Part shown: positions 1 through 20,647 of the stretch, piece by piece
Position numbering within the stretch: the stretch's first letter is position 1
How the letters are laid out: the number at the start of each line of letters is the position of its first letter
Source of the DNA: a virus
Lineage: Duplodnaviria > Heunggongvirae > Uroviricota > Caudoviricetes
Reading direction: 5' to 3' (one strand)
DNA length: 20,647 nucleotides
IMG/VR virus record: IMGVR_UViG_2585427793_000008
The notes under the pieces: model-generated
The model's database searches: none
Seen by the model: only the letters and a program-made list of their open reading frames with translations
What the model was told of the DNA's origin: nothing
Program-made: the position numbers and the translations under genes

Positions 1-183
1 TCAGTTCTGCAGACACTGCCGAACACCGTCGACAATTTCACAGACCTGAGACGCGGTATCGAAAAGCTGGCGCGCCTTATCCAGGCTGACGCACCCCACC
101 AATAAAAAAGGCACCAGTATCGCTACCAGTGCCCGTTTCACCGCCGTTCGCGGCATTCTGTGTGTCCAGTGTTTTCGCGCCAT
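1..183 (-). CDS. Small lipoprotein, 60 aa (signal peptide plus lipobox L-V-G-C); o-spanin-like size but not proline-rich
   Basis: Complete ORF (stop at 1-3, ATG at 183..181). N-terminus MARKHW...LVPFLLVGCVS is a typical lipoprotein signal; two further Cys in the mature part. Preceded 2 nt upstream by the stop of a small TM ORF. Confidence 0.45.
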   Translation of the reverse strand: MARKHWTHRMPRTAVKRALVAILVPFLLVGCVSLDKARQLFDTASQVCEIVDGVRQCLQN

Positions 184-184
184 A

Positions 185-298
185 TCACCACCAACGCACA
201 GCCCAAATCAGAACAGCGACCGCCACAAGGCGAATTGCAAAGGCCGCAGCCCTTGTCAAATCAAGGCTCGCGGGAGTTTCCATTTCAATACCTTTCAT
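185..298 (-). CDS. Small hydrophobic protein, 37 aa (MKGIEMETPASLDLTRAAAFAIRLVAVAVLIWAVRWW)
   Basis: Hand-translated minus-strand ORF below the track size cut-off; one predicted TM helix; stop TGA 2 nt before the lipoprotein ATG. Weak SD (GAGG about 11 nt upstream). Confidence 0.25.
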   Translation of the reverse strand: MKGIEMETPASLDLTRAAAFAIRLVAVAVLIWAVRWW

Positions 299-389
299 AA
301 TGGACAACCTCAAAAAGAATCTTTTATACTTTCCCACGAGGATTTTCTCCCTACTCACTAATCACAATTTCCCCTTTGACGTGAAAACT

Positions 390-428
390 AAAAACCCCGG
401 ACTGTTCCCCCAGCCGGGGTTTTGTTTT
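390..428. terminator. Bidirectional intrinsic terminator-like hairpin downstream of endolysin
   Basis: A-run, CCCCGG (395-400) ... CCGGGG (414-419), then TTTTGTTTT (420-428); U-tract on both strands. Confidence 0.5.
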
Positions 429-430
429 AC

Positions 431-814
431 TTATCGCTTCAGCTGAAAGTGAGGTCCGTCTTTCAGCGTTTTCCAGTCCCCGCCCCATTCGATAGCGATC
501 CCCAGCTCTGCGGCAGCCTGCTTAAATGCCTGTGCGATTTTCTCGTACAGAGGCCACTCCCATGACACCTGACTGCCAATGTAGGCCACAACATCCACCG
601 CATCACCGGTCAGGTGGCGGCTGTTCATGGTCTGGCTTTTCCCTTCCGCAACCAGCTGTTTCTGGCGATACTTACTGCGCAGGCCTTCCGTAATACCGAA
701 ATCAACCTCCGTCAGCTCCAGCGCACGGCGAACTACAGCAACCAGCTGTGGTTTGACACCCTCCAGATTTTTTTCACTGCGACGGCTGAATCTGAATTTA
801 CCCGGCATATTCAC
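431..814 (-). CDS. Endolysin, peptidase M15 family (L-alanyl-D-glutamate / VanY-like metallopeptidase)
   Basis: Motif SRHLTGDAVD (SxHxxGxAxD) and C-terminal GGDW...DGPHFQ are typical Zn-binding motifs of M15 peptidases. GTG at 814 overlaps upstream stop (GTGA); alternative ATG at 808. Confidence 0.75.
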   Translation of the reverse strand: MNMPGKFRFSRRSEKNLEGVKPQLVAVVRRALELTEVDFGITEGLRSKYRQKQLVAEGKSQTMNSRHLTGDAVDVVAYIGSQVSWEWPLYEKIAQAFKQAAAELGIAIEWGGDWKTLKDGPHFQLKR

Positions 815-1086
815 CTCAACAATGGAAAGATTTTTGTGACGTTCCCGCGTGCGCGTATCACCAGCACGCAGAACAGCAGATTAAAAAACACTTCCAGCCA
901 GCCCGTTGCTAACGGGCGACCACACAGATAGCTGAGGGGCGCAAAGGCATACAGCAGCATCAGCAGCCAGGCCAGCCATGACACCAGCGGTTTATGTCTG
1001 GAATCACGGCGACGATAAAAAAAGAGCGTCAGCACGATAACCGTGCATAACGCCACATTCAGCAATCCGGGAAGGTTACTTAACAT
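811..1086 (-). CDS. Membrane protein, 91 aa, holin/antiholin-like partner in lysis cassette
   Basis: Start ATG 1086..1084 preceded by GGAGGAGG SD; multiple hydrophobic segments; stop overlaps endolysin start. Track ORF 811..1140 extends upstream from a non-SD start. Confidence 0.5.
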   Translation of the reverse strand: MLSNLPGLLNVALCTVIVLTLFFYRRRDSRHKPLVSWLAWLLMLLYAFAPLSYLCGRPLATGWLEVFFNLLFCVLVIRARGNVTKIFPLLR

Positions 1087-1468
1087 TGCCGCCTCCTCCA
1101 CCCCGCAGGCGGGAGAACACACCGGACACCAGCGATGCAATATCCTGCTGGTGGATGAACGAGAGAATCTTCACCGACACCACCGAGACCAGCACCGCGC
1201 AAAGCGCATCTGCTGATGTACCGTCATACCCTGTTTTTGATGCAATCCAGGCTGACAGCACACGCGCTCCCAGCACGCCGACAATAAACGACACCAGAAA
1301 ATGTGCCACCACGCGCCAGACTGAAAGTGACTGTGGCATCGTTGCCACAAATAACGCCCCGGCGAACGCGCCAAACACAATCCCGAAATCCATTCCGGTA
1401 AACAGCCCGAATACCGTCGCGCCACCCAGCGCCGCAGCCGTGCCGGAACCGGATAAGGGTTCAGACAT
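1076..1468 (-). CDS. Putative holin, 130 aa, multi-pass membrane protein
   Basis: ATG 1468..1466 with AGGAGG SD; hydrophobic glycine/alanine-rich TM segments; first gene of lysis cluster immediately upstream of endolysin. Confidence 0.55.
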   Translation of the reverse strand: MSEPLSGSGTAAALGGATVFGLFTGMDFGIVFGAFAGALFVATMPQSLSVWRVVAHFLVSFIVGVLGARVLSAWIASKTGYDGTSADALCAVLVSVVSVKILSFIHQQDIASLVSGVFSRLRGGGGGNVK

Positions 1469-1480
1469 ACTTCCTCCTGA

Positions 1481-1506
1481 AAATAAAAAAGGGCCACCAG
1501 CGACCC
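1481..1506 (-). terminator. Intrinsic terminator-like hairpin upstream of holin (minus strand); second hairpin at 1525-1546
   Basis: Minus strand reads GGGUCGCUGGUGGCCC followed by UUUUUUAUUUU; nearby perfect 8-bp stem AAGGCATC/GATGCCTT at 1525-1546. Confidence 0.4.
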
Positions 1507-1555
1507 GTAAAAAAACACCCCGTCAAAGGCATCCGCAGATGCCTTTTGTGTGATG

Positions 1556-1708
1556 TTATTCAGATTTACGCAGTAAAGGCCGGAGCACGACCAGCGCCAT
1601 CACCACCAGCACACCATCTGCCAGCACCGACATCAGTCGTCCGGTGAAATCAACCACCACTACCAGAAACAACAGGATGACAGCCAGCACAAGGCGCGCA
1701 CTTTTCAC
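1556..1708 (-). CDS. Small hydrophobic peptide, 50 aa (two predicted TM helices)
   Basis: Hand-translated: GTG at 1708..1706 overlaps TerB-like stop (GTGA); sequence KSARLVLAVILLFLVVVVDFTGRLMSVLADGVLVVMALVVLRPLLRKSE; stop TAA at 1558..1556. Below track size cut-off. Confidence 0.3.
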   Translation of the reverse strand: MKSARLVLAVILLFLVVVVDFTGRLMSVLADGVLVVMALVVLRPLLRKSE

Positions 1709-2130
1709 AGGTACTGCTCCAGCGGCAACTGCAGCGCCTGCGCAATTTTCTTCAGTTGCGCTTCTTCTTCCTGACCGATACCGTCCTGGTCAGCGATATC
1801 CAGACACAGGCACAGCACATTAACTGCATCATCAGTACCGGCAACATCAGCCAGCTGACGAAGAGCTTCGGCATTGGCAGAACGCGGCGACGCTTCATAA
1901 CGGGCGCGGATATTTGCACTCATTTGTGCAATCTCACCGGAGAACGGCGCAAAGGCAGGAAGTGCTGCAATGGTTTTTTCCAGTACCGCGATTTCTTTCG
2001 CGTCACAGGTGCCGTCAGCGTATGCAATGGAGTACGCGCCCCAGACGGTCGCCTCCACTGCGTCACGGTTCTCCATCTTCTTCACTTCGGTAATGGCCTT
2101 GCGGGTTTTCTTTTTGAAAATACCAAACAT
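1705..2130 (-). CDS. TerB-like (tellurite-resistance TerB domain) protein, 141 aa
   Basis: Two aDG...E-type segments (SIAYADGTCDAKEIAVLEK and LCLCLDIADQDGIGQEEEAQLKKIA) recalled as typical of the TerB family; ATG at 2130 with AAGGA SD. Confidence 0.5.
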   Translation of the reverse strand: MFGIFKKKTRKAITEVKKMENRDAVEATVWGAYSIAYADGTCDAKEIAVLEKTIAALPAFAPFSGEIAQMSANIRARYEASPRSANAEALRQLADVAGTDDAVNVLCLCLDIADQDGIGQEEEAQLKKIAQALQLPLEQYL

Positions 2131-2265
2131 CGTGACTTTTCCTTTTAGTGGGTGAGCCTGCGCCCGGGGGTGACCAGCCCACAGAGAAAGTCACACTGAC
2201 CATCCCGTAAGCTCATCCCTGAAAGGCTCTGTGGTTTTTTGATGTGCGCCGGGCGTGGCGCGGAT

Positions 2266-2292
2266 ATGAAAAAGGCCCGCCGAAGCGAGCCT
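2266..2292 (-). terminator. Intrinsic terminator downstream of the tRNA island (minus strand)
   Basis: Minus strand AGGCUCGC-UUCG-GCGGGCCU (8-bp stem incl. one G-U, UUCG tetraloop) followed by UUUUUCAUAUC. Confidence 0.6.
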
Positions 2293-2305
2293 GGAAAAAT
2301 AAGCG

Positions 2306-2382
2306 TGGCGCGTTGTACTGGATTCGAACCAGTGACCGATTGCTTAGAAGGCAATTGCTCTGTCCGGCTGAGCTAACAACGC
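2306..2382 (-). tRNA. argO: tRNA-Arg (anticodon UCU)
   Basis: Hand-folded cloverleaf: acceptor GCGTTGT/ACAACGC, D-arm GCTC/GAGC, anticodon stem ATTGC/GCAAT with loop CTTCTAA, T-arm ACTGG-TTCGAAT-CCAGT, 3-prime GCCA. Symbol by analogy to Stx-phage tRNA islands, recalled not searched. Confidence 0.9.
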
Positions 2383-2396
2383 ATAATGCAGATAAT

Positions 2397-2472
2397 GGAT
2401 TGCCATCGGGGACCCGAGCCCCACACAGCCAGTTTCGAAAGCAGGCGCTCTCTGCCGATGAGCTAATGGCGG
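2397..2472 (-). tRNA. tRNA-like sequence, Arg (UCG)-like anticodon loop, atypical; possibly degenerate
   Basis: D-arm GCTC/GAGC and loop TTTCGAA (anticodon TCG) present, but anticodon stem has 2 mismatches, acceptor stem 2 mismatches, T-loop CTCGGGT non-canonical, 3-prime end UCCA. Confidence 0.4.
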
Positions 2473-2479
2473 TATGTGA

Positions 2480-2555
2480 TGGTGGCCCTTGCTGGATTTG
2501 AACCAGCGACCTGGCGATTATGAGTCGCTCGCTCTCACCACTGAGCTAAAGGGCC
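2480..2555 (-). tRNA. ileZ: tRNA-Ile2/Met-type (anticodon CAU), ileX/ileZ-like
   Basis: Cloverleaf GGCCCTT...AAGGGCC acceptor, anticodon loop CTCATAA, T-arm GCTGG-TTCAAAT-CCAGC, 3-prime ACCA; closely resembles E. coli ileX from memory. Confidence 0.9.
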
Positions 2556-2604
2556 GGGAGCAGAATAATAATGGTGCGTAATTAATTCTGCAATCTCATC
2601 CGTT

Positions 2605-3654
2605 TCAAACGATTAAATCCTGAACTTCCCTGACTGTCTGCTCAAAACGTCCGGTCTCCAGCTCAACACCAATCGCACGACGCCCCAGTGCCATCGCCGC
2701 TTTTACCGTTGAACCTGAACCCATAAAAAAATCTGCAACCAGGTCTCCCGGACGACTGCTCGCGTTGATTATCTGCTGCAGCATTTCTGCCGGTTTTTCG
2801 CACGGATGTTTTCCTGGATAGTACTGCACCGGTTTATGCGTCCAGACATCGGTGTACGGAACCTGCGCCGTCACACCGAAATACCGCCGCAAATTTTTAT
2901 ATTCACTCAGCAGTTCCGTATACTGCCGGTTCAGCTCACTGTATGTGCTGACCAGCTGGTGGTGTGGCTTTTCCAGTTCCCCGCGCTGATGTTTTTCTGC
3001 CGCAACACGCGCAAACAACGCCTGCAATTTGTTGTAATCACCCTCGTTCGGTAACTGCCACTGACTGGTACCAAACCAGTGCGAAGCCATGTTTTTCTTT
3101 CCGGTGGCTTCCGCTATCTGTTTTGACGTTATTCCCAGTGATTTACGCGCATCACGAAAGTAAGAAATCAGCGGGGCCATGACGTGCTGTTTTAGCTCGC
3201 GCCCCTGTGCCACATAGCCATCATCTTTCGGGCGATACGGTCCCTGATAATGTTCTGCAAACAGAATGCGCTCTGTTGCCGGAAAATACGCCCGCAGACT
3301 TTCCTTATTGCACCCGTTCCAGCGTCCGGACGGCTTCGCCCAGATAATGTGGTTCAGCACATTAAAGCGCTCACGCATCATGATTTCGGTGTCAGATGCC
3401 AGGCGATGACCACAGAACAGGTAAAGACTTCCGGCAGGCTTCAGTCCCCGCCAGAACTGCGCCAGACACTGGTCCAGCCATTTCAGGTAATCATCGTCGC
3501 CCTTCCACTGGTTATCCCAGCCCTCGGGCTTCACTTTAAAGTATGGCGGGTCTGTGACTATCAGATCGACAGAATTTTCCGGTAAGGTCTGGATAAATTC
3601 CAGGCAATCAGCGTTGATTAACTCACAACTGGATATTTTTACAGTATTGGTCAT
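2605..3654 (-). CDS. Orphan DNA methyltransferase, beta-class (N6-adenine or N4-cytosine), 349 aa
   Basis: N-terminal SVDLIVTDPPY (motif IV) precedes C-terminal DFFMGSGST (motif I FxGxG); no adjacent restriction endonuclease gene. Confidence 0.85.
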   Translation of the reverse strand: MTNTVKISSCELINADCLEFIQTLPENSVDLIVTDPPYFKVKPEGWDNQWKGDDDYLKWLDQCLAQFWRGLKPAGSLYLFCGHRLASDTEIMMRERFNVLNHIIWAKPSGRWNGCNKESLRAYFPATERILFAEHYQGPYRPKDDGYVAQGRELKQHVMAPLISYFRDARKSLGITSKQIAEATGKKNMASHWFGTSQWQLPNEGDYNKLQALFARVAAEKHQRGELEKPHHQLVSTYSELNRQYTELLSEYKNLRRYFGVTAQVPYTDVWTHKPVQYYPGKHPCEKPAEMLQQIINASSRPGDLVADFFMGSGSTVKAAMALGRRAIGVELETGRFEQTVREVQDLIV

Positions 3655-3790
3655 AGATCAATAAGCACTTCTCTGATAGGCTCATACCGCTTTTGCGCAA
3701 AGCAGATGGGCCTGAGGTTTGCTTGTGACCCCAACGCATGAGCAGATGGCTGGCAGGTGCCGCTAACACCCACCAGCCGCCCATTACCAC

Positions 3791-3818
3791 AAATTAAAAA
3801 GCCTTCACTGCGGAAGGC
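3791..3818 (-). terminator. Intrinsic terminator-like hairpin overlapping the stop of the small ORF upstream of the methyltransferase
   Basis: Minus strand stem GCCTTC/GAAGGC (3801-3818) followed by UUUUUAAUUUG. Confidence 0.4.
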
Positions 3819-4012
3819 GTCTGTAACAACCGAACTGATAATCTGCCAGACCCGCCATAACAAGCTGAGTCAGTATTAACTGGCAGCGTTCGCGTGAAAG
3901 GTAAGTATTCTGCGCAATTTCCCCGACGGTCGCCGGTTCGGTGACGCTTAATTCATTAAACACCACTCTGGCGGTTTCGGTCATATCCTGCTGTTTTAGC
4001 ATGCCTTTTTCC
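3805..4012 (-). CDS. Small protein, 68 aa, unknown function (possible helix-turn-helix)
   Basis: ATG 4012..4010 with AGGGAAAAAGG SD region; lies between two minus-strand terminators. Confidence 0.4.
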
Positions 4013-4123
4013 CTTTTCTGGTTAACGTGACATACCAATACCTCTTGTCGAAAAAGCCAGCAAGCTGAAAGACCAGTATTCACAACAACCAGCGCGTTTA
4101 ATGTTCTGTGCCGTTTTTCAGGC

Positions 4124-4150
4124 ATAAAAAAACCCGCATAAAGCGGGTTC
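4124..4150 (-). terminator. Strong intrinsic terminator downstream of the ATPase/TOPRIM cassette (candidate tR-prime-like)
   Basis: Minus strand AACCCGC-UUUAU-GCGGGUU followed by UUUUUUUAUGCC. Confidence 0.6.
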
Positions 4151-4284
4151 TTTCAGGTGTCCATGTCTGCTATTCGCCTCGCGGTATAGCTTTGCGAAGC
4201 GTAGCTGGATTGAAACAGTTTATTGGCAAAAAATCAAGACATTTTACAAACAAAAACAATCAACTGAACAAAAAAGAAAATAAA

Positions 4285-4818
4285 TCATCTTGTTAACCTG
4301 AAATGTTTAGAAAAAGATGACTTAAAACTTGCAACAGGCTCCAATACAGTATGTAAATCTCTTGTAAACCACTTAGTTTCCTGCATGCCCATTTTCAGTA
4401 ACTTTGAAAGTTGATTGTTACAAGCAATAAAATCTCTCTTGAAATCATTTATACCCGATGTTTTTTTTGCACAGAACCCAGCAATTAGTTTTTTTACAGG
4501 AATTCCGCAACACCAGGCCAACTCCTCCTCAAAATTTCTTTTCTGCTGCAAAAGATAAACTTTATGCCCTCTGTTTTTAAGGAACTTTACATTTTCAATG
4601 AATCTTGCAGATTGCTCCACTTCATCACTATCAAAGACAATTAGTATATCACTTCCCTTCGGAATAGTAATCGCATAATTTCTTATGCTCTCTTGCCAAA
4701 AGTTTCTTTTTACAATTGATTTGGCATCAATAACTCTCTGTTGTTTCATCTTCTGAAAAAGAGAGTTTTCTGTTTCACCTTCGACAAAAATTATTCTTAT
4801 TTTAGACAACCCCGCCAT
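4285..4818 (-). CDS. Small TOPRIM-like protein, 177 aa (RloB/AbiLii- or DUF4276-like), second gene of candidate defence cassette
   Basis: N-terminal RIIFVEGETE (conserved Glu) and ILIVFDSDE (DxD) match the TOPRIM catalytic pattern; ATG overlaps ATPase stop (TGATG); AT-rich. Confidence 0.6.
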   Translation of the reverse strand: MAGLSKIRIIFVEGETENSLFQKMKQQRVIDAKSIVKRNFWQESIRNYAITIPKGSDILIVFDSDEVEQSARFIENVKFLKNRGHKVYLLQQKRNFEEELAWCCGIPVKKLIAGFCAKKTSGINDFKRDFIACNNQLSKLLKMGMQETKWFTRDLHTVLEPVASFKSSFSKHFRLTR

Positions 4819-6008
4819 CAGAGTAGCTCCGATACTAATGATGTGTCAGGTAAGACACCAAAGACATCTCTCTCAACAGCGTTTCGCATGCTACGGTCAT
4901 TTTTTTTAACAACTGAATTTGCTTCAACAAACTCCGAATAGTCTTTCGTTTTTTTAATAAAAATGAACGAGTGAACAGGCAGATCCAACTCAAAAATATC
5001 CATGTTATGCGTTGTATAGAAAAACTGAGTATTTTCTTTCAAATTAGATATAATCAGCGCCACAATCATACGCTCTAACTCTGAATGTGTATAAGCCAAT
5101 TTCTCGTCAAGAAAATAAGTCATTGATGGTATTAGAGATTGCTTACCTAGTCTTTCACAATCAGAGATAATAGCGCTTATAAAATGCGCTACCGTCACTG
5201 CCTCGTATGTTCCTCGAGAAAGACGGTCTGAGTTAATTATTTCACCTTTACTGGTAACGACAAGAGAATCAGAGTTTTTAAATTTAATCAGATAAACCGC
5301 AGATGATTTATTTTCATCCCCGTCACTTTCAGACTCCAGCATCTCGGTAACTCCTATAATACTTGAATCGAAAGTGCGAATTATCCTTTCAAGAATATTT
5401 TTATTCATTCCTGAAATTGCAGTGGTACTTTCTTTAGTTTCAGACAACAAATAGTACCATCCACCAAAAAACTTAAGTTGCTTGAAAAACTCCAATACAA
5501 CTGGTTCGCTATCAGTAGCTAGTTCCTGAAAAAAATATTCTGTATCTCCTGGGGCCCTTCCAGAAAAGAGTTGATTCAGTTTTTCTGTGGTTTTATAGCA
5601 AGAATCATTTAATGCTATTTGAACAAAACCATATTTAATTTCTTTGATTATGTGCGCTCCGCCTTCACTGGTAGCAAAGCGTACATACAAACGATGATGA
5701 AAATGTTCCTCCGTAGCAAAGTCTACTTCAAACGAAGCATCATTATTTTTATTATTCACTCGCAGATTACTCCGCAACTCTTTGGTTCTTAGAAACACCT
5801 GAATTCCACAAAGAATTCGCCCTAGTGACGTCTTACCTGAAGCATTTCCCCCCGTTATGATACAGACTTTTTTATAGTAAAATTTAGGCCGTCCAGCCAA
5901 AAACTCCCCATCAAGAGGCATGTTTACAGGTTTCCTTGGATAGGACAGGTTAAGCTCTGCATCCTCAAAAGCGTACAAATTGATAAATCTCAATCGTGTA
6001 AATATCAT
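4818..6008 (-). CDS. ABC-type (AAA_21/AAA_15-like) ATPase, about 396 aa, first gene of candidate defence cassette
   Basis: Walker A CIITGGNASGKTS, Walker B SMTYFLDE, H-loop FFYTTHNMD. Preferred start ATG 6008..6006 (GGAAG upstream; N-terminal RLRFINLYAFEDAEL strand typical of this ATPase class); ORF also open to ATG 6098, overlapping Q stop. Confidence 0.7.
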   Translation of the reverse strand: MIFTRLRFINLYAFEDAELNLSYPRKPVNMPLDGEFLAGRPKFYYKKVCIITGGNASGKTSLGRILCGIQVFLRTKELRSNLRVNNKNNDASFEVDFATEEHFHHRLYVRFATSEGGAHIIKEIKYGFVQIALNDSCYKTTEKLNQLFSGRAPGDTEYFFQELATDSEPVVLEFFKQLKFFGGWYYLLSETKESTTAISGMNKNILERIIRTFDSSIIGVTEMLESESDGDENKSSAVYLIKFKNSDSLVVTSKGEIINSDRLSRGTYEAVTVAHFISAIISDCERLGKQSLIPSMTYFLDEKLAYTHSELERMIVALIISNLKENTQFFYTTHNMDIFELDLPVHSFIFIKKTKDYSEFVEANSVVKKNDRSMRNAVERDVFGVLPDTSLVSELL

Positions 6009-6039
6009 TCTTATCTTCCATATGTTGGAACTTAACGTA

Positions 6040-6068
6040 AGTATTGTCCAGACCTTGATGAACGTCAA
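6040..6068 (-). promoter_or_regulatory. Candidate sigma70 promoter for the ATPase/TOPRIM cassette
   Basis: Minus strand TTGACG (6068..6063), 17-nt spacer, AATACT (6045..6040); just downstream of Q stop, about 30 nt upstream of ATG 6008. Confidence 0.3.
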
Positions 6069-6097
6069 CAAGATTGATAGCTGATGCACTTCTATCA

Positions 6098-6655
6098 TCA
6101 GTTATCAGAAAAGCACCGAAGTGCCACGCACATTGGAAGGAAAAGCATGGTTTCAGCCATCGCCAACCAAACATCAATGCGATTTCTACAAGTTTTCAGG
6201 CTCCAGTCAGGGTGATTCTTTTTTAACTGTTCTGCCATTTTCAGCTTGCTCATTCCCAGCCCTTCATATCTTTGTCGGAGGATACAAATCAATCCCGGAT
6301 GCTCTGCCAACACTTCACTAATTACCCGATCGATACATAACGCCTCGGCATCAGTACAATAAGCCAGCCCGCTCTTTTGCTTGCTGTTGATCATCTCACG
6401 CAAAAACGCTTCCAGCTCAGTTTTATCAATCCCTGATTTTTTTATTCTGCGCAGAGCTTCATTGATCGCAGTTTTTGTAAGTGTTTTGGATGCCAGCAAC
6501 TGATTGAACATATTTCCTGGTTTGCCACCACCTATGTACGACCAACGCCCCCACATCCGTAATTTCCCCTGGATCCAGACGGCTTCCAGCGTTTTTAGAC
6601 GTAAATGCTCGCCGCTTTTGCCTGTAATTTCCGGGTATATCATATTTACGATCAC
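6098..6655 (-). CDS. Q-like late antiterminator (phage 82 / quuD-type family)
   Basis: WGRW motif near N-terminus, CTDAEALCIDRV and RQRYEGLGMSKLKMAEQL segments resemble recalled Q82-type antiterminators; position after RusA and before late region. GTG 6655 overlaps RusA stop; alternative ATG 6643. Confidence 0.5.
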   Translation of the reverse strand: MIVNMIYPEITGKSGEHLRLKTLEAVWIQGKLRMWGRWSYIGGGKPGNMFNQLLASKTLTKTAINEALRRIKKSGIDKTELEAFLREMINSKQKSGLAYCTDAEALCIDRVISEVLAEHPGLICILRQRYEGLGMSKLKMAEQLKKNHPDWSLKTCRNRIDVWLAMAETMLFLPMCVALRCFSDN

Positions 6656-7011
6656 TCACTCTCAATTTTGTAAATCTTCACGCCCAGCCGCCCCCCTGGA
6701 ACGAGCTGACCGCGCACAATATTAATTTCATCAAACTGCTCGTCGTCTATGAGCAGCCCTGCATGTGTCAGTGCATCCAGTGGTGCTTTCAGGATATTGT
6801 CCAGGTCACGACGACGTTTATCCGGTGGCTCTGCAATAATCTTTATCGCCAGCCGTCCGGACAGGTTTAATTTCAGTCGCTGCTGGCGAACAATAAGCGC
6901 CACATCACGGCGATAACGCTCACCGGCTTTTGATACAAAATATGTGTTGTCACGACGTCGCCAGTAGGTGTTCACCGTTGGCGGGTAAGGCAAAACAAAC
7001 TCTATACGCAT
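6652..7011 (-). CDS. rusA: RusA Holliday junction resolvase
   Basis: 119 aa; MRIEFVLPYPPTVNTYW... with DLDN and LIDDEQFDE acidic motifs characteristic of RusA; ATG at 7011..7009. Confidence 0.9.
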   Translation of the reverse strand: MRIEFVLPYPPTVNTYWRRRDNTYFVSKAGERYRRDVALIVRQQRLKLNLSGRLAIKIIAEPPDKRRRDLDNILKAPLDALTHAGLLIDDEQFDEINIVRGQLVPGGRLGVKIYKIESE

Positions 7012-7023
7012 CAGTAACCTCTT

Positions 7024-8019
7024 TTACCCAAGCACGCCGGTTGCAAAGGCGTGATCAAGAAAATGAAAAATTAAATCAACCTGGGAACCATGCTTTTCTT
7101 CGAATGCCAGCGGATCCGCATGAAGCTCGTTGTGATGCTCCCGACACAGCGGTAGTGTGAAAATATCGTGGGATTTTGTTCCCATTCCACCCTGACCGTG
7201 GCCTATCAGGTGGTGGGCATCATCAGCAGGCTTTCCGCAACATGCGCACGGCTGCGTCTTAACCCAGCGCGTGTACTTTTCATTAACCCAGCGGCGACGT
7301 TTTGGGCGTAACATAAAAGACTCCGGCGATTCCGGATCCACTTTCAGCGCCAGCACCTTTTTCGCCTTATCCTGGATGATGCTGGTGGCAGTAACCGAAG
7401 GCACAAGGTCACTTTCCCGGGTAACAGACGGCACAACAGGCTTCGGTAATCTCAGTGCCTTACGGGCTGCACTTTCCGGTAAGGCATCCGCCAGATCATT
7501 ACGAATCAGCCACCAGCACAGTTCAGGCATTGTCACAACGTGACTGTCGTCAAAACCGAGCTCCCGACGCACAACAGACAACACCCAGCGGGCACAGTTA
7601 TCCGTTGCCATTGATTCCAGCCGTTCCGTGAACTGATCACGCAGCTGGTTATCGCAGTGCCAGCACAGACGGATTGCGCCCGGCGCGTGTCGCATTGTGG
7701 TCATGTTCTCGCTGTGCCAGCCGGAATGAGGCCACTGACAGCCCTTTTCACGAAGTAACCAGCTTTCAAGACATTCCACACCACCAGCACGACGGATCAC
7801 TGCCTCATTGCGGAACACGGCCCGAACGGCAGGATCATCCGCCAGCGGTTGTGATGCCGCCGGAACGGCACCACTGGCGAAAGATGAATAACGTTCCGGC
7901 TCAGGCTCCAGCAGGACACGCCCCTGCATAAACAGGGGCATCAGCTCTGAACCAGGCCTGAACAATACGATCCCCATACGCGGGGCAATTTCAGGGGTCA
8001 GTAGTGCTCTCACGGTCAC
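7024..8019 (-). CDS. DUF968-family protein (YdfU-like) with HNH-like C-terminal motif
   Basis: C-terminal CACCGKPADDAHHLIGHGQGGMGTKSHD...CREHHNELH is a Cys/His-rich HNH-like motif. Start uncertain (GTG 8019 or GTG 8013). Confidence 0.55.
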   Translation of the reverse strand: MTVRALLTPEIAPRMGIVLFRPGSELMPLFMQGRVLLEPEPERYSSFASGAVPAASQPLADDPAVRAVFRNEAVIRRAGGVECLESWLLREKGCQWPHSGWHSENMTTMRHAPGAIRLCWHCDNQLRDQFTERLESMATDNCARWVLSVVRRELGFDDSHVVTMPELCWWLIRNDLADALPESAARKALRLPKPVVPSVTRESDLVPSVTATSIIQDKAKKVLALKVDPESPESFMLRPKRRRWVNEKYTRWVKTQPCACCGKPADDAHHLIGHGQGGMGTKSHDIFTLPLCREHHNELHADPLAFEEKHGSQVDLIFHFLDHAFATGVLG

Positions 8020-8064
8020 CTCAGCGAACGGTATTGCATGAACGCAGAAGAAAAAATTCAGCCA

Positions 8065-8322
8065 TCACGCAGTAAACTCCTTCACCAGTATTTCAAACTG
8101 GCTTACCTGGCCTTCCAGTTCCGCCACGCAATCCACCAGCTCATCCACCGCCTTTTGTGTGCGGTGTTTTGCCAGCAGCAGATCACGCAGCGCCGGAGTA
8201 AGCTGCTTGCGGAGCGTATCCTTTGCCACGCTCGTTTTTTCCATCTGTTCAGCACAACGAAGCATCTCCTGCGCCTGCCGACGAAGTTGTTCCGGTGAAA
8301 CAGTGGTTGTTCTGTTATTCAA
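8065..8322 (-). CDS. Hypothetical helical protein, 85 aa or less
   Basis: ORF begins with TTG overlapping DnaB stop; first ATG is codon 20; predicted helical. Start uncertain. Confidence 0.3.
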   Translation of the reverse strand: MNNRTTTVSPEQLRRQAQEMLRCAEQMEKTSVAKDTLRKQLTPALRDLLLAKHRTQKAVDELVDCVAELEGQVSQFEILVKEFTA

Positions 8323-9710
8323 AATAAACGCTCCGTTTTACTGCCCGACATGCGGTTATTGCTGTATCTGCGCGGATTGCCCGGCGTCATGGGTGTGGAA
8401 AGAACCCGGGCACTCTCCTGGTCCACTGGCAGAAAATGTCCGTTATGAAAACGCCGGTAAATGGTCCCGAGCGTGCCATTACGCTGTTTCGTGATGTTGA
8501 TTTCTGCTATGCCTCCGGCCTGCGTTTCCGGGTTGTATACCTCATCCCTGTAAAGCATCAGAATGATGTCGGCATCCGCCTCGATTTCCCCGGAGTTTTT
8601 CAGGTCCGAGTTCATGGGGCGTTTATTGGGTCTGGATTCCACGCCGCGGGAGAGCTGGCTCAGAGCAATCAGCGAAAAACCGCCGGATTTTGCCAGGCTT
8701 TTAAGTCCCTTTGAGATTTCCCCCACCGCAAGGTCGTGACGCCCCGTGCTGCGGGTTTTAATCAGGCCGAGGTAATCGACCACCACCAGCGCCGTTTCCG
8801 GGTGTTTGATCCGGTGGTGCTTCGTGGTTGCACATATCTCATCAATGGTCAGGTTTGCCTGGTCCACCATCCAGATATTACGCCCCGTCATTCGTCCCAC
8901 ACCCTGTGAGAAGCGTGCCCAGTCTTCGTCTTCAAAACGGGCAACAGACTTAAGACGGGATACCGGCATTCCACCGGCAGCAGACACCATACGTTCACCA
9001 ATCTGGATGTTCGCCATCTCCATGGTGAACAGAAGCACGCCATGCCCCTGCTCAGTCACCTTGTCGATGATGTCCAGCGCCAGTTCGGTTTTCCCCATCG
9101 AAGGACGGGCAGCAATGAATACCAGGTCGCCAGGCTCCATCCCCCCTGTTTTTGCGTCCAGTTCATCAATACCGGTCATCAGCGTTCTGGATTTCTCCAG
9201 TCCCTGATTCCGGCATTCAACACGGTCGACCACTTCCGGAAGTACATCATCAATGTGAACAGGCTGAATGACGCCCTTTTCCATCGACAATGAGGCCATC
9301 ATGTTTTGAGCATCCTTCAGAGCATCTTCAGCTGCTTCACAGGTATGCGCATCACGTAATTTCTGCAGCGCCTCATTCAGTGTTTTTTCTGCATCACGCA
9401 ATGCGGCATTGCGCCGCAGCGCTGCAACATAGTGCTCCAGTGACGACTTCACCCAGGTTTTGCGCCCGGTATCAGTAATCACCGGGGCAAGTTCCGGCAT
9501 ATCATTGCACAGCAGCACAGGATCAATCGCACCTGAAACACGGGCCTGTCTGCAGATGCCTGTGTAGATATCCCGATACGCTCGTACAGAAAAAACGTCC
9601 GCCGGTAGTGTGGCCAGAATATCCATCACTTCATGATCTGCCCCTCGCAGAAAAAACGCGCCAATGACAGCGCCTTCCAGGTCATCGTTACGCCAGACAG
9701 GAGAAGTCAT
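8319..9710 (-). CDS. DnaB-family replicative DNA helicase
   Basis: 463 aa; Walker A ARPSMGKT, DnaB-like C-terminal domain (LIALSQLSRGVESR, DLKNSGEIEADADIILMLYRDE); ATG with AGAGGTG SD, ATGA overlap with upstream gene. Confidence 0.9.
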   Translation of the reverse strand: MTSPVWRNDDLEGAVIGAFFLRGADHEVMDILATLPADVFSVRAYRDIYTGICRQARVSGAIDPVLLCNDMPELAPVITDTGRKTWVKSSLEHYVAALRRNAALRDAEKTLNEALQKLRDAHTCEAAEDALKDAQNMMASLSMEKGVIQPVHIDDVLPEVVDRVECRNQGLEKSRTLMTGIDELDAKTGGMEPGDLVFIAARPSMGKTELALDIIDKVTEQGHGVLLFTMEMANIQIGERMVSAAGGMPVSRLKSVARFEDEDWARFSQGVGRMTGRNIWMVDQANLTIDEICATTKHHRIKHPETALVVVDYLGLIKTRSTGRHDLAVGEISKGLKSLAKSGGFSLIALSQLSRGVESRPNKRPMNSDLKNSGEIEADADIILMLYRDEVYNPETQAGGIAEINITKQRNGTLGTIYRRFHNGHFLPVDQESARVLSTPMTPGNPRRYSNNRMSGSKTERLF

Positions 9711-10585
9711 GCAGCCACACCTCTGATACGAGAACGATAGCTGGGCCAGTTAAACGACAACCAGTTGCGTCCCCCGTCTGTGATCCTGTCGGCAATGCGG
9801 GGGCTGATGAATGCCCACAACTCTTCCGGTGAAAGGTTGCTGATCAGGATGGTGGGCAGGATGCTTTCGTACCGGGCATTGATAATTTCCTGCAAAATAG
9901 CCATTTCAGCCGCGCTGCCAAACTGAACGCCGACTTCGTCGATGATCAGCAAATCCATTGACGCATAATGCTCAATAACTTCATCCGCTGTTTTTTCGCT
10001 GTCATTTCGCCAGCAGTTTTTCACAGCACGGGTAAGGCGCATCACATCAGTAATCTCCACACTAGCCAGATGGTTACGGATGATGTGTTTTGCCATAGCC
10101 ACAGCCAGATGATTTTTTCCAGTACCACAACTGCCTGTCAGAACAAGACTGGTACCGTTAGCCAGAACATCCTCCCAGCTCTCCGCATAGCGGCGGCAGG
10201 CAGCAAGATTTCTGGCTGCATCAGAGTTAATCTCCTGATAGTTTTCAAACTCACAGTCGCGAAACCTACAGGCAACACCAGCATTCTCAATCAGCACATC
10301 AGCTTTCATTGCAACCAGAGTCCGATGTGTCACATCCATTTCATCCACCAGACACTCCGGACAGCGGGAAATTTTTGAGGCAGCGCCCCCCTGCCGATCA
10401 TCCCACACCAGTATATGCGTACGATATTTACCGTGTTTTTCGCAGCATCCAACCCCTTCAGATTCCCGACAGGCACGGTAAGGCCATGGCTTTTCGCCAT
10501 TCTGAGCAAATGCAATCTCTGCCCGTAACTCATCCATTCGCGCCTGTAGTCTTGTTTGTTTCTCACGTTGGTCAATCGTCATCAT
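9707..10585 (-). CDS. DnaC/IstB-like helicase loader ATPase with N-terminal Cys cluster
   Basis: Walker A GSCGTGKNHLAVAMA, Walker B DLLIIDEVG; N-terminal CRESEGVGCCEKHGK...CPEC. Preferred start ATG 10585 (GAGGTG SD); track ORF extends to 10594 (GTG). Confidence 0.8.
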   Translation of the reverse strand: MMTIDQREKQTRLQARMDELRAEIAFAQNGEKPWPYRACRESEGVGCCEKHGKYRTHILVWDDRQGGAASKISRCPECLVDEMDVTHRTLVAMKADVLIENAGVACRFRDCEFENYQEINSDAARNLAACRRYAESWEDVLANGTSLVLTGSCGTGKNHLAVAMAKHIIRNHLASVEITDVMRLTRAVKNCWRNDSEKTADEVIEHYASMDLLIIDEVGVQFGSAAEMAILQEIINARYESILPTILISNLSPEELWAFISPRIADRITDGGRNWLSFNWPSYRSRIRGVAA

Positions 10586-10595
10586 CGCTGTCACC

Positions 10596-11420
10596 TCAGA
10601 ATGTCAATTTGTTACTGGATTTACCGAATTTGTCAGACATGGCTCCCAGGCCAGCCAGGACATCGACCTGTCGCTGTCGCCCACCTCCGTGAGCGGCTGG
10701 CTGTTGCCAGTAATCTTCGAAGTGACGATCGGGTCCAAAGAACGTCGCAGCCTGCTTCACGAACTGTGTGCCGGTATTTCCTGTAGCACGTACCCAGGCG
10801 GCATACCGCTTCACGCCATCAAGCATGGTCTCCGGTTTTATTCCCTCCCTGATACGGGCTTTCCAGGCTTTGAAGGCTGCTGACTTGGAATTGCCACCAG
10901 CACGTTTGGGATATTCCTGCCAGGCCTGTTCAAATTCCGGTGAATATTCCTGTCGGGCGGAACGCGCTGGTGCAGACGCGTCAGCGGATGCGCCAATAGT
11001 TGATTCATTGACTGGTTCTTTGACTGGTTCAAAAGAGTGACTGGTTCTGGGTGAATCTCCTGCACTACCCCCTGGTGCAACTCCTGCACCACCTGGTGAA
11101 TTTGCTGCACTAGGTAGTGAATTATTTGCACTACCACCTGGTGAATCTTTTGCACCATCAAGACGAAGAAGATAAATATTGCTCGAGTTCCCTTTTTCAC
11201 CTTTCCGGGAAACTTTTTTTACCAGTCCGGATTCACAAAGAGCCGTAATATGATTCATCACAGAACGTTTGCTAATCTCGCACTGATCAGCAATATGCTG
11301 ATAGCTGGGCCAGCACTCGCCCTGATCGCTGGCATTATCCGCCAGCTTAACCAGAACCAGTTTTCGCAATGGATTCCCCACACGAATTTTCATCGCTTTA
11401 ACCATCAGCTCCATGCTCAT
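10596..11420 (-). CDS. Replication initiator / replisome organizer with N-terminal HTH and Gly/Pro/Ser-rich linker
   Basis: N-terminal LVLVKLADNASDQGECWPSYQHIADQCEISKRSVMNHITAL resembles phage replication-protein HTH; linker encoded by the iteron repeats; GGGAGGTG SD before ATG 11420. Confidence 0.65.
   Translation of the reverse strand: MSMELMVKAMKIRVGNPLRKLVLVKLADNASDQGECWPSYQHIADQCEISKRSVMNHITALCESGLVKKVSRKGEKGNSSNIYLLRLDGAKDSPGGSANNSLPSAANSPGGAGVAPGGSAGDSPRTSHSFEPVKEPVNESTIGASADASAPARSARQEYSPEFEQAWQEYPKRAGGNSKSAAFKAWKARIREGIKPETMLDGVKRYAAWVRATGNTGTQFVKQAATFFGPDRHFEDYWQQPAAHGGGRQRQVDVLAGLGAMSDKFGKSSNKLTF
11009..11155. repeat. Direct-repeat iterons inside the initiator gene, candidate origin of replication
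   Basis: Three copies of TGACTGGTTC (11009, 11021, 11038), then five about 19-bp repeats ending in CTGCAC/TTGCAC (starts about 11047, 11071, 11092, 11113, 11137) with 21-24 bp periodicity. Confidence 0.55.
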
Positions 11421-11641
11421 AGAACACCTCCCTGGCGTTTAAACATTTTTCCGGACTGAAACACTGCCAGTGGATAGCTAAGGGTATGAGTGCGTCCCTG
11501 AACCTGGCAGACAACCTTCTGACTTTCTGCATTGACCAGGCAAACCCGCAGAACGTGACCGTTGCTGGTGGCAAACCACTGCCCCACGCGGGGGCAACAG
11601 TTGTATCGGTGATACAGGGAATTAACGACGCGGCGAATCAT
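11417..11641 (-). CDS. Hypothetical protein, 74 aa
   Basis: ATG 11641 with GGGAGGTG SD and ATGA overlap with upstream stop; stop overlaps initiator start. Track ORF 11417..11656 uses an upstream ATG. Confidence 0.4.
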   Translation of the reverse strand: MIRRVVNSLYHRYNCCPRVGQWFATSNGHVLRVCLVNAESQKVVCQVQGRTHTLSYPLAVFQSGKMFKRQGGVL

Positions 11642-12300
11642 GGGCGCACCTCCCATTGATTACGGCAGAAAGCGGTAAGATTCAGGCTGTTCTCTGCCTC
11701 ATGGAATGCTTCAATGCAGCTCTCGTAGTACCGCATTGTGCGCAGACTTAACCCAAGCTGAAGCATCATCAGACCATCAAGGGTGATGTAATAACCACGC
11801 AGGGAGTCACCGTAGATGTGATAAGTACCCGGTATGAAATTGCGGGTAAAAAACTCGCGTGAGCAGTTCAGATACTCGATTTTGTCGACGATGTTCTGGT
11901 GCATGCGCTTAAAGTGGCAGGCAACATGCAGGGAGAAAATAACGGCCTTGCCGTTGACAACTTCAATTTTGAGGAATGGGGAAGTTGGGACTGTAGCCAT
12001 GATGGCAGCCTCCGTATGCAATGGATAACTTCCACCACCGGAGCTGCGAAACTCACTGGTGGCAGACTGAACAGGGTTCGCAGTACCGGCGCATACGGAA
12101 ACCGGCGAGCCTTTCGGCTCCCCTGCCCAGCCCACCATAATTCTGGCGTGCGTGAGCGCGGACGATAAAAAAGACGCTGGCGCGCCGTATATCGCCGTAT
12201 GCAATTCCGGGCTGCGACCCCCGGCACCCGCTTTATAAGGTGCGGAGACAGTGTAACGTCCCGAAATTGCAGAATCAATATTTGGTCTTGAAATGATCAT
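11638..12300 (-). CDS. Hypothetical protein; boundaries uncertain (possible real start at ATG 12000 giving 120 aa)
   Basis: 220-aa ORF has a low-complexity Gly/Ala/Ser-rich N-terminal half; internal ATG 12000 has a GGAGG SD 9 nt upstream; a second long ORF overlaps in another frame. Confidence 0.35.
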   Translation of the reverse strand: MIISRPNIDSAISGRYTVSAPYKAGAGGRSPELHTAIYGAPASFLSSALTHARIMVGWAGEPKGSPVSVCAGTANPVQSATSEFRSSGGGSYPLHTEAAIMATVPTSPFLKIEVVNGKAVIFSLHVACHFKRMHQNIVDKIEYLNCSREFFTRNFIPGTYHIYGDSLRGYYITLDGLMMLQLGLSLRTMRYYESCIEAFHEAENSLNLTAFCRNQWEVRP

Positions 12301-12384
12301 ATAGCTGCTGATATCTTTAGAACTGTTCTTGGATGTTTCGGAACCGTTTTATGCGAAACAGCTCCCCGTTATTGATGTTGAGTG

Positions 12385-12410
12385 AGCCGGGTTACTCCCG
12401 GCTTTTTTTT
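12385..12410 (+). terminator. Intrinsic terminator oriented against the early-right operon (plus strand)
   Basis: AGCCGGG-TTACT-CCCGGCT perfect 7-bp stem followed by T8 on plus strand, abutting the Rha-like stop codon; no U-tract on minus strand. Confidence 0.45.
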
Positions 12411-13117
12411 CACCGCTGCCAACCAATAACCTGAAATAACCCCATTTTCGGGTGATACCAGCGAGTCCCTCGCGGTTCTGCTTCCTCCATAACCCGATAA
12501 AAAGCAGCCATAAACGGTTCCACAGCAACAATTGCGCGACGTGACAACAATCCGTCCGGCGTCATGAACTCATGGGTGTCTGTAGGAATCTGATAGGCGT
12601 TCACCAGATTGCGGCATTTATCATCTGACAAACCGGTTTTTGCTTTCAGTTGGCGATATCCGGCATAGCCCTCACGAATAGTGCCCTTTTTAATTTGCTC
12701 GACTGTTTCAGCAACGTGGCTGACTTTTTCTTCCACCTGAGTGATCCGTTTCTGCTGACGAACTGCTTCAAGAGCCATCGCGGCAACCATTTCGATTTCG
12801 CTCATTGGCTTACGGATCTGTTCTTCCAGTTCGCGCCAGCGATCTACCAGGCGAGCAGTGAATTCAGGACAGAGCTGTGCGACGACAATGATGCTGTCGC
12901 GCTTACCTTGTTCTCCTTCAAACAGGTAATGCTCATATTGAACTTTAAAACCTAAGTTATTGATTCTTTCGGAAACCTCAATTTGAGGAGACCGGACAAC
13001 ACCACCTTTGGCTAATGTTTCAATAGTGCGTTTCACATTGTCATGACGTTTACCCACCAGCTCTGCAATTTCAACGCTGGTCATGGATACTTTGCCGTTA
13101 AAAATTGCGATGTTCAT
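12410..13117 (-). CDS. Rha-family phage regulatory protein
   Basis: N-terminal MTSVEIAELVGKRHDNVKRTIETL matches the recalled Rha N-terminal motif; ATGA overlap with Cro-like stop. Confidence 0.7.
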   Translation of the reverse strand: MNIAIFNGKVSMTSVEIAELVGKRHDNVKRTIETLAKGGVVRSPQIEVSERINNLGFKVQYEHYLFEGEQGKRDSIIVVAQLCPEFTARLVDRWRELEEQIRKPMSEIEMVAAMALEAVRQQKRITQVEEKVSHVAETVEQIKKGTIREGYAGYRQLKAKTGLSDDKCRNLVNAYQIPTDTHEFMTPDGLLSRRAIVAVEPFMAAFYRVMEEAEPRGTRWYHPKMGLFQVIGWQR

Positions 13118-13404
13118 TGTTTATCTCCTGCGTGTATTCCATCCGCTCTGTGTGGTGAACTTGGATTTAGGCTTTTGCGTAACAAGTTAGGAATTCCATC
13201 TTCAGGGTGAGGATAAAGATCTGGCCTTAAGCCATGAGGCGTAACCTTCCATGCAACTACTTCACATACTCGTAAAACGAAACGAGCAGGAATTGTGCTT
13301 TTTGAAAACCACTGATTCACCGCTTGCGGCGTCACACCAAGATTTCGCGCTATGGCATTTTGCGCAATTAATGCACGAAGTTTGTCGTAATCATTTCCTT
13401 CCAT
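13114..13404 (-). CDS. Cro-like / YdaS-like HTH regulator
   Basis: 96 aa; HTH segment IARNLGVTPQAVNQWFSK; first gene of the minus-strand early operon, divergent from cI. Confidence 0.6.
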   Translation of the reverse strand: MEGNDYDKLRALIAQNAIARNLGVTPQAVNQWFSKSTIPARFVLRVCEVVAWKVTPHGLRPDLYPHPEDGIPNLLRKSLNPSSPHRADGIHAGDKQ

Positions 13405-13537
13405 AACAAAGCACCAATATTAACTTTATAAATCAAGAGTACATCAAGTTTAAATTAACATGCAAGTTACAAAAGGATCGAATACACTAAAATCAAGTAA
13501 AGATTTATCCTTGTAAAGAAACCCACAGGATTTGGTC
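13405..13537. promoter_or_regulatory. Immunity-region divergent promoter/operator interval (pR/pRM/OR analogue)
   Basis: AT-rich 133-bp spacer between divergent cro-like and cI; octamers AAATCAAG (about 13429 and 13490) and ACATCAAG (13441) repeated; AGGA SD before cI ATG. Confidence 0.5.
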
Positions 13538-14227
13538 ATGAAGAACGTCAAAAACACGGAAAATCGAATAGCCGCGATGCTGAAAGCAAAAGGATGGACT
13601 CAGGCTCAACTGGCCCGCAAGTTAGGTGTGAGTGCGCAATCAGTGCAGTACTGGACAACAGGAAAAACATTTCCACGGAGTGATAAGCTCGCGCATTTAT
13701 CAGAGATTAGCGGTTATCCACAATCCTGGTTCTTAGGTGAAGACTCCTCACCAACCTTTTCCTCGCAAGAGAAACACCAGACAAGAACAGATAGCGTCGT
13801 GTTTAATGTCCTTGATGTTGAGTTTAGTTGCGGTGATGGAACTCATGTCCGTGGTGACTTGATAGATGTAGTGCGCTCAATAGAACTTGATCCTGAATAT
13901 GCCCGACGTCTTGTTGGAAATCGGGCATTCAAAAATATAGAAATAGGTAACGCCAGAGGAGACAGTATGGCTCCCACAATCTCACCTGGCGACCTTCTTT
14001 TTCTTGATAAGACAGTAACTTATTTTGATGGCGATGGTATTTATGCATTTTGTTTTGATGGAGAATGCTACGTGAAAAGGCTTCAAAAAATTGGAAGCAA
14101 AATCATGGTGTTATCTGATAACCCCAATTATCAACCATGGAGCATCGAAAAAGAGGGGTTAGCTCTGCTTTATATCCAGTCTAAAGTGATCTCATCAGTA
14201 CCATTCAACATAAACAGATTTGGTTAG
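13538..14227 (+). CDS. CI-type repressor (N-terminal XRE HTH + C-terminal S24 LexA-like peptidase)
   Basis: HTH WTQAQLARKLGVSAQSVQYW; S24 motifs GDSMAPTISPGDLLFLD and YVKRL (Ser-Lys dyad). ATG at 13538; track ORF starts at upstream TTG. Confidence 0.9.
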   Translation: MKNVKNTENRIAAMLKAKGWTQAQLARKLGVSAQSVQYWTTGKTFPRSDKLAHLSEISGYPQSWFLGEDSSPTFSSQEKHQTRTDSVVFNVLDVEFSCGDGTHVRGDLIDVVRSIELDPEYARRLVGNRAFKNIEIGNARGDSMAPTISPGDLLFLDKTVTYFDGDGIYAFCFDGECYVKRLQKIGSKIMVLSDNPNYQPWSIEKEGLALLYIQSKVISSVPFNINRFG

Positions 14228-14239
14228 TCTTTGATTTTA

Positions 14240-14260
14240 ACGGGCTTTGCCCGTTTTTTT
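14240..14260 (+). terminator. Intrinsic terminator after cI
   Basis: CGGGC-TTT-GCCCG followed by T7. Confidence 0.7.
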
Positions 14261-14290
14261 CTGCCTGAAATATACGATATCAATTTTTTC

Positions 14291-14319
14291 TTGACAGGCT
14301 ATTTCCCAAAACATAATAT
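14291..14319 (+). promoter_or_regulatory. Strong sigma70 promoter (pL-like position) with flanking operator-like repeats
   Basis: TTGACA (14291-14296), 17-nt spacer, TAATAT (14314-14319); downstream CTTGATTTGATTCAA contains the reverse complement of the OR octamer AAATCAAG. Confidence 0.6.
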
Positions 14320-14372
14320 CGCACCATCAATTATAACTTGATTTGATTCAATTTAAAATTGTTGGTGGATAT

Positions 14373-14834
14373 ATGAAGACACTAAAAGCAACTCCAGAAA
14401 CAACTAATTTTATCAACTGCGGCTGTGTTACGCTTAAGGGCTTAGAACTTGATTCCTTTGCATTAAATATTGCAAATTTGCTAAGTGCTGTACGCACATT
14501 CCATCTTCTGGATTGTGCTCGCTCAAAGGAACTGGGCATTGAGGTAATGGAATTTATCCATGAATATGCTCTATCTGCTGCTTCTCCTGCGCAACAAAAA
14601 CAATCCTTCCCTGAAAGCTGGCTGGTTAACCTTCGCACCCAACGCGAAGCCTGCGGCTTAACAACCGCCGAACTCGCCAGGCTGCTCGATCTCGATGAAG
14701 AAATTATCATCCAGTGGGAGAGCGGAGAGTATGAACCAACTATCAGTATGCTTATCCCACTGGCAAATATTCTTGGCTGCGATGCGATGTGGCTGTTAAC
14801 TGGCGAAACGGCAGCAAAGGATATCTGCGCATGA
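14373..14834 (+). CDS. Protein with C-terminal XRE-type HTH, 153 aa, unknown N-terminal domain
   Basis: ATG 14373 with GGTGGA SD; C-terminal CGLTTAELARLLDLDEEIIIQWESGEYEPTISMLIPLANILGCDAMWLLTGE is a classic XRE HTH. Confidence 0.5.
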   Translation: MKTLKATPETTNFINCGCVTLKGLELDSFALNIANLLSAVRTFHLLDCARSKELGIEVMEFIHEYALSAASPAQQKQSFPESWLVNLRTQREACGLTTAELARLLDLDEEIIIQWESGEYEPTISMLIPLANILGCDAMWLLTGETAAKDICA

Positions 14835-15073
14835 AAAACTGTAATGCTTACCATATTTGTCTCATTGGTGAATTGCTTGATTTCATACAAAAAAGCACTG
14901 CGCGCAATAATAAAAATATAACATATGGTGATCTGGTAATAATTTCAGAGGATATAAAGAGCATCGCTCTTAAATTCAAGAGCGACGCGAGTATTGATGA
15001 CGCTATTTACGCTTATCTTGCGAAAATAATTGACGGATCCAAAATCCAGCCTCTGGATGAACCTCGTCAGTGA
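14831..15073 (+). CDS. Hypothetical protein, 80 aa, translationally coupled to upstream HTH gene
   Basis: ATG 14831 overlaps upstream stop (ATGA); 3-prime end overlaps convergent minus-strand gene by about 70 bp. Confidence 0.4.
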   Translation: MKNCNAYHICLIGELLDFIQKSTARNNKNITYGDLVIISEDIKSIALKFKSDASIDDAIYAYLAKIIDGSKIQPLDEPRQ

Positions 15074-15230
15074 AAAACTCCTTTGATGAAGATGAGAACT
15101 GCTTCATAAACTTTACTTTATCTTCAGGTGAAACTACCTGACGAATTAATGCGGAGATAGCAACTTTGTGCCAAATTAATTCTTTTTTGAGTTCTGAAAT
15201 CTCTTTTTCGAGTTGCTCTGCGTTAATCAT
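15003..15230 (-). CDS. Hypothetical helical protein, 75 aa
   Basis: ATG 15230..15228 preceded by GGAGG SD; MINAEQLEKEISELKKEL suggests coiled coil; convergent with plus-strand genes. Confidence 0.45.
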   Translation of the reverse strand: MINAEQLEKEISELKKELIWHKVAISALIRQVVSPEDKVKFMKQFSSSSKEFFTDEVHPEAGFWIRQLFSQDKRK

Positions 15231-15409
15231 TTATCCTCCATTGAGAGCTGAATCGAAAATGGGGACCAACACGCGGCTACGTTTGGTCGTGCGCCGGACA
15301 CGGATAAGCATCCGGTAACTGATTATCAATCATTGCGGAAACAGTCTCAATATGAAAACACTTCTGAGACTCGCTATATAGCAGGACATATAAGTCAGCT
15401 GAGGAAGCC

Positions 15410-15775
15410 ATGAAAAAGTTCGAAAACATAACTGTTCTCCATGTTGATGACTTTGATTATACAAACCCGGAACTTCTCCCGGAGGTTGTAAAGGCAATAG
15501 ATGTTGCCGATATAGTGATTAGAGGAAAGAGAATTGTCAAAAACAGGCTCGCATGCACTTCAGAAGCAATGACAGAAACAACCTCACAGCAAGATAATTA
15601 CGAAGGCATTTGTCTGGAGCCTGATTCATTTGCGGTAAATGTTTATCATTTATTGCATGCAACACAGGTATTACATATGTCCAGTAATCACGAAACGAAA
15701 ACACTCGGCAGCGAAATTCTGAATTTTGCATGTGAGTATGCAAAAACTGCTGCCGAAAAAGAATTAGCGCAATAA
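15410..15775 (+). CDS. Hypothetical protein, 121 aa
   Basis: ATG with GAGGAAG SD; no recognisable motif. Confidence 0.5.
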   Translation: MKKFENITVLHVDDFDYTNPELLPEVVKAIDVADIVIRGKRIVKNRLACTSEAMTETTSQQDNYEGICLEPDSFAVNVYHLLHATQVLHMSSNHETKTLGSEILNFACEYAKTAAEKELAQ

Positions 15776-15853
15776 CAACAAATATGCTCTGAACGTTTAT
15801 TGCGGTTTTATCGCCGGGGATTGTTACAATCTTAATCCACAGGAGGCTTTATT

Positions 15854-15973
15854 ATGACTTTTATAAAGAATATGGCATCACACAAGACCGCCTGTCTTAT
15901 TGCACAATACGGTGAAAATTACATGCATATTGCCTGCTTATTTCTGCGTAAAGCATACGGAAATAACAAATGA
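15854..15973 (+). CDS. Small ORF, 39 aa (MTFIKNMASHKTACLIAQYGENYMHIACLFLRKAYGNNK)
   Basis: AGGAGG SD 7 nt upstream of ATG; stop overlaps next gene start (ATGA). Hand-translated, below track cut-off. Confidence 0.3.
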   Translation: MTFIKNMASHKTACLIAQYGENYMHIACLFLRKAYGNNK

Positions 15974-16329
15974 CACATGAACCCATTAATACATATCGTC
16001 GCCGTATAGCTGTTGCAGCACTCCATCGAATAAAACGTAAAACAGGTGGTGATCTGCTTATTGTTGACCTTCTGGATGGGAACATTACGACCATAGAAAT
16101 AACAGAACAGTTTATAAACCAGTTGCTGTTGCGCTTTGAAGACATTACCAGTGGTGAATTGGGTCGAGTGGAGGGTGAAACAGAATTCCGAACTGCATAC
16201 CAGAATGCCATCGGGATTAATCAACATACTGAATACCAGGCTGAAACCGGAAAGTTAATTATAGACAACCTTTTACAAGAGGTTATTGATTACGCGAAAG
16301 AAAAATATATCAGCGGAGGAATTAACTGA
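15970..16329 (+). CDS. Hypothetical protein, 119 aa
   Basis: ATG overlaps upstream small ORF stop; no recognisable motif. Confidence 0.5.
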   Translation: MTHEPINTYRRRIAVAALHRIKRKTGGDLLIVDLLDGNITTIEITEQFINQLLLRFEDITSGELGRVEGETEFRTAYQNAIGINQHTEYQAETGKLIIDNLLQEVIDYAKEKYISGGIN

Positions 16330-16544
16330 TGGCTAATTTATCCCCTGTATCTGTTGTGCACGAAAAAGTGCAGATCGTTATGACAATTGAAAATGGCCTG
16401 GTAACAGATGTCTGCAAAGTCCGCGATGGAGAGCTGATTGCCAGCATGGATACATTCATATGGCTGGCAGAAAGAGCGGGGTATCAGATAACAGCACCTG
16501 CTCAGGAGGAAACCAGTGACATTAACAGCAACGCGAATTCCTGA
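16329..16544 (+). CDS. Hypothetical acidic protein, 71 aa
   Basis: ATG overlaps upstream stop (TGATG); part of a coupled gene string. Confidence 0.45.
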   Translation: MANLSPVSVVHEKVQIVMTIENGLVTDVCKVRDGELIASMDTFIWLAERAGYQITAPAQEETSDINSNANS

Positions 16545-16734
16545 GTGGGTCCACCAGCAGGCGTTGCTGGTCCTGCGGCGGTACAGATGCCGACGTATAT
16601 TCCCGCATCGGATACAGCGCAACGGATATCTCAGTCTGAAGGTTAACCGTCGCTGGCGGCTGTTATCGAAAGACGACGGCCGGAACTGGGAAGTAATGAG
16701 TCATGAACGTTATTCGGGAGAAATAAAGAAATGA
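16516..16734 (+). CDS. Hypothetical basic protein, 72 aa (GTG start)
   Basis: GTG 16516 preceded by AGGAGGA SD; Arg-rich. Confidence 0.4.
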   Translation: MTLTATRIPEWVHQQALLVLRRYRCRRIFPHRIQRNGYLSLKVNRRWRLLSKDDGRNWEVMSHERYSGEIKK

Positions 16735-17123
16735 TCGACAACCGCACCGCCAGCGCCATTGACCAGGCATTACAGAAACATGATACACCCGTCGGCCCGT
16801 TATTTTTTGTAACACATCACGGAAGAACAAAAAAATGCCTCACTCGAAAAACGGCAATTCGTTACCTGGCATTCTTTATGACCACCCGCGCTTTTGAACG
16901 TTCAGGATTCCGACAACGCCATCCTGACAAGCGTTTTATCTTCAACGGGAATGAAATATGGAAACGTGGAGAATCAACCACAGAGTACACCCGCGCACAC
17001 CAGCGAACAATCAGACGACTGCGCAGACTCATCGCCAGGAAACAGTATACAGAAAAATGGTTCAGAAAATATGACACATGGAGCGCCGGATATTACGAAC
17101 TGATGGCAACAAAACCATTCTGA
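16731..17123 (+). CDS. Hypothetical basic protein, 130 aa
   Basis: ATG overlaps upstream stop (ATGA); Arg/Lys-rich C-terminal half. Confidence 0.5.
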   Translation: MIDNRTASAIDQALQKHDTPVGPLFFVTHHGRTKKCLTRKTAIRYLAFFMTTRAFERSGFRQRHPDKRFIFNGNEIWKRGESTTEYTRAHQRTIRRLRRLIARKQYTEKWFRKYDTWSAGYYELMATKPF

Positions 17124-17183
17124 CGTAAACGAAATTAACCATGACGCAATTAAATAAGGCAAGCTGAATACAGCAGGAGGACC

Positions 17184-17372
17184 ATGAACATTTATTTCAG
17201 AATAGTTATATCACTGGCAATTATCGCATGTATTTACGGATTGCTCGTCCCGTTTCTGATATCAATGAAGGATACGGTAGCGGTGATTTCTGGCTTTGCA
17301 CTGACGTTTCTAACCCCGCCATGTATTTATACCATTTATAAGGGGCTTTCTTTCACTAAGGATAAAAGATGA
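17184..17372 (+). CDS. Small membrane protein, 62 aa, two predicted TM helices
   Basis: AGGAGG SD; hydrophobic IVISLAIIACIYGLLVPFLI and AVISGFALTFLTPPCIY; stop overlaps next gene start. Confidence 0.5.
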   Translation: MNIYFRIVISLAIIACIYGLLVPFLISMKDTVAVISGFALTFLTPPCIYTIYKGLSFTKDKR

Positions 17373-18196
17373 AAAAAATTATTTTTTCTTTAGCCATTGT
17401 TCTGCCTGCCATTGGCCTTGTCGGTTGTGATCGTGTTGAGCCTGGTAATGTGGGCATCAAAGTCAACAAACTTGGCGACGACAAAGGCGTCGGTGAAGTG
17501 GTCGGTGTTGGTCGCTACTGGACAGGCTGGAACACTGAAGTTTATATCTTCCCGACCTTTAAGCAGATGAAGACCTACGATGATCCATTCAGTTTCCAGA
17601 TGAGCGATGGAACAACCATTGGTTACCACATCGGAGTAGCCTACAAGGTTGATCCATCCAAAGTTACCACAGTCTTTCAGACCTACCGCAAAGGCGTGGA
17701 CGACATTACCGACACCGACCTGCGCCAGAAGATAGCCGACGCACTCAACCGACTGGCCAGCAAAATGACCACCGACAAATTTATCGACGGCGGCAAGTCT
17801 GAGCTGCTGGATGCAGCTCTTAAAGACATTCAGGAAGAAATGACGCCCATCGGTATTCAGGTAATAAGCCTCTCATATGTGGGTAAGCCGGAATACCCGC
17901 CTACTGTTATCGACAGCATTAATGCCAAAGTCACGGCGAACCAGAAAACTCTGCAACGCGAGCAGGAAGTAAAACAGCGCGAAGCGGAAGCCAACATGTT
18001 GCGCGCGGAAGCTGCCGGACAGGCTGATGCGATTCGCACAAAAGCCCAGGCTGAAGCCGATGCTATTCGTTTACGCGGTGAAGCTCTGCGTCAGAACCCC
18101 GGTGTTATGGAGCTGGAAGCCATCAATAAATGGAACGGCACGCTGCCGCAATACATGACCAGCGGTGCCAATACACCATTTATCCAGGTTAAATAA
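17369..18196 (+). CDS. SPFH/band-7 (prohibitin-like) domain lipoprotein, 275 aa
   Basis: Signal peptide with lipobox AIGLVGC; C-terminal Ala/Glu-rich coiled coil and RQNPGVMELEAI resemble prohibitin/HflK family C-termini. Confidence 0.75.
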   Translation: MKKIIFSLAIVLPAIGLVGCDRVEPGNVGIKVNKLGDDKGVGEVVGVGRYWTGWNTEVYIFPTFKQMKTYDDPFSFQMSDGTTIGYHIGVAYKVDPSKVTTVFQTYRKGVDDITDTDLRQKIADALNRLASKMTTDKFIDGGKSELLDAALKDIQEEMTPIGIQVISLSYVGKPEYPPTVIDSINAKVTANQKTLQREQEVKQREAEANMLRAEAAGQADAIRTKAQAEADAIRLRGEALRQNPGVMELEAINKWNGTLPQYMTSGANTPFIQVK

Positions 18197-18237
18197 CTTA
18201 ATATGCCCGGCAGGCCGTCGGGCTAAGGGAAAAGCAG

Positions 18238-18609
18238 ATGAACACTCATAATACTCAACCGCAAATAATGAACTATGACCCAAATCTGACGTCATGCGGA
18301 CGCATGGCGAAACAAACCATTCGATTAACTTTCGGGCTATGGGAATACCGCGAAACATTCGAAGTCACTGTTGGTGGCAACCTGACCGGACTCGATGTTA
18401 TCAGTTGCGCTATTGAAAGCCTGTACGCAACACTGCCTTATGAAGAAGTCGAGGATGAGCGTACAGGGGAAACAGATATCATGGCCACCATTAATATTAG
18501 CGAACTGATATGTCAGGATGAAGACCTGTCCGGAGAACTCTGGCTTGCCGGGATGCTTATCTCAGCAGAAATTATCAGTATTGAACCCGCTACAAACATA
18601 CGGCTCTGA
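18238..18609 (+). CDS. Hypothetical acidic protein, 123 aa
   Basis: AAGGGA SD; Glu/Asp-rich C-terminal half. Confidence 0.45.
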   Translation: MNTHNTQPQIMNYDPNLTSCGRMAKQTIRLTFGLWEYRETFEVTVGGNLTGLDVISCAIESLYATLPYEEVEDERTGETDIMATINISELICQDEDLSGELWLAGMLISAEIISIEPATNIRL

Positions 18610-18640
18610 AGTTCTCACTATTCAGAGAGCAGGAGAAAAA

Positions 18641-18883
18641 ATGTTCGCTTTGATTAATCAGGGACAACTGTATACCGACAGTGCCGGTTACCCGGTAATA
18701 ATTATTCGCTGCATAAACAACACTGTGTTGTACAGAAGAATTGATGGGCGAACACAGTCAGTAAAAATAAACGATTTCAATGAACTGTTTGAACGGATTG
18801 ATCACCAGGAATACCGACAAATTCTGGCAGAAACAGAGCAGGAAGCTCATCTGAAAAAATTACGGGCCATGAAAAGGAAGTAA
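18641..18883 (+). CDS. Hypothetical protein, 80 aa
   Basis: ATG 18641 with AGGAG SD; track ORF 18518..18883 extends upstream and overlaps the previous gene. Confidence 0.45.
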   Translation: MFALINQGQLYTDSAGYPVIIIRCINNTVLYRRIDGRTQSVKINDFNELFERIDHQEYRQILAETEQEAHLKKLRAMKRK

Positions 18884-18886
18884 AGA

Positions 18887-19033
18887 ATGAATAAAGCGTT
18901 TGAGCTATGGGTGCGCCAGCGTTACGGCAATCGCTATGACCTGACGCGAGATGTTGACGGCTTCTACTGTCGTGAAATTGTGAAACGAATGTTTGAAGTG
19001 TGGTGCCACTGCCGTGGGCTGAGTGTTGTGTGA
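18887..19033 (+). CDS. Small Cys-containing ORF, 48 aa
   Basis: AAGGAAG SD; hand-translated MNKAFELWVRQRYGNRYDLTRDVDGFYCREIVKRMFEVWCHCRGLSVV. Confidence 0.3.
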   Translation: MNKAFELWVRQRYGNRYDLTRDVDGFYCREIVKRMFEVWCHCRGLSVV

Positions 19034-19041
19034 GGTAATGC

Positions 19042-19278
19042 ATGGGCAATGTGATTCAACTGGCTCCCAATGAATGGGTTTGTGAAAGCGTTCTTATCGC
19101 AATTACCGGGCTCAAACCAGGCACAATTCTTCGGGCCCGGAAAGAATGCTGGATGGTTGGAAGAGAGTATATTCACGTATCACCAGACGGTAATCCAAAG
19201 CCTTCCAGTGAATGTATGTATAACAGAAAAGCAATAGATGCCTGGGTCGCCTCAATGAAAAACAAACAACCCAGGTGA
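19042..19278 (+). CDS. xis: Excisionase-like protein
   Basis: 78 aa directly upstream of integrase; ITGLKPGTILRARKECWMVGREYIHVSPDG resembles recalled enterobacterial excisionase family; GAGGT SD. Confidence 0.6.
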   Translation: MGNVIQLAPNEWVCESVLIAITGLKPGTILRARKECWMVGREYIHVSPDGNPKPSSECMYNRKAIDAWVASMKNKQPR

Positions 19279-19333
19279 TTTAATATCATGAAATATGTAA
19301 GCTCGTATCGCTCTTGGGCGTCTGGAGGTATCA

Positions 19334-20647
19334 ATGGATAAAGTCAAATATCCAACAGGCGTCGAAAACCACGGCGGCACATTACGCATCTGGTTTAATT
19401 TTAAAGGTAAACGTGTCAGGGAAAATCTTGGTGTCCCTGACACTGCCAAGAACAGGAAGATCGCCGGGGAACTGAGGACATCGGTATGTTTTGCCATCCG
19501 CACAGGAAGCTTTGATTATGCTGCACAGTTCCCTGACTCCCCCAACCTTCAGGCTTTTGGGGTAAGTAAAAAAGAAATTACGGTGAAGGAACTTGAAGAA
19601 AAGTGGCTGGATCTGAAACGAATGGAAATCTCTGCAAATGCATTCAATCGCTATGAATCCGTTGCAAGAACGATGGTTCCGAAAATTGGAGGCAGCAGAC
19701 TGGTGTCATCGGTAACCAAAGAGGAATTGCTGTATATCAGGAAAGATTTACTGACCGGGTATCAGAATTCAACGAAAAACAAAGCAGCAGCAAAAGGACG
19801 GAGCGTCGTTACTGTAAATTATTACATGACAACTATCGCTGGAATGTTTCAGTTTGCTGCAGATCACGGTTACTTAGAAGCAAATCCCTTCCAGGGAATT
19901 AAGCCTCTTAAAAGAGCCAGGGCAGAGCCAGATCCGCTAACTCGTGACGAATTTATTCGCCTGATAGATGCTTGCCGACATCAGCAGACGAAAAACCTGT
20001 GGTCATTGGCTGTGTACACAGGAATGCGTCACAGTGAACTGGTCTCCCTGGCCTGGGAAGATATCGATCTGAAAGCAGGAACTATTACTATCAGGCGCAA
20101 TTATACGAAACTCAGTGAGTTCACTCTACCTAAAACTGAAGCAAGTACAAACAGGGTTGTGCATCTTATCCAGCCCGCTATCAGTGTCCTGAAAAATCAG
20201 GCTGAAATGACAAGACTGGGTAAGCAGCACCACATCAAGGTTCAACTACGTGAATATGGGCGCTCAGTGAATCATGAATGTACTTTCGTATTTAACCCCC
20301 AGGTGGTTAGAAAAAGCAAACAGGTCGGTTTTATCTACAAGGTAGATTCTATTGGCGACTCATGGGAAACAGCCGTTAAGCGTGCGGGCATCAGGCACCG
20401 GAAAGCATACCAGTCACGACACACTTATGCGTGCTGGTCATTATCTGCCGGAGCAAACCCAAGCTTCATTGCCAGCCAGATGGGCCATGCAAGTGCCCAG
20501 ATGGTATTCAATGTATACGGAGCATGGATGACTGACAGTAATGCAGAACAGATCGCAATGCTGAATCAGAAGCTGGCAGATTATGTCCCAATGATGTCCC
20601 ATGGTCACCAAAGTGACACAAGAGACTTATTAAAATCAGTGGGTTAG
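19334..20647 (+). CDS. int: Tyrosine integrase (site-specific recombinase), 437 aa
   Basis: Arm-binding-type N-terminus; catalytic-domain motifs TGMRHSEL, HTYACW, MGHASAQMVFNVYGAW; GGAGGT SD; stop TAG at window end. Confidence 0.9.
   Translation: MDKVKYPTGVENHGGTLRIWFNFKGKRVRENLGVPDTAKNRKIAGELRTSVCFAIRTGSFDYAAQFPDSPNLQAFGVSKKEITVKELEEKWLDLKRMEISANAFNRYESVARTMVPKIGGSRLVSSVTKEELLYIRKDLLTGYQNSTKNKAAAKGRSVVTVNYYMTTIAGMFQFAADHGYLEANPFQGIKPLKRARAEPDPLTRDEFIRLIDACRHQQTKNLWSLAVYTGMRHSELVSLAWEDIDLKAGTITIRRNYTKLSEFTLPKTEASTNRVVHLIQPAISVLKNQAEMTRLGKQHHIKVQLREYGRSVNHECTFVFNPQVVRKSKQVGFIYKVDSIGDSWETAVKRAGIRHRKAYQSRHTYACWSLSAGANPSFIASQMGHASAQMVFNVYGAWMTDSNAEQIAMLNQKLADYVPMMSHGHQSDTRDLLKSVG

Follow-up and report, generated by a model that had tools for sequence, protein, structure and literature searches.

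Between the tRNA genes and the lysis genes of a lambdoid prophage lies a gene for a small acidic protein, followed by an overlapping frame of only 50 codons, and the locus raises the question of what this pair is, when it is expressed and what it does for the phage or its host. In the window (the whole stretch of 20,647 nt that was analysed) the pair is the lambdoid-prophage version of the tciA/tciB genes of phage P1, an identity that the initial annotation had missed, and its carrier is a lambdoid E. coli prophage. The pair is already known, being both annotated and widespread: RefSeq names the two products "TerB family protein" and "DUF3927 family protein" in 155 complete E. coli genomes, the cassette is found in many Enterobacterales and in 386 viral contigs of IMG/VR, and of the complete E. 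coli genomes about one fifth have a match to the region or to part of it. The explanation preferred here, held tentatively and at a little under an even chance, is that of a P1-type tciA-tciB cassette that encodes a late-expressed, membrane-associated TerB module behind a leader RNA that locks the SD sequence. What is shown of this is the identity, fold, coupling and conservation of the genes, their context and the structure of the leader, while the time of expression, the membrane association, the partnership of TciA with TciB and the physiological role are inferred.

Genomic context of the cassette

The genes of the region follow one another on one strand in the order Q, terminators, tRNAs, tciAB and holins (Table 1). 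The cassette thus has the stx-equivalent place between tRNA island and holin gene that the initial annotation gave it, with Q upstream; this interval is the site at which Stx phages carry stxAB. The first tRNA of the island is annotated as tRNA-Ile by RefSeq in a near-identical prophage. The gap between tciB and the holin gene is 88 bp in the window, and in 64 of 100 related loci the corresponding spacing is 87-94 bp; in about one third of the late-region copies something other than a PF16931-type holin comes next. The stretch to which the cassette belongs is rich in cargo and also contains an AbiL-like gene pair and an orphan methyltransferase gene.

The same cassette is placed differently in other phages. 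P1 has it in the ban operon, which is under C1 repression, and some lambdoid prophages have it in their early-left arm, close to kil and KilA-N genes; we infer both to be units of lytic-cycle transcription. The copies in Enterobacter and Yersinia prophages are on that side of the immunity region where the repressor is encoded.

Table 1. Features of the tciAB region, in coordinates of the window
Feature	Position	Strand	Description
M15 endolysin	431..814	-	
3TM holin PF05449	811..1140	-	
Holin PF16931 (Phage_holin_8)	1076..1468	-	ATG at 1468, SD AGGAGG
Lysis cassette	431..1468	-	Holin PF16931, 3TM holin PF05449, M15 endolysin; Pfam and PHROG matches
tciB-holin spacer	1485..1546	-	Two hairpins, then holin SD and ATG
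Downstream hairpin	1506..1491	-	T6 run; terminator scan
Downstream hairpin	1546..1525	-	Read by eye
tciB	1556..1708	-	50-aa ORF, GTG start at 1708; DUF3927, two hydrophobic segments
tciA	1705..2130	-	141-aa ORF, ATG start at 2130; acidic TerB-fold protein with N-terminal tail MFGIFKKKTRK...
tciA 5' leader	2131..2266	-	About 140 nt, conserved structured RNA; covariance model
Upstream intrinsic terminator	2266..2292	-	Stem 2292..2273, 8-bp GC-rich, UUCG loop, T-run; terminator scan
tRNA island	2306..2555	-	Met-CAT/Ile-type, Arg-TCG, Arg-TCT; ARAGORN, Rfam agrees
Q-type antiterminator	6098..6655		Upstream of cassette

TciA, a TerB-fold protein

The larger ORF had been called TerB-like from its letters, with an HMM search proposed as the check, and that search is positive: TciA matches the Pfam TerB family (PF05099) in two stretches with 31.6 bits (cut-off 24.4, E=2e-7). 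It also matches PHROG 632 and is 87% identical to TciA of phage P1. The two aDG...E segments first noticed are indeed present, YADGTCDAKE at residues 37-46 and IADQDGIGQEEE at residues 112-123, and D39, G40, D43, E46, D111, D114, D116, G117 and E122 show little or no variation among homologues. In TerB domains acidic aDG...E motifs have been proposed as the cation site, and those of TciA would form a putative metal-ion site of the same type. An AF2 model, made from an alignment from which the P1 sequence was left out, is small and all-helical with a pLDDT of 86 and matches a TerB-named structure, and the TerB similarity is therefore supported by sequence and predicted fold together. A profile search of solved structures with the TciA alignment gave nothing meaningful, and the sole NCBIfam match was a sub-threshold one to DjlA, in the TerB-like region of that protein. 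A second TerB clade (TciA2), 43% identical to TciA, matches PF05099 with 60.2 bits.

TciA is under purifying selection, with a dN/dS of ~0.05. Its first 20 residues are basic and hydrophobic, with a pI of 10.3 as against 4.2 in the remainder of the protein, and they are nearly invariant, though disordered in the AF2 model. This tail probably holds the protein at the inner face of the cytoplasmic membrane, and TerB proteins are described as membrane-associated in work cited in bioRxiv 10.1101/2022.05.11.491447 and 10.1101/2025.09.30.679545.

TciB and its coupling to tciA

The overlapping GTG-started frame, noted at first as a small hydrophobic peptide in need of confirmation, is a real and conserved gene whose start overlaps the tciA stop. 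TciB matches its own Pfam family, DUF3927 (PF13064), with 49.7 bits (cut-off 25) and PHROG 1470, 'TciB-like', at E=9e-23, and is 47% identical to TciB of P1; the family has 89 cluster representatives, nearly all of them stand-alone proteins of 40-65 aa. The frame is open across 45 distinct protein versions at a synonymous divergence above 1 and is, like tciA, under purifying selection (dN/dS ~0.4), the motifs VDFT[GS] and S.LADG are invariant, and the overlap is kept while the start codon varies among GTG, ATG and TTG. This conservation effectively refutes the notion that tciB is a chance open frame within a 3' untranslated region that looks hydrophobic, to which its 50 codons, its GTG start and the lack of an NCBIfam model might have pointed and whose likelihood is next to nil.

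The hydropathy profile bears out the two hydrophobic segments that had been predicted; they are arranged around a DFTGR turn between basic ends, the second contains a conserved Asp, and TciB is probably an inner-membrane hairpin. Comparison with the holin and antiholin families of Pfam and PHROGs gave no match, DUF3927 and PHROG 1470 being the only families found.

In essentially all complete loci, including those whose TciA is as little as 67% identical, a DUF3927 ORF with start/stop overlap lies 3' of TciA, and the second TerB clade has the same overlapping partner. Conversely, when loci were found from the TciB side, TciA was directly upstream in all 79 of 79. The overlapping codons couple translation of tciB to that of tciA, which suggests from gene arrangement that the two proteins are made together. 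TciA is far more conserved than TciB, and since a tight and specific complex should put TciB under stronger constraint, the dN/dS of the latter counts against a partnership of this kind. An orphan DUF3927 gene occurs without any TerB gene in prophage PP2 of E. coli E2348/69, so that TciB-type peptides may act alone. Apparent TerB-DUF3927 or other fusions (P0060, P0252, P0260 and P0286) were considered as a clue to function and rejected because they are single-member, frameshifted or chimeric calls.

Terminators, promoters and the time of expression

Terminators do flank the pair on both sides, as originally described. The position of the upstream hairpin is kept in related prophages with different sequences and compensatory changes; of the two downstream hairpins one comes from the terminator scan and one was read by eye. 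The further proposal, of a moron with possible expression in the lysogen, is not supported. A consensus scan of the minus strand over positions 1..4500 found no sigma-70-like promoter, but the same crude scan also missed the presumed late promoter, so that this negative is weak evidence; reading by eye gave no convincing site for sigma-70, sigma-E, sigma-32 or sigma-54 in the leader. The cassette may still have a promoter that is weak or depends on an activator. A moron would be expected to differ in base composition from the flanking phage genes, and this pair does not: the GC content is 53.5% in tciA and 54.2% in tciB, as against 54-58% in the holin and endolysin genes, and the 34-37% of the AbiL-like cargo shows how recent cargo looks at this locus. 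The leader with its SD pairing, described below, and the relatives in what appear to be lytic operons also speak against expression in the lysogen.

If the cassette, which is preceded by an intrinsic terminator and an SD-pairing leader, has no promoter to itself, it would be transcribed only within the Q-antiterminated late transcript, in the manner of stx in Stx phages. Late expression from this Q-dependent transcript would still require that the leader open before tciA could be translated.

A structured leader RNA upstream of tciA

The leader is the part of the locus that could matter most; it has two crossing helices that covary and a nearly unbroken SD helix and stands before unrelated genes. 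A covariance model matches positions 2123..2266 with 155.6 bits. The structure comprises helix H0 (GCGCC/GGCGC), helix P1 (GGAUGAGC/GCUCACC), helix P2 (CCACAGAG/CUCUGUGG), which crosses both P1 and the anti-SD helix, a hairpin P3, and the anti-SD sequence CCUUU, which pairs with the SD sequence AAAGG. In the covariance-model alignment changes on both sides are seen in 7 of 9 pairs of P1 and 7 of 8 pairs of P2, and the SD helix is paired in 99% of cells. This covariation appeared only once the covariance model had gathered diverged copies; RNAalifold on close copies gave a covariation term of zero. A covariation-supported structure that pairs the SD sequence is thus present, and to judge from its pairing the leader appears to lock tciA translation.

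The RNA is apparently undescribed so far. Rfam has nothing over the body of the leader at E<=10, its weak sub-threshold hits being centred on the terminator and the tRNA, and a second copy of the leader likewise found no Rfam match. The leader recurs 5' of other late-region accessory genes; among all the genes that it precedes are those of two TerB clades, ANT/Rha-type antirepressor-like genes, KilA-N genes and others. The idea that the leader encodes a small ORF (23 codons, or a 46-aa ORF at 2203..2063) was rejected, since the frame is broken by indels in the CACCCCCGGG tract when close relatives are compared. The window lacks the probe sequences of the Pas sRNAs PasA and PasC, which have been reported beside TerB and holin genes in prophages of EPEC; in E2348/69 PasA adjoins a different type of holin.

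It is possible, if doubtful, that the leader represents an undescribed class of cis-regulatory RNA of the lambdoid prophages of Enterobacterales, a pseudoknot or switch placed after a terminator that keeps late accessory genes untranslated until a signal arrives, and that TciA-TciB, as a sensor and a 50-aa membrane peptide, forms a minimal TerB 'membrane surveillance' module. Temperature, a ligand or a factor of the phage or its host might serve as the signal that opens the leader. Were the leader a regulatory switch, it would show how temperate phages exert translational control over late-operon cargo in the region of toxin genes such as stx, and if the whole proposal is true the biochemical role of TerB domains would become directly testable in E. 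coli.

Possible roles of the pair

The initial wording, that the function is unknown and could be stress or defence related, was a fair statement. The only functional data found for the family are that P1 tciABC is non-essential (PMC10695390). In the explanation preferred here tciAB would be a membrane-associated TerB module active at the inner membrane during lytic growth, one that may monitor or stabilise the energised inner membrane against superinfecting phages or pore-forming colicins; such guarding would stop the neighbouring holins from firing early. The function of the pair is a real gap, TerB domains being now found in several proven anti-phage systems; the phage version, with its two genes and a total of 191 residues, is close to the simplest TerB system to be had in a tractable host.

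The presence of TerB domains in proven systems favours another reading, in which the pair is a defence or superinfection-exclusion module expressed in the lysogen, with TciA as sensor and TciB as an abortive effector that depolarises the membrane, after the model of lambda RexA/RexB or of the TerB-plus-pore-former system Dionysus. TerB-domain proteins belong to the experimentally validated systems Bunzi, Shango and Dionysus, and in the last of these the TerB-like DinB works with DinC, a pore-forming toxin with four TM segments (bioRxiv 10.1101/2022.05.11.491447, 10.1101/2025.09.30.679545). The cargo-rich neighbourhood with its AbiL-like pair and orphan methyltransferase is in keeping with such a role, as is the orphan DUF3927 gene, whose peptide may be active alone. 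The Enterobacter and Yersinia copies can be added to these, the repressor side of the immunity region being the place of rexAB-type genes. However, neither TciA nor TciB has any match in PADLOC-DB 2.0.0 (2023) at E<=0.01, the terminator, the SD-sequestering leader and the failure to find a promoter do not favour expression in the lysogen, the GC content is that of the phage core, unlike that of the AbiL-like cargo, and the P1 copy belongs to an operon under C1 repression. Defence in the lysogen is on balance unlikely, though it retains appreciable weight.

A direct action on lysis is improbable. Here TciB would be an antiholin-like or holin-modulating peptide and TciA a cytoplasmic regulator, together acting as a lysis-timing accessory on the two downstream holins; the regular distance from the pair to the PF16931 holin gene, seen in 64 of the 100 related loci, suggests as much, and in size and in its two hydrophobic segments TciB resembles class II holins and antiholins, with an Asp in the second segment. 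Yet TciB matches no holin family, and a third or so of the late-region copies have no PF16931 holin next. Moreover, the cassette also lies far from lysis genes, in P1 and in early-left operons, and a holin-timing role is therefore not general.

Resistance to tellurite and/or colicins by lysogenic conversion, with TciA as the equivalent of TerB in the ter operon, is very improbable, even though TciA belongs to the Pfam TerB family and databases use such names as 'tellurite/colicin resistance protein'. These names come from homology only (the P1 annotation reads 'by homology'), neither the window nor any related locus examined contains the defining ter partners terC, terD, terE, terZ and terA, and a literature search found no paper on a tellurite or colicin phenotype of TciA.

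Relation to P1, ter, TerB defence systems and stx

The closest counterpart of the cassette is tciA-tciB-tciC of phage P1 (P1_gp074-076). TciA has 141 aa in both phages and TciB 50 aa here and 54 aa in P1; gene order and stop/start overlap are shared, the overlap being GTGA here and TGATG in P1, and both cassettes adjoin phage tRNA genes downstream of a DNA methyltransferase gene. The two differ in that tciC is missing here, P1 TciC giving tblastn matches in P1-like loci only (L001, L011), and in that the P1 cassette is part of an early operon and has no structured leader, whereas that of the window belongs to the late region and immediately precedes the lysis genes.

TerB of the terZABCDE cluster of IncHI2 plasmids, E. 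coli O157 and Klebsiella, which is associated with tellurite resistance, phage inhibition and colicin resistance, shares with TciA the PF05099 family, a predicted helical fold and the aDG...E motif. The TciA match to the TerB profile is weak, however, and in place of ter partners the neighbours here are tRNAs, holins, a methyltransferase and Q. To our knowledge the ter cluster has no DUF3927 peptide partner, unlike tciAB.

Dionysus (DinA/DinB/DinC), Bunzi and Shango resemble tciAB in placing a TerB-like protein beside a membrane protein, and membrane surveillance is their proposed logic (bioRxiv 10.1101/2022.05.11.491447, 10.1101/2025.09.30.679545). Unlike these systems, tciAB consists of two small genes, has no ATPase, helicase, MAEBL or 4-TM toxin, does not match the PADLOC models of Bunzi and Shango, and is found not in defence islands but within what appear to be operons of the phage lytic cycle.

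As cargo, tciAB has the place of stxAB, with Q and an ileZ-argN-argO-like tRNA island on its 5' side and a holin gene on its 3' side, and both are likely to depend on Q read-through of the terminators. They differ in that the product of tciAB is not a toxin, that the GC content is that of the phage core, and that a structured, SD-sequestering leader stands in front of the genes.

Identity and distribution of the gene pair

The pair of genes lying between the tRNA island and the holin genes (see table) is by sequence homology the lambdoid-prophage version of tciA/tciB of phage P1, and this identity and the architecture of the locus are nearly certain. The initial annotation, which described a 141-aa TerB-like protein with two aDG...E segments, a GTG-initiated 50-aa peptide overlapping its stop codon through GTGA, and terminators on both sides at an stx-type locus, was real and accurate. 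The site corresponds to that at which Stx phages carry stxAB. TciA scores 31.6 bits against Pfam TerB (curated cut-off 24.4, E=2e-7), with the match split into two stretches, and the homologues compared show little or no change in its aDG...E segments, YADGTCDAKE and IADQDGIGQEEE. TciB scores 49.7 bits against Pfam DUF3927 (cut-off 25). The PHROG assignments are phrog_632 for TciA ("tellurite resistance", E=1e-64) and phrog_1470 for TciB ("TciB-like", E=9e-23), and BLASTP identities to the P1 proteins are 87% and 47%, respectively.

Coordinates of features in the window and of leader RNA copies in compared loci (L-numbers)
Feature	Position	Strand	Remarks
Q-type antiterminator (DUF1133/Phage_antitermQ)	6655..6098	-	further upstream of tciA
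AbiL-like pair	4285-6098	-	further upstream of tciA
Strong hairpin (AACCCGC-TTTAT-GCGGGTT) + T5	about 4126-4149 (span noted 4126-4215)	-	absent from terminator scan list
106-aa ORF		-	further upstream of tciA
Terminator	3818..3801		terminator scan
DNA methyltransferase	2605-3654	-	further upstream of tciA
Three tRNA genes	2555..2306	-	upstream of tciA
Terminator-like hairpin	2292..2273	-	upstream of pair; terminator scan
Leader RNA	2131..2266	-
tciA	2130..1705	-	141-aa ORF, ATG start
tciB	1708..1556	-	50-aa ORF, GTG start within GTGA, overlapping tciA stop
Further hairpin	1546..1525	-	downstream of tciB; read by eye
Terminator-like hairpin	1506..1491	-	downstream of pair; terminator scan
Two holin genes and M15 endolysin		-	downstream of tciB; Pfam/PHROG matches
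Leader copy, L206	8852-8998
Leader copy, L053	8095-8238
Leader copy, L017	11451-11575
Leader copy, L002	2816-2958	-
Leader copy, L007	10365-10488
Leader copy, L006	8478-8601
Leader copy, L018	7133-7273

In P1 the order is tciA-tciB-tciC with a one-base overlap at each junction, and the genes lie between tRNA genes, downstream of dmt, in the Pban-to-ban stretch (Pban being under C1 control); their names were given by homology only. The only functional data found come from a CRISPRi screen, in which P1 tciA, tciB and tciC scored as non-essential (PMC10695390), and from a preprint that names the tci genes among those mis-timed in an hfq mutant. The RefSeq names for the two E. coli proteins are "tellurite resistance TerB family protein" and "DUF3927 family protein"; at least 80% of a 901-bp query is present in 155 of 5,426 complete E. 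coli genomes, many of them ETEC strains, and some part of it is matched in 1,091. tciAB is a known, annotated family of putative function. The sequence named Actinobacillus phage vB_Apl-pPE4 (L002, PP818812.1) shares 94-98% identity with the E. coli prophage region described here, and tciA occurs at 82-94% identity in GTDB contigs labelled Bacillota MAG, Pseudomonas lundensis, Acinetobacter idrijaensis and Kocuria sabuli (L005, L009, L019, L020); all probably represent prophage DNA of enterobacteria filed under the names of other organisms.

TciB is a conserved gene

Comparison of 100 loci, drawn from 80 IMG/VR contigs and 17 GTDB species genomes as well as from annotated records, P1 and the window, shows an ORF of ~50 codons with two hydrophobic segments starting at or across the tciA stop in essentially all loci with a complete tciA, the exceptions being one disrupted (L031) and one truncated (L054) locus. 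The junction is GTGA, TGATG or TAATG, with GTG, ATG or TTG as start codon, and the overlap is kept down to 67% TciA identity; searched from the TciB side, TciA lies directly upstream in 79 of 79 loci found. dN/dS (Nei-Gojobori) is ~0.05 for tciA and ~0.40 for tciB, whose frame stays open in 45 distinct protein versions at dS >1 with retention of VDFT[GS], S.LADG and a C-proximal proline. A spurious small ORF is effectively excluded by this conservation. The invariant LADG falls in the second hydrophobic segment and was placed by MAFFT onto the YADG motif of TciA, probably by coincidence.

The TciB family appears to be small and confined to Enterobacterales: when 1.84 billion cluster representatives were searched with a profile, no more than 89 relatives emerged, almost all of them free-standing peptides 40-65 aa long, the few longer ones being frameshift or chimeric calls, and family contigs named otherwise are probably enterobacterial DNA. 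The pairing with tciA is not absolute, since prophage PP2 of E. coli E2348/69 (L107/L108, NC_011601, 740958-741116) carries an orphan 52-aa DUF3927 gene with a TTG start and without a TerB gene or tciA remnant. This orphan follows Q, the late antiterminator gene, and a 247-aa unknown protein; downstream of it are a nanS-type esterase, the PasA sRNA locus and a holin of another type.

TciA and a second TerB clade

The AlphaFold2 model of TciA (31-sequence alignment) is confident and has six helices, with pLDDT 86 and pTM 0.82. Residues 1-20 (MFGIFKKKTRKAITEVKKME), though modelled as disordered, are nearly invariant and strongly basic (pI 10.3, against 4.2 for the remainder), and may form a membrane-binding or partner-binding tail. 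A second clade, TciA2 (142-143 aa, 43% identical to TciA, 60 bits against Pfam TerB; L198, L205, L206, L208, L215, L254 and other IMG/VR contigs), shares the N-terminal MFGIFKKK tail, the leader described below and the overlapping DUF3927 partner, and accounts for roughly half of the viral contigs sampled that bear this leader. That two diverged TerB lineages keep the same small partner is good evidence, at the level of sequence, that TerB protein and DUF3927 peptide function together. The link to P1 tciAB and the peptide as conserved partner of two TerB clades are additions to the earlier description of the pair.

A leader RNA common to late-region accessory genes

Homology between the upstream regions of related prophages starts either at the upstream terminator or immediately past it and continues nearly unchanged to the tciA ATG. 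This ~140-nt leader is predicted to fold more stably than shuffled sequences (z = -2.9) and has no Rfam match; among close copies variation is too low and no covariation is visible. In a 24-sequence alignment, whose fitting to the model favours structure, standard pairs occupy 95.8% of cells (shuffled control 87%, slid controls 30-50%), 15 of 24 pairs are changed on both sides (about 6 shuffled, 1-8 slid) and 39 cells carry both-side changes (7.4 ± 2.3 shuffled, 1-14 slid), the controls being far lower nonetheless. Helix P1 shows both-side changes in 7 of 9 pairs, and in 99% of cells CCUUU forms a helix with the Shine-Dalgarno AAAGG. In a second fitted model helix P2 (CCACAGAG/CUCUGUGG) replaces helix P1, with both-side changes in 7 of 8 pairs and 94% of cells paired, and its position is kept in seven different sequence versions. 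Since P2 crosses both P1 and the Shine-Dalgarno helix, the leader is predicted, on this comparative evidence, either to form a pseudoknot or to alternate between two folds, both of them under selection.

Scanning viral contigs for the exact pattern revealed this leader before the TciA2 clade as well. One locus carries a diverged copy before an unrelated gene. With a covariance model derived from 20 copies, diverged second copies were detected in the same prophages, a few kb downstream past the lysis cassette; nearly all are preceded by an intrinsic terminator hairpin, and each ends a few bases beyond the ATG of a different accessory gene (ANT/KilAC-Rha antirepressor-like, KilA-N or unknown proteins of 199-262 aa). 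A covariation-supported leader recurs after terminators in the late regions of lambdoid prophages, before TerB, ANT/Rha, KilA-N and unknown accessory genes alike, and this too is an addition to the earlier description. It is present in 158 complete E. coli genomes, in up to five places per genome, and in isolated Escherichia and Klebsiella phages, with no RNA feature annotated at these sites; it was not found in P1, in distant loci or in early-left copies.

Expression and proposed role

In lambdoid prophages a PF16931 holin gene follows the cassette at a distance of 87-94 bp in 64 of 100 loci. The leader-tciAB-holin block is constant while the upstream tRNA island varies among otherwise near-identical prophages (Met/Ile-Arg-Arg, Thr-Gly, Met-Lys-Thr-Gly-Val or none). 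GC content is 53-54% for tciAB, 54-58% for the lysis genes and 34-37% for the AbiL-like pair. The strong hairpin is located within the 160 bp that separate orf106 from the AbiL-like genes, its T5 ending at the orf106 ATG (4125), and looks like a pR'-tR' type late-promoter/terminator unit; three scanned terminators follow it, two of them flanking the pair. By analogy with lambda and the Stx phages, we infer that the region from this hairpin through the lysis genes, tciAB included, would be read only by Q-modified polymerase.

On the reading with the best support, the cassette would be made from the late transcript under a translational lock, with TciB in the inner membrane and TciA at its cytoplasmic face; we propose that the pair surveys or stabilises the energised membrane while the phage grows lytically. 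The membrane role is suggested by reported TerB traits (membrane association and links to phage and colicin phenotypes) and by the position before PMF-sensitive holins. As a whole this package is tentative; late expression is probable, the physiological role speculative.

The main rival, in which the lysogen expresses the pair for exclusion or abortive infection along the lines of Dionysus or RexAB, is less likely. In Enterobacter and Yersinia prophages the cassette occupies the arm between a CI-type repressor and the integrase, on the same strand as those and beside YdfE, KilA-N and Lambda_Kil genes, so that, with the P1 ban operon counted, it occurs in three kinds of transcription unit, all apparently lytic-cycle operons; these contexts make lysogen-expressed conversion less probable. 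The suggestion of a moron expressed in the lysogen is accordingly unsupported, given also the GC content like that of the lysis genes and the failure to find a promoter, either by eye in the leader or, as a sigma-70-like promoter, by a scan of the minus strand from 1 to 4500, which is weak evidence because the same scan missed the late-gene promoter too. A role in lysis timing is improbable, being weakened by tciAB copies distant from lysis genes, and literal tellurite or colicin resistance, for which the name is the sole support, is more improbable still.

Neighbouring genes

The AbiL-like pair directly follows Q, and start and stop codons overlap by one base at both 6098 and 4818 (PADLOC AbiLi E=9.6e-26 and AbiLii E=0.0017; ATPase of AAA_15 type). 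Its GC content of 34-37% compares with about 54% in neighbouring phage genes, and related prophages lack it, orf106 there directly following Q. The methyltransferase just upstream of the tRNA island is an orphan type II N6/N4 enzyme (PF01555 E=2e-43, PADLOC MTase_II E=1.5e-159) with no adjoining restriction gene, and the tRNA-tci region of P1 is similarly preceded by dmt.

Follow-up and report, generated by a model that had tools for sequence, protein, structure and literature searches.

A split ABC-ATPase and TOPRIM-like gene pair behind Q in an Escherichia coli lambdoid prophage: a putative AbiL-like anti-phage module

What is an AT-rich pair of genes doing directly behind the antiterminator gene Q of an E. 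coli lambdoid prophage, and to which known systems, if any, is the pair related? The question is raised by a 20,647-nucleotide stretch of prophage DNA (IMG/VR record IMGVR_UViG_2585427793_000008), hereafter called the window, for which a preliminary description made from the sequence alone had proposed a split, OLD-like candidate defence system. The reading favoured here, to which a probability of roughly 0.7 is assigned, is that the cassette represents an anti-phage module of two genes, autonomous and gained by horizontal transfer, which the prophage carries as a moron, belonging to the split ABC-ATPase plus TOPRIM class that includes AbiL, PARIS, and MADS3-4, with AbiL as the nearest member.

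Both genes lie on the minus strand, as do all features given below unless otherwise stated. Their upstream neighbour Q (6098-6655), considered as context only, encodes a product matching Pfam DUF1133 (E 8.4e-99), Phage_antitermQ, and PHROG 753 (E 1.3e-74). The two open reading frames previously placed behind Q were confirmed, including the TGATG overlap by which base 4818 is common to the stop codon of the ATPase gene and the start codon of its partner. The span of 4285-6098 first given to the cassette holds for the reading frames as such, but the ATPase most likely begins at the ATG at 6008 and not at 6098, because the former is the RefSeq start in the carrier strain B7A (an ETEC strain), the PHROG match sets in at residue 30, and the homologues begin with MIFTRL. 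A start at 6008 leaves an intergenic region of 89 nt after Q.

The AT-richness formerly judged by eye was borne out by computation, the cassette having a GC content of 0.36 and a GC3 of 0.31 against 0.50-0.52 and 0.48-0.56, respectively, in its flanks. Its boundaries were given by empty-site loci (L002 and L003), in which blastn homology to the window stops at 4245 and restarts at about 6200-6230. The segment missing from cassette-free prophages (4246-6199, no strand assigned, GC 0.362) takes in ~34 codons at the 3' end of Q. The mobile unit itself extends from the promoter-like element described below through the end of the second gene. Beyond its far end lies a conserved block (4125-4245) of prophage backbone, comprising a promoter-like TTGATT-17-TTCAAT element (4237-4209) and a strong intrinsic terminator (4153-4125), which is shared at ~98% identity by more than 600 E. 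coli genomes, where it comes straight after Q. The region folds with a z of -4.0, a 13-bp terminator stem included. The block is possibly a late promoter/terminator unit, for which an identity with PR'/tR' is suggested by position only. The earlier assignment of the cassette to a "Q-to-lysis hotspot" was imprecise, since the insertion lies between Q and this block. A 106-aa open reading frame (3805-4125) and the methyltransferase gene were considered as further parts of the cassette and rejected, both being prophage backbone found in cassette-free relatives. The nin-region recombination genes RusA and DUF968 adjoin the cassette.

The cassette was detected in 7 of 5,426 E. coli genomes, while its flanks were matched in 631 and 2,536 genomes. 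The low GC content, the rarity relative to the flanks, and the bounds of the mobile unit count for the horizontal acquisition of a moron, which forms part of the favoured explanation.

The larger protein (4818-6008, 396 aa; longest reading frame 4818-6098, 426 aa) is a complete ABC ATPase of the Rad50/SMC type. The motif set with which it had been credited was recovered in full, namely Walker A GGNASGKT (5829-5852), a signature-like RLSRGT (5208-5225), Walker B TYFLDE (5103-5120), and the H-loop TTHN (5004-5015), the motif residues being invariant or nearly so in 57 homologues. The top-scoring defence model was PADLOC AbiLi PDLC02335 (E 9.6e-26, 88.6 bits, residues 26-420 of the 426-aa frame), and the same model was matched at 1e-23 to 1e-28 by the ATPases encoded at five further loci, in Proteobacteria, Fusobacterium, and Clostridiales. 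PHROG 5836 was matched with an E-value of 1e-127. Pfam AAA_15 scored 28.7 bits, under its gathering score of 32.1, and AAA_21 scored 18.9 bits. In the AF2 model (pLDDT 86.7), the insert is mostly β-strand and without a coiled-coil bundle, and the nearest solved folds found by Foldseek were PtuA, retron ATPases, Rad50, and SMC heads (E ~1e-9), in agreement with the original ABC-ATPase call.

The small partner (4285-4818) has the 177 aa originally reported and carries a putative active site made up of E13 and E17 in EGETE (4768-4782), D63 and D65 in DSD (4624-4632), N95-F-E-E-E99 (4522-4536), and K127 (4438-4440); the glutamate and DxD motifs quoted in the preliminary description are thus all present and near-invariant in its relatives. 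Across 138 highly divergent partner sequences, whose mean column identity is 24%, strict invariance is confined to G14 and D65, and E13, E17, D63, D65, N95, E97, E99, and K127 are each at least 90% conserved. These residues correspond one-to-one with the active site of BpOLD, defined by mutation as E400/E404/D455/D457/T506/E508/K562, with agreement in order and secondary-structure positions (PMC6755086). Conservation and motif order show the partner to carry a full set of predicted OLD-type two-metal catalytic residues. The AF2 model (pLDDT 89.3) shows a predicted TOPRIM core plus a short helical region, arranged in the TOPRIM-like order β1-α-β2-α-β3-α-β4 with E13 after β1, the DxD at the end of β3, and NFEEE after β4. 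Alignment of the partner family with the C-terminal region of P2 Old by hhalign gave an E-value of 3.2e-4 over 141 columns, in a register setting VEGETE on VEGKTE and VFDTD on ILADCD. TOPRIM structures did not head the results of fold searches against the PDB, and profile searches of both protein families against PDB sequences returned nothing significant. The earlier TOPRIM call is supported by the E/ExxxE-DxD-NxE-K pattern, the predicted topology, the P2 Old alignment, and a series of weak TOPRIM-clan profile matches.

Among these matches, PADLOC AbiLii PDLC02337 (E 1.7e-3, 17 bits) was the sole PADLOC model touched by the partner itself, and Pfam RloB PF13707 reached 16.2 bits, its gathering score being 31.5. 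AbiLii was matched at E ≤ 1e-3 by 38 of the 138 relatives (best 5.9e-7), single relatives matched ATPase-Toprim_I-B (1.2e-7), GajA, OLD-like_TOPRIM, OLD-like_TOPRIM_1, RloB, or HEC-01B, and, counted apart from these, DUF3226 gave two weak matches. The partner belongs to PHROG 10204 by an E-value of 3e-99, and its family, for which there is no Pfam model, splits at 50% identity into at least 620 clusters, with members in Proteobacteria, Firmicutes, and Fusobacteria.

Might the ATPase instead be the effector, for instance by depleting nucleotides or through binding to DNA or protein, with the TOPRIM-fold protein as a regulatory or adaptor subunit? A precedent may be seen in YbjD, the Class 1 OLD of E. 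coli, for which the Toprim domain is reported to be dispensable and the ATPase essential for the phenotype (PMC13261556), and the fold searches above give the partner no specific place among nucleases. Such a division of labour is nonetheless considered quite improbable, given that the OLD two-metal acidic residues and the lysine are retained at 90% or above over 138 divergent relatives, as expected under selection on catalysis (PMC6755086).

RecR, a small TOPRIM protein, acts together with an ABC ATPase, RecF, and the pairing parallels the one proposed for the cassette. Together with the neighbouring RusA and DUF968 genes and the weak resemblance of the ATPase to RecF (NCBIfam E 0.016; Foldseek 5z69 E 1.7e-6), the parallel could be taken to indicate a recombination or replication accessory of the prophage life cycle, akin to RecF/RecR or SbcCD. 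However, E. coli RecR aligned to the partner family with an E-value of only 0.13 over 16 columns by hhalign, to be compared with the P2 Old alignment above, and no RecR family appeared among the Pfam matches. Hundreds of otherwise near-identical prophages lack the cassette, which is therefore dispensable for the phage life cycle, and relatives occupy the defence hotspot of P2 as well as chromosomal sites outside phages. An accessory role is accordingly rated as highly improbable.

The anti-phage reading draws further on the likeness to OLD nucleases (P2 Old, the OLD proteins of Classes 1 and 2, and GajA), with which the partner shares its apparent catalytic logic through counterparts of BpOLD E400, E404, D455, D457, T506/E508, and K562. 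Unlike OLD, in which ATPase and TOPRIM reside on one polypeptide, the cassette family has separate reading frames with a stop codon between them in all 14 distinct loci, and the catalytic motifs span ~115 residues in the partner (E13-K127) in contrast to ~160 in BpOLD (E400-K562).

AbiL (AbiLi/AbiLii) of Lactococcus lactis, taken as PADLOC and DefenseFinder define it, is the closest in layout, being likewise a co-oriented, AT-rich operon of two adjacent genes in which an ABC ATPase precedes a TOPRIM/OLD-type protein. It confers abortive infection in Lactococcus and has been classed with PARIS as an ATPase plus TOPRIM system (PMC13064643; PMC11464382). Compared through PADLOC and Pfam models, the two ATPases are linked, whereas the partner falls short of recognition as AbiLii or RloB, a remote, family-level homology. 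AbiLi scores were uniform at 82-97 bits across the clades tested, which suggests that the cassette ATPases form a sister family to, and not a part of, core AbiLi.

PARIS (AriA/AriB, Class 4 OLD) is similarly a split pair, in which an ABC ATPase sensor is accompanied by a TOPRIM effector, often found on prophages or satellites in hotspots, and alone among split systems has a mechanism that is known: a hexamer of AriA sequesters AriB, which cleaves tRNA once freed (PMC11464382; PMC12409363). AriA models matched the cassette ATPase weakly (E 1.8e-7 to 2e-5), and the mostly β-strand insert of its model, lacking a coiled-coil bundle, is a further point of difference from PARIS. Under the detection rule of Rousset et al. 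(PMC9122126), AriA requires at least 32 bits to AAA_15 or at least 27 bits to AAA_21, and the ATPase lies below both values. AriB has a mass of ~35 kDa, as opposed to the 177 aa of the partner, and DUF4435 (PF14491) was found neither in the partner at E ≤ 1 nor among the 138 relatives at E ≤ 1e-3, by which membership in PARIS was rejected. The preliminary description had named AAA_15, AAA_21, RloB, and DUF4435 as profiles by which the pair might be placed; the ATPase was caught by AbiLi instead, the first three models staying below threshold and the last being absent. Since the partner lies under the RloB and AbiLii thresholds and has no DUF4435, the cassette is neither PARIS nor canonical AbiL, and the initial caution that the family might be divergent was well placed.

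Two other systems invite comparison. PtuA of Septu and the PtuA-like ATPases of retrons, the closest solved folds, are also defence ABC ATPases with a separate nuclease, yet in Septu and type I-A retrons that nuclease is of the HNH kind, and the partner in the cassette is TOPRIM-like. As PADLOC PtuA models covered the P-loop region alone of the cassette ATPase (E 2e-3) and the partner had no HNH match, membership in Septu (PtuAB) was likewise rejected. HEC-01 (Hma-embedded candidate), which showed no defence in a published assay, has the same two-protein ABC ATPase and TOPRIM architecture; HEC-01B was weakly matched by one partner relative and HEC-01A by some related ATPases (E 1e-4 to 1e-3). 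The cassette is most likely a relative of the AbiL/PARIS class and not a new kind of system, and this divergent AbiL-like split module is probably a defence system.

Related loci were gathered with the narrower of the family alignments (A1), the broad alignment (A4) being too divergent. In 14 of 14 distinct loci from several phyla, the ATPase gene lies immediately upstream of the partner gene (spacing -80 to +6 nt), and the divergence of one protein follows that of the other (r = 0.92), which speaks for a functional link between them. In a P2-like prophage, a Klebsiella homologue is flanked by the portal gene and gpA, the very slot of old/tin in P2, which is a defence hotspot (PMC9519451). At a locus in Oligella, three pairs of an ATPase gene and a small gene are arranged in tandem. 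Other copies are located in a prophage nin region, beside a prophage integrase, or at non-phage chromosomal sites. Neither megablast nor tblastn produced a match in 50,697 phage genomes; plasmid searches matched one Acinetobacter plasmid and no other, and tblastn from the family yielded no lactococcal plasmid homologue. A literature search retrieved no published test of the family, and the RefSeq accessions of the proteins returned nothing.

A promoter-like element, TTGACG-17 nt-AATACT (6040-6068; 9 of 12 consensus matches in a consensus scan), precedes the ATPase gene. A -35/-10 or extended -10 occurs at the equivalent position upstream of ATPase homologues in unrelated contexts (L026, L027, L016, L018, L004, L013, and L031), and DNA homology between L026 and the cassette starts at 6075; the element, a predicted promoter, thus travels with the cassette. 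Between it and the gene lies an inverted repeat, TTCCA-ACATA-TGGAA (6016-6030), 7 nt before the ATPase ATG, the 3' arm of which (GGAAG) is likely to be the Shine-Dalgarno sequence. The pattern TTCCA-N5-TGGAA has one match in the window against 0.09 expected, and in nine distinct loci the palindrome recurs, its arms invariant and its loops variable, at a distance of 4-10 nt before the ATPase start. A stable RNA hairpin was not supported, in view of a folding energy of -3 to -4.8 kcal/mol, z-scores of -0.9 to +0.2 (no better than shuffled sequence), and the absence of covariation. The palindrome may be an operator or, alternatively, an SD-occluding hairpin, and as a cassette-linked element it provides a concrete regulatory candidate open to testing.

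A conserved palindrome at the operator position is typical of autoregulated toxin-antitoxin operons, and it may be asked whether the module serves mainly to retain the prophage or the cassette itself by addiction, with the TOPRIM nuclease as toxin and the ATPase as antitoxin. The tight coupling and overlap of the genes, the mobile, AT-rich, and sporadic nature of the cassette, and the description of PARIS as type II toxin-antitoxin-like (PMC13064643) all accord with the idea. On the other hand, a 400-aa ABC ATPase with every catalytic motif kept far exceeds the size of a simple antitoxin and resembles more a sensor or regulator, the family occupies recognised defence hotspots, and defence and toxin-antitoxin behaviour are compatible, as in AbiE and PARIS. 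A role confined largely to stabilisation is hence improbable. A bolder proposal would combine both behaviours in a distinct, widespread, and unnamed class of split OLD-like modules, in which an AbiLi-like ATPase would govern a minimal nuclease of ~175 aa, the counterpart of an OLD C-terminal region pared to its minimum, and the palindrome would be a self-bound operator, giving toxin-antitoxin-like autoregulation together with abortive defence; this is rather unlikely.

Returning to the anti-phage module as favoured above, a course of events can be proposed. The cassette would be transcribed in the lysogen from its own sigma-70-type promoter, and the palindrome, lying across the predicted transcription start and the ribosome-binding region, would keep expression low or autoregulated. 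By analogy with PARIS and OLD, the ATPase would sense infection while holding the partner, the presumed nuclease effector, inactive in a complex, until a phage-derived cue shifts the state of the ATPase and the nuclease is released or activated. It might then cut tRNA, as do AriB (PMC12409363) and P2 Old (bioRxiv 10.64898/2026.07.10.737580), or DNA, such that translation or replication would stop and the infection be aborted. Arg/Arg/Ile tRNA genes lie ~2 kb downstream of the cassette. A cassette-specific tie to them was rejected, as the same tRNA genes are present in prophages without the cassette and so give no evidence of a specific link; more speculative still, as an extension of the bolder proposal above, would be a tRNase effector against which these genes buffer the lytic cycle of the prophage itself.

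To our knowledge, PARIS alone is understood mechanistically among the split ABC-ATPase plus TOPRIM systems, an active subject of research, the mechanism of AbiL having been open since 1999. In the cassette, the family has a compact representative native to E. coli (396 + 177 aa, ~1.8 kb, with its own putative promoter) that is directly clonable, and the cloned cassette could show whether AbiL-like systems act as PARIS does, sequestering a tRNase and then releasing it. Since the partner family lacks a Pfam model and scores no more than marginally in PADLOC, current defence annotation may overlook such loci or call only half of them. For lambdoid prophages of pathogenic E. coli, the point of insertion between Q and the conserved block is one more site that can take up cargo.

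The window belongs to an Escherichia coli lambdoid prophage, and its cassette part carries all genes on the minus strand. In 5' to 3' order, these are RusA (6652-7011), the Q antiterminator (6098-6655; Pfam DUF1133 E 8e-99, Phage_antitermQ, PHROG 753), directly after Q an ABC-type ATPase of 396 aa (4818-6008), a TOPRIM-like protein of 177 aa (4285-4818), the second gene of the cassette, and then a small conserved ORF (3805-4125), a DNA methyltransferase (2605-3654), and three tRNA genes (2306-2555), namely Arg-TCT, Arg-TCG, and one with a CAT anticodon (Ile per RefSeq). The preliminary description had placed two genes overlapping by TGATG at 4285-6098; both genes are there and the overlap was borne out by an ORF check of the window (the first base of the 177-aa ORF is the A of the ATPase stop codon), but the ATPase most likely starts at 6008 and not at 6098. 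The longest reading, from 6098, would give 426 aa; the shorter gene was adopted because RefSeq places the start in B7A at the ATG at 6008 (396 aa), the PHROG match to the ORF opens at residue 30, and homologues from many genera begin with MIFTRL. The Q stop codon and this ATG are separated by an 89-nt spacer. Chromosomal DNA of EC24, CB209, and JNE21-009 is 100% identical to the 2.2 kb around the cassette, and that of the ETEC strain B7A 99.5% identical. Homology with the B7A prophage stops at window 7015, so that the early regions of cassette-bearing prophages are mosaic; the B7A prophage carries a ParD/ParE toxin-antitoxin pair (13384-13946 of its locus, L001) upstream of a DUF968 gene.

The cassette had been called AT-rich by eye, correctly so: its computed GC is 36% (GC3 31%) against 50-52% (GC3 48-56%) in the flanks. 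Cassette-free relatives of the window prophage are common, and partial matches to the 4.5 kb region were found in 2,536 of 5,426 complete E. coli genomes, only 7 of which carry the cassette. When two empty-site loci (prophages lacking the cassette) were compared with the window, homology ended at 4245 and returned at ~6200-6230, within the last ~34 codons of Q. These codons (~6098-6200) differ from those of cassette-free relatives whereas the remainder of Q is ~91% identical, so that the cassette was apparently brought in by a recombination event that broke within Q; Q is full-length, matching positions 1-175 of the 176 in the DUF1133 profile. Where the site is empty, a conserved block equivalent to window 4245-4125 (minus strand) comes 0-70 nt after Q; this block, found directly 3' of Q in over 600 E. 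coli genomes, holds a promoter-like TTGATT-17-TTCAAT and a strong intrinsic terminator with a 13-bp stem (4153-4125, minus strand). Judged by its position, the block is plausibly the Q-dependent late promoter and leader terminator (a PR'/tR' analogue) of the DUF1133-type Q. The cassette sits between Q and this block; its earlier placement after Q was right, while "Q-to-lysis hotspot" was loose. Q and the block are 1.9 kb apart owing to the cassette, and Q loading or late-gene timing may be affected.

In an alignment of 57 ATPase homologues with identity down to 35%, Walker A N55/G58/K59/T60, signature-like R262/S264/G266/T267, Walker B D301/E302, and H-loop T332/H334/N335 are invariant; the Walker A, Walker B, and H-loop motifs noted beforehand are thus all present and strongly conserved, and the ABC-ATPase assignment made from them held in profile and fold comparisons. 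By PADLOC, AbiLi was the top model by a wide margin (E 9.6e-26), followed by mad3 (2.6e-11) and then PDC-M12A, AriA (1.8e-7), and PtuA; Pfam AAA_15, AAA_21, and SMC_N all scored below their gathering thresholds. The AlphaFold model from the 57-sequence alignment was confident (pLDDT 86.7, pTM 0.87) and consists of an ABC head with a mostly beta-strand insert, without a long coiled coil. Its nearest solved structures by Foldseek (E ~1e-9 to 1e-6) were PtuA of Septu and the PtuA-like ATPases of retron complexes, with Rad50, SMC, MukB, and RecF heads as further neighbours in the same range, and by these nearest folds the 396-aa protein is a defence-type Rad50/SMC-like ABC ATPase.

None of the curated libraries searched (Pfam, PADLOC, NCBIfam, and PHROG) recognises the small protein: RloB scored 16.2 bits (gathering threshold 31.5) and OLD-like_TOPRIM 14.6 (23.2), the PADLOC model AbiLii reached E 1.7e-3, NCBIfam gave nothing relevant, and PHROG 10204, to which it belongs, is annotated 'unknown function'. 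An exhaustive profile search at E <= 1e-3 gave a sizeable family, 620 clusters at 50% identity, of which 383 reach E <= 1e-10 and whose proteins nearly all measure ~160-195 aa; an indexed search returned 959 clusters at 90% identity, the best 120 of which bear no precomputed Pfam domain or informative name. Four lines of evidence identify the small protein as a predicted TOPRIM nuclease of the OLD type, upholding the proposal first made from its Glu and DxD motifs. Firstly, its AlphaFold model (pLDDT 89.3, pTM 0.85) has a TOPRIM-type strand and helix order, beta1(8-12)-alpha-beta2(34-37)-alpha-beta3(57-63)-alpha-beta4(86-92) followed by helices, with E13 directly after beta1, D63xD65 at the end of beta3, and N95-F-E-E-E99 opening the helix after beta4. 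Secondly, when 138 relatives were scanned singly, their weak matches were mostly to TOPRIM-containing families: 38 of the 138 matched AbiLii (best E 5.9e-7), single relatives matched the retron ATPase-Toprim_I-B (1.2e-7), GajA, HEC-01B, OLD-like_TOPRIM, OLD-like_TOPRIM_1, and RloB, and two matched DUF3226, alongside isolated matches to the unrelated families CARF, MAGE, and Thioredoxin_15. Thirdly, the family profile, aligned by hhalign to the C-terminal 199 residues of P2 Old, covered 141 columns (E 3.2e-4), setting VEGETE on Old's VEGKTE and VFDTD on ILADCD. Lastly, the two-metal site defined by experiment in Burkholderia OLD recurs in order, E400/E404 corresponding to E13/E17, D455/D457 to D63/D65, T506-x-E508 at the start of the helical domain to N95-x-E97, and the catalytic K562 of a later helix to K127 (PMC6755086). 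The small protein looks like a compacted OLD C-terminal region.

The Glu and DxD motifs of the small protein are strongly conserved among the 138 relatives: with column identity averaging 24%, G14 and D65 never vary and E13, E17, N39, D63, N76, Q92, N95, E97, E99, F126, and K127 are at least 90% conserved. That the ATPase itself is the effector would accord with YbjD, whose Toprim domain is reported to be dispensable (PMC13261556), but is quite unlikely given a nuclease site that is near-invariant across so divergent a family; the small protein remains the preferred effector.

The two genes form one unit. The small gene is directly preceded, at a spacing of -80 to +6 nt, by an ATPase of the same family in 14/14 distinct loci with upstream DNA (E. 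coli, Klebsiella, two Erwinia, Oligella, Actinobacillus, Acinetobacter, a sponge-associated MAG, Fusobacterium, Clostridiales, and four viral contigs), and the pairwise identities of the two proteins correlate strongly (Pearson r 0.92 over 91 non-independent comparisons); pairing is obligate. The ATPases of Fusobacterium, Clostridiales, Acinetobacter, Klebsiella, and Oligella match AbiLi at E 1e-23 to 1e-28, and their partners reach no better than 8e-5 against AbiLii or give no match. By these uniform AbiLi scores and weak or absent AbiLii matches, the whole family keeps an even, moderate distance to the AbiL models, as a sister family would, rather than core AbiL. The AbiL/PARIS architecture initially suggested therefore stands in so far as an AbiLi-type ATPase is paired with a TOPRIM partner, but the partner falls below the curated AbiLii and RloB thresholds, which justifies the caution that the cassette might be a divergent variant. 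PARIS membership was rejected, the ATPase being below PARIS detection thresholds and the partner without DUF4435 (of the Pfam families named beforehand, RloB, like AAA_15 and AAA_21, matched sub-threshold and DUF4435 gave no match in the partner); a strict OLD protein was rejected because ATPase and TOPRIM are split on two genes, and Septu for want of an HNH nuclease as partner.

The Klebsiella pair sits in a P2-like prophage, with the portal gene on one side and the gpA replication gene on the other, the slot of old and tin in P2 itself and a recognised defence hotspot (PMC9519451; PMC9122126). In Oligella urethralis (L007 1-5706), three ATPase and small-gene pairs stand in tandem beside an IS element (427+145 aa; a 190-aa ATPase fragment + 166 aa; 395+173 aa). 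The family HMM picked up the third partner only, so that the other two small proteins (145 and 166 aa) may represent additional, uncharacterised kinds of partner. Another lambdoid viral contig (L026) has the cassette in the nin region, ~2 kb upstream of Q, which is there followed directly by the conserved post-Q block. Further copies lie beside an integrase or in chromosomal islands near methyltransferase/Vsr or UvrD-like genes; the pair was absent from the sequenced phage genomes of INPHARED, and only one carrier was found among plasmids. A recombination role akin to RecF/RecR is highly improbable: against E. coli RecR, the family profile aligned over 16 columns only (E 0.13), near-identical prophages do without the cassette, and it also occupies non-phage locations.

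Cassette homology in L026 and a further locus, L016, runs from window 6075 or 6050 to 4300 or 4334, so that the mobile unit begins just ahead of the -35 element and finishes with the second gene. The ATPase start is preceded by a promoter-like TTGACG-17-AATACT (6068-6040, minus strand) and, seven nt before the ATG, by the inverted repeat TTCCA-ACATA-TGGAA (6030-6016, minus strand), two elements that accompany the cassette into unrelated genomic settings. The window has one TTCCA-N3-5-TGGAA, where 0.09 would be expected. In nine distinct loci across Proteobacteria, otherwise unrelated in their surrounding sequence, the palindrome precedes the ATPase start by 4-10 nt (besides the window, L004 3982-3996, L013 2717-2731, L016 2789-2803, L017 2764-2778, L018 2809-2823, L026 4794-4808, L027 4783-4797, and L031 1434-1448). 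Two more proteobacterial loci have it in degenerate form, while the Fusobacterium locus and the two Firmicutes-type loci (L011 and L032) lack it; for the Acinetobacter ATPase, its position revealed the true start codon, TTG. Its arms are invariant and its loops variable, and as an RNA hairpin it is weak, no better than shuffled sequence. Since the -10 element ends 7-13 nt before it, the palindrome would span roughly +1 to +15, an operator position; its 3' arm GGAAG is likely the Shine-Dalgarno sequence, and it may serve as an autoregulatory operator, a Shine-Dalgarno-occluding element, or both. Palindrome and promoter-like element together argue that the cassette is transcribed autonomously and under tight control, as a moron expressed in the lysogen would be. 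The palindrome and the tight gene coupling would also fit a toxin-antitoxin-like addiction role, which is unlikely and would leave defence possible as well.

With a probability of roughly 0.7, the cassette is an anti-phage module of the split ABC-ATPase/TOPRIM kind; any specific substrate of the small protein is put forward with far less confidence. The analysis documents domain identities, conserved catalytic residues, obligate pairing, mobility, and defence-type contexts. In the literature, defence systems repeatedly combine an ABC ATPase with TOPRIM, fused in P2 Old, Gabija GajA, and retron OLD proteins and split in PARIS, AbiL, MADS3-4, and HEC-01 (PMC10568477; PMC11464382; bioRxiv 10.64898/2026.07.10.737580; bioRxiv 10.1101/2024.01.29.577857). 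In PARIS, an ATPase hexamer sequesters the TOPRIM protein and frees it on sensing a phage protein, whereupon the nuclease cleaves tRNA (PMC11464382; PMC12409363); P2 Old is now also reported as a tRNase (bioRxiv 10.64898/2026.07.10.737580), and AbiL confers abortive infection in Lactococcus (PMC13064643). By analogy, the cassette would work like AbiL and PARIS: the 396-aa ATPase would sense infection and restrain the 177-aa two-metal nuclease, which once activated would cut tRNA or DNA and abort the infection, sensor and effector roles, trigger, and substrate all being inferred. No experimental test of the family was found in the literature covering its RefSeq accessions, an E. coli functional-selection screen, P2/P4 hotspot studies, the HEC and PDC candidate studies, and a recent domain-centric screen. 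The architecture itself will not surprise a specialist; of use are the annotation gap for the partner family, the testable palindrome, and an E. coli-native minimal cassette as a way into the AbiL mechanism. The family to which it belongs is a sister of AbiL, widespread, compact, and unannotated, and has a conserved control region of its own.

The TOPRIM effectors known so far cleave tRNA, and tRNAs encoded by phages can counteract them. The three prophage tRNA genes (2306-2555, minus strand) lie ~2 kb downstream of the putative TOPRIM nuclease; a specific link with the cassette is unsupported, the same tRNAs being found in prophages without it. A second AT-rich stretch of the window (13200-18200) holds the immunity region, with a CI-like HTH and S24 peptidase repressor (13532-14224), an HTH protein (14343-14831), an SPFH/Band-7 protein (17369-18193), and several small ORFs without family match; PADLOC matched no defence model there beyond generic HTH regions. 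At 12055-12243 (minus strand), Rfam matches to C4 antisense RNA (80 bits) and the Hfq-binding RNA isrK (54 bits) adjoin an Ash-family/Rha-domain ORF (11638-12300) and a Rha-family ORF (12410-13117), a neighbourhood resembling the antisense immunity or anti-repressor control modules of the P1/P7 type, here within a lambdoid prophage.

Follow-up and report, generated by a model that had tools for sequence, protein, structure and literature searches.

RESULTS

A two-gene cassette follows the antiterminator gene Q

The window, that is, the whole 20,647-nucleotide stretch of Caudoviricetes DNA that was analyzed (IMG/VR record IMGVR_UViG_2585427793_000008), carries a Q-type antiterminator gene followed by two genes that we refer to as the cassette. 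All genes of this region are encoded on the minus strand. The genes and the features at the Q end are as follows.

6098..6643, minus strand: Q-type antiterminator gene of the DUF1133 family, 181 aa, with its stop codon TGA at 6100-6098
6112..6125, minus strand: weak hairpin within the final Q codons, GGCAC-UUCG-GUGCU with UUUUCU after it (terminator scan)
6096..6100, minus strand: TGATG, with one base (A6098) common to the Q stop codon and an ATG (read from the sequence)
4818..6008, minus strand: ABC/SMC-type ATPase, 396 aa, AbiLi-like (PADLOC AbiLi, 9.6e-26; start as annotated by RefSeq in B7A)
4285..4818, minus strand: small TOPRIM-like partner, 177 aa, AbiLii-like

Pfam analysis of the Q protein returned DUF1133 (8.4e-99) and Phage_antitermQ (1.8e-07; 31.5 bits, with a cutoff of 26 bits), and homologues carry the name "antitermination protein Q" in phage records, for example, in Rac-SA53. 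The C-terminal ~10 residues of Q were different in every allele compared. The hairpin at 6125-6112 was considered as a terminator at the Q end and rejected as a barrier; its folding energy was -6.1 kcal/mol (z = -0.41 versus shuffled sequences), and it is missing in other Q alleles.

The PADLOC AbiLi match spans residues 26 to 420 of the ATPase open reading frame (ORF), and Pfam analysis listed AAA_15, SMC_N, and AAA_21, all below threshold. In our ATPase alignment (A5), GNASGKTS, DE, and TTH were invariant; we interpret them as the Walker A motif, with K59 of the 396-aa protein, the Walker B motif, and the H-loop, respectively. The ATG of the partner gene (4818-4816) overlaps the ATPase stop codon (4820-4818) as TGATG and, unlike the overlap between Q and the ATPase gene, this arrangement is conserved in relatives. 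We rejected identification of the pair as PARIS (AriA/AriB), since AriA gave only partial matches to the ATPase (1.8e-07, residues 227 to 367) and the AriB (DUF4435 TOPRIM) profile did not match the partner protein. Searches of NCBIfam and of PDB sequences with both cassette proteins and Q returned nothing meaningful, Foldseek against the PDB gave generic folds only, and a literature search by cassette protein accession found nothing. The profile similarities suggest that the cassette is a two-gene AbiL-like system with a putative anti-phage role. A terminal inverted repeat (6074-6064 and 4297-4287; 10 of 11 positions complementary) was treated as a chance occurrence, because it is missing at the cassette ends in two other loci (L006 and L007) and 22 comparable repeats were found in 2 kb.

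The ATPase is predicted to start at ATG 6008

A preliminary description of this sequence had placed a TGA at 6100-6098 sharing A6098 with an ATG, a second start at ATG 6008, and the element TTGACG-N17-AATACT at 6068-6040, and all of these features were found at those positions on the minus strand. The ORF beginning at ATG 6098-6096 encodes 426 aa and ends at 4818; as a TAA at 6104-6102 closes the frame two codons upstream, 6098 is the furthest possible start of the ATPase gene. ATG 6008-6006 lies in frame, 90 nt downstream, and gives a product of 396 aa.

6009..6098, minus strand: 30-codon in-frame extension ahead of ATG 6008, overlapping the promoter and palindrome described below
6015..6019, minus strand: Shine-Dalgarno-like GGAAG with a 6-nt spacer to ATG 6008 (sequence; conserved in enterobacterial leaders)

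Several observations bear out the view that ATG 6008 is the convincing start. The 120 listed ATPase homologues are almost all ~365 to 430 aa long and cover 93% of the 426-aa query, from Met31. In E. coli B7A (NZ_CP035812.1), which has the identical locus, RefSeq places the gene start at the equivalent of 6008, and residues M1, I2, T4, and R5 were invariant in the alignment. We therefore predict, on the basis of sequence, that the protein begins MIFTR; the 426-aa form would begin MIEVHQ.

The preliminary description had also proposed a coupling overlap that wires the cassette to Q. Under this explanation, ribosomes ending Q would reinitiate at ATG 6098, lytic growth would yield an ATPase of 426 aa, and the main expression of the cassette would be tied to Q. 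The junction does have the overlapping stop and start codons of a translationally coupled pair (TGATG, 6100-6096), an uninterrupted 30-codon frame follows, Q and the cassette have no strong terminator between them, and one gene caller (P0001) called the 426-aa form. Reinitiation at overlapping stop and start codons does not strictly require a Shine-Dalgarno sequence, and none was seen upstream of ATG 6098 on reading the sequence. The eight near-identical copies examined have no substitutions in 5990-6140 and retain the same open ORF, so these copies leave room for use of the 426-aa form. In a coupled pair, however, the overlapping start would be that of the family and the arrangement would be kept among the same neighbors. 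Here, the homologues and RefSeq begin at Met31, the extension is missing in almost all of the 120 listed homologues, and the Q/ATPase arrangement is not conserved. The frame upstream of the ATPase start is open for 31, 26, 4, 1, 31, 7, 14, 35, and 0 codons in nine other loci, and for just 1 to 4 codons in the two contexts with a lambda-type Q. The Q stop codon lies at other distances and in other frames in L010, L007, and L008 (88, 108, and 119 nt from the ATPase ATG, respectively), and in L006, the diverged junction nearest to this one, the sequence is TGATAG and the leader differs by a 1-nt indel. Moreover, the extension is encoded by promoter and palindrome motifs that are conserved as DNA around a freely varying spacer. 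We consider coupling to Q very unlikely, and the 30-codon extension is probably not a functional coding region.

The overlap was spotted post hoc and is not kept in relatives; a rough estimate of its a priori chance (TG after the stop codon, the right frame, and 29 open codons) is ~1/200. It looks incidental because other copies lack the extension or have it closed or shifted, and it probably makes no functional link because the cassette brings its own conserved promoter and start codon. The one-base overlap is thus probably an accident of the junction, a by-product of joining to the variable 3' end of Q.

A predicted sigma-70-type promoter is conserved in diverged cassette copies

The leader of the ATPase gene contains the following promoter features.

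6063..6068, minus strand: -35 hexamer TTGACG (promoter scan; column identity of 95% in 10 diverged cassette leaders)
6040..6045, minus strand: -10 hexamer AATACT (promoter scan; column identity of 93%, spacer always 17 nt)
6031..6034, minus strand: predicted transcription start, ~7 nt past the -10 hexamer (from promoter geometry)

TTGACG-N17-AATACT matches the consensus at 9 of 12 positions, has A2 and T6 of the -10 hexamer, and has a spacing within 16 to 18 nt. A single-sequence match of this kind is no better than chance (7 sites of such quality in 5.2 kb versus 7.5 +/- 3.0 in shuffled sequences), so the support for the promoter is the comparison with relatives. This comparison used 10 promoter-bearing cassette copies whose proteins are 55 to 89% identical to those of the window's cassette. 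Column identity over the 10 leaders fell from the hexamer values given above to 59% in the spacer and 51% upstream, and the four-fold synonymous sites of the ATPase gene were only 27 to 45% identical. Positions A2 and T6 of the -10 hexamer were invariant, the hexamer being GATACT, GATAAT, or AATACT in relatives, while the spacer was fixed at 17 nt and drifted in sequence. The equivalent site in L007 scored 10/12 in the scan. Homology among the copies starts a few nucleotides upstream of TTGACG. The contexts of the 10 copies include positions after a DUF1133 Q gene, after two lambda-type (PF03589) Q genes, beside an integrase gene, beside a giant LPD/MuF gene, and in a chromosomal remnant. Since the element is kept in 10 diverged copies in varied genomic contexts, with synonymous sites saturated, the promoter belongs to the cassette. 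These data support the notion that the conserved element behaves as a real sigma-70 promoter, its activity being predicted from conservation.

Alternatively, the element could move with the cassette as a site for recombination or for the binding of another protein, transcription then coming only by read-through from phage promoters upstream. This would be consistent with the chance-level score of the single sequence and with a transcription start deduced from geometry, and the adjoining palindrome demonstrates that the leader holds other functional motifs. The pattern of conservation, though, is that of sigma-70 promoters, with the hexamers kept, the 17-nt spacer drifting, and A2 and T6 of the -10 invariant. 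The element also is kept where there is no upstream phage operon, i.e., in L039, next to divergent host transport genes, and in the chromosomal remnant L006, and in more distant relatives the corresponding position holds -10 boxes that differ but are canonical, TGTATAAT being an example. We regard the nonpromoter explanation as improbable, to about the same degree as coupling to Q, and treat the element as a promoter in what follows.

A conserved palindrome overlaps the ribosome binding site

One further feature lies between the -10 hexamer and the start codon.

6016..6030, minus strand: palindrome TTCCA-ACATA-TGGAA at the predicted mRNA 5' end, its right arm overlapping the ribosome binding site

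Of 37 distinct leaders, 28 had TTCC-N7-GGAA at 19 to 26 nt upstream of the ATG, a number that rose to 35 with one mismatch allowed (0.016 in shuffled sequences); the invariance of the motif core is partly by construction, because the motif set was picked by regular expression. A constant 9 nt separated the -10 hexamer and the palindrome in the 10 enterobacterial leaders. A scan of genome contigs returned mostly distant relatives, which were informative about the palindrome and uninformative about the context of Q. The palindrome is also present in a contig labeled Erysipelothrix. When folded as an RNA hairpin, the palindrome reached just -3.6 kcal/mol (z = -0.19). No covariation was seen between its arms (0 compensatory changes, 10 broken pairs, and 1 G-U pair). 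The fold and pair data neither support nor exclude pairing in the RNA. No further exact copies were found in the window, and an Rfam search of the cassette leader matched no family. The palindrome is most likely a control element, acting either as an operator or as a 5' hairpin. This conserved 15-nt sequence is a lead that probably concerns the control of a whole clade of AbiL-like systems.

The cassette separates Q from its probable late promoter and terminator

Downstream of the partner gene we identified the following features.

4246..4284, minus strand: T-rich stretch separating the cassette from the late promoter (no terminator listed by the scan)
4234..4245, minus strand: relic AAAATGTCTTGA, identical to the last codons and stop codon of an RM12579-type Q gene (alignment; BLAST versus L002)
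4209..4237, minus strand: candidate displaced Q-specific late promoter pR', consisting of TTGATT (4237-4232), N17, and TTCAAT (4214-4209) with TGt ahead of it
4126..4202, minus strand: late leader RNA of ~77 nt, ending in a strong intrinsic terminator, tR' (fold)
4147-4126, minus strand: tR', consisting of CCCGC (4147-4143), GCGGG (4137-4133), and U7 (4132-4126)
3805..4002, minus strand: first ORF after the terminator, 65 aa (annotated in relatives)
3654-2605, minus strand: DNA methyltransferase gene (Pfam N6_N4_Mtase; annotated in relatives)

The preliminary description had noted that a late promoter normally follows Q directly and is displaced here by the cassette. This holds up, and the promoter unit is still present: pR' (4237-4209) and its terminator lie ~1.86 kb from Q with the cassette between them. 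In empty-site relatives, Q is joined directly to a block that starts at window position 4245, and the pR' block abuts or overlaps the Q stop codon. In the empty site L002, homology begins at 4245 and the TGA of Q falls inside the TTGATT hexamer. In these relatives, a candidate promoter directly after Q is followed by an intrinsic terminator within ~100 nt. Q is adjacent in 65 of the 75 IMG/VR loci that have this late leader. The unit also changes with the type of Q: three other Q types carry different promoter-terminator units, and in loci with other Q types homology to the window resumes at 4137. One such unit has the lambda-like TTGATT-N16-TAAATT followed by AACGAT, which we take to be the lambda pR' pause element. 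At the position of pR', TATCTT is found in Rac-SA53 and TTGACT-N16-TATAGT in a Providencia phage. pR' was missed by the promoter scan and its exact hexamers are tentative, since TTCAAT lacks the usual A at position 2. No Q-binding or pause element was assignable at the displaced pR', and our literature searches found no paper on the late promoter of DUF1133-type Q genes.

The leader and terminator folded at -37.1 kcal/mol (z = -6.3). The leader matched the Rfam family isrK over its full length but weakly (21.6 bits, E value of 0.086, under the family threshold). These comparisons suggest that the late promoter and terminator belonging to Q are probably preserved intact at 4237-4126, beyond the cassette. 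The scan listed no terminator between the partner stop codon and pR', and none was listed between the partner gene and pR' in the copies with a lambda-type Q. Further downstream, a 106-aa ORF overlapping the 65-aa ORF gave a weak Pfam match to TrmB (0.0077, under the cutoff), and three tRNA genes follow the methyltransferase gene.

The gap between Q and the late promoter is occupied recurrently

Most relatives have no more than a few tens of nucleotides between Q and the late promoter. The cassette was found in 7 of 5,426 complete E. coli genomes, and many others hold the empty site; thus, it is present in some and absent from otherwise collinear phages. It fills the same gap in phages with unrelated Q families, and in L007 and L008 it is followed by TTGACT-N18-TATGCT and a terminator. 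A different module, consisting of isrK, C4 RNA, and an ORF6N antirepressor, lies between a DUF1133 Q gene and the late promoter in 9 of 75 IMG/VR loci; in this window, that module lies in the early region (12243-11638). The gap is a lead as a recurrent home of self-promoted cargo in lambdoid prophages.

Our verdict is that the cassette is an ordinary autonomous moron and that what is modestly new is the recurrent slot and the palindrome. A bolder reading holds that the palindrome is a dedicated control element (an operator for the cassette's own proteins or a 5' RNA gate) and that the gap is a selected safe harbor; we hold this as a tentative possibility only. Were it true, the palindrome would set or switch the expression of a potentially toxic defense system, and cargo in the gap would gain a ready-made terminator and a boost on induction. 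Such cargo also would not be removable by module exchange, because Q and its target site must be coinherited. The general picture of prophage-borne defense morons is unchanged by either the palindrome or the slot.

DISCUSSION

We consider it likely that 6000-6100 is the upstream junction of a ~1.8-kb autonomous two-gene cassette lodged between Q and Q's late promoter and terminator. In the model that we propose, sigma-70 RNA polymerase would initiate at TTGACG-N17-AATACT, probably near 6033, which corresponds to about position 3296294 in E. coli B7A. The short leader would open with the family-wide TTCCA-N5-TGGAA overlapping the ribosome binding site, the ATPase would be translated from ATG 6008, and the partner gene would be coupled to it via the conserved TGATG. 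Because the cassette has no listed terminator of its own, its transcript should end at tR'.

As an autonomous transcription unit, the cassette could be made in the lysogen independently of Q. Early read-through past Q should add cassette RNA after induction, because there is no convincing terminator between Q and the cassette. The preliminary description had offered cotranslation with Q and independent expression as alternatives that predict different timing. Our results favor independent expression in the lysogen, by way of the promoter conserved in the 10 diverged leaders, and go against cotranslation with Q; the either/or itself is too strict, as read-through makes the two models not mutually exclusive. 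The timing is now testable: the model predicts constitutive, Q-independent expression in lysogens from a start near 6033, with no role for the Q overlap.

Defense of the lysogen might not be the main function. The cassette could be an addiction or toxin-antitoxin-like module or a lytic-cycle factor, in which case read-through expression would matter. Its function is predicted from profile matches, and the position after Q guarantees a boost on induction. According to a review, PARIS, a related system, acts as a toxin-antitoxin pair, while the AbiL mechanism is described there as untested (PMC13064643). Against this, the family is recognized by both the AbiLi and AbiLii defense models, the cassette also occupies other typical cargo sites (such as beside the integrase gene in L039), and the conserved promoter that it carries speaks for expression beyond the lytic program. 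A nondefense function thus appears unlikely, though somewhat less so than coupling to Q, and we retain the AbiL-like defense assignment.

The morons of lambdoid phages, as conceived from HK97/HK022 comparisons, are additional genes that bring along a promoter and lie inserted among conserved phage genes. Like a moron, the cassette is absent from otherwise collinear relatives, lies at a module boundary, and has its own putative sigma-70 promoter. Unlike the usual moron, it has no listed terminator and appears to borrow Q's tR'. Its place is also a particular one, with a regulator gene on one side and the promoter targeted by that regulator on the other.

AbiL, PARIS, and RloAB belong to a wider class of ATPase plus TOPRIM/OLD systems (reviewed in PMC13064643). 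The cassette resembles Lactococcus AbiL (AbiLi ATPase and AbiLii), PARIS AriA/AriB, and RloAB in having an ABC/Rad50-like ATPase followed by a small protein. Its small protein has putative TOPRIM-type acidic motifs, with E13 and D63/D65, and the cassette matches PADLOC AbiLi/AbiLii profiles, the assignment of the partner to AbiLii being tentative. It differs from AbiL in belonging to a distant clade from enterobacteria, for which neither Pfam nor NCBIfam gave a family above threshold and sequence searches gave no relative of solved structure; the difference from PARIS is that its partner does not match the AriB type.

The late region resembles the lambda arrangement of Q, pR', 6S RNA, and tR', with a Q gene, an adjoining late promoter, a short terminated leader RNA, and late genes, and it has in common with Stx phages a backbone of small ORF, methyltransferase gene, and tRNA genes (PMC6266700). 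In contrast to the lambda and Stx late regions, Q here is of the DUF1133 branch, the candidate -10 hexamer is noncanonical, and 1.86 kb of cargo splits the unit. The Gifsy-1 antQ-isrK-orf45-anrP locus (Hershko-Shalev et al. 2016, PMC4825925) likewise has a self-promoted module directly downstream of a Q-like antiterminator gene; there, the cargo forms a circuit of regulatory RNA and antirepressor with feedback on the phage, whereas here it is an ATPase-TOPRIM pair.

Translation start of the cassette ATPase

The preliminary description of positions 6000-6100 was accurate: an overlap with Q, an in-frame ATG at 6008 and the motif TTGACG-N17-AATACT at 6068-6040 are all present. The Q-like ORF ends with TGA at 6100-6098 (minus strand), and an ATG at 6098-6096 on the same strand shares the A of this codon and opens a 426-aa frame, in which ATG 6008 lies 90 nt downstream. 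With the 426-aa ORF as query, 211 relatives were retrieved; of the 120 listed, nearly all have lengths of about 365 to 430 aa and align with 93% of the query, which points to a start at Met31. The RefSeq start in the identical B7A locus is the equivalent of 6008, 17 relatives all share residues M1, I2, T4 and R5 with the 396-aa form, and GGAAG lies 6 nt before ATG 6008; all of this agrees with the earlier view that ATG 6008 is the convincing start. No Shine-Dalgarno-like sequence was seen upstream of ATG 6098.

At nine other loci, 31, 26, 4, 1, 31, 7, 14, 35 and 0 codons are open upstream of the start, with no consistent upstream start among them. The distance from the Q stop to the ATPase ATG in other post-Q cassettes is 88 nt (locus L010), 108 nt (L007) or 119 nt (L008). 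In the nearest diverged junction, that of L006 (a Q tail of the same type and 89% ATPase identity), the sequence is TGATAG, with a 1-nt indel in its leader. Because the distances vary and L006 lacks TGATG, the overlap is, as judged from these sequences, peculiar to the window's junction. The proposal that TGATG wires the cassette to Q was thus not borne out. The ATPase stop and partner ATG also overlap as TGATG (4820-4816), and this overlap is kept in relatives.

A predicted promoter conserved with the cassette

The promoter scan identified the following candidate:

6068-6040, minus strand, TTGACG-N17-AATACT

By itself, this match is unremarkable in the window sequence, with 7 promoter-quality sites in 5.2 kb versus 7.5 +/- 3.0 in shuffles. 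Its leader was compared with those of cassette copies having 55 to 89% ATPase identity to the window's, in six kinds of context.

Contexts of the compared cassettes
L010: after a second DUF1133 Q
L007, L008/L009: after two lambda-type PF03589 Q genes, mutually 64% identical
L006: chromosomal remnant near dbpA-like and usp-like genes
L011, L012: beside a giant LPD/MuF gene
L039: adjoining a prophage integrase, E. coli
L013, L046, L047: Erwinia and viral contigs

All ten distinct leaders carry TTGA(C/T)(G/C), exactly 17 nt, (A/G)ATA(C/A)T, exactly 9 nt, and TTCCA.

Column identity across the ten leaders
Upstream of -35: 51%
-35 hexamer: 95%
Spacer: 59%
-10 hexamer: 93%
Palindrome arms: 100%

In the ATPase gene, identity to the window at four-fold synonymous sites is just 27 to 45%, and neutral positions are therefore saturated. 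Similarity among the copies starts a few nucleotides upstream of TTGACG, and distant relatives have different yet canonical -10 boxes (e.g., TGTATAAT) in the same place. Such a pattern is what a functional sigma-70 promoter moving together with the cassette would be expected to leave. The suggestion of an independent promoter for the cassette is well supported by this comparison, in which the hexamers and 17-nt spacing are kept in ten diverged leaders.

The best promoter-like match of the region, TTGATA-N17-TATCAT (10/12; 5980-6008, plus strand), spans the start codon of the ATPase in antisense orientation, and L007 has a similar scoring site; any conservation there would be confounded by coding constraints on the conserved N terminus of the ATPase. 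An 11-nt imperfect inverted repeat at the cassette ends (ATCTTGTTGAC at 6064-6074 and GTTAACAAGAT at 4287-4297) was put down to chance, being absent at the L006 and L007 ends; many such repeats occur by chance in this AT-rich DNA.

A palindrome in the leader

Of 37 distinct leaders, 28 have the palindrome TTCC-N7-GGAA (usually TTCCA-N5-TGGAA) 19 to 26 nt ahead of the ATG, and 35 have it with one mismatch allowed; the value in shuffled leaders was 0.016. In the window it is placed as follows:

6030-6016, minus strand, palindrome starting 1 to 3 nt after the predicted transcript start

The right arm and the ribosome binding site share sequence. The palindrome is kept down to about 32% protein identity, on contigs labelled Moraxella, Neisseriaceae, Pelistega, Gilliamella, sulfur-oxidising symbionts and Erysipelothrix. 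As an RNA hairpin the window copy is weak (-3.6 kcal/mol; z = -0.19), and no compensatory changes were seen across relatives. In two outlying loci it lies near the promoter and not near the start codon: directly after TATAAT, 23 nt from the ATG, in L032, and as a related ATCCA-N5-TGGAT upstream of the promoter in L035. We lean towards a DNA operator or other sequence-specific element. In a limited literature search, this family-wide palindrome was seemingly undescribed.

The probable displaced late promoter of Q

It had been proposed that the insertion displaces the late promoter of Q. This holds, in that cassette-free relatives join Q directly to the block starting at window position 4245. 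In one of these, strain RM12579, the hexamer TTGATT contains the stop codon of Q, and the window retains a 12-nt relic, AAAATGTCTTGA (4245-4234), identical to the RM12579 Q end. The block contains the following:

4237-4232 (TTGATT), N17, 4214-4209 (TTCAAT), minus strand, candidate late promoter
4147-4133 (stem) and 4132-4126 (U7), minus strand, terminator of a strongly structured late leader of about 77 nt

The leader and terminator fold at -37.1 kcal/mol (z = -6.3). In other DUF1133-Q phages, a TTGAYT hexamer coincides with or closely follows the Q stop, with TTCAAT, TTGAAT, TATCTT (Rac-SA53) or TATAGT (a Providencia phage) at the -10 position. On the same backbone, loci with any of three other Q types have different promoter-terminator units, and homology to the window resumes at 4137; one such unit, TTGATT-N16-TAAATT followed by AACGAT, is lambda-like. 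The late-leader motif adjoins Q in 65 of 75 IMG/VR loci with a DUF1133 Q upstream. The TTGAYT hexamer by the Q stop, the change of unit with Q type and this adjacency support reading the block as a Q-specific late unit; the exact hexamers are tentative because TTCAAT is without the usual A at position 2.

The late leader (4127-4200, minus strand) gave a full-length Rfam isrK match of 21.6 bits (E = 0.086), below the 50-bit threshold, and aligned to the window's true isrK it shows little sequence similarity beyond overall layout. Its 5' part (4169-4205, minus strand) forms a hairpin, GCUUCGC...GCGAGGC, whose loop AAGCU(A/G)UA(C/U) is kept in E. coli and Providencia DUF1133-Q phages and may be part of a Q recognition or pause signal.

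Identity and prophage setting

The cassette ATPase matches AbiLi in PADLOC (9.6e-26), with weaker matches to other defence ATPases. The 177-aa partner has a weak AbiLii match (1.7e-03); 15 of 20 members of its family match AbiLii (best, 2.8e-06), residues E13, G14, E17, D63, D65 and N95-E99 are invariant, and its predicted model is confident (pLDDT 90.9). We file the cassette as AbiL-like, with a function predicted from profile similarity. A 2026 review assigns both AbiL and PARIS to the ATPase + TOPRIM/OLD class and considers the AbiL mechanism untested (PMC13064643).

The window is a lambdoid prophage, and the cassette fits the usual pattern of a prophage moron, its cargo being an AbiL-like system.

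19334 onward, integrase
13532-14227, plus strand, CI-like repressor
2306-2555, minus strand, tRNA genes Met-CAT, Arg-TCG and Arg-TCT
1705-2130, minus strand, TerB-family gene

The minus-strand order is Cro-like, antirepressors, replication genes, DUF968, RusA, Q-like, cassette, methyltransferase, three tRNA genes, TerB-like and lysis genes. Prophages 99.0 to 99.3% identical to the window over 3.4 kb occur in 7 of 5,426 complete E. coli genomes, including B7A. The CAT-anticodon tRNA of relatives is tRNA-Ile in RefSeq naming. Many Stx2 phages share with the window a backbone of a small ORF and methyltransferase, and the TerB-family gene lies at the stx position of Stx phages.

A paralogous cassette with the same promoter and palindrome and 58% ATPase identity lies at 3501-5236 of L039 (E. 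coli, GCA_041269625.1), with host polyamine-transporter-like genes on one side and a prophage integrase on the other; the cluster of its partner protein, P0137, occurs on 199 contigs. The chromosomal copy in L006 (3850-4001; Logan ERR10124956) has ATP_bind_3 and Usp genes on either side and keeps the last ~19 Q codons, with the same type of tail and the stop at the same position. This persisting Q remnant suggests that a prophage decayed around a retained cassette.

Proposed mode of expression

The cassette would be an autonomous unit, transcribed in the lysogen from its own promoter; translation of the ATPase would begin at ATG 6008, with the partner gene coupled to the ATPase gene. Since the scan listed no terminator between the partner stop and the late promoter, transcripts should cross that promoter and stop at its terminator, tR'. 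After induction, early transcripts crossing Q would extend into the cassette, given the weakness of the hairpin at 6125-6112. Q proteins work via a DNA site located at the promoter, as PMC4825925 restates, and Q should therefore still be able to act at its promoter, displaced by an extra 1.86 kb.

The gap between Q and the late promoter as a recurrent slot

TTGACT-N18-TATGCT lies 12 to 30 nt past the partner stop in L007 and L008, followed by a terminator; the sequence just after this promoter resembles the lambda pause element. In L010, the cassette is followed by TTGCAA-N17-TTTAAT. From these predicted promoters, the cassette is therefore placed between Q and the late promoter in four types of junction, with two unrelated Q families represented, a recurrence that seems undescribed in the literature covered by our limited search.

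A different, self-promoted module occupies this gap in 9 of 75 IMG/VR loci (L085, L094, L102, L103, L111, L115, L125, L129 and L136). Among the nine, Rfam confirmation of isrK and C4 content covers L085, whose ~0.85-kb module (10741-11600) comprises a TTGACT-N18-TATATT promoter, isrK (75.6 bits), C4 antisense RNA (77.6 bits) and an ORF6N-type antirepressor. In the window, the isrK-C4 module is located not in the Q gap but in the early region, where an antirepressor-like ORF follows closely downstream; its isrK is preceded by TTGATT-N17-TACACT.

12243-12167, minus strand, isrK (Rfam, 53.9 bits)
12142-12055, minus strand, C4 antisense RNA (Rfam, 80.4 bits)

The Gifsy-1 locus has the order antQ-isrK-orf45-anrP, and that of the L085-type module matches it (PMC4825925).

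Follow-up and report, generated by a model that had tools for sequence, protein, structure and literature searches.

In phage lambda, the pL/oL region lies downstream of cI, where a terminator follows the cI-rex transcript and repressor operators overlap the early promoter. Phages can also carry morons, a concept reportedly due to Hendrix and co-workers; such genes, lambda bor for example, are transcribed against the surrounding operon in lysogens. In Bacillus subtilis, SinI antagonises the regulator SinR by means of a helical domain that the two proteins share (PMC3163267). The closest described counterparts of the locus presented here are the phiP27 genes L10, L09 and L08 (NC_003356), which are direct homologues of its genes for a 153-aa regulator (p153) and for proteins of 75 and 121 aa (p75, p121). 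phiP27 matches positions 14631-15861 at 92-93%, a segment that includes p121, p75 and an 80-aa frame (p80). L10 differs from p153 in its N-terminal domain, and the phiP27 immunity region is also different. L09 is a frameshifted p75 homologue of 59 aa, broken by a 1-nt insertion, and p80 is not annotated in phiP27. These phiP27 genes and the regulator homologues in the LC5678xx prophages are all annotated as unknown or hypothetical, and a literature search on phiP27 L10 and the Stx2e phage regulators found nothing on these genes.

The window is the entire 20,647-nucleotide stretch of IMG/VR record IMGVR_UViG_2585427793_000008. It is 99.8% identical to a prophage adjoining yecE/yecN in E. coli ETEC6, and sequence comparison places it among the phiP27-like lambdoid prophages of E. 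coli, with yecE as its insertion site; phiP27 and PhiR49_2 are related to it. cI, which encodes an S24 peptidase and an HTH domain (Pfam), ends at 14227. Our best explanation, to which we assign a probability of about 0.6 as a whole, is that the region following cI is the left early control point of this prophage. Overall, the region consists of a probable repressor-controlled leftward early promoter, the gene of a DNA-binding protein and an adjoining small-gene cassette, an ordinary phage mosaic architecture. Every feature listed in an initial annotation of this segment could be read directly from the sequence where it had been placed. The control elements are as follows, all predicted.

14239-14262, plus strand: intrinsic terminator after the cI (pRM) transcript, AACGGGC-TTT-GCCCGTT followed by a T run (terminator scan).
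14279-14295, no strand assigned: operator-like 17-mer, ATCAATTTTTTCTTGAC, a putative oL site that overlaps the -35 hexamer.
14291-14319, plus strand: pL-like sigma-70 promoter, TTGACA (14291-14296), N17 and TAATAT (14314-14319), with hexamers conserved across loci.
14326-14342, no strand assigned: operator-like palindrome, ATCAATTATAACTTGAT, a putative oL site with a perfect ATCAA-N7-TTGAT (5-7-5) arrangement.
14347-14363, no strand assigned: third, weaker operator-like site, TTCAATTTAAAATTGTT, with 2 mismatches, just 5' of the SD.

As in lambda, cI is followed immediately, on its own strand, by a terminator and an early promoter, the operators are of oR type and the operon ends in xis and int. 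Unlike lambda, the window has no rexAB, and the first gene of the pL operon encodes an XRE HTH protein and not an N-type antiterminator. The terminator hairpin (14239-14255) has a GC-rich stem of 7 bp with T7 directly after it, and is the sole plus-strand terminator-like site within 13000-16100. It is unchanged in all loci with the same cI, and the heteroimmune relatives L076 and L078 carry another hairpin and T run at this position.

The promoter matches the consensus at 10 of 12 positions, a match that by itself is no better than chance would give (10 promoter-like sites, compared with 7.7 +/- 2.3 in shuffles). Both hexamers are conserved in all relatives and the spacer is variable. The initial annotation had placed operator-like repeats around the promoter, and immunity-type operators do flank the hexamers: the flanking 17-mers share the half-sites ATCAA..TTGAT with the cI-cro intergenic region, and 6 of the 23 matches to ATCAA-N7-TTGAT fall inside the 246 nt of oR and oL (binomial P=2e-7). 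The palindrome at 14326-14342, lying at about +1 to +17 of the promoter, is the only zero-mismatch match in the whole window. Among relatives with cI 88-93% identical, the operator half-sites are kept and the centres vary, and the site at 14347-14363 retains its palindromic core in related immunity types. Four of the five GTATCAA/TTGATAC heptamers within 6.2 kb of heteroimmune L070 fall in oR and oL, and two oL 14-mers of heteroimmune L076 have oR counterparts. Operators that are of the cI-cro type and change with the immunity type are characteristic of a lambda-type pL/oL, and both properties were found here. The pL-equivalent position proposed by the initial annotation is thereby borne out: as judged from these patterns, the promoter that follows the terminator of cI corresponds to pL/oL, and it is probably held off by CI in the lysogen. 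A search of Rfam with 14200-15900 gave no match at E<=1.

The regulator and the small protein encoded further along the operon have the following positions.

14373-14834, plus strand: p153, first gene of the early-left operon, with a helical hairpin (aa 23-69) and a 434-Cro/cI-type XRE HTH (aa 81-143).
15410-15775, plus strand: p121 (phiP27 L08), with a C-terminal helical hairpin (aa 69-115); PHROG 5451/4587.

The ATG of p153 is preceded by GGTGGA; RefSeq starts the gene at TTG 14343 (163 aa), a start without an SD. The architecture suggested by the initial annotation, an unnamed N-terminal domain before a C-terminal XRE HTH, was confirmed: aa 87-141 match HTH_3 (PF01381; E=1e-10, 41.7 bits against a cut-off of 23), and the AlphaFold model has an N-terminal helical hairpin (pLDDT about 80) with the XRE HTH behind it. 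The structural search for remote homology that had been proposed was informative, as Foldseek matched the HTH to the heads of the 434 and P22 repressors with a probability of 1.0 over a five-helix fold (TM about 0.8-0.9 relative to the target, 27-33% identity, ~65 residues). Thus, p153 shares the five-helix XRE fold of 434 Cro, 434 repressor and P22 C2, DNA-binding domains to which it also has matches at the sequence level. Unlike the 434 and P22 repressors, it carries the HTH C-terminally behind a helical hairpin and has no S24 peptidase domain, and its gene occupies neither the cro nor the cI position. p153 also falls short of the DicA-type repressor model NCBIfam NF007257 (36.4 bits, cut-off 101). 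It matches PHROG 4836 at E=4.6e-77 (aa 1-152 on profile positions 1-145 of 194), a family whose name, 'CII-like regulator', is an annotation label only. PHROG 4836 is widespread, most of its clusters comprise proteins of ~230 aa with two HTH domains, and no characterised member was found. p153 ends in an HTH2-type tail (..LGCDAMWLLTG), resembling a recombinant or a deletion between two HTH repeats. A split gene, in which a frameshift would have divided the common 230-aa form into 153 and 80 aa, was considered and rejected, since what the 230-aa proteins have in addition is a second HTH that bears no relation to p80.

We found 155 homologues of p153, and the regulators after cI in the Stx1a/Stx2a prophages LC5678xx are 60-64% identical to it. 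The HTH is almost invariant among heteroimmune phages; it therefore presumably cannot read immunity-specific operators, and its target would be shared by the phages or belong to the host. A search for short inverted repeats in 14800-16000 as a possible DNA target returned only the p75 terminator and one weak pair. p153 is probably an early transcription factor that would dimerise via its hairpin.

Between p153 and p121 lies a cassette of 579 bp, composed of p80 and p75 and bounded by 9-bp direct repeats of CATGAAAAA.

14830-14838, plus strand: left CATGAAAAA copy and left edge of the cassette, at the stop/start junction, from alignment with cassette-free loci.
14831-15073, plus strand: p80, an 80-aa ORFan with an ATGA overlap (14831-14834) with p153; PHROG 23054.
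14961-14988, minus strand: terminator-like hairpin of p75, 12 pairs and then TCTTTAT, 15 nt after the p75 stop and inside the p80 ORF.
15003-15230, minus strand: p75, a 75-aa ORFan with the SD GGAGGA 5 nt before its ATG; PHROG 20080, annotated in RefSeq.
15322-15350, minus strand: candidate p75 promoter (prediction only), TTGAGA-N17-GATAAT, 10 of 12 positions, with hexamers unchanged between two haplotypes.
15409-15417, plus strand: right CATGAAAAA copy and right edge of the cassette, at the p121 start.

The cassette is AT-rich (GC 0.37, as against 0.46-0.475 in the flanks and the window) and most related prophages lack it: it was found in 54 of 5426 complete E. coli genomes, compared with 348 that have the HTH-gene region. 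In all 22 cassette-bearing loci examined, which represent four types of N-domain and no fewer than four immunity types, the cassette lies between an HTH gene and p121. The ATGA junction is also present in 11 related loci, where it couples the HTH gene straight to p121, so that p80 uses the translational-coupling start that serves p121 where the cassette is missing. PhiR49_2 has 159 nt in place of 14804-15322. These alignments show the cassette to be a separate AT-rich indel, placed exactly at the stop/start junction through which, in cassette-free loci, the HTH gene is coupled to p121; deletion by recombination between the 9-bp repeats could explain the polymorphism equally as well as insertion. 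The coupled HTH/80-aa pair of the initial annotation was therefore upheld as to its ATGA overlap and not as a conserved functional pair (54 cassette genomes against 348 with the region).

Like morons, the cassette is small and AT-rich, sits between genes that are adjacent elsewhere, and combines presence or absence in collinear phages with a deviant base composition. p75 opposes the operon and has its own terminator-like hairpin and a candidate promoter, the 10/12 match of the latter not being above chance locally. The hairpin has no U tract after it on the plus strand, and in the second haplotype its single substitution converts a G-U pair to A-U. GC-rich hairpins at 15262-15318 were no more stable than shuffles (z=-1.0 and -1.8). 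Unlike morons, the cassette consists of two convergent overlapping ORFs, of which p80 is plugged into the translational coupling of the host operon.

The convergent 75-aa gene with a GGAGG SD was found as the initial annotation had described it, overlapping p80 by 71 bp (15003-15073; about 70 bp had been noted), and neither protein has a nameable motif. The N terminus of p75 is predicted to be helical. Its homologues were found only at >=71% identity, all from E. coli except for one Citrobacter record, and no relatives of p75 were found outside the cassette. Variable sites in p75 fall at third codon positions in 12 of 17 cases (P=0.002). Estimates of omega, which come from what are essentially two haplotypes, with 14-15 substitutions in each ORF-specific segment, were 0.18 for p75 (P=0.002) and 0.21 for p80, the latter compared with 0.67-0.97 for the remaining frames (Fisher P=0.006). 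Both ORFs thus appear, on these substitution patterns, to be under purifying selection with omega about 0.2. p75 is the only one of the genes that is predicted from its position to be placed for expression from the repressed prophage.

Several other readings of the small genes were weighed. One is that only p75 is real and that p80 is an accidental frame that crosses the p75 3' UTR and terminator and owes its translation to the inherited coupling start alone. RefSeq annotates p75 and leaves p80 unannotated in all five records inspected, the p75 hairpin lies inside the p80 ORF, and p80 has no relatives outside the cassette in a full phmmer search of 1.84 billion representatives. The multi-repeat phmmer matches of p80 to an FG-GAP protein and a MucBP/MucB2 adhesin were judged spurious, a pattern and not homology, because two unrelated repeat families match the same stretch at 27-32% identity. 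The variable sites of p80 are distributed 5/6/8 over the codon positions with no third-position excess, from which p80 had been taken as non-coding; this was revised after Nei-Gojobori synonymous-site counts, which take into account how few synonymous sites AT-rich codons have. Against an accidental frame, no frame other than that of p80 is enriched for synonymous changes, its frame and stop position are retained in a 9%-diverged haplotype, and the chance that a frame starting at the junction ATG stays open for 80 codons is about 0.002-0.005 at this composition. We consider p80 unlikely to be accidental. The two ORFs might also form a self-contained convergent module whose members counteract each other as RNA or protein, with p75 acting in the lysogen and p80 on induction. 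p80 and p75 always occur together with overlapping 3' ends (the antisense overlap up to the terminator would be 113 nt at the RNA level), both are under apparent purifying selection, and their predicted promoters are opposed and differently regulated. Such a module is nevertheless improbable: the searches turned up no family, no motif and no precedent for p80 or p75, neither is hydrophobic like type I toxins, and phiP27 tolerates a frameshifted p75 beside an intact p80.

The toxin-antitoxin or exclusion module put forward in the initial annotation would instead pair p80 with the HTH gene, the XRE protein neutralising or regulating the small downstream protein. p80 directly follows the HTH gene with an ATGA overlap in 22 of 22 cassette loci, XRE proteins are often antitoxins, and there are weak generic matches to HipB, MqsA and CapH-type HTH models. 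These PADLOC and NCBIfam matches are confined to the HTH and far below curated cut-offs (RmrA, CapH and HTH_VI for p153 in PADLOC, with none for p75 or p121), and no toxin, antitoxin-partner, Rex or defence model was matched beyond them. p80 has no toxin match in Pfam, NCBIfam or PADLOC, and no N, Rex or Kil family was found among the region's proteins (Pfam, PHROG, PADLOC). The conserved co-occurrence typical of type II systems was not found either, as most genomes have the HTH gene without p80, and the junction then couples p121. Furthermore, the pL-like promoter looks CI-repressed, so the prediction for the lysogen is that neither p153 nor p80 is expressed, which argues against a Rex-like exclusion role for the two. 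No toxin-antitoxin or exclusion system is recognisable in the region, and these results do not speak for such a role; we regard the pairing as very improbable. A different partnership, between p153 and p121, could resemble SinR/SinI, with p121 binding the p153 hairpin and switching off or retuning DNA binding later in the early-left transcript. The C-terminal hairpin of p121 is a paralogue of the N-terminal hairpin of p153 (BLASTP, E=8e-11, 45% identity across 47 aa), AlphaFold predicts each of them as a helical hairpin at pLDDT about 80 (H74-89 and H94-120 in the AlphaFold model of p121), and p121 is downstream of the HTH gene in nearly all loci, being ATGA-coupled to it in 11. As in SinR/SinI, where SinI acts on SinR through exactly such a shared domain (PMC3163267), an XRE regulator adjoins a small protein that is a paralogue of its helical domain; this supports working alike, and not membership. 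Unlike SinR/SinI, the domain and gene order is reversed, and neither protein has a sequence or Pfam link to the SinI domain (E<=1). p121 does not co-vary with the N-domain type of the regulator, the same p121 accompanies phiP27-type (type 4) regulators that have no detectable similarity to it, and the paralogy could merely record a domain shuffle between neighbouring genes. A fold search with p121 gave no meaningful match. A SinR/SinI-like mode of action is doubtful. It is quite unlikely that the two proteins form a previously unrecognised timer of this kind at the beginning of the early-left operon, with the p80/p75 insert uncoupling the partners and adding a lysogen-expressed gene; if true, many E. 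coli prophages, the Stx1 and Stx2 converting phages among them, would possess a regulator/antagonist timer.

Under the reading of the region as a left early control point, the cI transcript would stop at the hairpin at 14239-14262, and CI would keep the promoter at 14291-14319 off in the lysogen. Upon induction or infection, pL would transcribe p153 and then p80, its transcript continuing across the cassette to p121 and the remaining genes of the operon. p153 would act on its target in the host or common to heteroimmune phages, and p80 would be translated by coupling whenever pL fires. p75 would be expressed independently, most plausibly from the repressed prophage, and opposing transcription from pL would silence it in lytic growth.

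These findings are unsurprising in kind, and the DNA-binding regulator is common but unstudied. The p153 family provides the first early-left gene in hundreds of E. coli prophages, Shiga-toxin phages among them, and no study of it was found. The cassette illustrates, in a small space, phage mosaicism that acts precisely on a junction of translational coupling, and it provides two small ORFans, of which p75 is a candidate lysogen-expressed gene. Knowledge of the target of the p153 family would fill a gap in the understanding of the early programme of N-less lambdoid phages, a programme that can bear on induction and toxin release.

The 2.5 kb around the region under study are, by sequence comparison, 99.8% identical to a prophage of E. 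coli ETEC6 that adjoins yecE (DUF72), yecN and cmoA. The integrase and excisionase lie at the far end on the same strand. Other relatives are Escherichia phage PhiR49_2 and, from position 14631 onward, the Stx2e phage phiP27. The terminator, promoter, repeats, three ORFs, ATGA junction and 71-bp overlap listed in the initial annotation were all present as stated, and the local order is a cro-like gene, cI and then the region under study:

13404-13114, minus strand: cro-like YdaS-family gene
13538-14227, plus strand: cI, with an HTH and an S24 peptidase domain
14239-14262: hairpin followed by seven T residues
14279-14295 and 14326-14342: operator-like repeats of 16-17 nt
14291-14319: promoter TTGACA-N17-TAATAT
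14373-14834: p153, a 153-aa ORF with HTH_3 at aa 87-141
14831-15073: p80, an 80-aa ORF with an ATGA overlap with p153
15230-15003: p75, a convergent 75-aa ORF with a GGAGGA Shine-Dalgarno (SD) sequence and a 71-bp overlap with p80
15399-15404: GAGGAA, the SD sequence of p121 itself (ORF 15410-15775, plus strand)

Promoter-like matches are not enriched in the region (10 versus 7.7 +/- 2.3), so the evidence for the promoter is its conservation and its context. The repeat at 14326-14342 is a perfect ATCAA-N7-TTGAT palindrome. With up to two mismatches this motif has 23 matches in the 20.6-kb window, three of them in the cI-cro intergenic operators (oR) and three at the 14291-14319 promoter (oL), or six in 246 nt (binomial P=2e-7); this sharing of sites bears out the proposed pL-equivalent position with operator-like repeats. 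Comparison with other loci indicates that the operators change with the repressor. Among relatives with 88-93% cI identity, both hexamers and the ATCAA/TTGAT half-sites are conserved, and the centres and spacers differ. The heteroimmune L070 has five GTATCAA/TTGATAC heptamers in 6.2 kb, and four of them fall in the cro-cI gap and before the HTH gene. L076 represents yet another immunity type, the third: ahead of its HTH gene stand the 14-mers ATCGACAAACCGAT and ATAGGTAAACCTAT, which have counterparts in its oR, ATCGGAAAGCCGAT and ATAGGTAAATCGAT. On these sequence grounds the promoter at 14291-14319 is the predicted pL/oL. Since the operators vary with the repressor and the p153 HTH is almost invariant, we infer that CI (and Cro), not p153, would read the predicted operators at 14279-14363, and that p153 would be expressed early and stay off in the lysogen.

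Profile searching places p153 in PHROG 4836 (E=5e-77), which bears the label 'CII-like regulator'. Nearly all of its 155 homologues come from E. coli, and no name among them goes beyond 'helix-turn-helix domain-containing protein' or 'transcriptional regulator'; Stx1a and Stx2a prophages also carry homologues. Its NCBIfam matches (DicA, HipB-like, MqsA-like) cover the HTH only and are far under the cut-offs. The AlphaFold model has a helical hairpin (H23-45, H49-69; pLDDT ~80) followed by a five-helix HTH, which can be superposed on 434 Cro and on the heads of the 434 and P22 repressors, a likeness also found at the sequence level. Across these phages the regulator has 26 invariant alignment columns, all but one within aa 91-142. 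At least four or five sequence types of the N-terminal region occur, and they move together with the immunity region. Clusters of the family are mostly of ~230 aa with two tandem XRE domains; p153 has a single HTH, whose tail is of the HTH2 type. Comparison of 14373-14834 with P0001, P0003 and others shows one-HTH and two-HTH forms of the family; the one-HTH forms end in this second-HTH tail, MWLLTG..., which suggests repeated deletion or duplication through recombination between tandem HTH repeats.

The initial annotation had treated the HTH gene and p80 as a coupled pair, which did not hold as a conserved unit: sequence comparison shows the pairing to be an insertion polymorphism. The end of the HTH gene reads ...GCGCATGAAAAAG in 11 related loci, where an ATGA overlap joins it directly to p121 (L08 of phiP27). 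In the window the junction CATGAAAAA at 14830-14838 is repeated at 15409-15417, and the 579 bp between the copies contain p80, p75 and the stretch preceding p121. This cassette has a GC content of 37%, lower than that of the HTH gene (46%) or the window (47.5%). Of 5426 complete E. coli genomes, 54 carry it, versus 348 that match the wider region. It lies between the HTH gene and p121 in 22/22 cassette-bearing loci examined, behind four N-domain types and no fewer than four types of repressor. PhiR49_2-type prophages carry 159 unrelated bases in place of 14804-15322, giving a 182-aa HTH protein. The cassette may be an insertion here or may equally have been deleted from the other loci through recombination between the 9-bp repeats. 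The p75-p121 intergenic stretch (15231-15409) has 10 variable sites in 179 nt and is more conserved than the flanking coding DNA; two GC-rich hairpins at 15262-15318 had no Rfam match and did not fold significantly better than shuffles.

p75 is annotated by RefSeq, has a strong SD sequence and is followed, 15 nt past its stop, by a 12-pair hairpin and then a T-rich stretch. Third codon positions account for 12 of the 17 variable sites in its non-overlapping part (P=0.002); in phiP27 it is truncated by a 1-nt insertion in a T run. p80 is absent from the annotation in five RefSeq records inspected and its variable sites are flat across codon positions (5/6/8), but at this composition an open frame of 80 codons starting at the junction ATG would arise by chance with a probability of ~0.002-0.005. 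In the omega test, which rests on two haplotypes, p75 gave 0.18-0.21 (other frames >3 or undefined) and p80 gave 0.21, with 7 changes at 32 synonymous versus 7 at 136 non-synonymous sites (Fisher P=0.006); the other p80 frames gave 0.67-0.97, and synonymous enrichment occurred in its own frame only. On all these lines together, both are probably real genes. The homology search found no relatives beyond the cassette, and FG-GAP and MucB2 repeat matches to p80 were not credible homology. As first described, neither carries a nameable motif, with no applicable family in Pfam, NCBIfam, PADLOC or PDB sequences.

Nothing supports a toxin-antitoxin or exclusion role for the HTH gene with p80 and p75: the searches gave neither a toxin family nor a defence system, the pairing is not obligatory, and the predicted state of the promoter in a lysogen is off. 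The earlier interpretation was partly right, on position and regulator, and unsupported as to the pair, toxin-antitoxin and exclusion. A minority hypothesis, drawn by analogy, is that p153 and p121 act as a regulator and antagonist like SinR and SinI, in which a small protein paralogous to the helical domain of the regulator heterodimerises with the regulator and abolishes DNA binding (PMC3163267). The layout is shared: p121 residues 69-115, likewise a predicted helical hairpin, are 45% identical to p153 residues 24-70 (E=8e-11), and in nearly every locus the gene after the HTH gene encodes a small protein of 66-121 aa that is essentially this hairpin. However, the small protein does not co-vary with the N-domain type of the regulator, and phiP27-type regulators have no similarity to it.

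The C-terminal half of p121 is under clear purifying selection (omega 0.10-0.24; N-terminal half 0.29-1.4), RefSeq annotates only 15569-15775 (68 aa), and diverged relatives include 66-aa hairpin-only versions; the N-terminal 53 residues may therefore be dispensable or recently added. Some 1.5 kb further down the operon, the start of a ParE-like toxin ORF (16516-16734, plus strand; PF24732, E=7e-18) overlaps a 71-aa ORF of no family (16329-16544, plus strand), making 16329-16734 a candidate toxin-antitoxin pair within the same early-left operon. A 62-aa hydrophobic ORF (17184-17372, plus strand) precedes and overlaps an SPFH/Band_7 gene (17369-18196, plus strand; Pfam E=3e-31); the pair is conserved in phiP27-like prophages and had no PADLOC match. 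In the early-right arm, Rfam C4 antisense RNA (12055-12142, minus strand; 80 bits) and isrK (12167-12243, minus strand; 54 bits) lie within an 'ash family protein' ORF (11638-12300; Phage_ASH plus Phage_pRha), so that this arm carries a P1/P7 immI-like c4/antirepressor control element downstream of a Rha-family gene. Two tRNA genes (2309-2382 and 2483-2555, minus strand) are located in the prophage's late or accessory part.

From the operator sharing, CI would keep pL off through the sites at 14279-14363. Upon derepression, the pL transcript would encode p153 and then p80 via the inherited coupling start, and would pass the terminator, predicted to be active on the minus strand only, on to p121. 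p153 would dimerise via its hairpin and, given the invariant HTH, bind a site common to heteroimmune relatives; a search for this DNA target did not find it. The orientation, terminator and composition suggest that p75 would be made from its own predicted promoter while pL is silent, with a transcript ending at 14961, and would be opposed by pL transcription in lytic growth. p80 or p75 may have a new function. The region is a lambdoid early-left control region with a moron-like cassette and a regulator from an uncharacterised XRE family.

What the first reader, a model, noticed from the sequence alone, without database searches (positions are those of the whole stretch)
17184..18196. Small two-TM membrane protein translationally coupled to an SPFH/band-7 lipoprotein
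SPFH (prohibitin/stomatin-like) proteins usually pair with a small membrane partner and organise membrane microdomains. Their presence as a coupled pair in the early-left accessory region of a prophage is unusual and suggests a membrane-acting function such as superinfection exclusion or abortive infection.
Basis: partly seen in the sequence, partly recalled or inferred. Interest (0 to 1): 0.55.

Follow-up and report, generated by a model that had tools for sequence, protein, structure and literature searches.

The report
Phage SPFH lipoprotein with two-helix membrane partner
The two overlapping genes are real: a tiny two-helix membrane protein and a lipid-anchored SPFH (prohibitin/HflK-like) scaffold protein that travel together as a mobile accessory cassette in many temperate and strictly lytic phages, so the pair is common rather than unusual and its function has not been tested.

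Summary
Observation confirmed. ORF A (17184-17372, 62 aa, helical hairpin) overlaps by ATGA with ORF B (17369-18196, 275 aa), which has a lipobox (LVG|C-D), a Pfam Band_7 match (2.9e-31) and a full-length predicted fold like HflK/C, prohibitin and erlin. ORF A is a real gene: it is intact in 80/80 related loci, with pN/pS 0.24 in frame against about 1.5 off frame.

The partner is not NfeD. It belongs to an unnamed small-protein family (616 cluster representatives, 45-106 aa) with an invariant P-x-L-I-S…D-T-x-x-V-x-x-G turn motif.

The pair is not unusual. It occurs in about 10% of complete E. coli genomes and in phiP27-, P2-, P1- and SSU5-like temperate phages. It also occurs in virulent N4-like, Vi01-like, ~145-kb and crAss-like phages.

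It is accessory, not core. It is absent from a sister prophage at the same att site, decayed in another, and swapped with tciABC in P1.

No PADLOC hit and no experimental function were found.

Best reading: a two-subunit, periplasm-facing SPFH scaffold on the inner membrane that phages use during infection. Superinfection exclusion or membrane protection is my leading guess (about 0.3). Abortive infection is unlikely. I class it as a new variant of a known kind, of moderate interest.

The parts
17175..17180 (+). Shine-Dalgarno AGGAGG, 3 nt upstream of the small ORF start
   Evidence: read directly from the sequence
17184..17372 (+). small membrane partner gene (62 aa): helical hairpin, predicted N-in/C-in, no Pfam family, phrog_1130
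   Evidence: ORF list; phrog_1130 3.6e-23; purifying selection and 80/80 intact copies; AF2 hairpin; 616 family representatives
17250..17294 (+). codons 23-37 (P-F-L-I-S-M-K-D-T-V-A-V-I-S-G): the conserved turn motif at the predicted periplasmic end of the hairpin
   Evidence: Across 149 family representatives P23 is 100%, L25 81%, I26 60%, S27 98%, V34 84% and G37 96%. The same stretch is the one hhalign aligns with crAss-phage partners, E 4.9e-5
17358..17362 (+). AAGGA ribosome-binding site for the SPFH gene, inside the end of the small ORF
   Evidence: read directly from the sequence
17369..17372 (+). ATGA: the SPFH start codon overlaps the partner's stop codon (translational coupling signature)
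   Evidence: sequence; overlaps of 4, 11 or 20 nt recur in most lineages
17369..18196 (+). SPFH/Band_7 lipoprotein gene (275 aa)
   Evidence: Pfam Band_7 2.9e-31; phrog_200; AF2 pLDDT 78; Foldseek top hits HflK, erlin, prohibitin, HflC, stomatin
17369..17428 (+). lipoprotein signal peptide (aa 1-19) and lipobox Cys20; Asp21 follows at position +2
   Evidence: sequence; Cys invariant in A5; C20 and D21 at least 90% conserved in the close clade A2
17432..17992 (+). SPFH (Band_7) domain, aa 22-208
   Evidence: Pfam envelope; beta-sheet plus helices in the AF2 model
17900..18094 (+). long Ala/Glu-rich helix, aa 178-242; corresponds to the coiled-coil wall helix of SPFH cages
   Evidence: AF2 secondary structure H178-242; aligned with HflK 180-306 by sequence
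18122..18148 (+). C-terminal motif I-N-K-W-N-G-T-L-P (aa 252-260), conserved across phage SPFH lipoproteins
   Evidence: K254, W255, G257 and P260 at least 90% conserved in A5; low pLDDT in the monomer model, as expected if this segment only orders in an oligomer (inference)

Best explanation
The two genes encode the two subunits of a phage-borne SPFH membrane scaffold.

Shown:
- ORF B is a lipoprotein-type SPFH protein whose whole predicted fold (SPFH domain, 65-residue helix, conserved C-terminal tail) matches the cage-forming proteins HflK/C, prohibitin, erlin and stomatin.
- ORF A is a conserved 2-helix hairpin that is almost always encoded immediately upstream, usually with overlapping stop and start codons.
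- The pair moves as a cassette between unrelated phage types.
- It is dispensable for prophage maintenance.

Inferred:
- After signal peptidase II processing, the Asp at +2 keeps the lipoprotein in the inner membrane, with its SPFH domain facing the periplasm, the same side as HflK/C.
- It oligomerises into a ring or dome.
- The hairpin, made in roughly equal amounts through translational coupling, is the membrane-spanning subunit. It docks through its invariant P-x-L-I-S...D-T-x-x-V-x-x-G periplasmic turn and stands in for the N-terminal TM helix that cellular SPFH proteins carry.

Function (guess): the module is made with early genes and changes the inner membrane of the infected or induced cell for the phage's benefit. 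The most likely effect is to shield that membrane against a second hit, meaning entry of DNA from superinfecting phages or premature depolarisation and lysis. This is a superinfection-exclusion / membrane-protection role, not a suicide system.

My likelihoods: identity and pairing about 0.9; cage-with-hairpin assembly about 0.6; exclusion/protection function about 0.3.
For: Identity: Band_7 2.9e-31; Foldseek E 7e-14 to 1e-11, probability 1.00, to HflK 7vhq_E, erlin1/2, PHB1/2 and HflC over about 260-315 aligned columns.

Lipoprotein: lipobox with an invariant Cys; Asp+2 at least 90% conserved in the close clade.

Obligate pairing:
- The partner is found upstream of the SPFH gene in phiP27, P88 (P2-like), RCS47 (P1-like), PhiR41_1 (a 108-kb phage I take to be SSU5-like), KpCHEMY26 (N4-like), phiE125, BcepF1, PhiSH19 (Vi01-like) and crAss-like phages.
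- Starting instead from 6 divergent partner proteins, the next gene (or the next but one) is Band_7 in every place where the contig reaches that far.
- 17 of 26 SPFH clusters have an upstream small ORF with at least 2 TM, against 7 of 114 control ORFs, Fisher p 2e-10.

Specific docking site: the motif is invariant or nearly so across 149 representatives and lies at the predicted turn.

Phage-side function: relatives are in virulent phages. These are Schitoviridae with 79% mature identity, plus Kayvirus, Ackermannviridae, Bruynoghevirus and crAss. The pair lies at the extreme left end of the records of Arefeen1 and BcepF1.

Conflict-like signature: the mature SPFH is 95-97% identical between this prophage and the P2- and P1-like copies, while the partner is only 21-27% identical.

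Accessory status.
Against: - No experiment on this family's role in phage infection was found in the paper library. The papers that mention phage SPFH genes only speculate (PMC7150955, PMC10269572, PMC13239085).
- Oligomerisation and partner contact are not modelled; only monomers could be predicted.
- Inner-membrane retention is uncertain. I do not know how Arg at +3 affects the Asp+2 signal. Homologues in other enterobacterial phages have C-E-R, C-G-G or C-N-K, which by the E. coli rule would go to the outer membrane. The Pasteurella prophage SPFH protein PM0222 was found in outer-membrane vesicles (PMC9872710).
- No own promoter or terminator was found around the pair, so expression in the lysogen is unknown.
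- The broad SPFH family also occurs in Gram-positive and archaeal viruses with different or no recognisable partners. This argues for a more general membrane role than exclusion of particular phages.
- The mismatch between partner divergence and scaffold conservation could simply reflect recombination inside the conserved SPFH gene.
Confidence: 0.4

Rival explanations
1. FtsH modulator. The phage SPFH lipoprotein acts like, or competes with, host HflK/C on the periplasmic side of the inner membrane. It would change FtsH access to substrates, such as CII/CIII-like regulators or membrane proteins, and so bias lysis-lysogeny or protein turnover.
For: The best sequence match in the PDB is HflK (2.2e-4) and the best structural match is HflK 7vhq_E. 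NCBIfam's only hits are HflC and HflK. The predicted topology is the same (extracytoplasmic). The gene sits in the regulatory/early-left arm of a temperate phage. One paper offers the same idea for phage CSP3 (PMC10269572).
Against: HflK/HflC model scores are 20-26 bits against cut-offs of 134-660, and identity to HflK/C is only 17%. The family is abundant in strictly lytic phages and in haloarchaeal viruses. By general knowledge, archaeal hosts lack FtsH. Nothing explains the dedicated hairpin partner.
Confidence: 0.2
2. Lysis-timing or membrane-energetics module. The scaffold stabilises the energised membrane, or corrals holin-like proteins (possibly the hairpin itself), so that lysis is not triggered early.
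For: The partner has the shape of a class II holin: about 60-70 aa, two TM, basic C-terminus. In Kayvirus the SPFH gene mbpS and a holin-like 1-TM gene mbpV lie directly after the endolysin gene (PMC7150955). Cellular SPFH proteins are linked to membrane-stress tolerance (titles and abstracts of PMC10434171 and bioRxiv 10.64898/2026.02.06.704340, listed).
Against: In this prophage the pair is about 12 kb from the holin/endolysin genes, in the opposite transcription arm. No holin family hit appears in Pfam even at E up to 1. phiP27 has its own complete lysis set, including a spanin (PMC6139136).
Confidence: 0.15
3. Host-protective abortive-infection or defence system. The hairpin is a pore-forming effector held in check by the SPFH cage and released when another phage infects.
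For: The cassette is a small membrane protein plus a regulator-like partner in an accessory region. A ParE-like toxin gene lies two genes upstream. In P1-like phages it swaps with tciABC.
Against: No PADLOC hit for either protein. Homologous pairs occur in strictly virulent phages, which gain nothing from killing their own host cell early. The pair decays without consequence in a resident prophage.
Confidence: 0.07
4. Lysogenic-conversion factor for the animal host: an exposed or vesicle-borne lipoprotein that stimulates TLR2, as reported for the prophage SPFH protein PM0222 of Pasteurella multocida.
For: PM0222 is a prophage-encoded HflK/C-like protein of 25-35 kDa, found in OMVs. It activates TLR1/2, and its deletion attenuates virulence in mice (PMC9872710). 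The pair here is carried by Stx-converting phages.
Against: Homology of PM0222 to this protein could not be tested because no sequence was available. The family is present in lytic, environmental, plant-pathogen and archaeal viruses. By general knowledge, any triacylated lipoprotein stimulates TLR2. This reading does not explain the conserved partner.
Confidence: 0.05

Closest known systems
HflK/HflC (E. coli SPFH cage around FtsH; PDB 7vhq, 7wi3, 9cz2)
   Same: Band_7 domain, long wall helix, conserved C-terminal tail and extracytoplasmic orientation; best sequence and fold matches.
   Different: About 17% identity and far below the HflK/HflC family cut-offs. Anchored by a lipid rather than an N-terminal TM helix. 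One SPFH gene rather than a K/C pair. Encoded by phages, with a dedicated 2-TM partner and no evidence of FtsH binding.
SPFH-NfeD operons (for example QmcA-YbbJ, PDB 8z5g; stomatin PH1511-PH1510)
   Same: An SPFH gene is co-transcribed with a small membrane protein gene. QmcA is among the fold matches (2.3e-8).
   Different: The partner lacks the NfeD OB-fold domain entirely: no PF01957 hit, and family members are 45-106 aa. Gene order here is partner first. The SPFH domain is predicted to be periplasmic, whereas by general knowledge QmcA faces the cytoplasm.
Prohibitin and erlin rings (PDB 8rrh, 9o9z, 9o9u)
   Same: Full-length fold match, E about 1e-13. Some phage homologues are annotated 'prohibitin family protein'.
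   Different: These are eukaryotic organellar hetero-oligomers with TM anchors; only the architecture is shared.
Phage SPFH genes noted in the literature: Kayvirus MbpS/MbpV, Vi01-like gp200, Burkholderia CSP3 orf75, Gibbsiella phage GIB1
   Same: Kayvirus and the Vi01-like phages are in the same broad family by tblastn. The papers describe SPFH (lipo)proteins of unknown role, and Kayvirus has a small TM gene directly upstream (PMC7150955, PMC10892097, PMC10269572, PMC13239085).
   Different: These papers discuss the SPFH gene alone and only speculate (Sec-assisted export, adsorption/entry, lysogeny control). None that I read describes a conserved partner family.
Small inner-membrane superinfection-exclusion proteins (T4 Imm, P22 SieA, HK97 gp15), from general knowledge
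   Same: Small inner-membrane proteins found in both temperate and virulent phages, non-essential; some, such as T4 Imm, are made early.
   Different: No sequence relationship: no Imm family appears among the Pfam hits listed for nine partners at E up to 1. None of those systems uses an SPFH scaffold. Exclusion by this pair is untested.
PM0222 (Pmorf0222) of a Pasteurella multocida prophage
   Same: A prophage-encoded HflK/C-like protein of similar size, and the only prophage or phage SPFH protein with experimental data that I found (PMC9872710).
   Different: It was studied as a virulence factor and TLR1/2 agonist, not for any phage-related role. Sequence relationship to this protein was not tested.

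Membership tests
SPFH / Band 7 superfamily (Pfam PF01145) | Band_7 domain above Pfam's gathering score | tested here: met
   109.3 bits against a cut-off of 23.6, E 2.9e-31, profile positions 2-176 of 176
SPFH / Band 7 superfamily (Pfam PF01145) | full architecture of cage-forming members: SPFH domain, long coiled-coil helix, C-terminal tail | tested here: met
   AF2 model with strands 20-94, helices, and H178-242. Foldseek probability 1.00 to HflK, HflC, PHB1/2, erlin1/2, stomatin and flotillin over about 250-315 columns
SPFH / Band 7 superfamily (Pfam PF01145) | assembly into a membrane-attached ring or cage | not testable with these tools
   only monomer prediction is available; the C-terminal 30 residues have pLDDT below 50 in the monomer
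HflK / HflC (NCBIfam TIGR01933, TIGR01932, NF008181, NF008259) | score above the equivalog cut-off | tested here: not met
   20-26 bits against cut-offs of 134-660
SPFH-NfeD operon | partner carries the NfeD C-terminal OB-fold domain (PF01957) | tested here: not met
   No NfeD hit for any of 9 partners at E up to 1. The partner is 62 aa and all helical. The top 150 family representatives are 45-106 aa
SPFH-NfeD operon | SPFH gene and small membrane-protein gene adjacent and co-oriented | tested here: met
   ATGA overlap; adjacency conserved across lineages
Bacterial lipoprotein (signal peptidase II substrate) | positively charged n-region, hydrophobic h-region and lipobox [LVI][ASTVI][GAS]C | tested here: met
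   MKK-IIFSLAIVLPAIG-LVGC; Cys invariant in 12 divergent homologues
Bacterial lipoprotein (signal peptidase II substrate) | inner-membrane retention signal (Asp at +2 in E. coli) | tested here: inconclusive
   Asp21 is present and at least 90% conserved in the close clade. The effect of Arg at +3 is unknown to me, and other enterobacterial-phage homologues lack Asp+2. Localisation was not measured
Known anti-phage defence systems (PADLOC-DB v2) | match to any defence-protein model | tested here: not met
   0 families for either protein at E up to 0.1
Two-component spanin | i-spanin with one TM and a periplasmic coiled coil; small outer-membrane lipoprotein o-spanin; located in the lysis cassette | tested here: not met
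   The partner is a 2-TM hairpin with a 3-residue turn. The lipoprotein is 255 aa when mature, with Asp+2. The pair is in the early-left arm. phiP27's own spanin has only 62 periplasmic residues in total (PMC6139136)
Class II holin | small 2-TM N-in/C-in protein with a charged C-terminus, encoded next to an endolysin | tested here: inconclusive
   The size and predicted topology fit. There is no holin Pfam hit, and the gene is not near the endolysin in this prophage
PHROG phrog_200 / phrog_1130 | profile match | tested here: met
   phrog_200 'lipoprotein' 9e-115; phrog_1130 'membrane protein' 3.6e-23

The most novel reading that the evidence does not exclude
The hairpin plus SPFH lipoprotein would be an ancient, widely shared viral 'membrane cage' system, found from crAss-like phages of Bacteroidota to N4-, Vi01-, P1-, P2- and lambda-type phages of Proteobacteria. 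In it the hairpin is the transmembrane subunit of a lipid-anchored SPFH dome. The dome would seal off patches of the infected cell's inner membrane, blocking genome entry by competing phages or membrane-targeting host defences. That would give phage SPFH proteins their first defined function and provide a minimal two-gene model for how SPFH cages work.
Probability: 0.25. Interest if true: 0.7.

Novelty: new variant of a known kind. Interest (0 to 1): 0.4.

Why it matters
SPFH proteins (stomatin, prohibitin, flotillin, HflK/C) occur in all domains of life, yet what most bacterial members do is still unclear.

Phages have kept a stripped-down version: one lipid-anchored SPFH protein plus one ~60-residue hairpin with a sharply conserved turn motif. 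They move it between very different genomes, lytic ones included.

If the hairpin really is the membrane subunit of the cage, this is the smallest natural SPFH system available for structural and genetic work. It would also replace the usual NfeD partner with something new.

If it controls superinfection or membrane integrity, it matters for phage competition, for Stx-phage and P1-type phage-plasmid biology in E. coli, and for the design of therapeutic phages (Kayvirus, N4-like and Vi01-like phages carry relatives).

On the practical side, the partner gene is missed in several deposited annotations (phiP27, RCS47, PhiSH19). The SPFH gene is still often labelled 'serine protease', which nothing here supports: its only Pfam match is the non-catalytic Band_7 domain.

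Tried and rejected
- **NfeD partner:** rejected. No PF01957 hit, and the proteins are too short.
- **Known defence system:** no PADLOC hit.
- **Spanin:** rejected on topology, size and location, and because phiP27 has its own spanin.
- **'Superinfection exclusion protein' next to the SPFH gene in PhiSH19:** this looked like a lead. The annotated 106-aa protein has no hydrophobic stretch in its sequence. The true neighbour is an unannotated 72-aa 2-TM ORF that overlaps the SPFH start.
- **Own promoter or terminator (moron test):** nothing convincing around the pair in the window or in RCS47, so expression in the lysogen stays open.
- **'Serine protease' annotation** in older records: a Pfam scan of the protein found only Band_7.
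- **Survey of one genome per species:** gave only 12 loci, because the search patterns were narrow. This says little about prevalence.
- **Word-index protein searches:** returned mostly close relatives. Diversity came from tblastn against phages, IMG/VR scans seeded with distant homologues and the exhaustive profile search.
- **Literature:** seven full-text searches found no experimental work on the phage SPFH pair. The PhageMaP preprint does not mention SPFH.
- **PM0222:** its homology to this protein could not be checked, because no sequence was held.
Full report
**What is there**

The window is a phiP27-like prophage of E. coli. It matches a prophage of strain ATCC 43886 integrated at yecE (DUF72), 99.9% over the pair. 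Phage phiP27 and a set of Stx2-converting phages carry the same segment at 90-93% identity.

On the + strand, a CI-type repressor lies at 13532-14227 (HTH_3 + Peptidase_S24), followed by a terminator-like hairpin. After it comes a run of small genes that ends in excisionase and integrase. The two genes of the finding sit in that run.

- ORF A is 17184-17372 (62 aa), preceded by AGGAGG.
- ORF B is 17369-18196 (275 aa).
- The two share ATGA, so the stop of A overlaps the start of B.

**ORF B is an SPFH lipoprotein**

- Pfam Band_7 matches at 2.9e-31 over the whole profile, and PHROG phrog_200 'lipoprotein' at 9e-115.
- The N-terminus is a textbook lipoprotein signal (MKK, hydrophobic core, L-V-G-C). 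The Cys is invariant in 12 phage homologues down to 24% identity.
- The AlphaFold2 model (pLDDT 78) shows the SPFH sheet and helices, then a single 65-residue helix (178-242), then a poorly ordered but highly conserved tail with K-W-N-G-x-L-P.
- Foldseek against the PDB puts full-length HflK, erlin1/2, prohibitin 1/2, HflC and stomatin at the top (E 7e-14 to 1e-10, probability 1.00), with flotillin, QmcA and the major vault protein below. All of these build rings or cages on membranes.
- By sequence the protein is not HflK or HflC: 20-26 bits against cut-offs of 134-660.
- The old label 'serine protease' in several records has no support; a Pfam scan of the protein finds only Band_7.

**ORF A is a real gene and a specific partner**

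- It is intact in 80 of 80 related viral contigs (29 distinct DNA sequences). pN/pS is 0.24 in frame against about 1.5 in the other frames, and most variation is at third codon positions.
- AlphaFold2 predicts a helical hairpin: helix 3-27, a three-residue turn, helix 31-60. Lys/Arg at both ends suggest N-in/C-in. That topology is inferred from the positive-inside rule.
- It has no Pfam family and in particular no NfeD domain.
- An exhaustive profile search finds 616 cluster representatives at E up to 1e-3. The best 150 are all 45-106 aa and match end to end.
- Across them the signature is sharp: Y4 95%, G19 89%, P23 100%, L25 81%, S27 98%, V34 84%, G37 96%, P45 78%. These residues bracket the predicted turn.

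**The pairing is conserved far beyond this prophage**

A homologous hairpin gene lies directly upstream of an SPFH lipoprotein gene, typically with a 4-nt overlap, in many phage types:

- P88 (P2-like), RCS47 and other P1-like phage-plasmids (there unannotated), and PhiR41_1, a 108-kb phage that I take to be SSU5-like.
- The virulent N4-like KpCHEMY26.
- Burkholderia phiE125 and BcepF1.

In ~145-kb Klebsiella/Salmonella phages the hairpin is one gene further upstream, with a 51-54-aa ORF between.

In Vi01-like PhiSH19, an unannotated 72-aa 2-TM ORF overlaps the SPFH start.

crAss-like and other Bacteroidota phages have a 59-95-aa 2-TM ORF overlapping the SPFH start by 4-11 nt. Their profile aligns with the proteobacterial one exactly on the turn motif (hhalign E 4.9e-5, probability 68%). 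I treat this as probable but not proven homology.

Going the other way, six look-ups that started from divergent hairpin proteins found a Band_7 gene as the next gene, or the next but one, in every place where the contig reaches that far.

In a mechanical count, 17 of 26 SPFH clusters have an upstream small ORF with at least 2 TM, against 7 of 114 control ORFs (p = 2e-10).

More distant SPFH genes show other arrangements:

- Kayvirus and Bruynoghevirus have a 1-TM neighbour upstream, and haloviruses have one downstream.
- An Erwinia Kolesnikvirus phage (vEam_PM_6) has no TM neighbour.

**How common, and in what kind of phage**

- SPFH relatives occur in 571 of 5426 complete E. coli genomes: 418 places on chromosomes and 241 on plasmids.
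- They occur in 784 of 50,697 phage records.
- Going by genus, most of those are lytic phages: Staphylococcus 265, Pseudomonas 76, Erwinia 48, Klebsiella 45, Enterococcus 34, Caulobacter 26, plus haloarchaeal viruses.
- Even close relatives are in strictly virulent Schitoviridae: the mature protein is 79% identical and the partner 39%.
- In Arefeen1 and BcepF1 the pair lies at the extreme left end of the genome record.

A function that serves only the lysogen is hard to reconcile with this distribution.

**Accessory and mobile**

- A sister prophage at the same yecE site has the same repressor, DUF5406, DUF4222, xis and int frame but other genes in place of the pair.
- A 98.5%-identical prophage keeps the hairpin gene but has a ~500-nt deletion in the SPFH gene.
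- In P1-like phages the pair sits between upl and a tRNA/ban, exactly where reference P1 carries tciA-tciB-tciC.
- The mature SPFH protein is 95-97% identical between this prophage and the P2- and P1-like copies. Their hairpins are only 21-27% identical, and the DNA match to those copies begins within the signal-peptide codons. The cassette is therefore mosaic, with a near-constant scaffold and swappable partners that keep only the turn motif.

**Mechanism**

Shown:
- an SPFH lipoprotein with cage-type architecture;
- a conserved, co-translated hairpin partner;
- cassette mobility and dispensability.

Inferred:
- Asp at +2 (at least 90% conserved in the close clade) retains the lipoprotein in the inner membrane, facing the periplasm as HflK/C does.
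- It oligomerises.
- The hairpin provides the membrane-spanning element that cellular SPFH proteins carry as an N-terminal helix, and docks through its periplasmic turn.

For the biological effect I commit, at about 0.3, to protection of the infected cell's inner membrane against a second hit, that is, superinfection exclusion or prevention of premature depolarisation. The reasons are:
- its presence in both lytic and temperate phages;
- its non-essential status;
- its membrane location;
- the constant-scaffold, variable-partner pattern;
- its positions at the left ends of two phage records and in the early-left arm here, which I take as early regions.

Weak points:
- The localisation rule is uncertain. 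The effect of +3 Arg is unknown to me, and other enterobacterial-phage homologues lack Asp+2.
- No promoter was found for the pair.
- No oligomer model could be made.
- No experiment exists on this family's role in infection.

**Rivals**

- An HflK/C-like modulator of FtsH (0.2) fits the best structural match and the temperate context. It does not fit lytic and archaeal carriers or the dedicated partner.
- A lysis-timing or membrane-energetics role (0.15) fits the holin-like shape of the partner and the Kayvirus gene order (PMC7150955). It does not fit the position in this prophage.
- Abortive infection (0.07) is disfavoured by the virulent carriers and by the absence of PADLOC hits.
- A TLR2-stimulating conversion factor like PM0222 of Pasteurella (PMC9872710) is possible in pathogens (0.05) but cannot explain the family.
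- A spanin is excluded.

**Comparison and novelty**

The pair works like an SPFH-partner operon, but it fails the defining NfeD test, and it is not HflK/C.

The genes themselves are already annotated (RefSeq, PHROGs). Phage SPFH genes have been remarked on repeatedly without data (PMC7150955, PMC10269572, PMC13239085, PMC1524935, PMC3220722).

I found no description of the conserved hairpin family, its motif or its near-obligate coupling to lipoprotein-type SPFH genes across phage lineages. The caveat is that my search covers only the open-access library.

I therefore rate it a new variant of a known kind. The instance in this window is ordinary, while the module it belongs to is under-studied. 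Interest is 0.4.

Noticed in passing
window 16516-16734 (+), with 16329-16544 (+) overlapping its start: A 72-aa ORF two genes upstream of the pair matches Pfam ParE_like (PF24732) at 7.4e-18, and RefSeq calls it a 'ParE family toxin-like protein'. The 71-aa ORF that overlaps its start by 29 nt could be its antitoxin. It has only a weak anti-repressor PHROG hit.
   Followed up: partly
L004 (RCS47) 3039-4300 versus reference P1 NC_005856 69499-71831: In P1-like phages the hairpin + SPFH pair occupies the same slot (between upl and a tRNA/ban) that reference P1 and P7 fill with tciA-tciB-tciC (TerB-like / DUF3927). The two are alternative cargo at one variable locus. The closely matching prophage in strain ATCC 43886 carries TerB and DUF3927 genes elsewhere, near its lysis genes.
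   Followed up: partly
L096-L099, about 4230-4805 (P1-like plasmid contigs): A gene with a Tad2-like (PF11195, anti-Thoeris sponge family) hit lies about 700 nt downstream of the SPFH gene in P1-like plasmids. This hints that the locus collects conflict-related cargo.
   Followed up: no
L002 4006-4194 (phiP27); L004 3231-3467 (RCS47); L113 1932-2150 minus strand (PhiSH19): The hairpin partner gene is missing from the deposited annotation of these phages. In PhiSH19 the neighbouring 106-aa protein annotated 'superinfection exclusion protein' has no hydrophobic stretch in its sequence.
   Followed up: yes
window 17417 onward compared with P88, P1-like and RCS47: DNA identity to P2- and P1-like copies (87-90%) begins within the signal-peptide codons. 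The mature SPFH is 95-97% identical while the partner is 21-27% identical and the signal peptide 33-63% identical. This points to a recombination boundary at the signal peptide.
   Followed up: partly
L245 1792-2301 (E. coli UTME-13 prophage): A 98.5%-identical prophage has a ~500-nt internal deletion that makes the SPFH gene a pseudogene, while the small partner gene is kept (annotated there as 59 aa).
   Followed up: yes
L087 1332-1496; L102 2425-2589; L109 2701-2856: In ~145-kb Klebsiella/Salmonella phages a conserved 51-54-aa soluble ORF is inserted between the hairpin gene and the SPFH gene. It may be a third component.
   Followed up: no
L091 2297-2662 and the other crAss-like loci among L155-L232: In several crAss-like clusters a second small membrane protein (93-121 aa, 2-3 TM) starts within about 5 nt of the SPFH stop codon. 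In most of them it comes in addition to the upstream hairpin.
   Followed up: no
window 2306-2555 (-): A cluster of three tRNA genes: Arg-TCT, Arg-TCG and a CAT-anticodon tRNA that ARAGORN calls Met but RefSeq annotates as Ile in the closely matching prophage. It lies next to a DNA methyltransferase gene.
   Followed up: no
window 14239-14319 (+): A strong terminator-like hairpin (7-bp stem, T-run) lies directly after the CI-like repressor gene. It is followed by the best promoter-like site of the region (TTGACA-17-TAATAT), ahead of a second HTH gene. This may be where the transcript that reaches the pair begins.
   Followed up: no
window 18238-18883 (+): DUF5406 (2.9e-22) and DUF4222 (1.2e-15) genes follow the pair. 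Unlike the pair, they are kept in the sister prophage that lacks it.
   Followed up: partly
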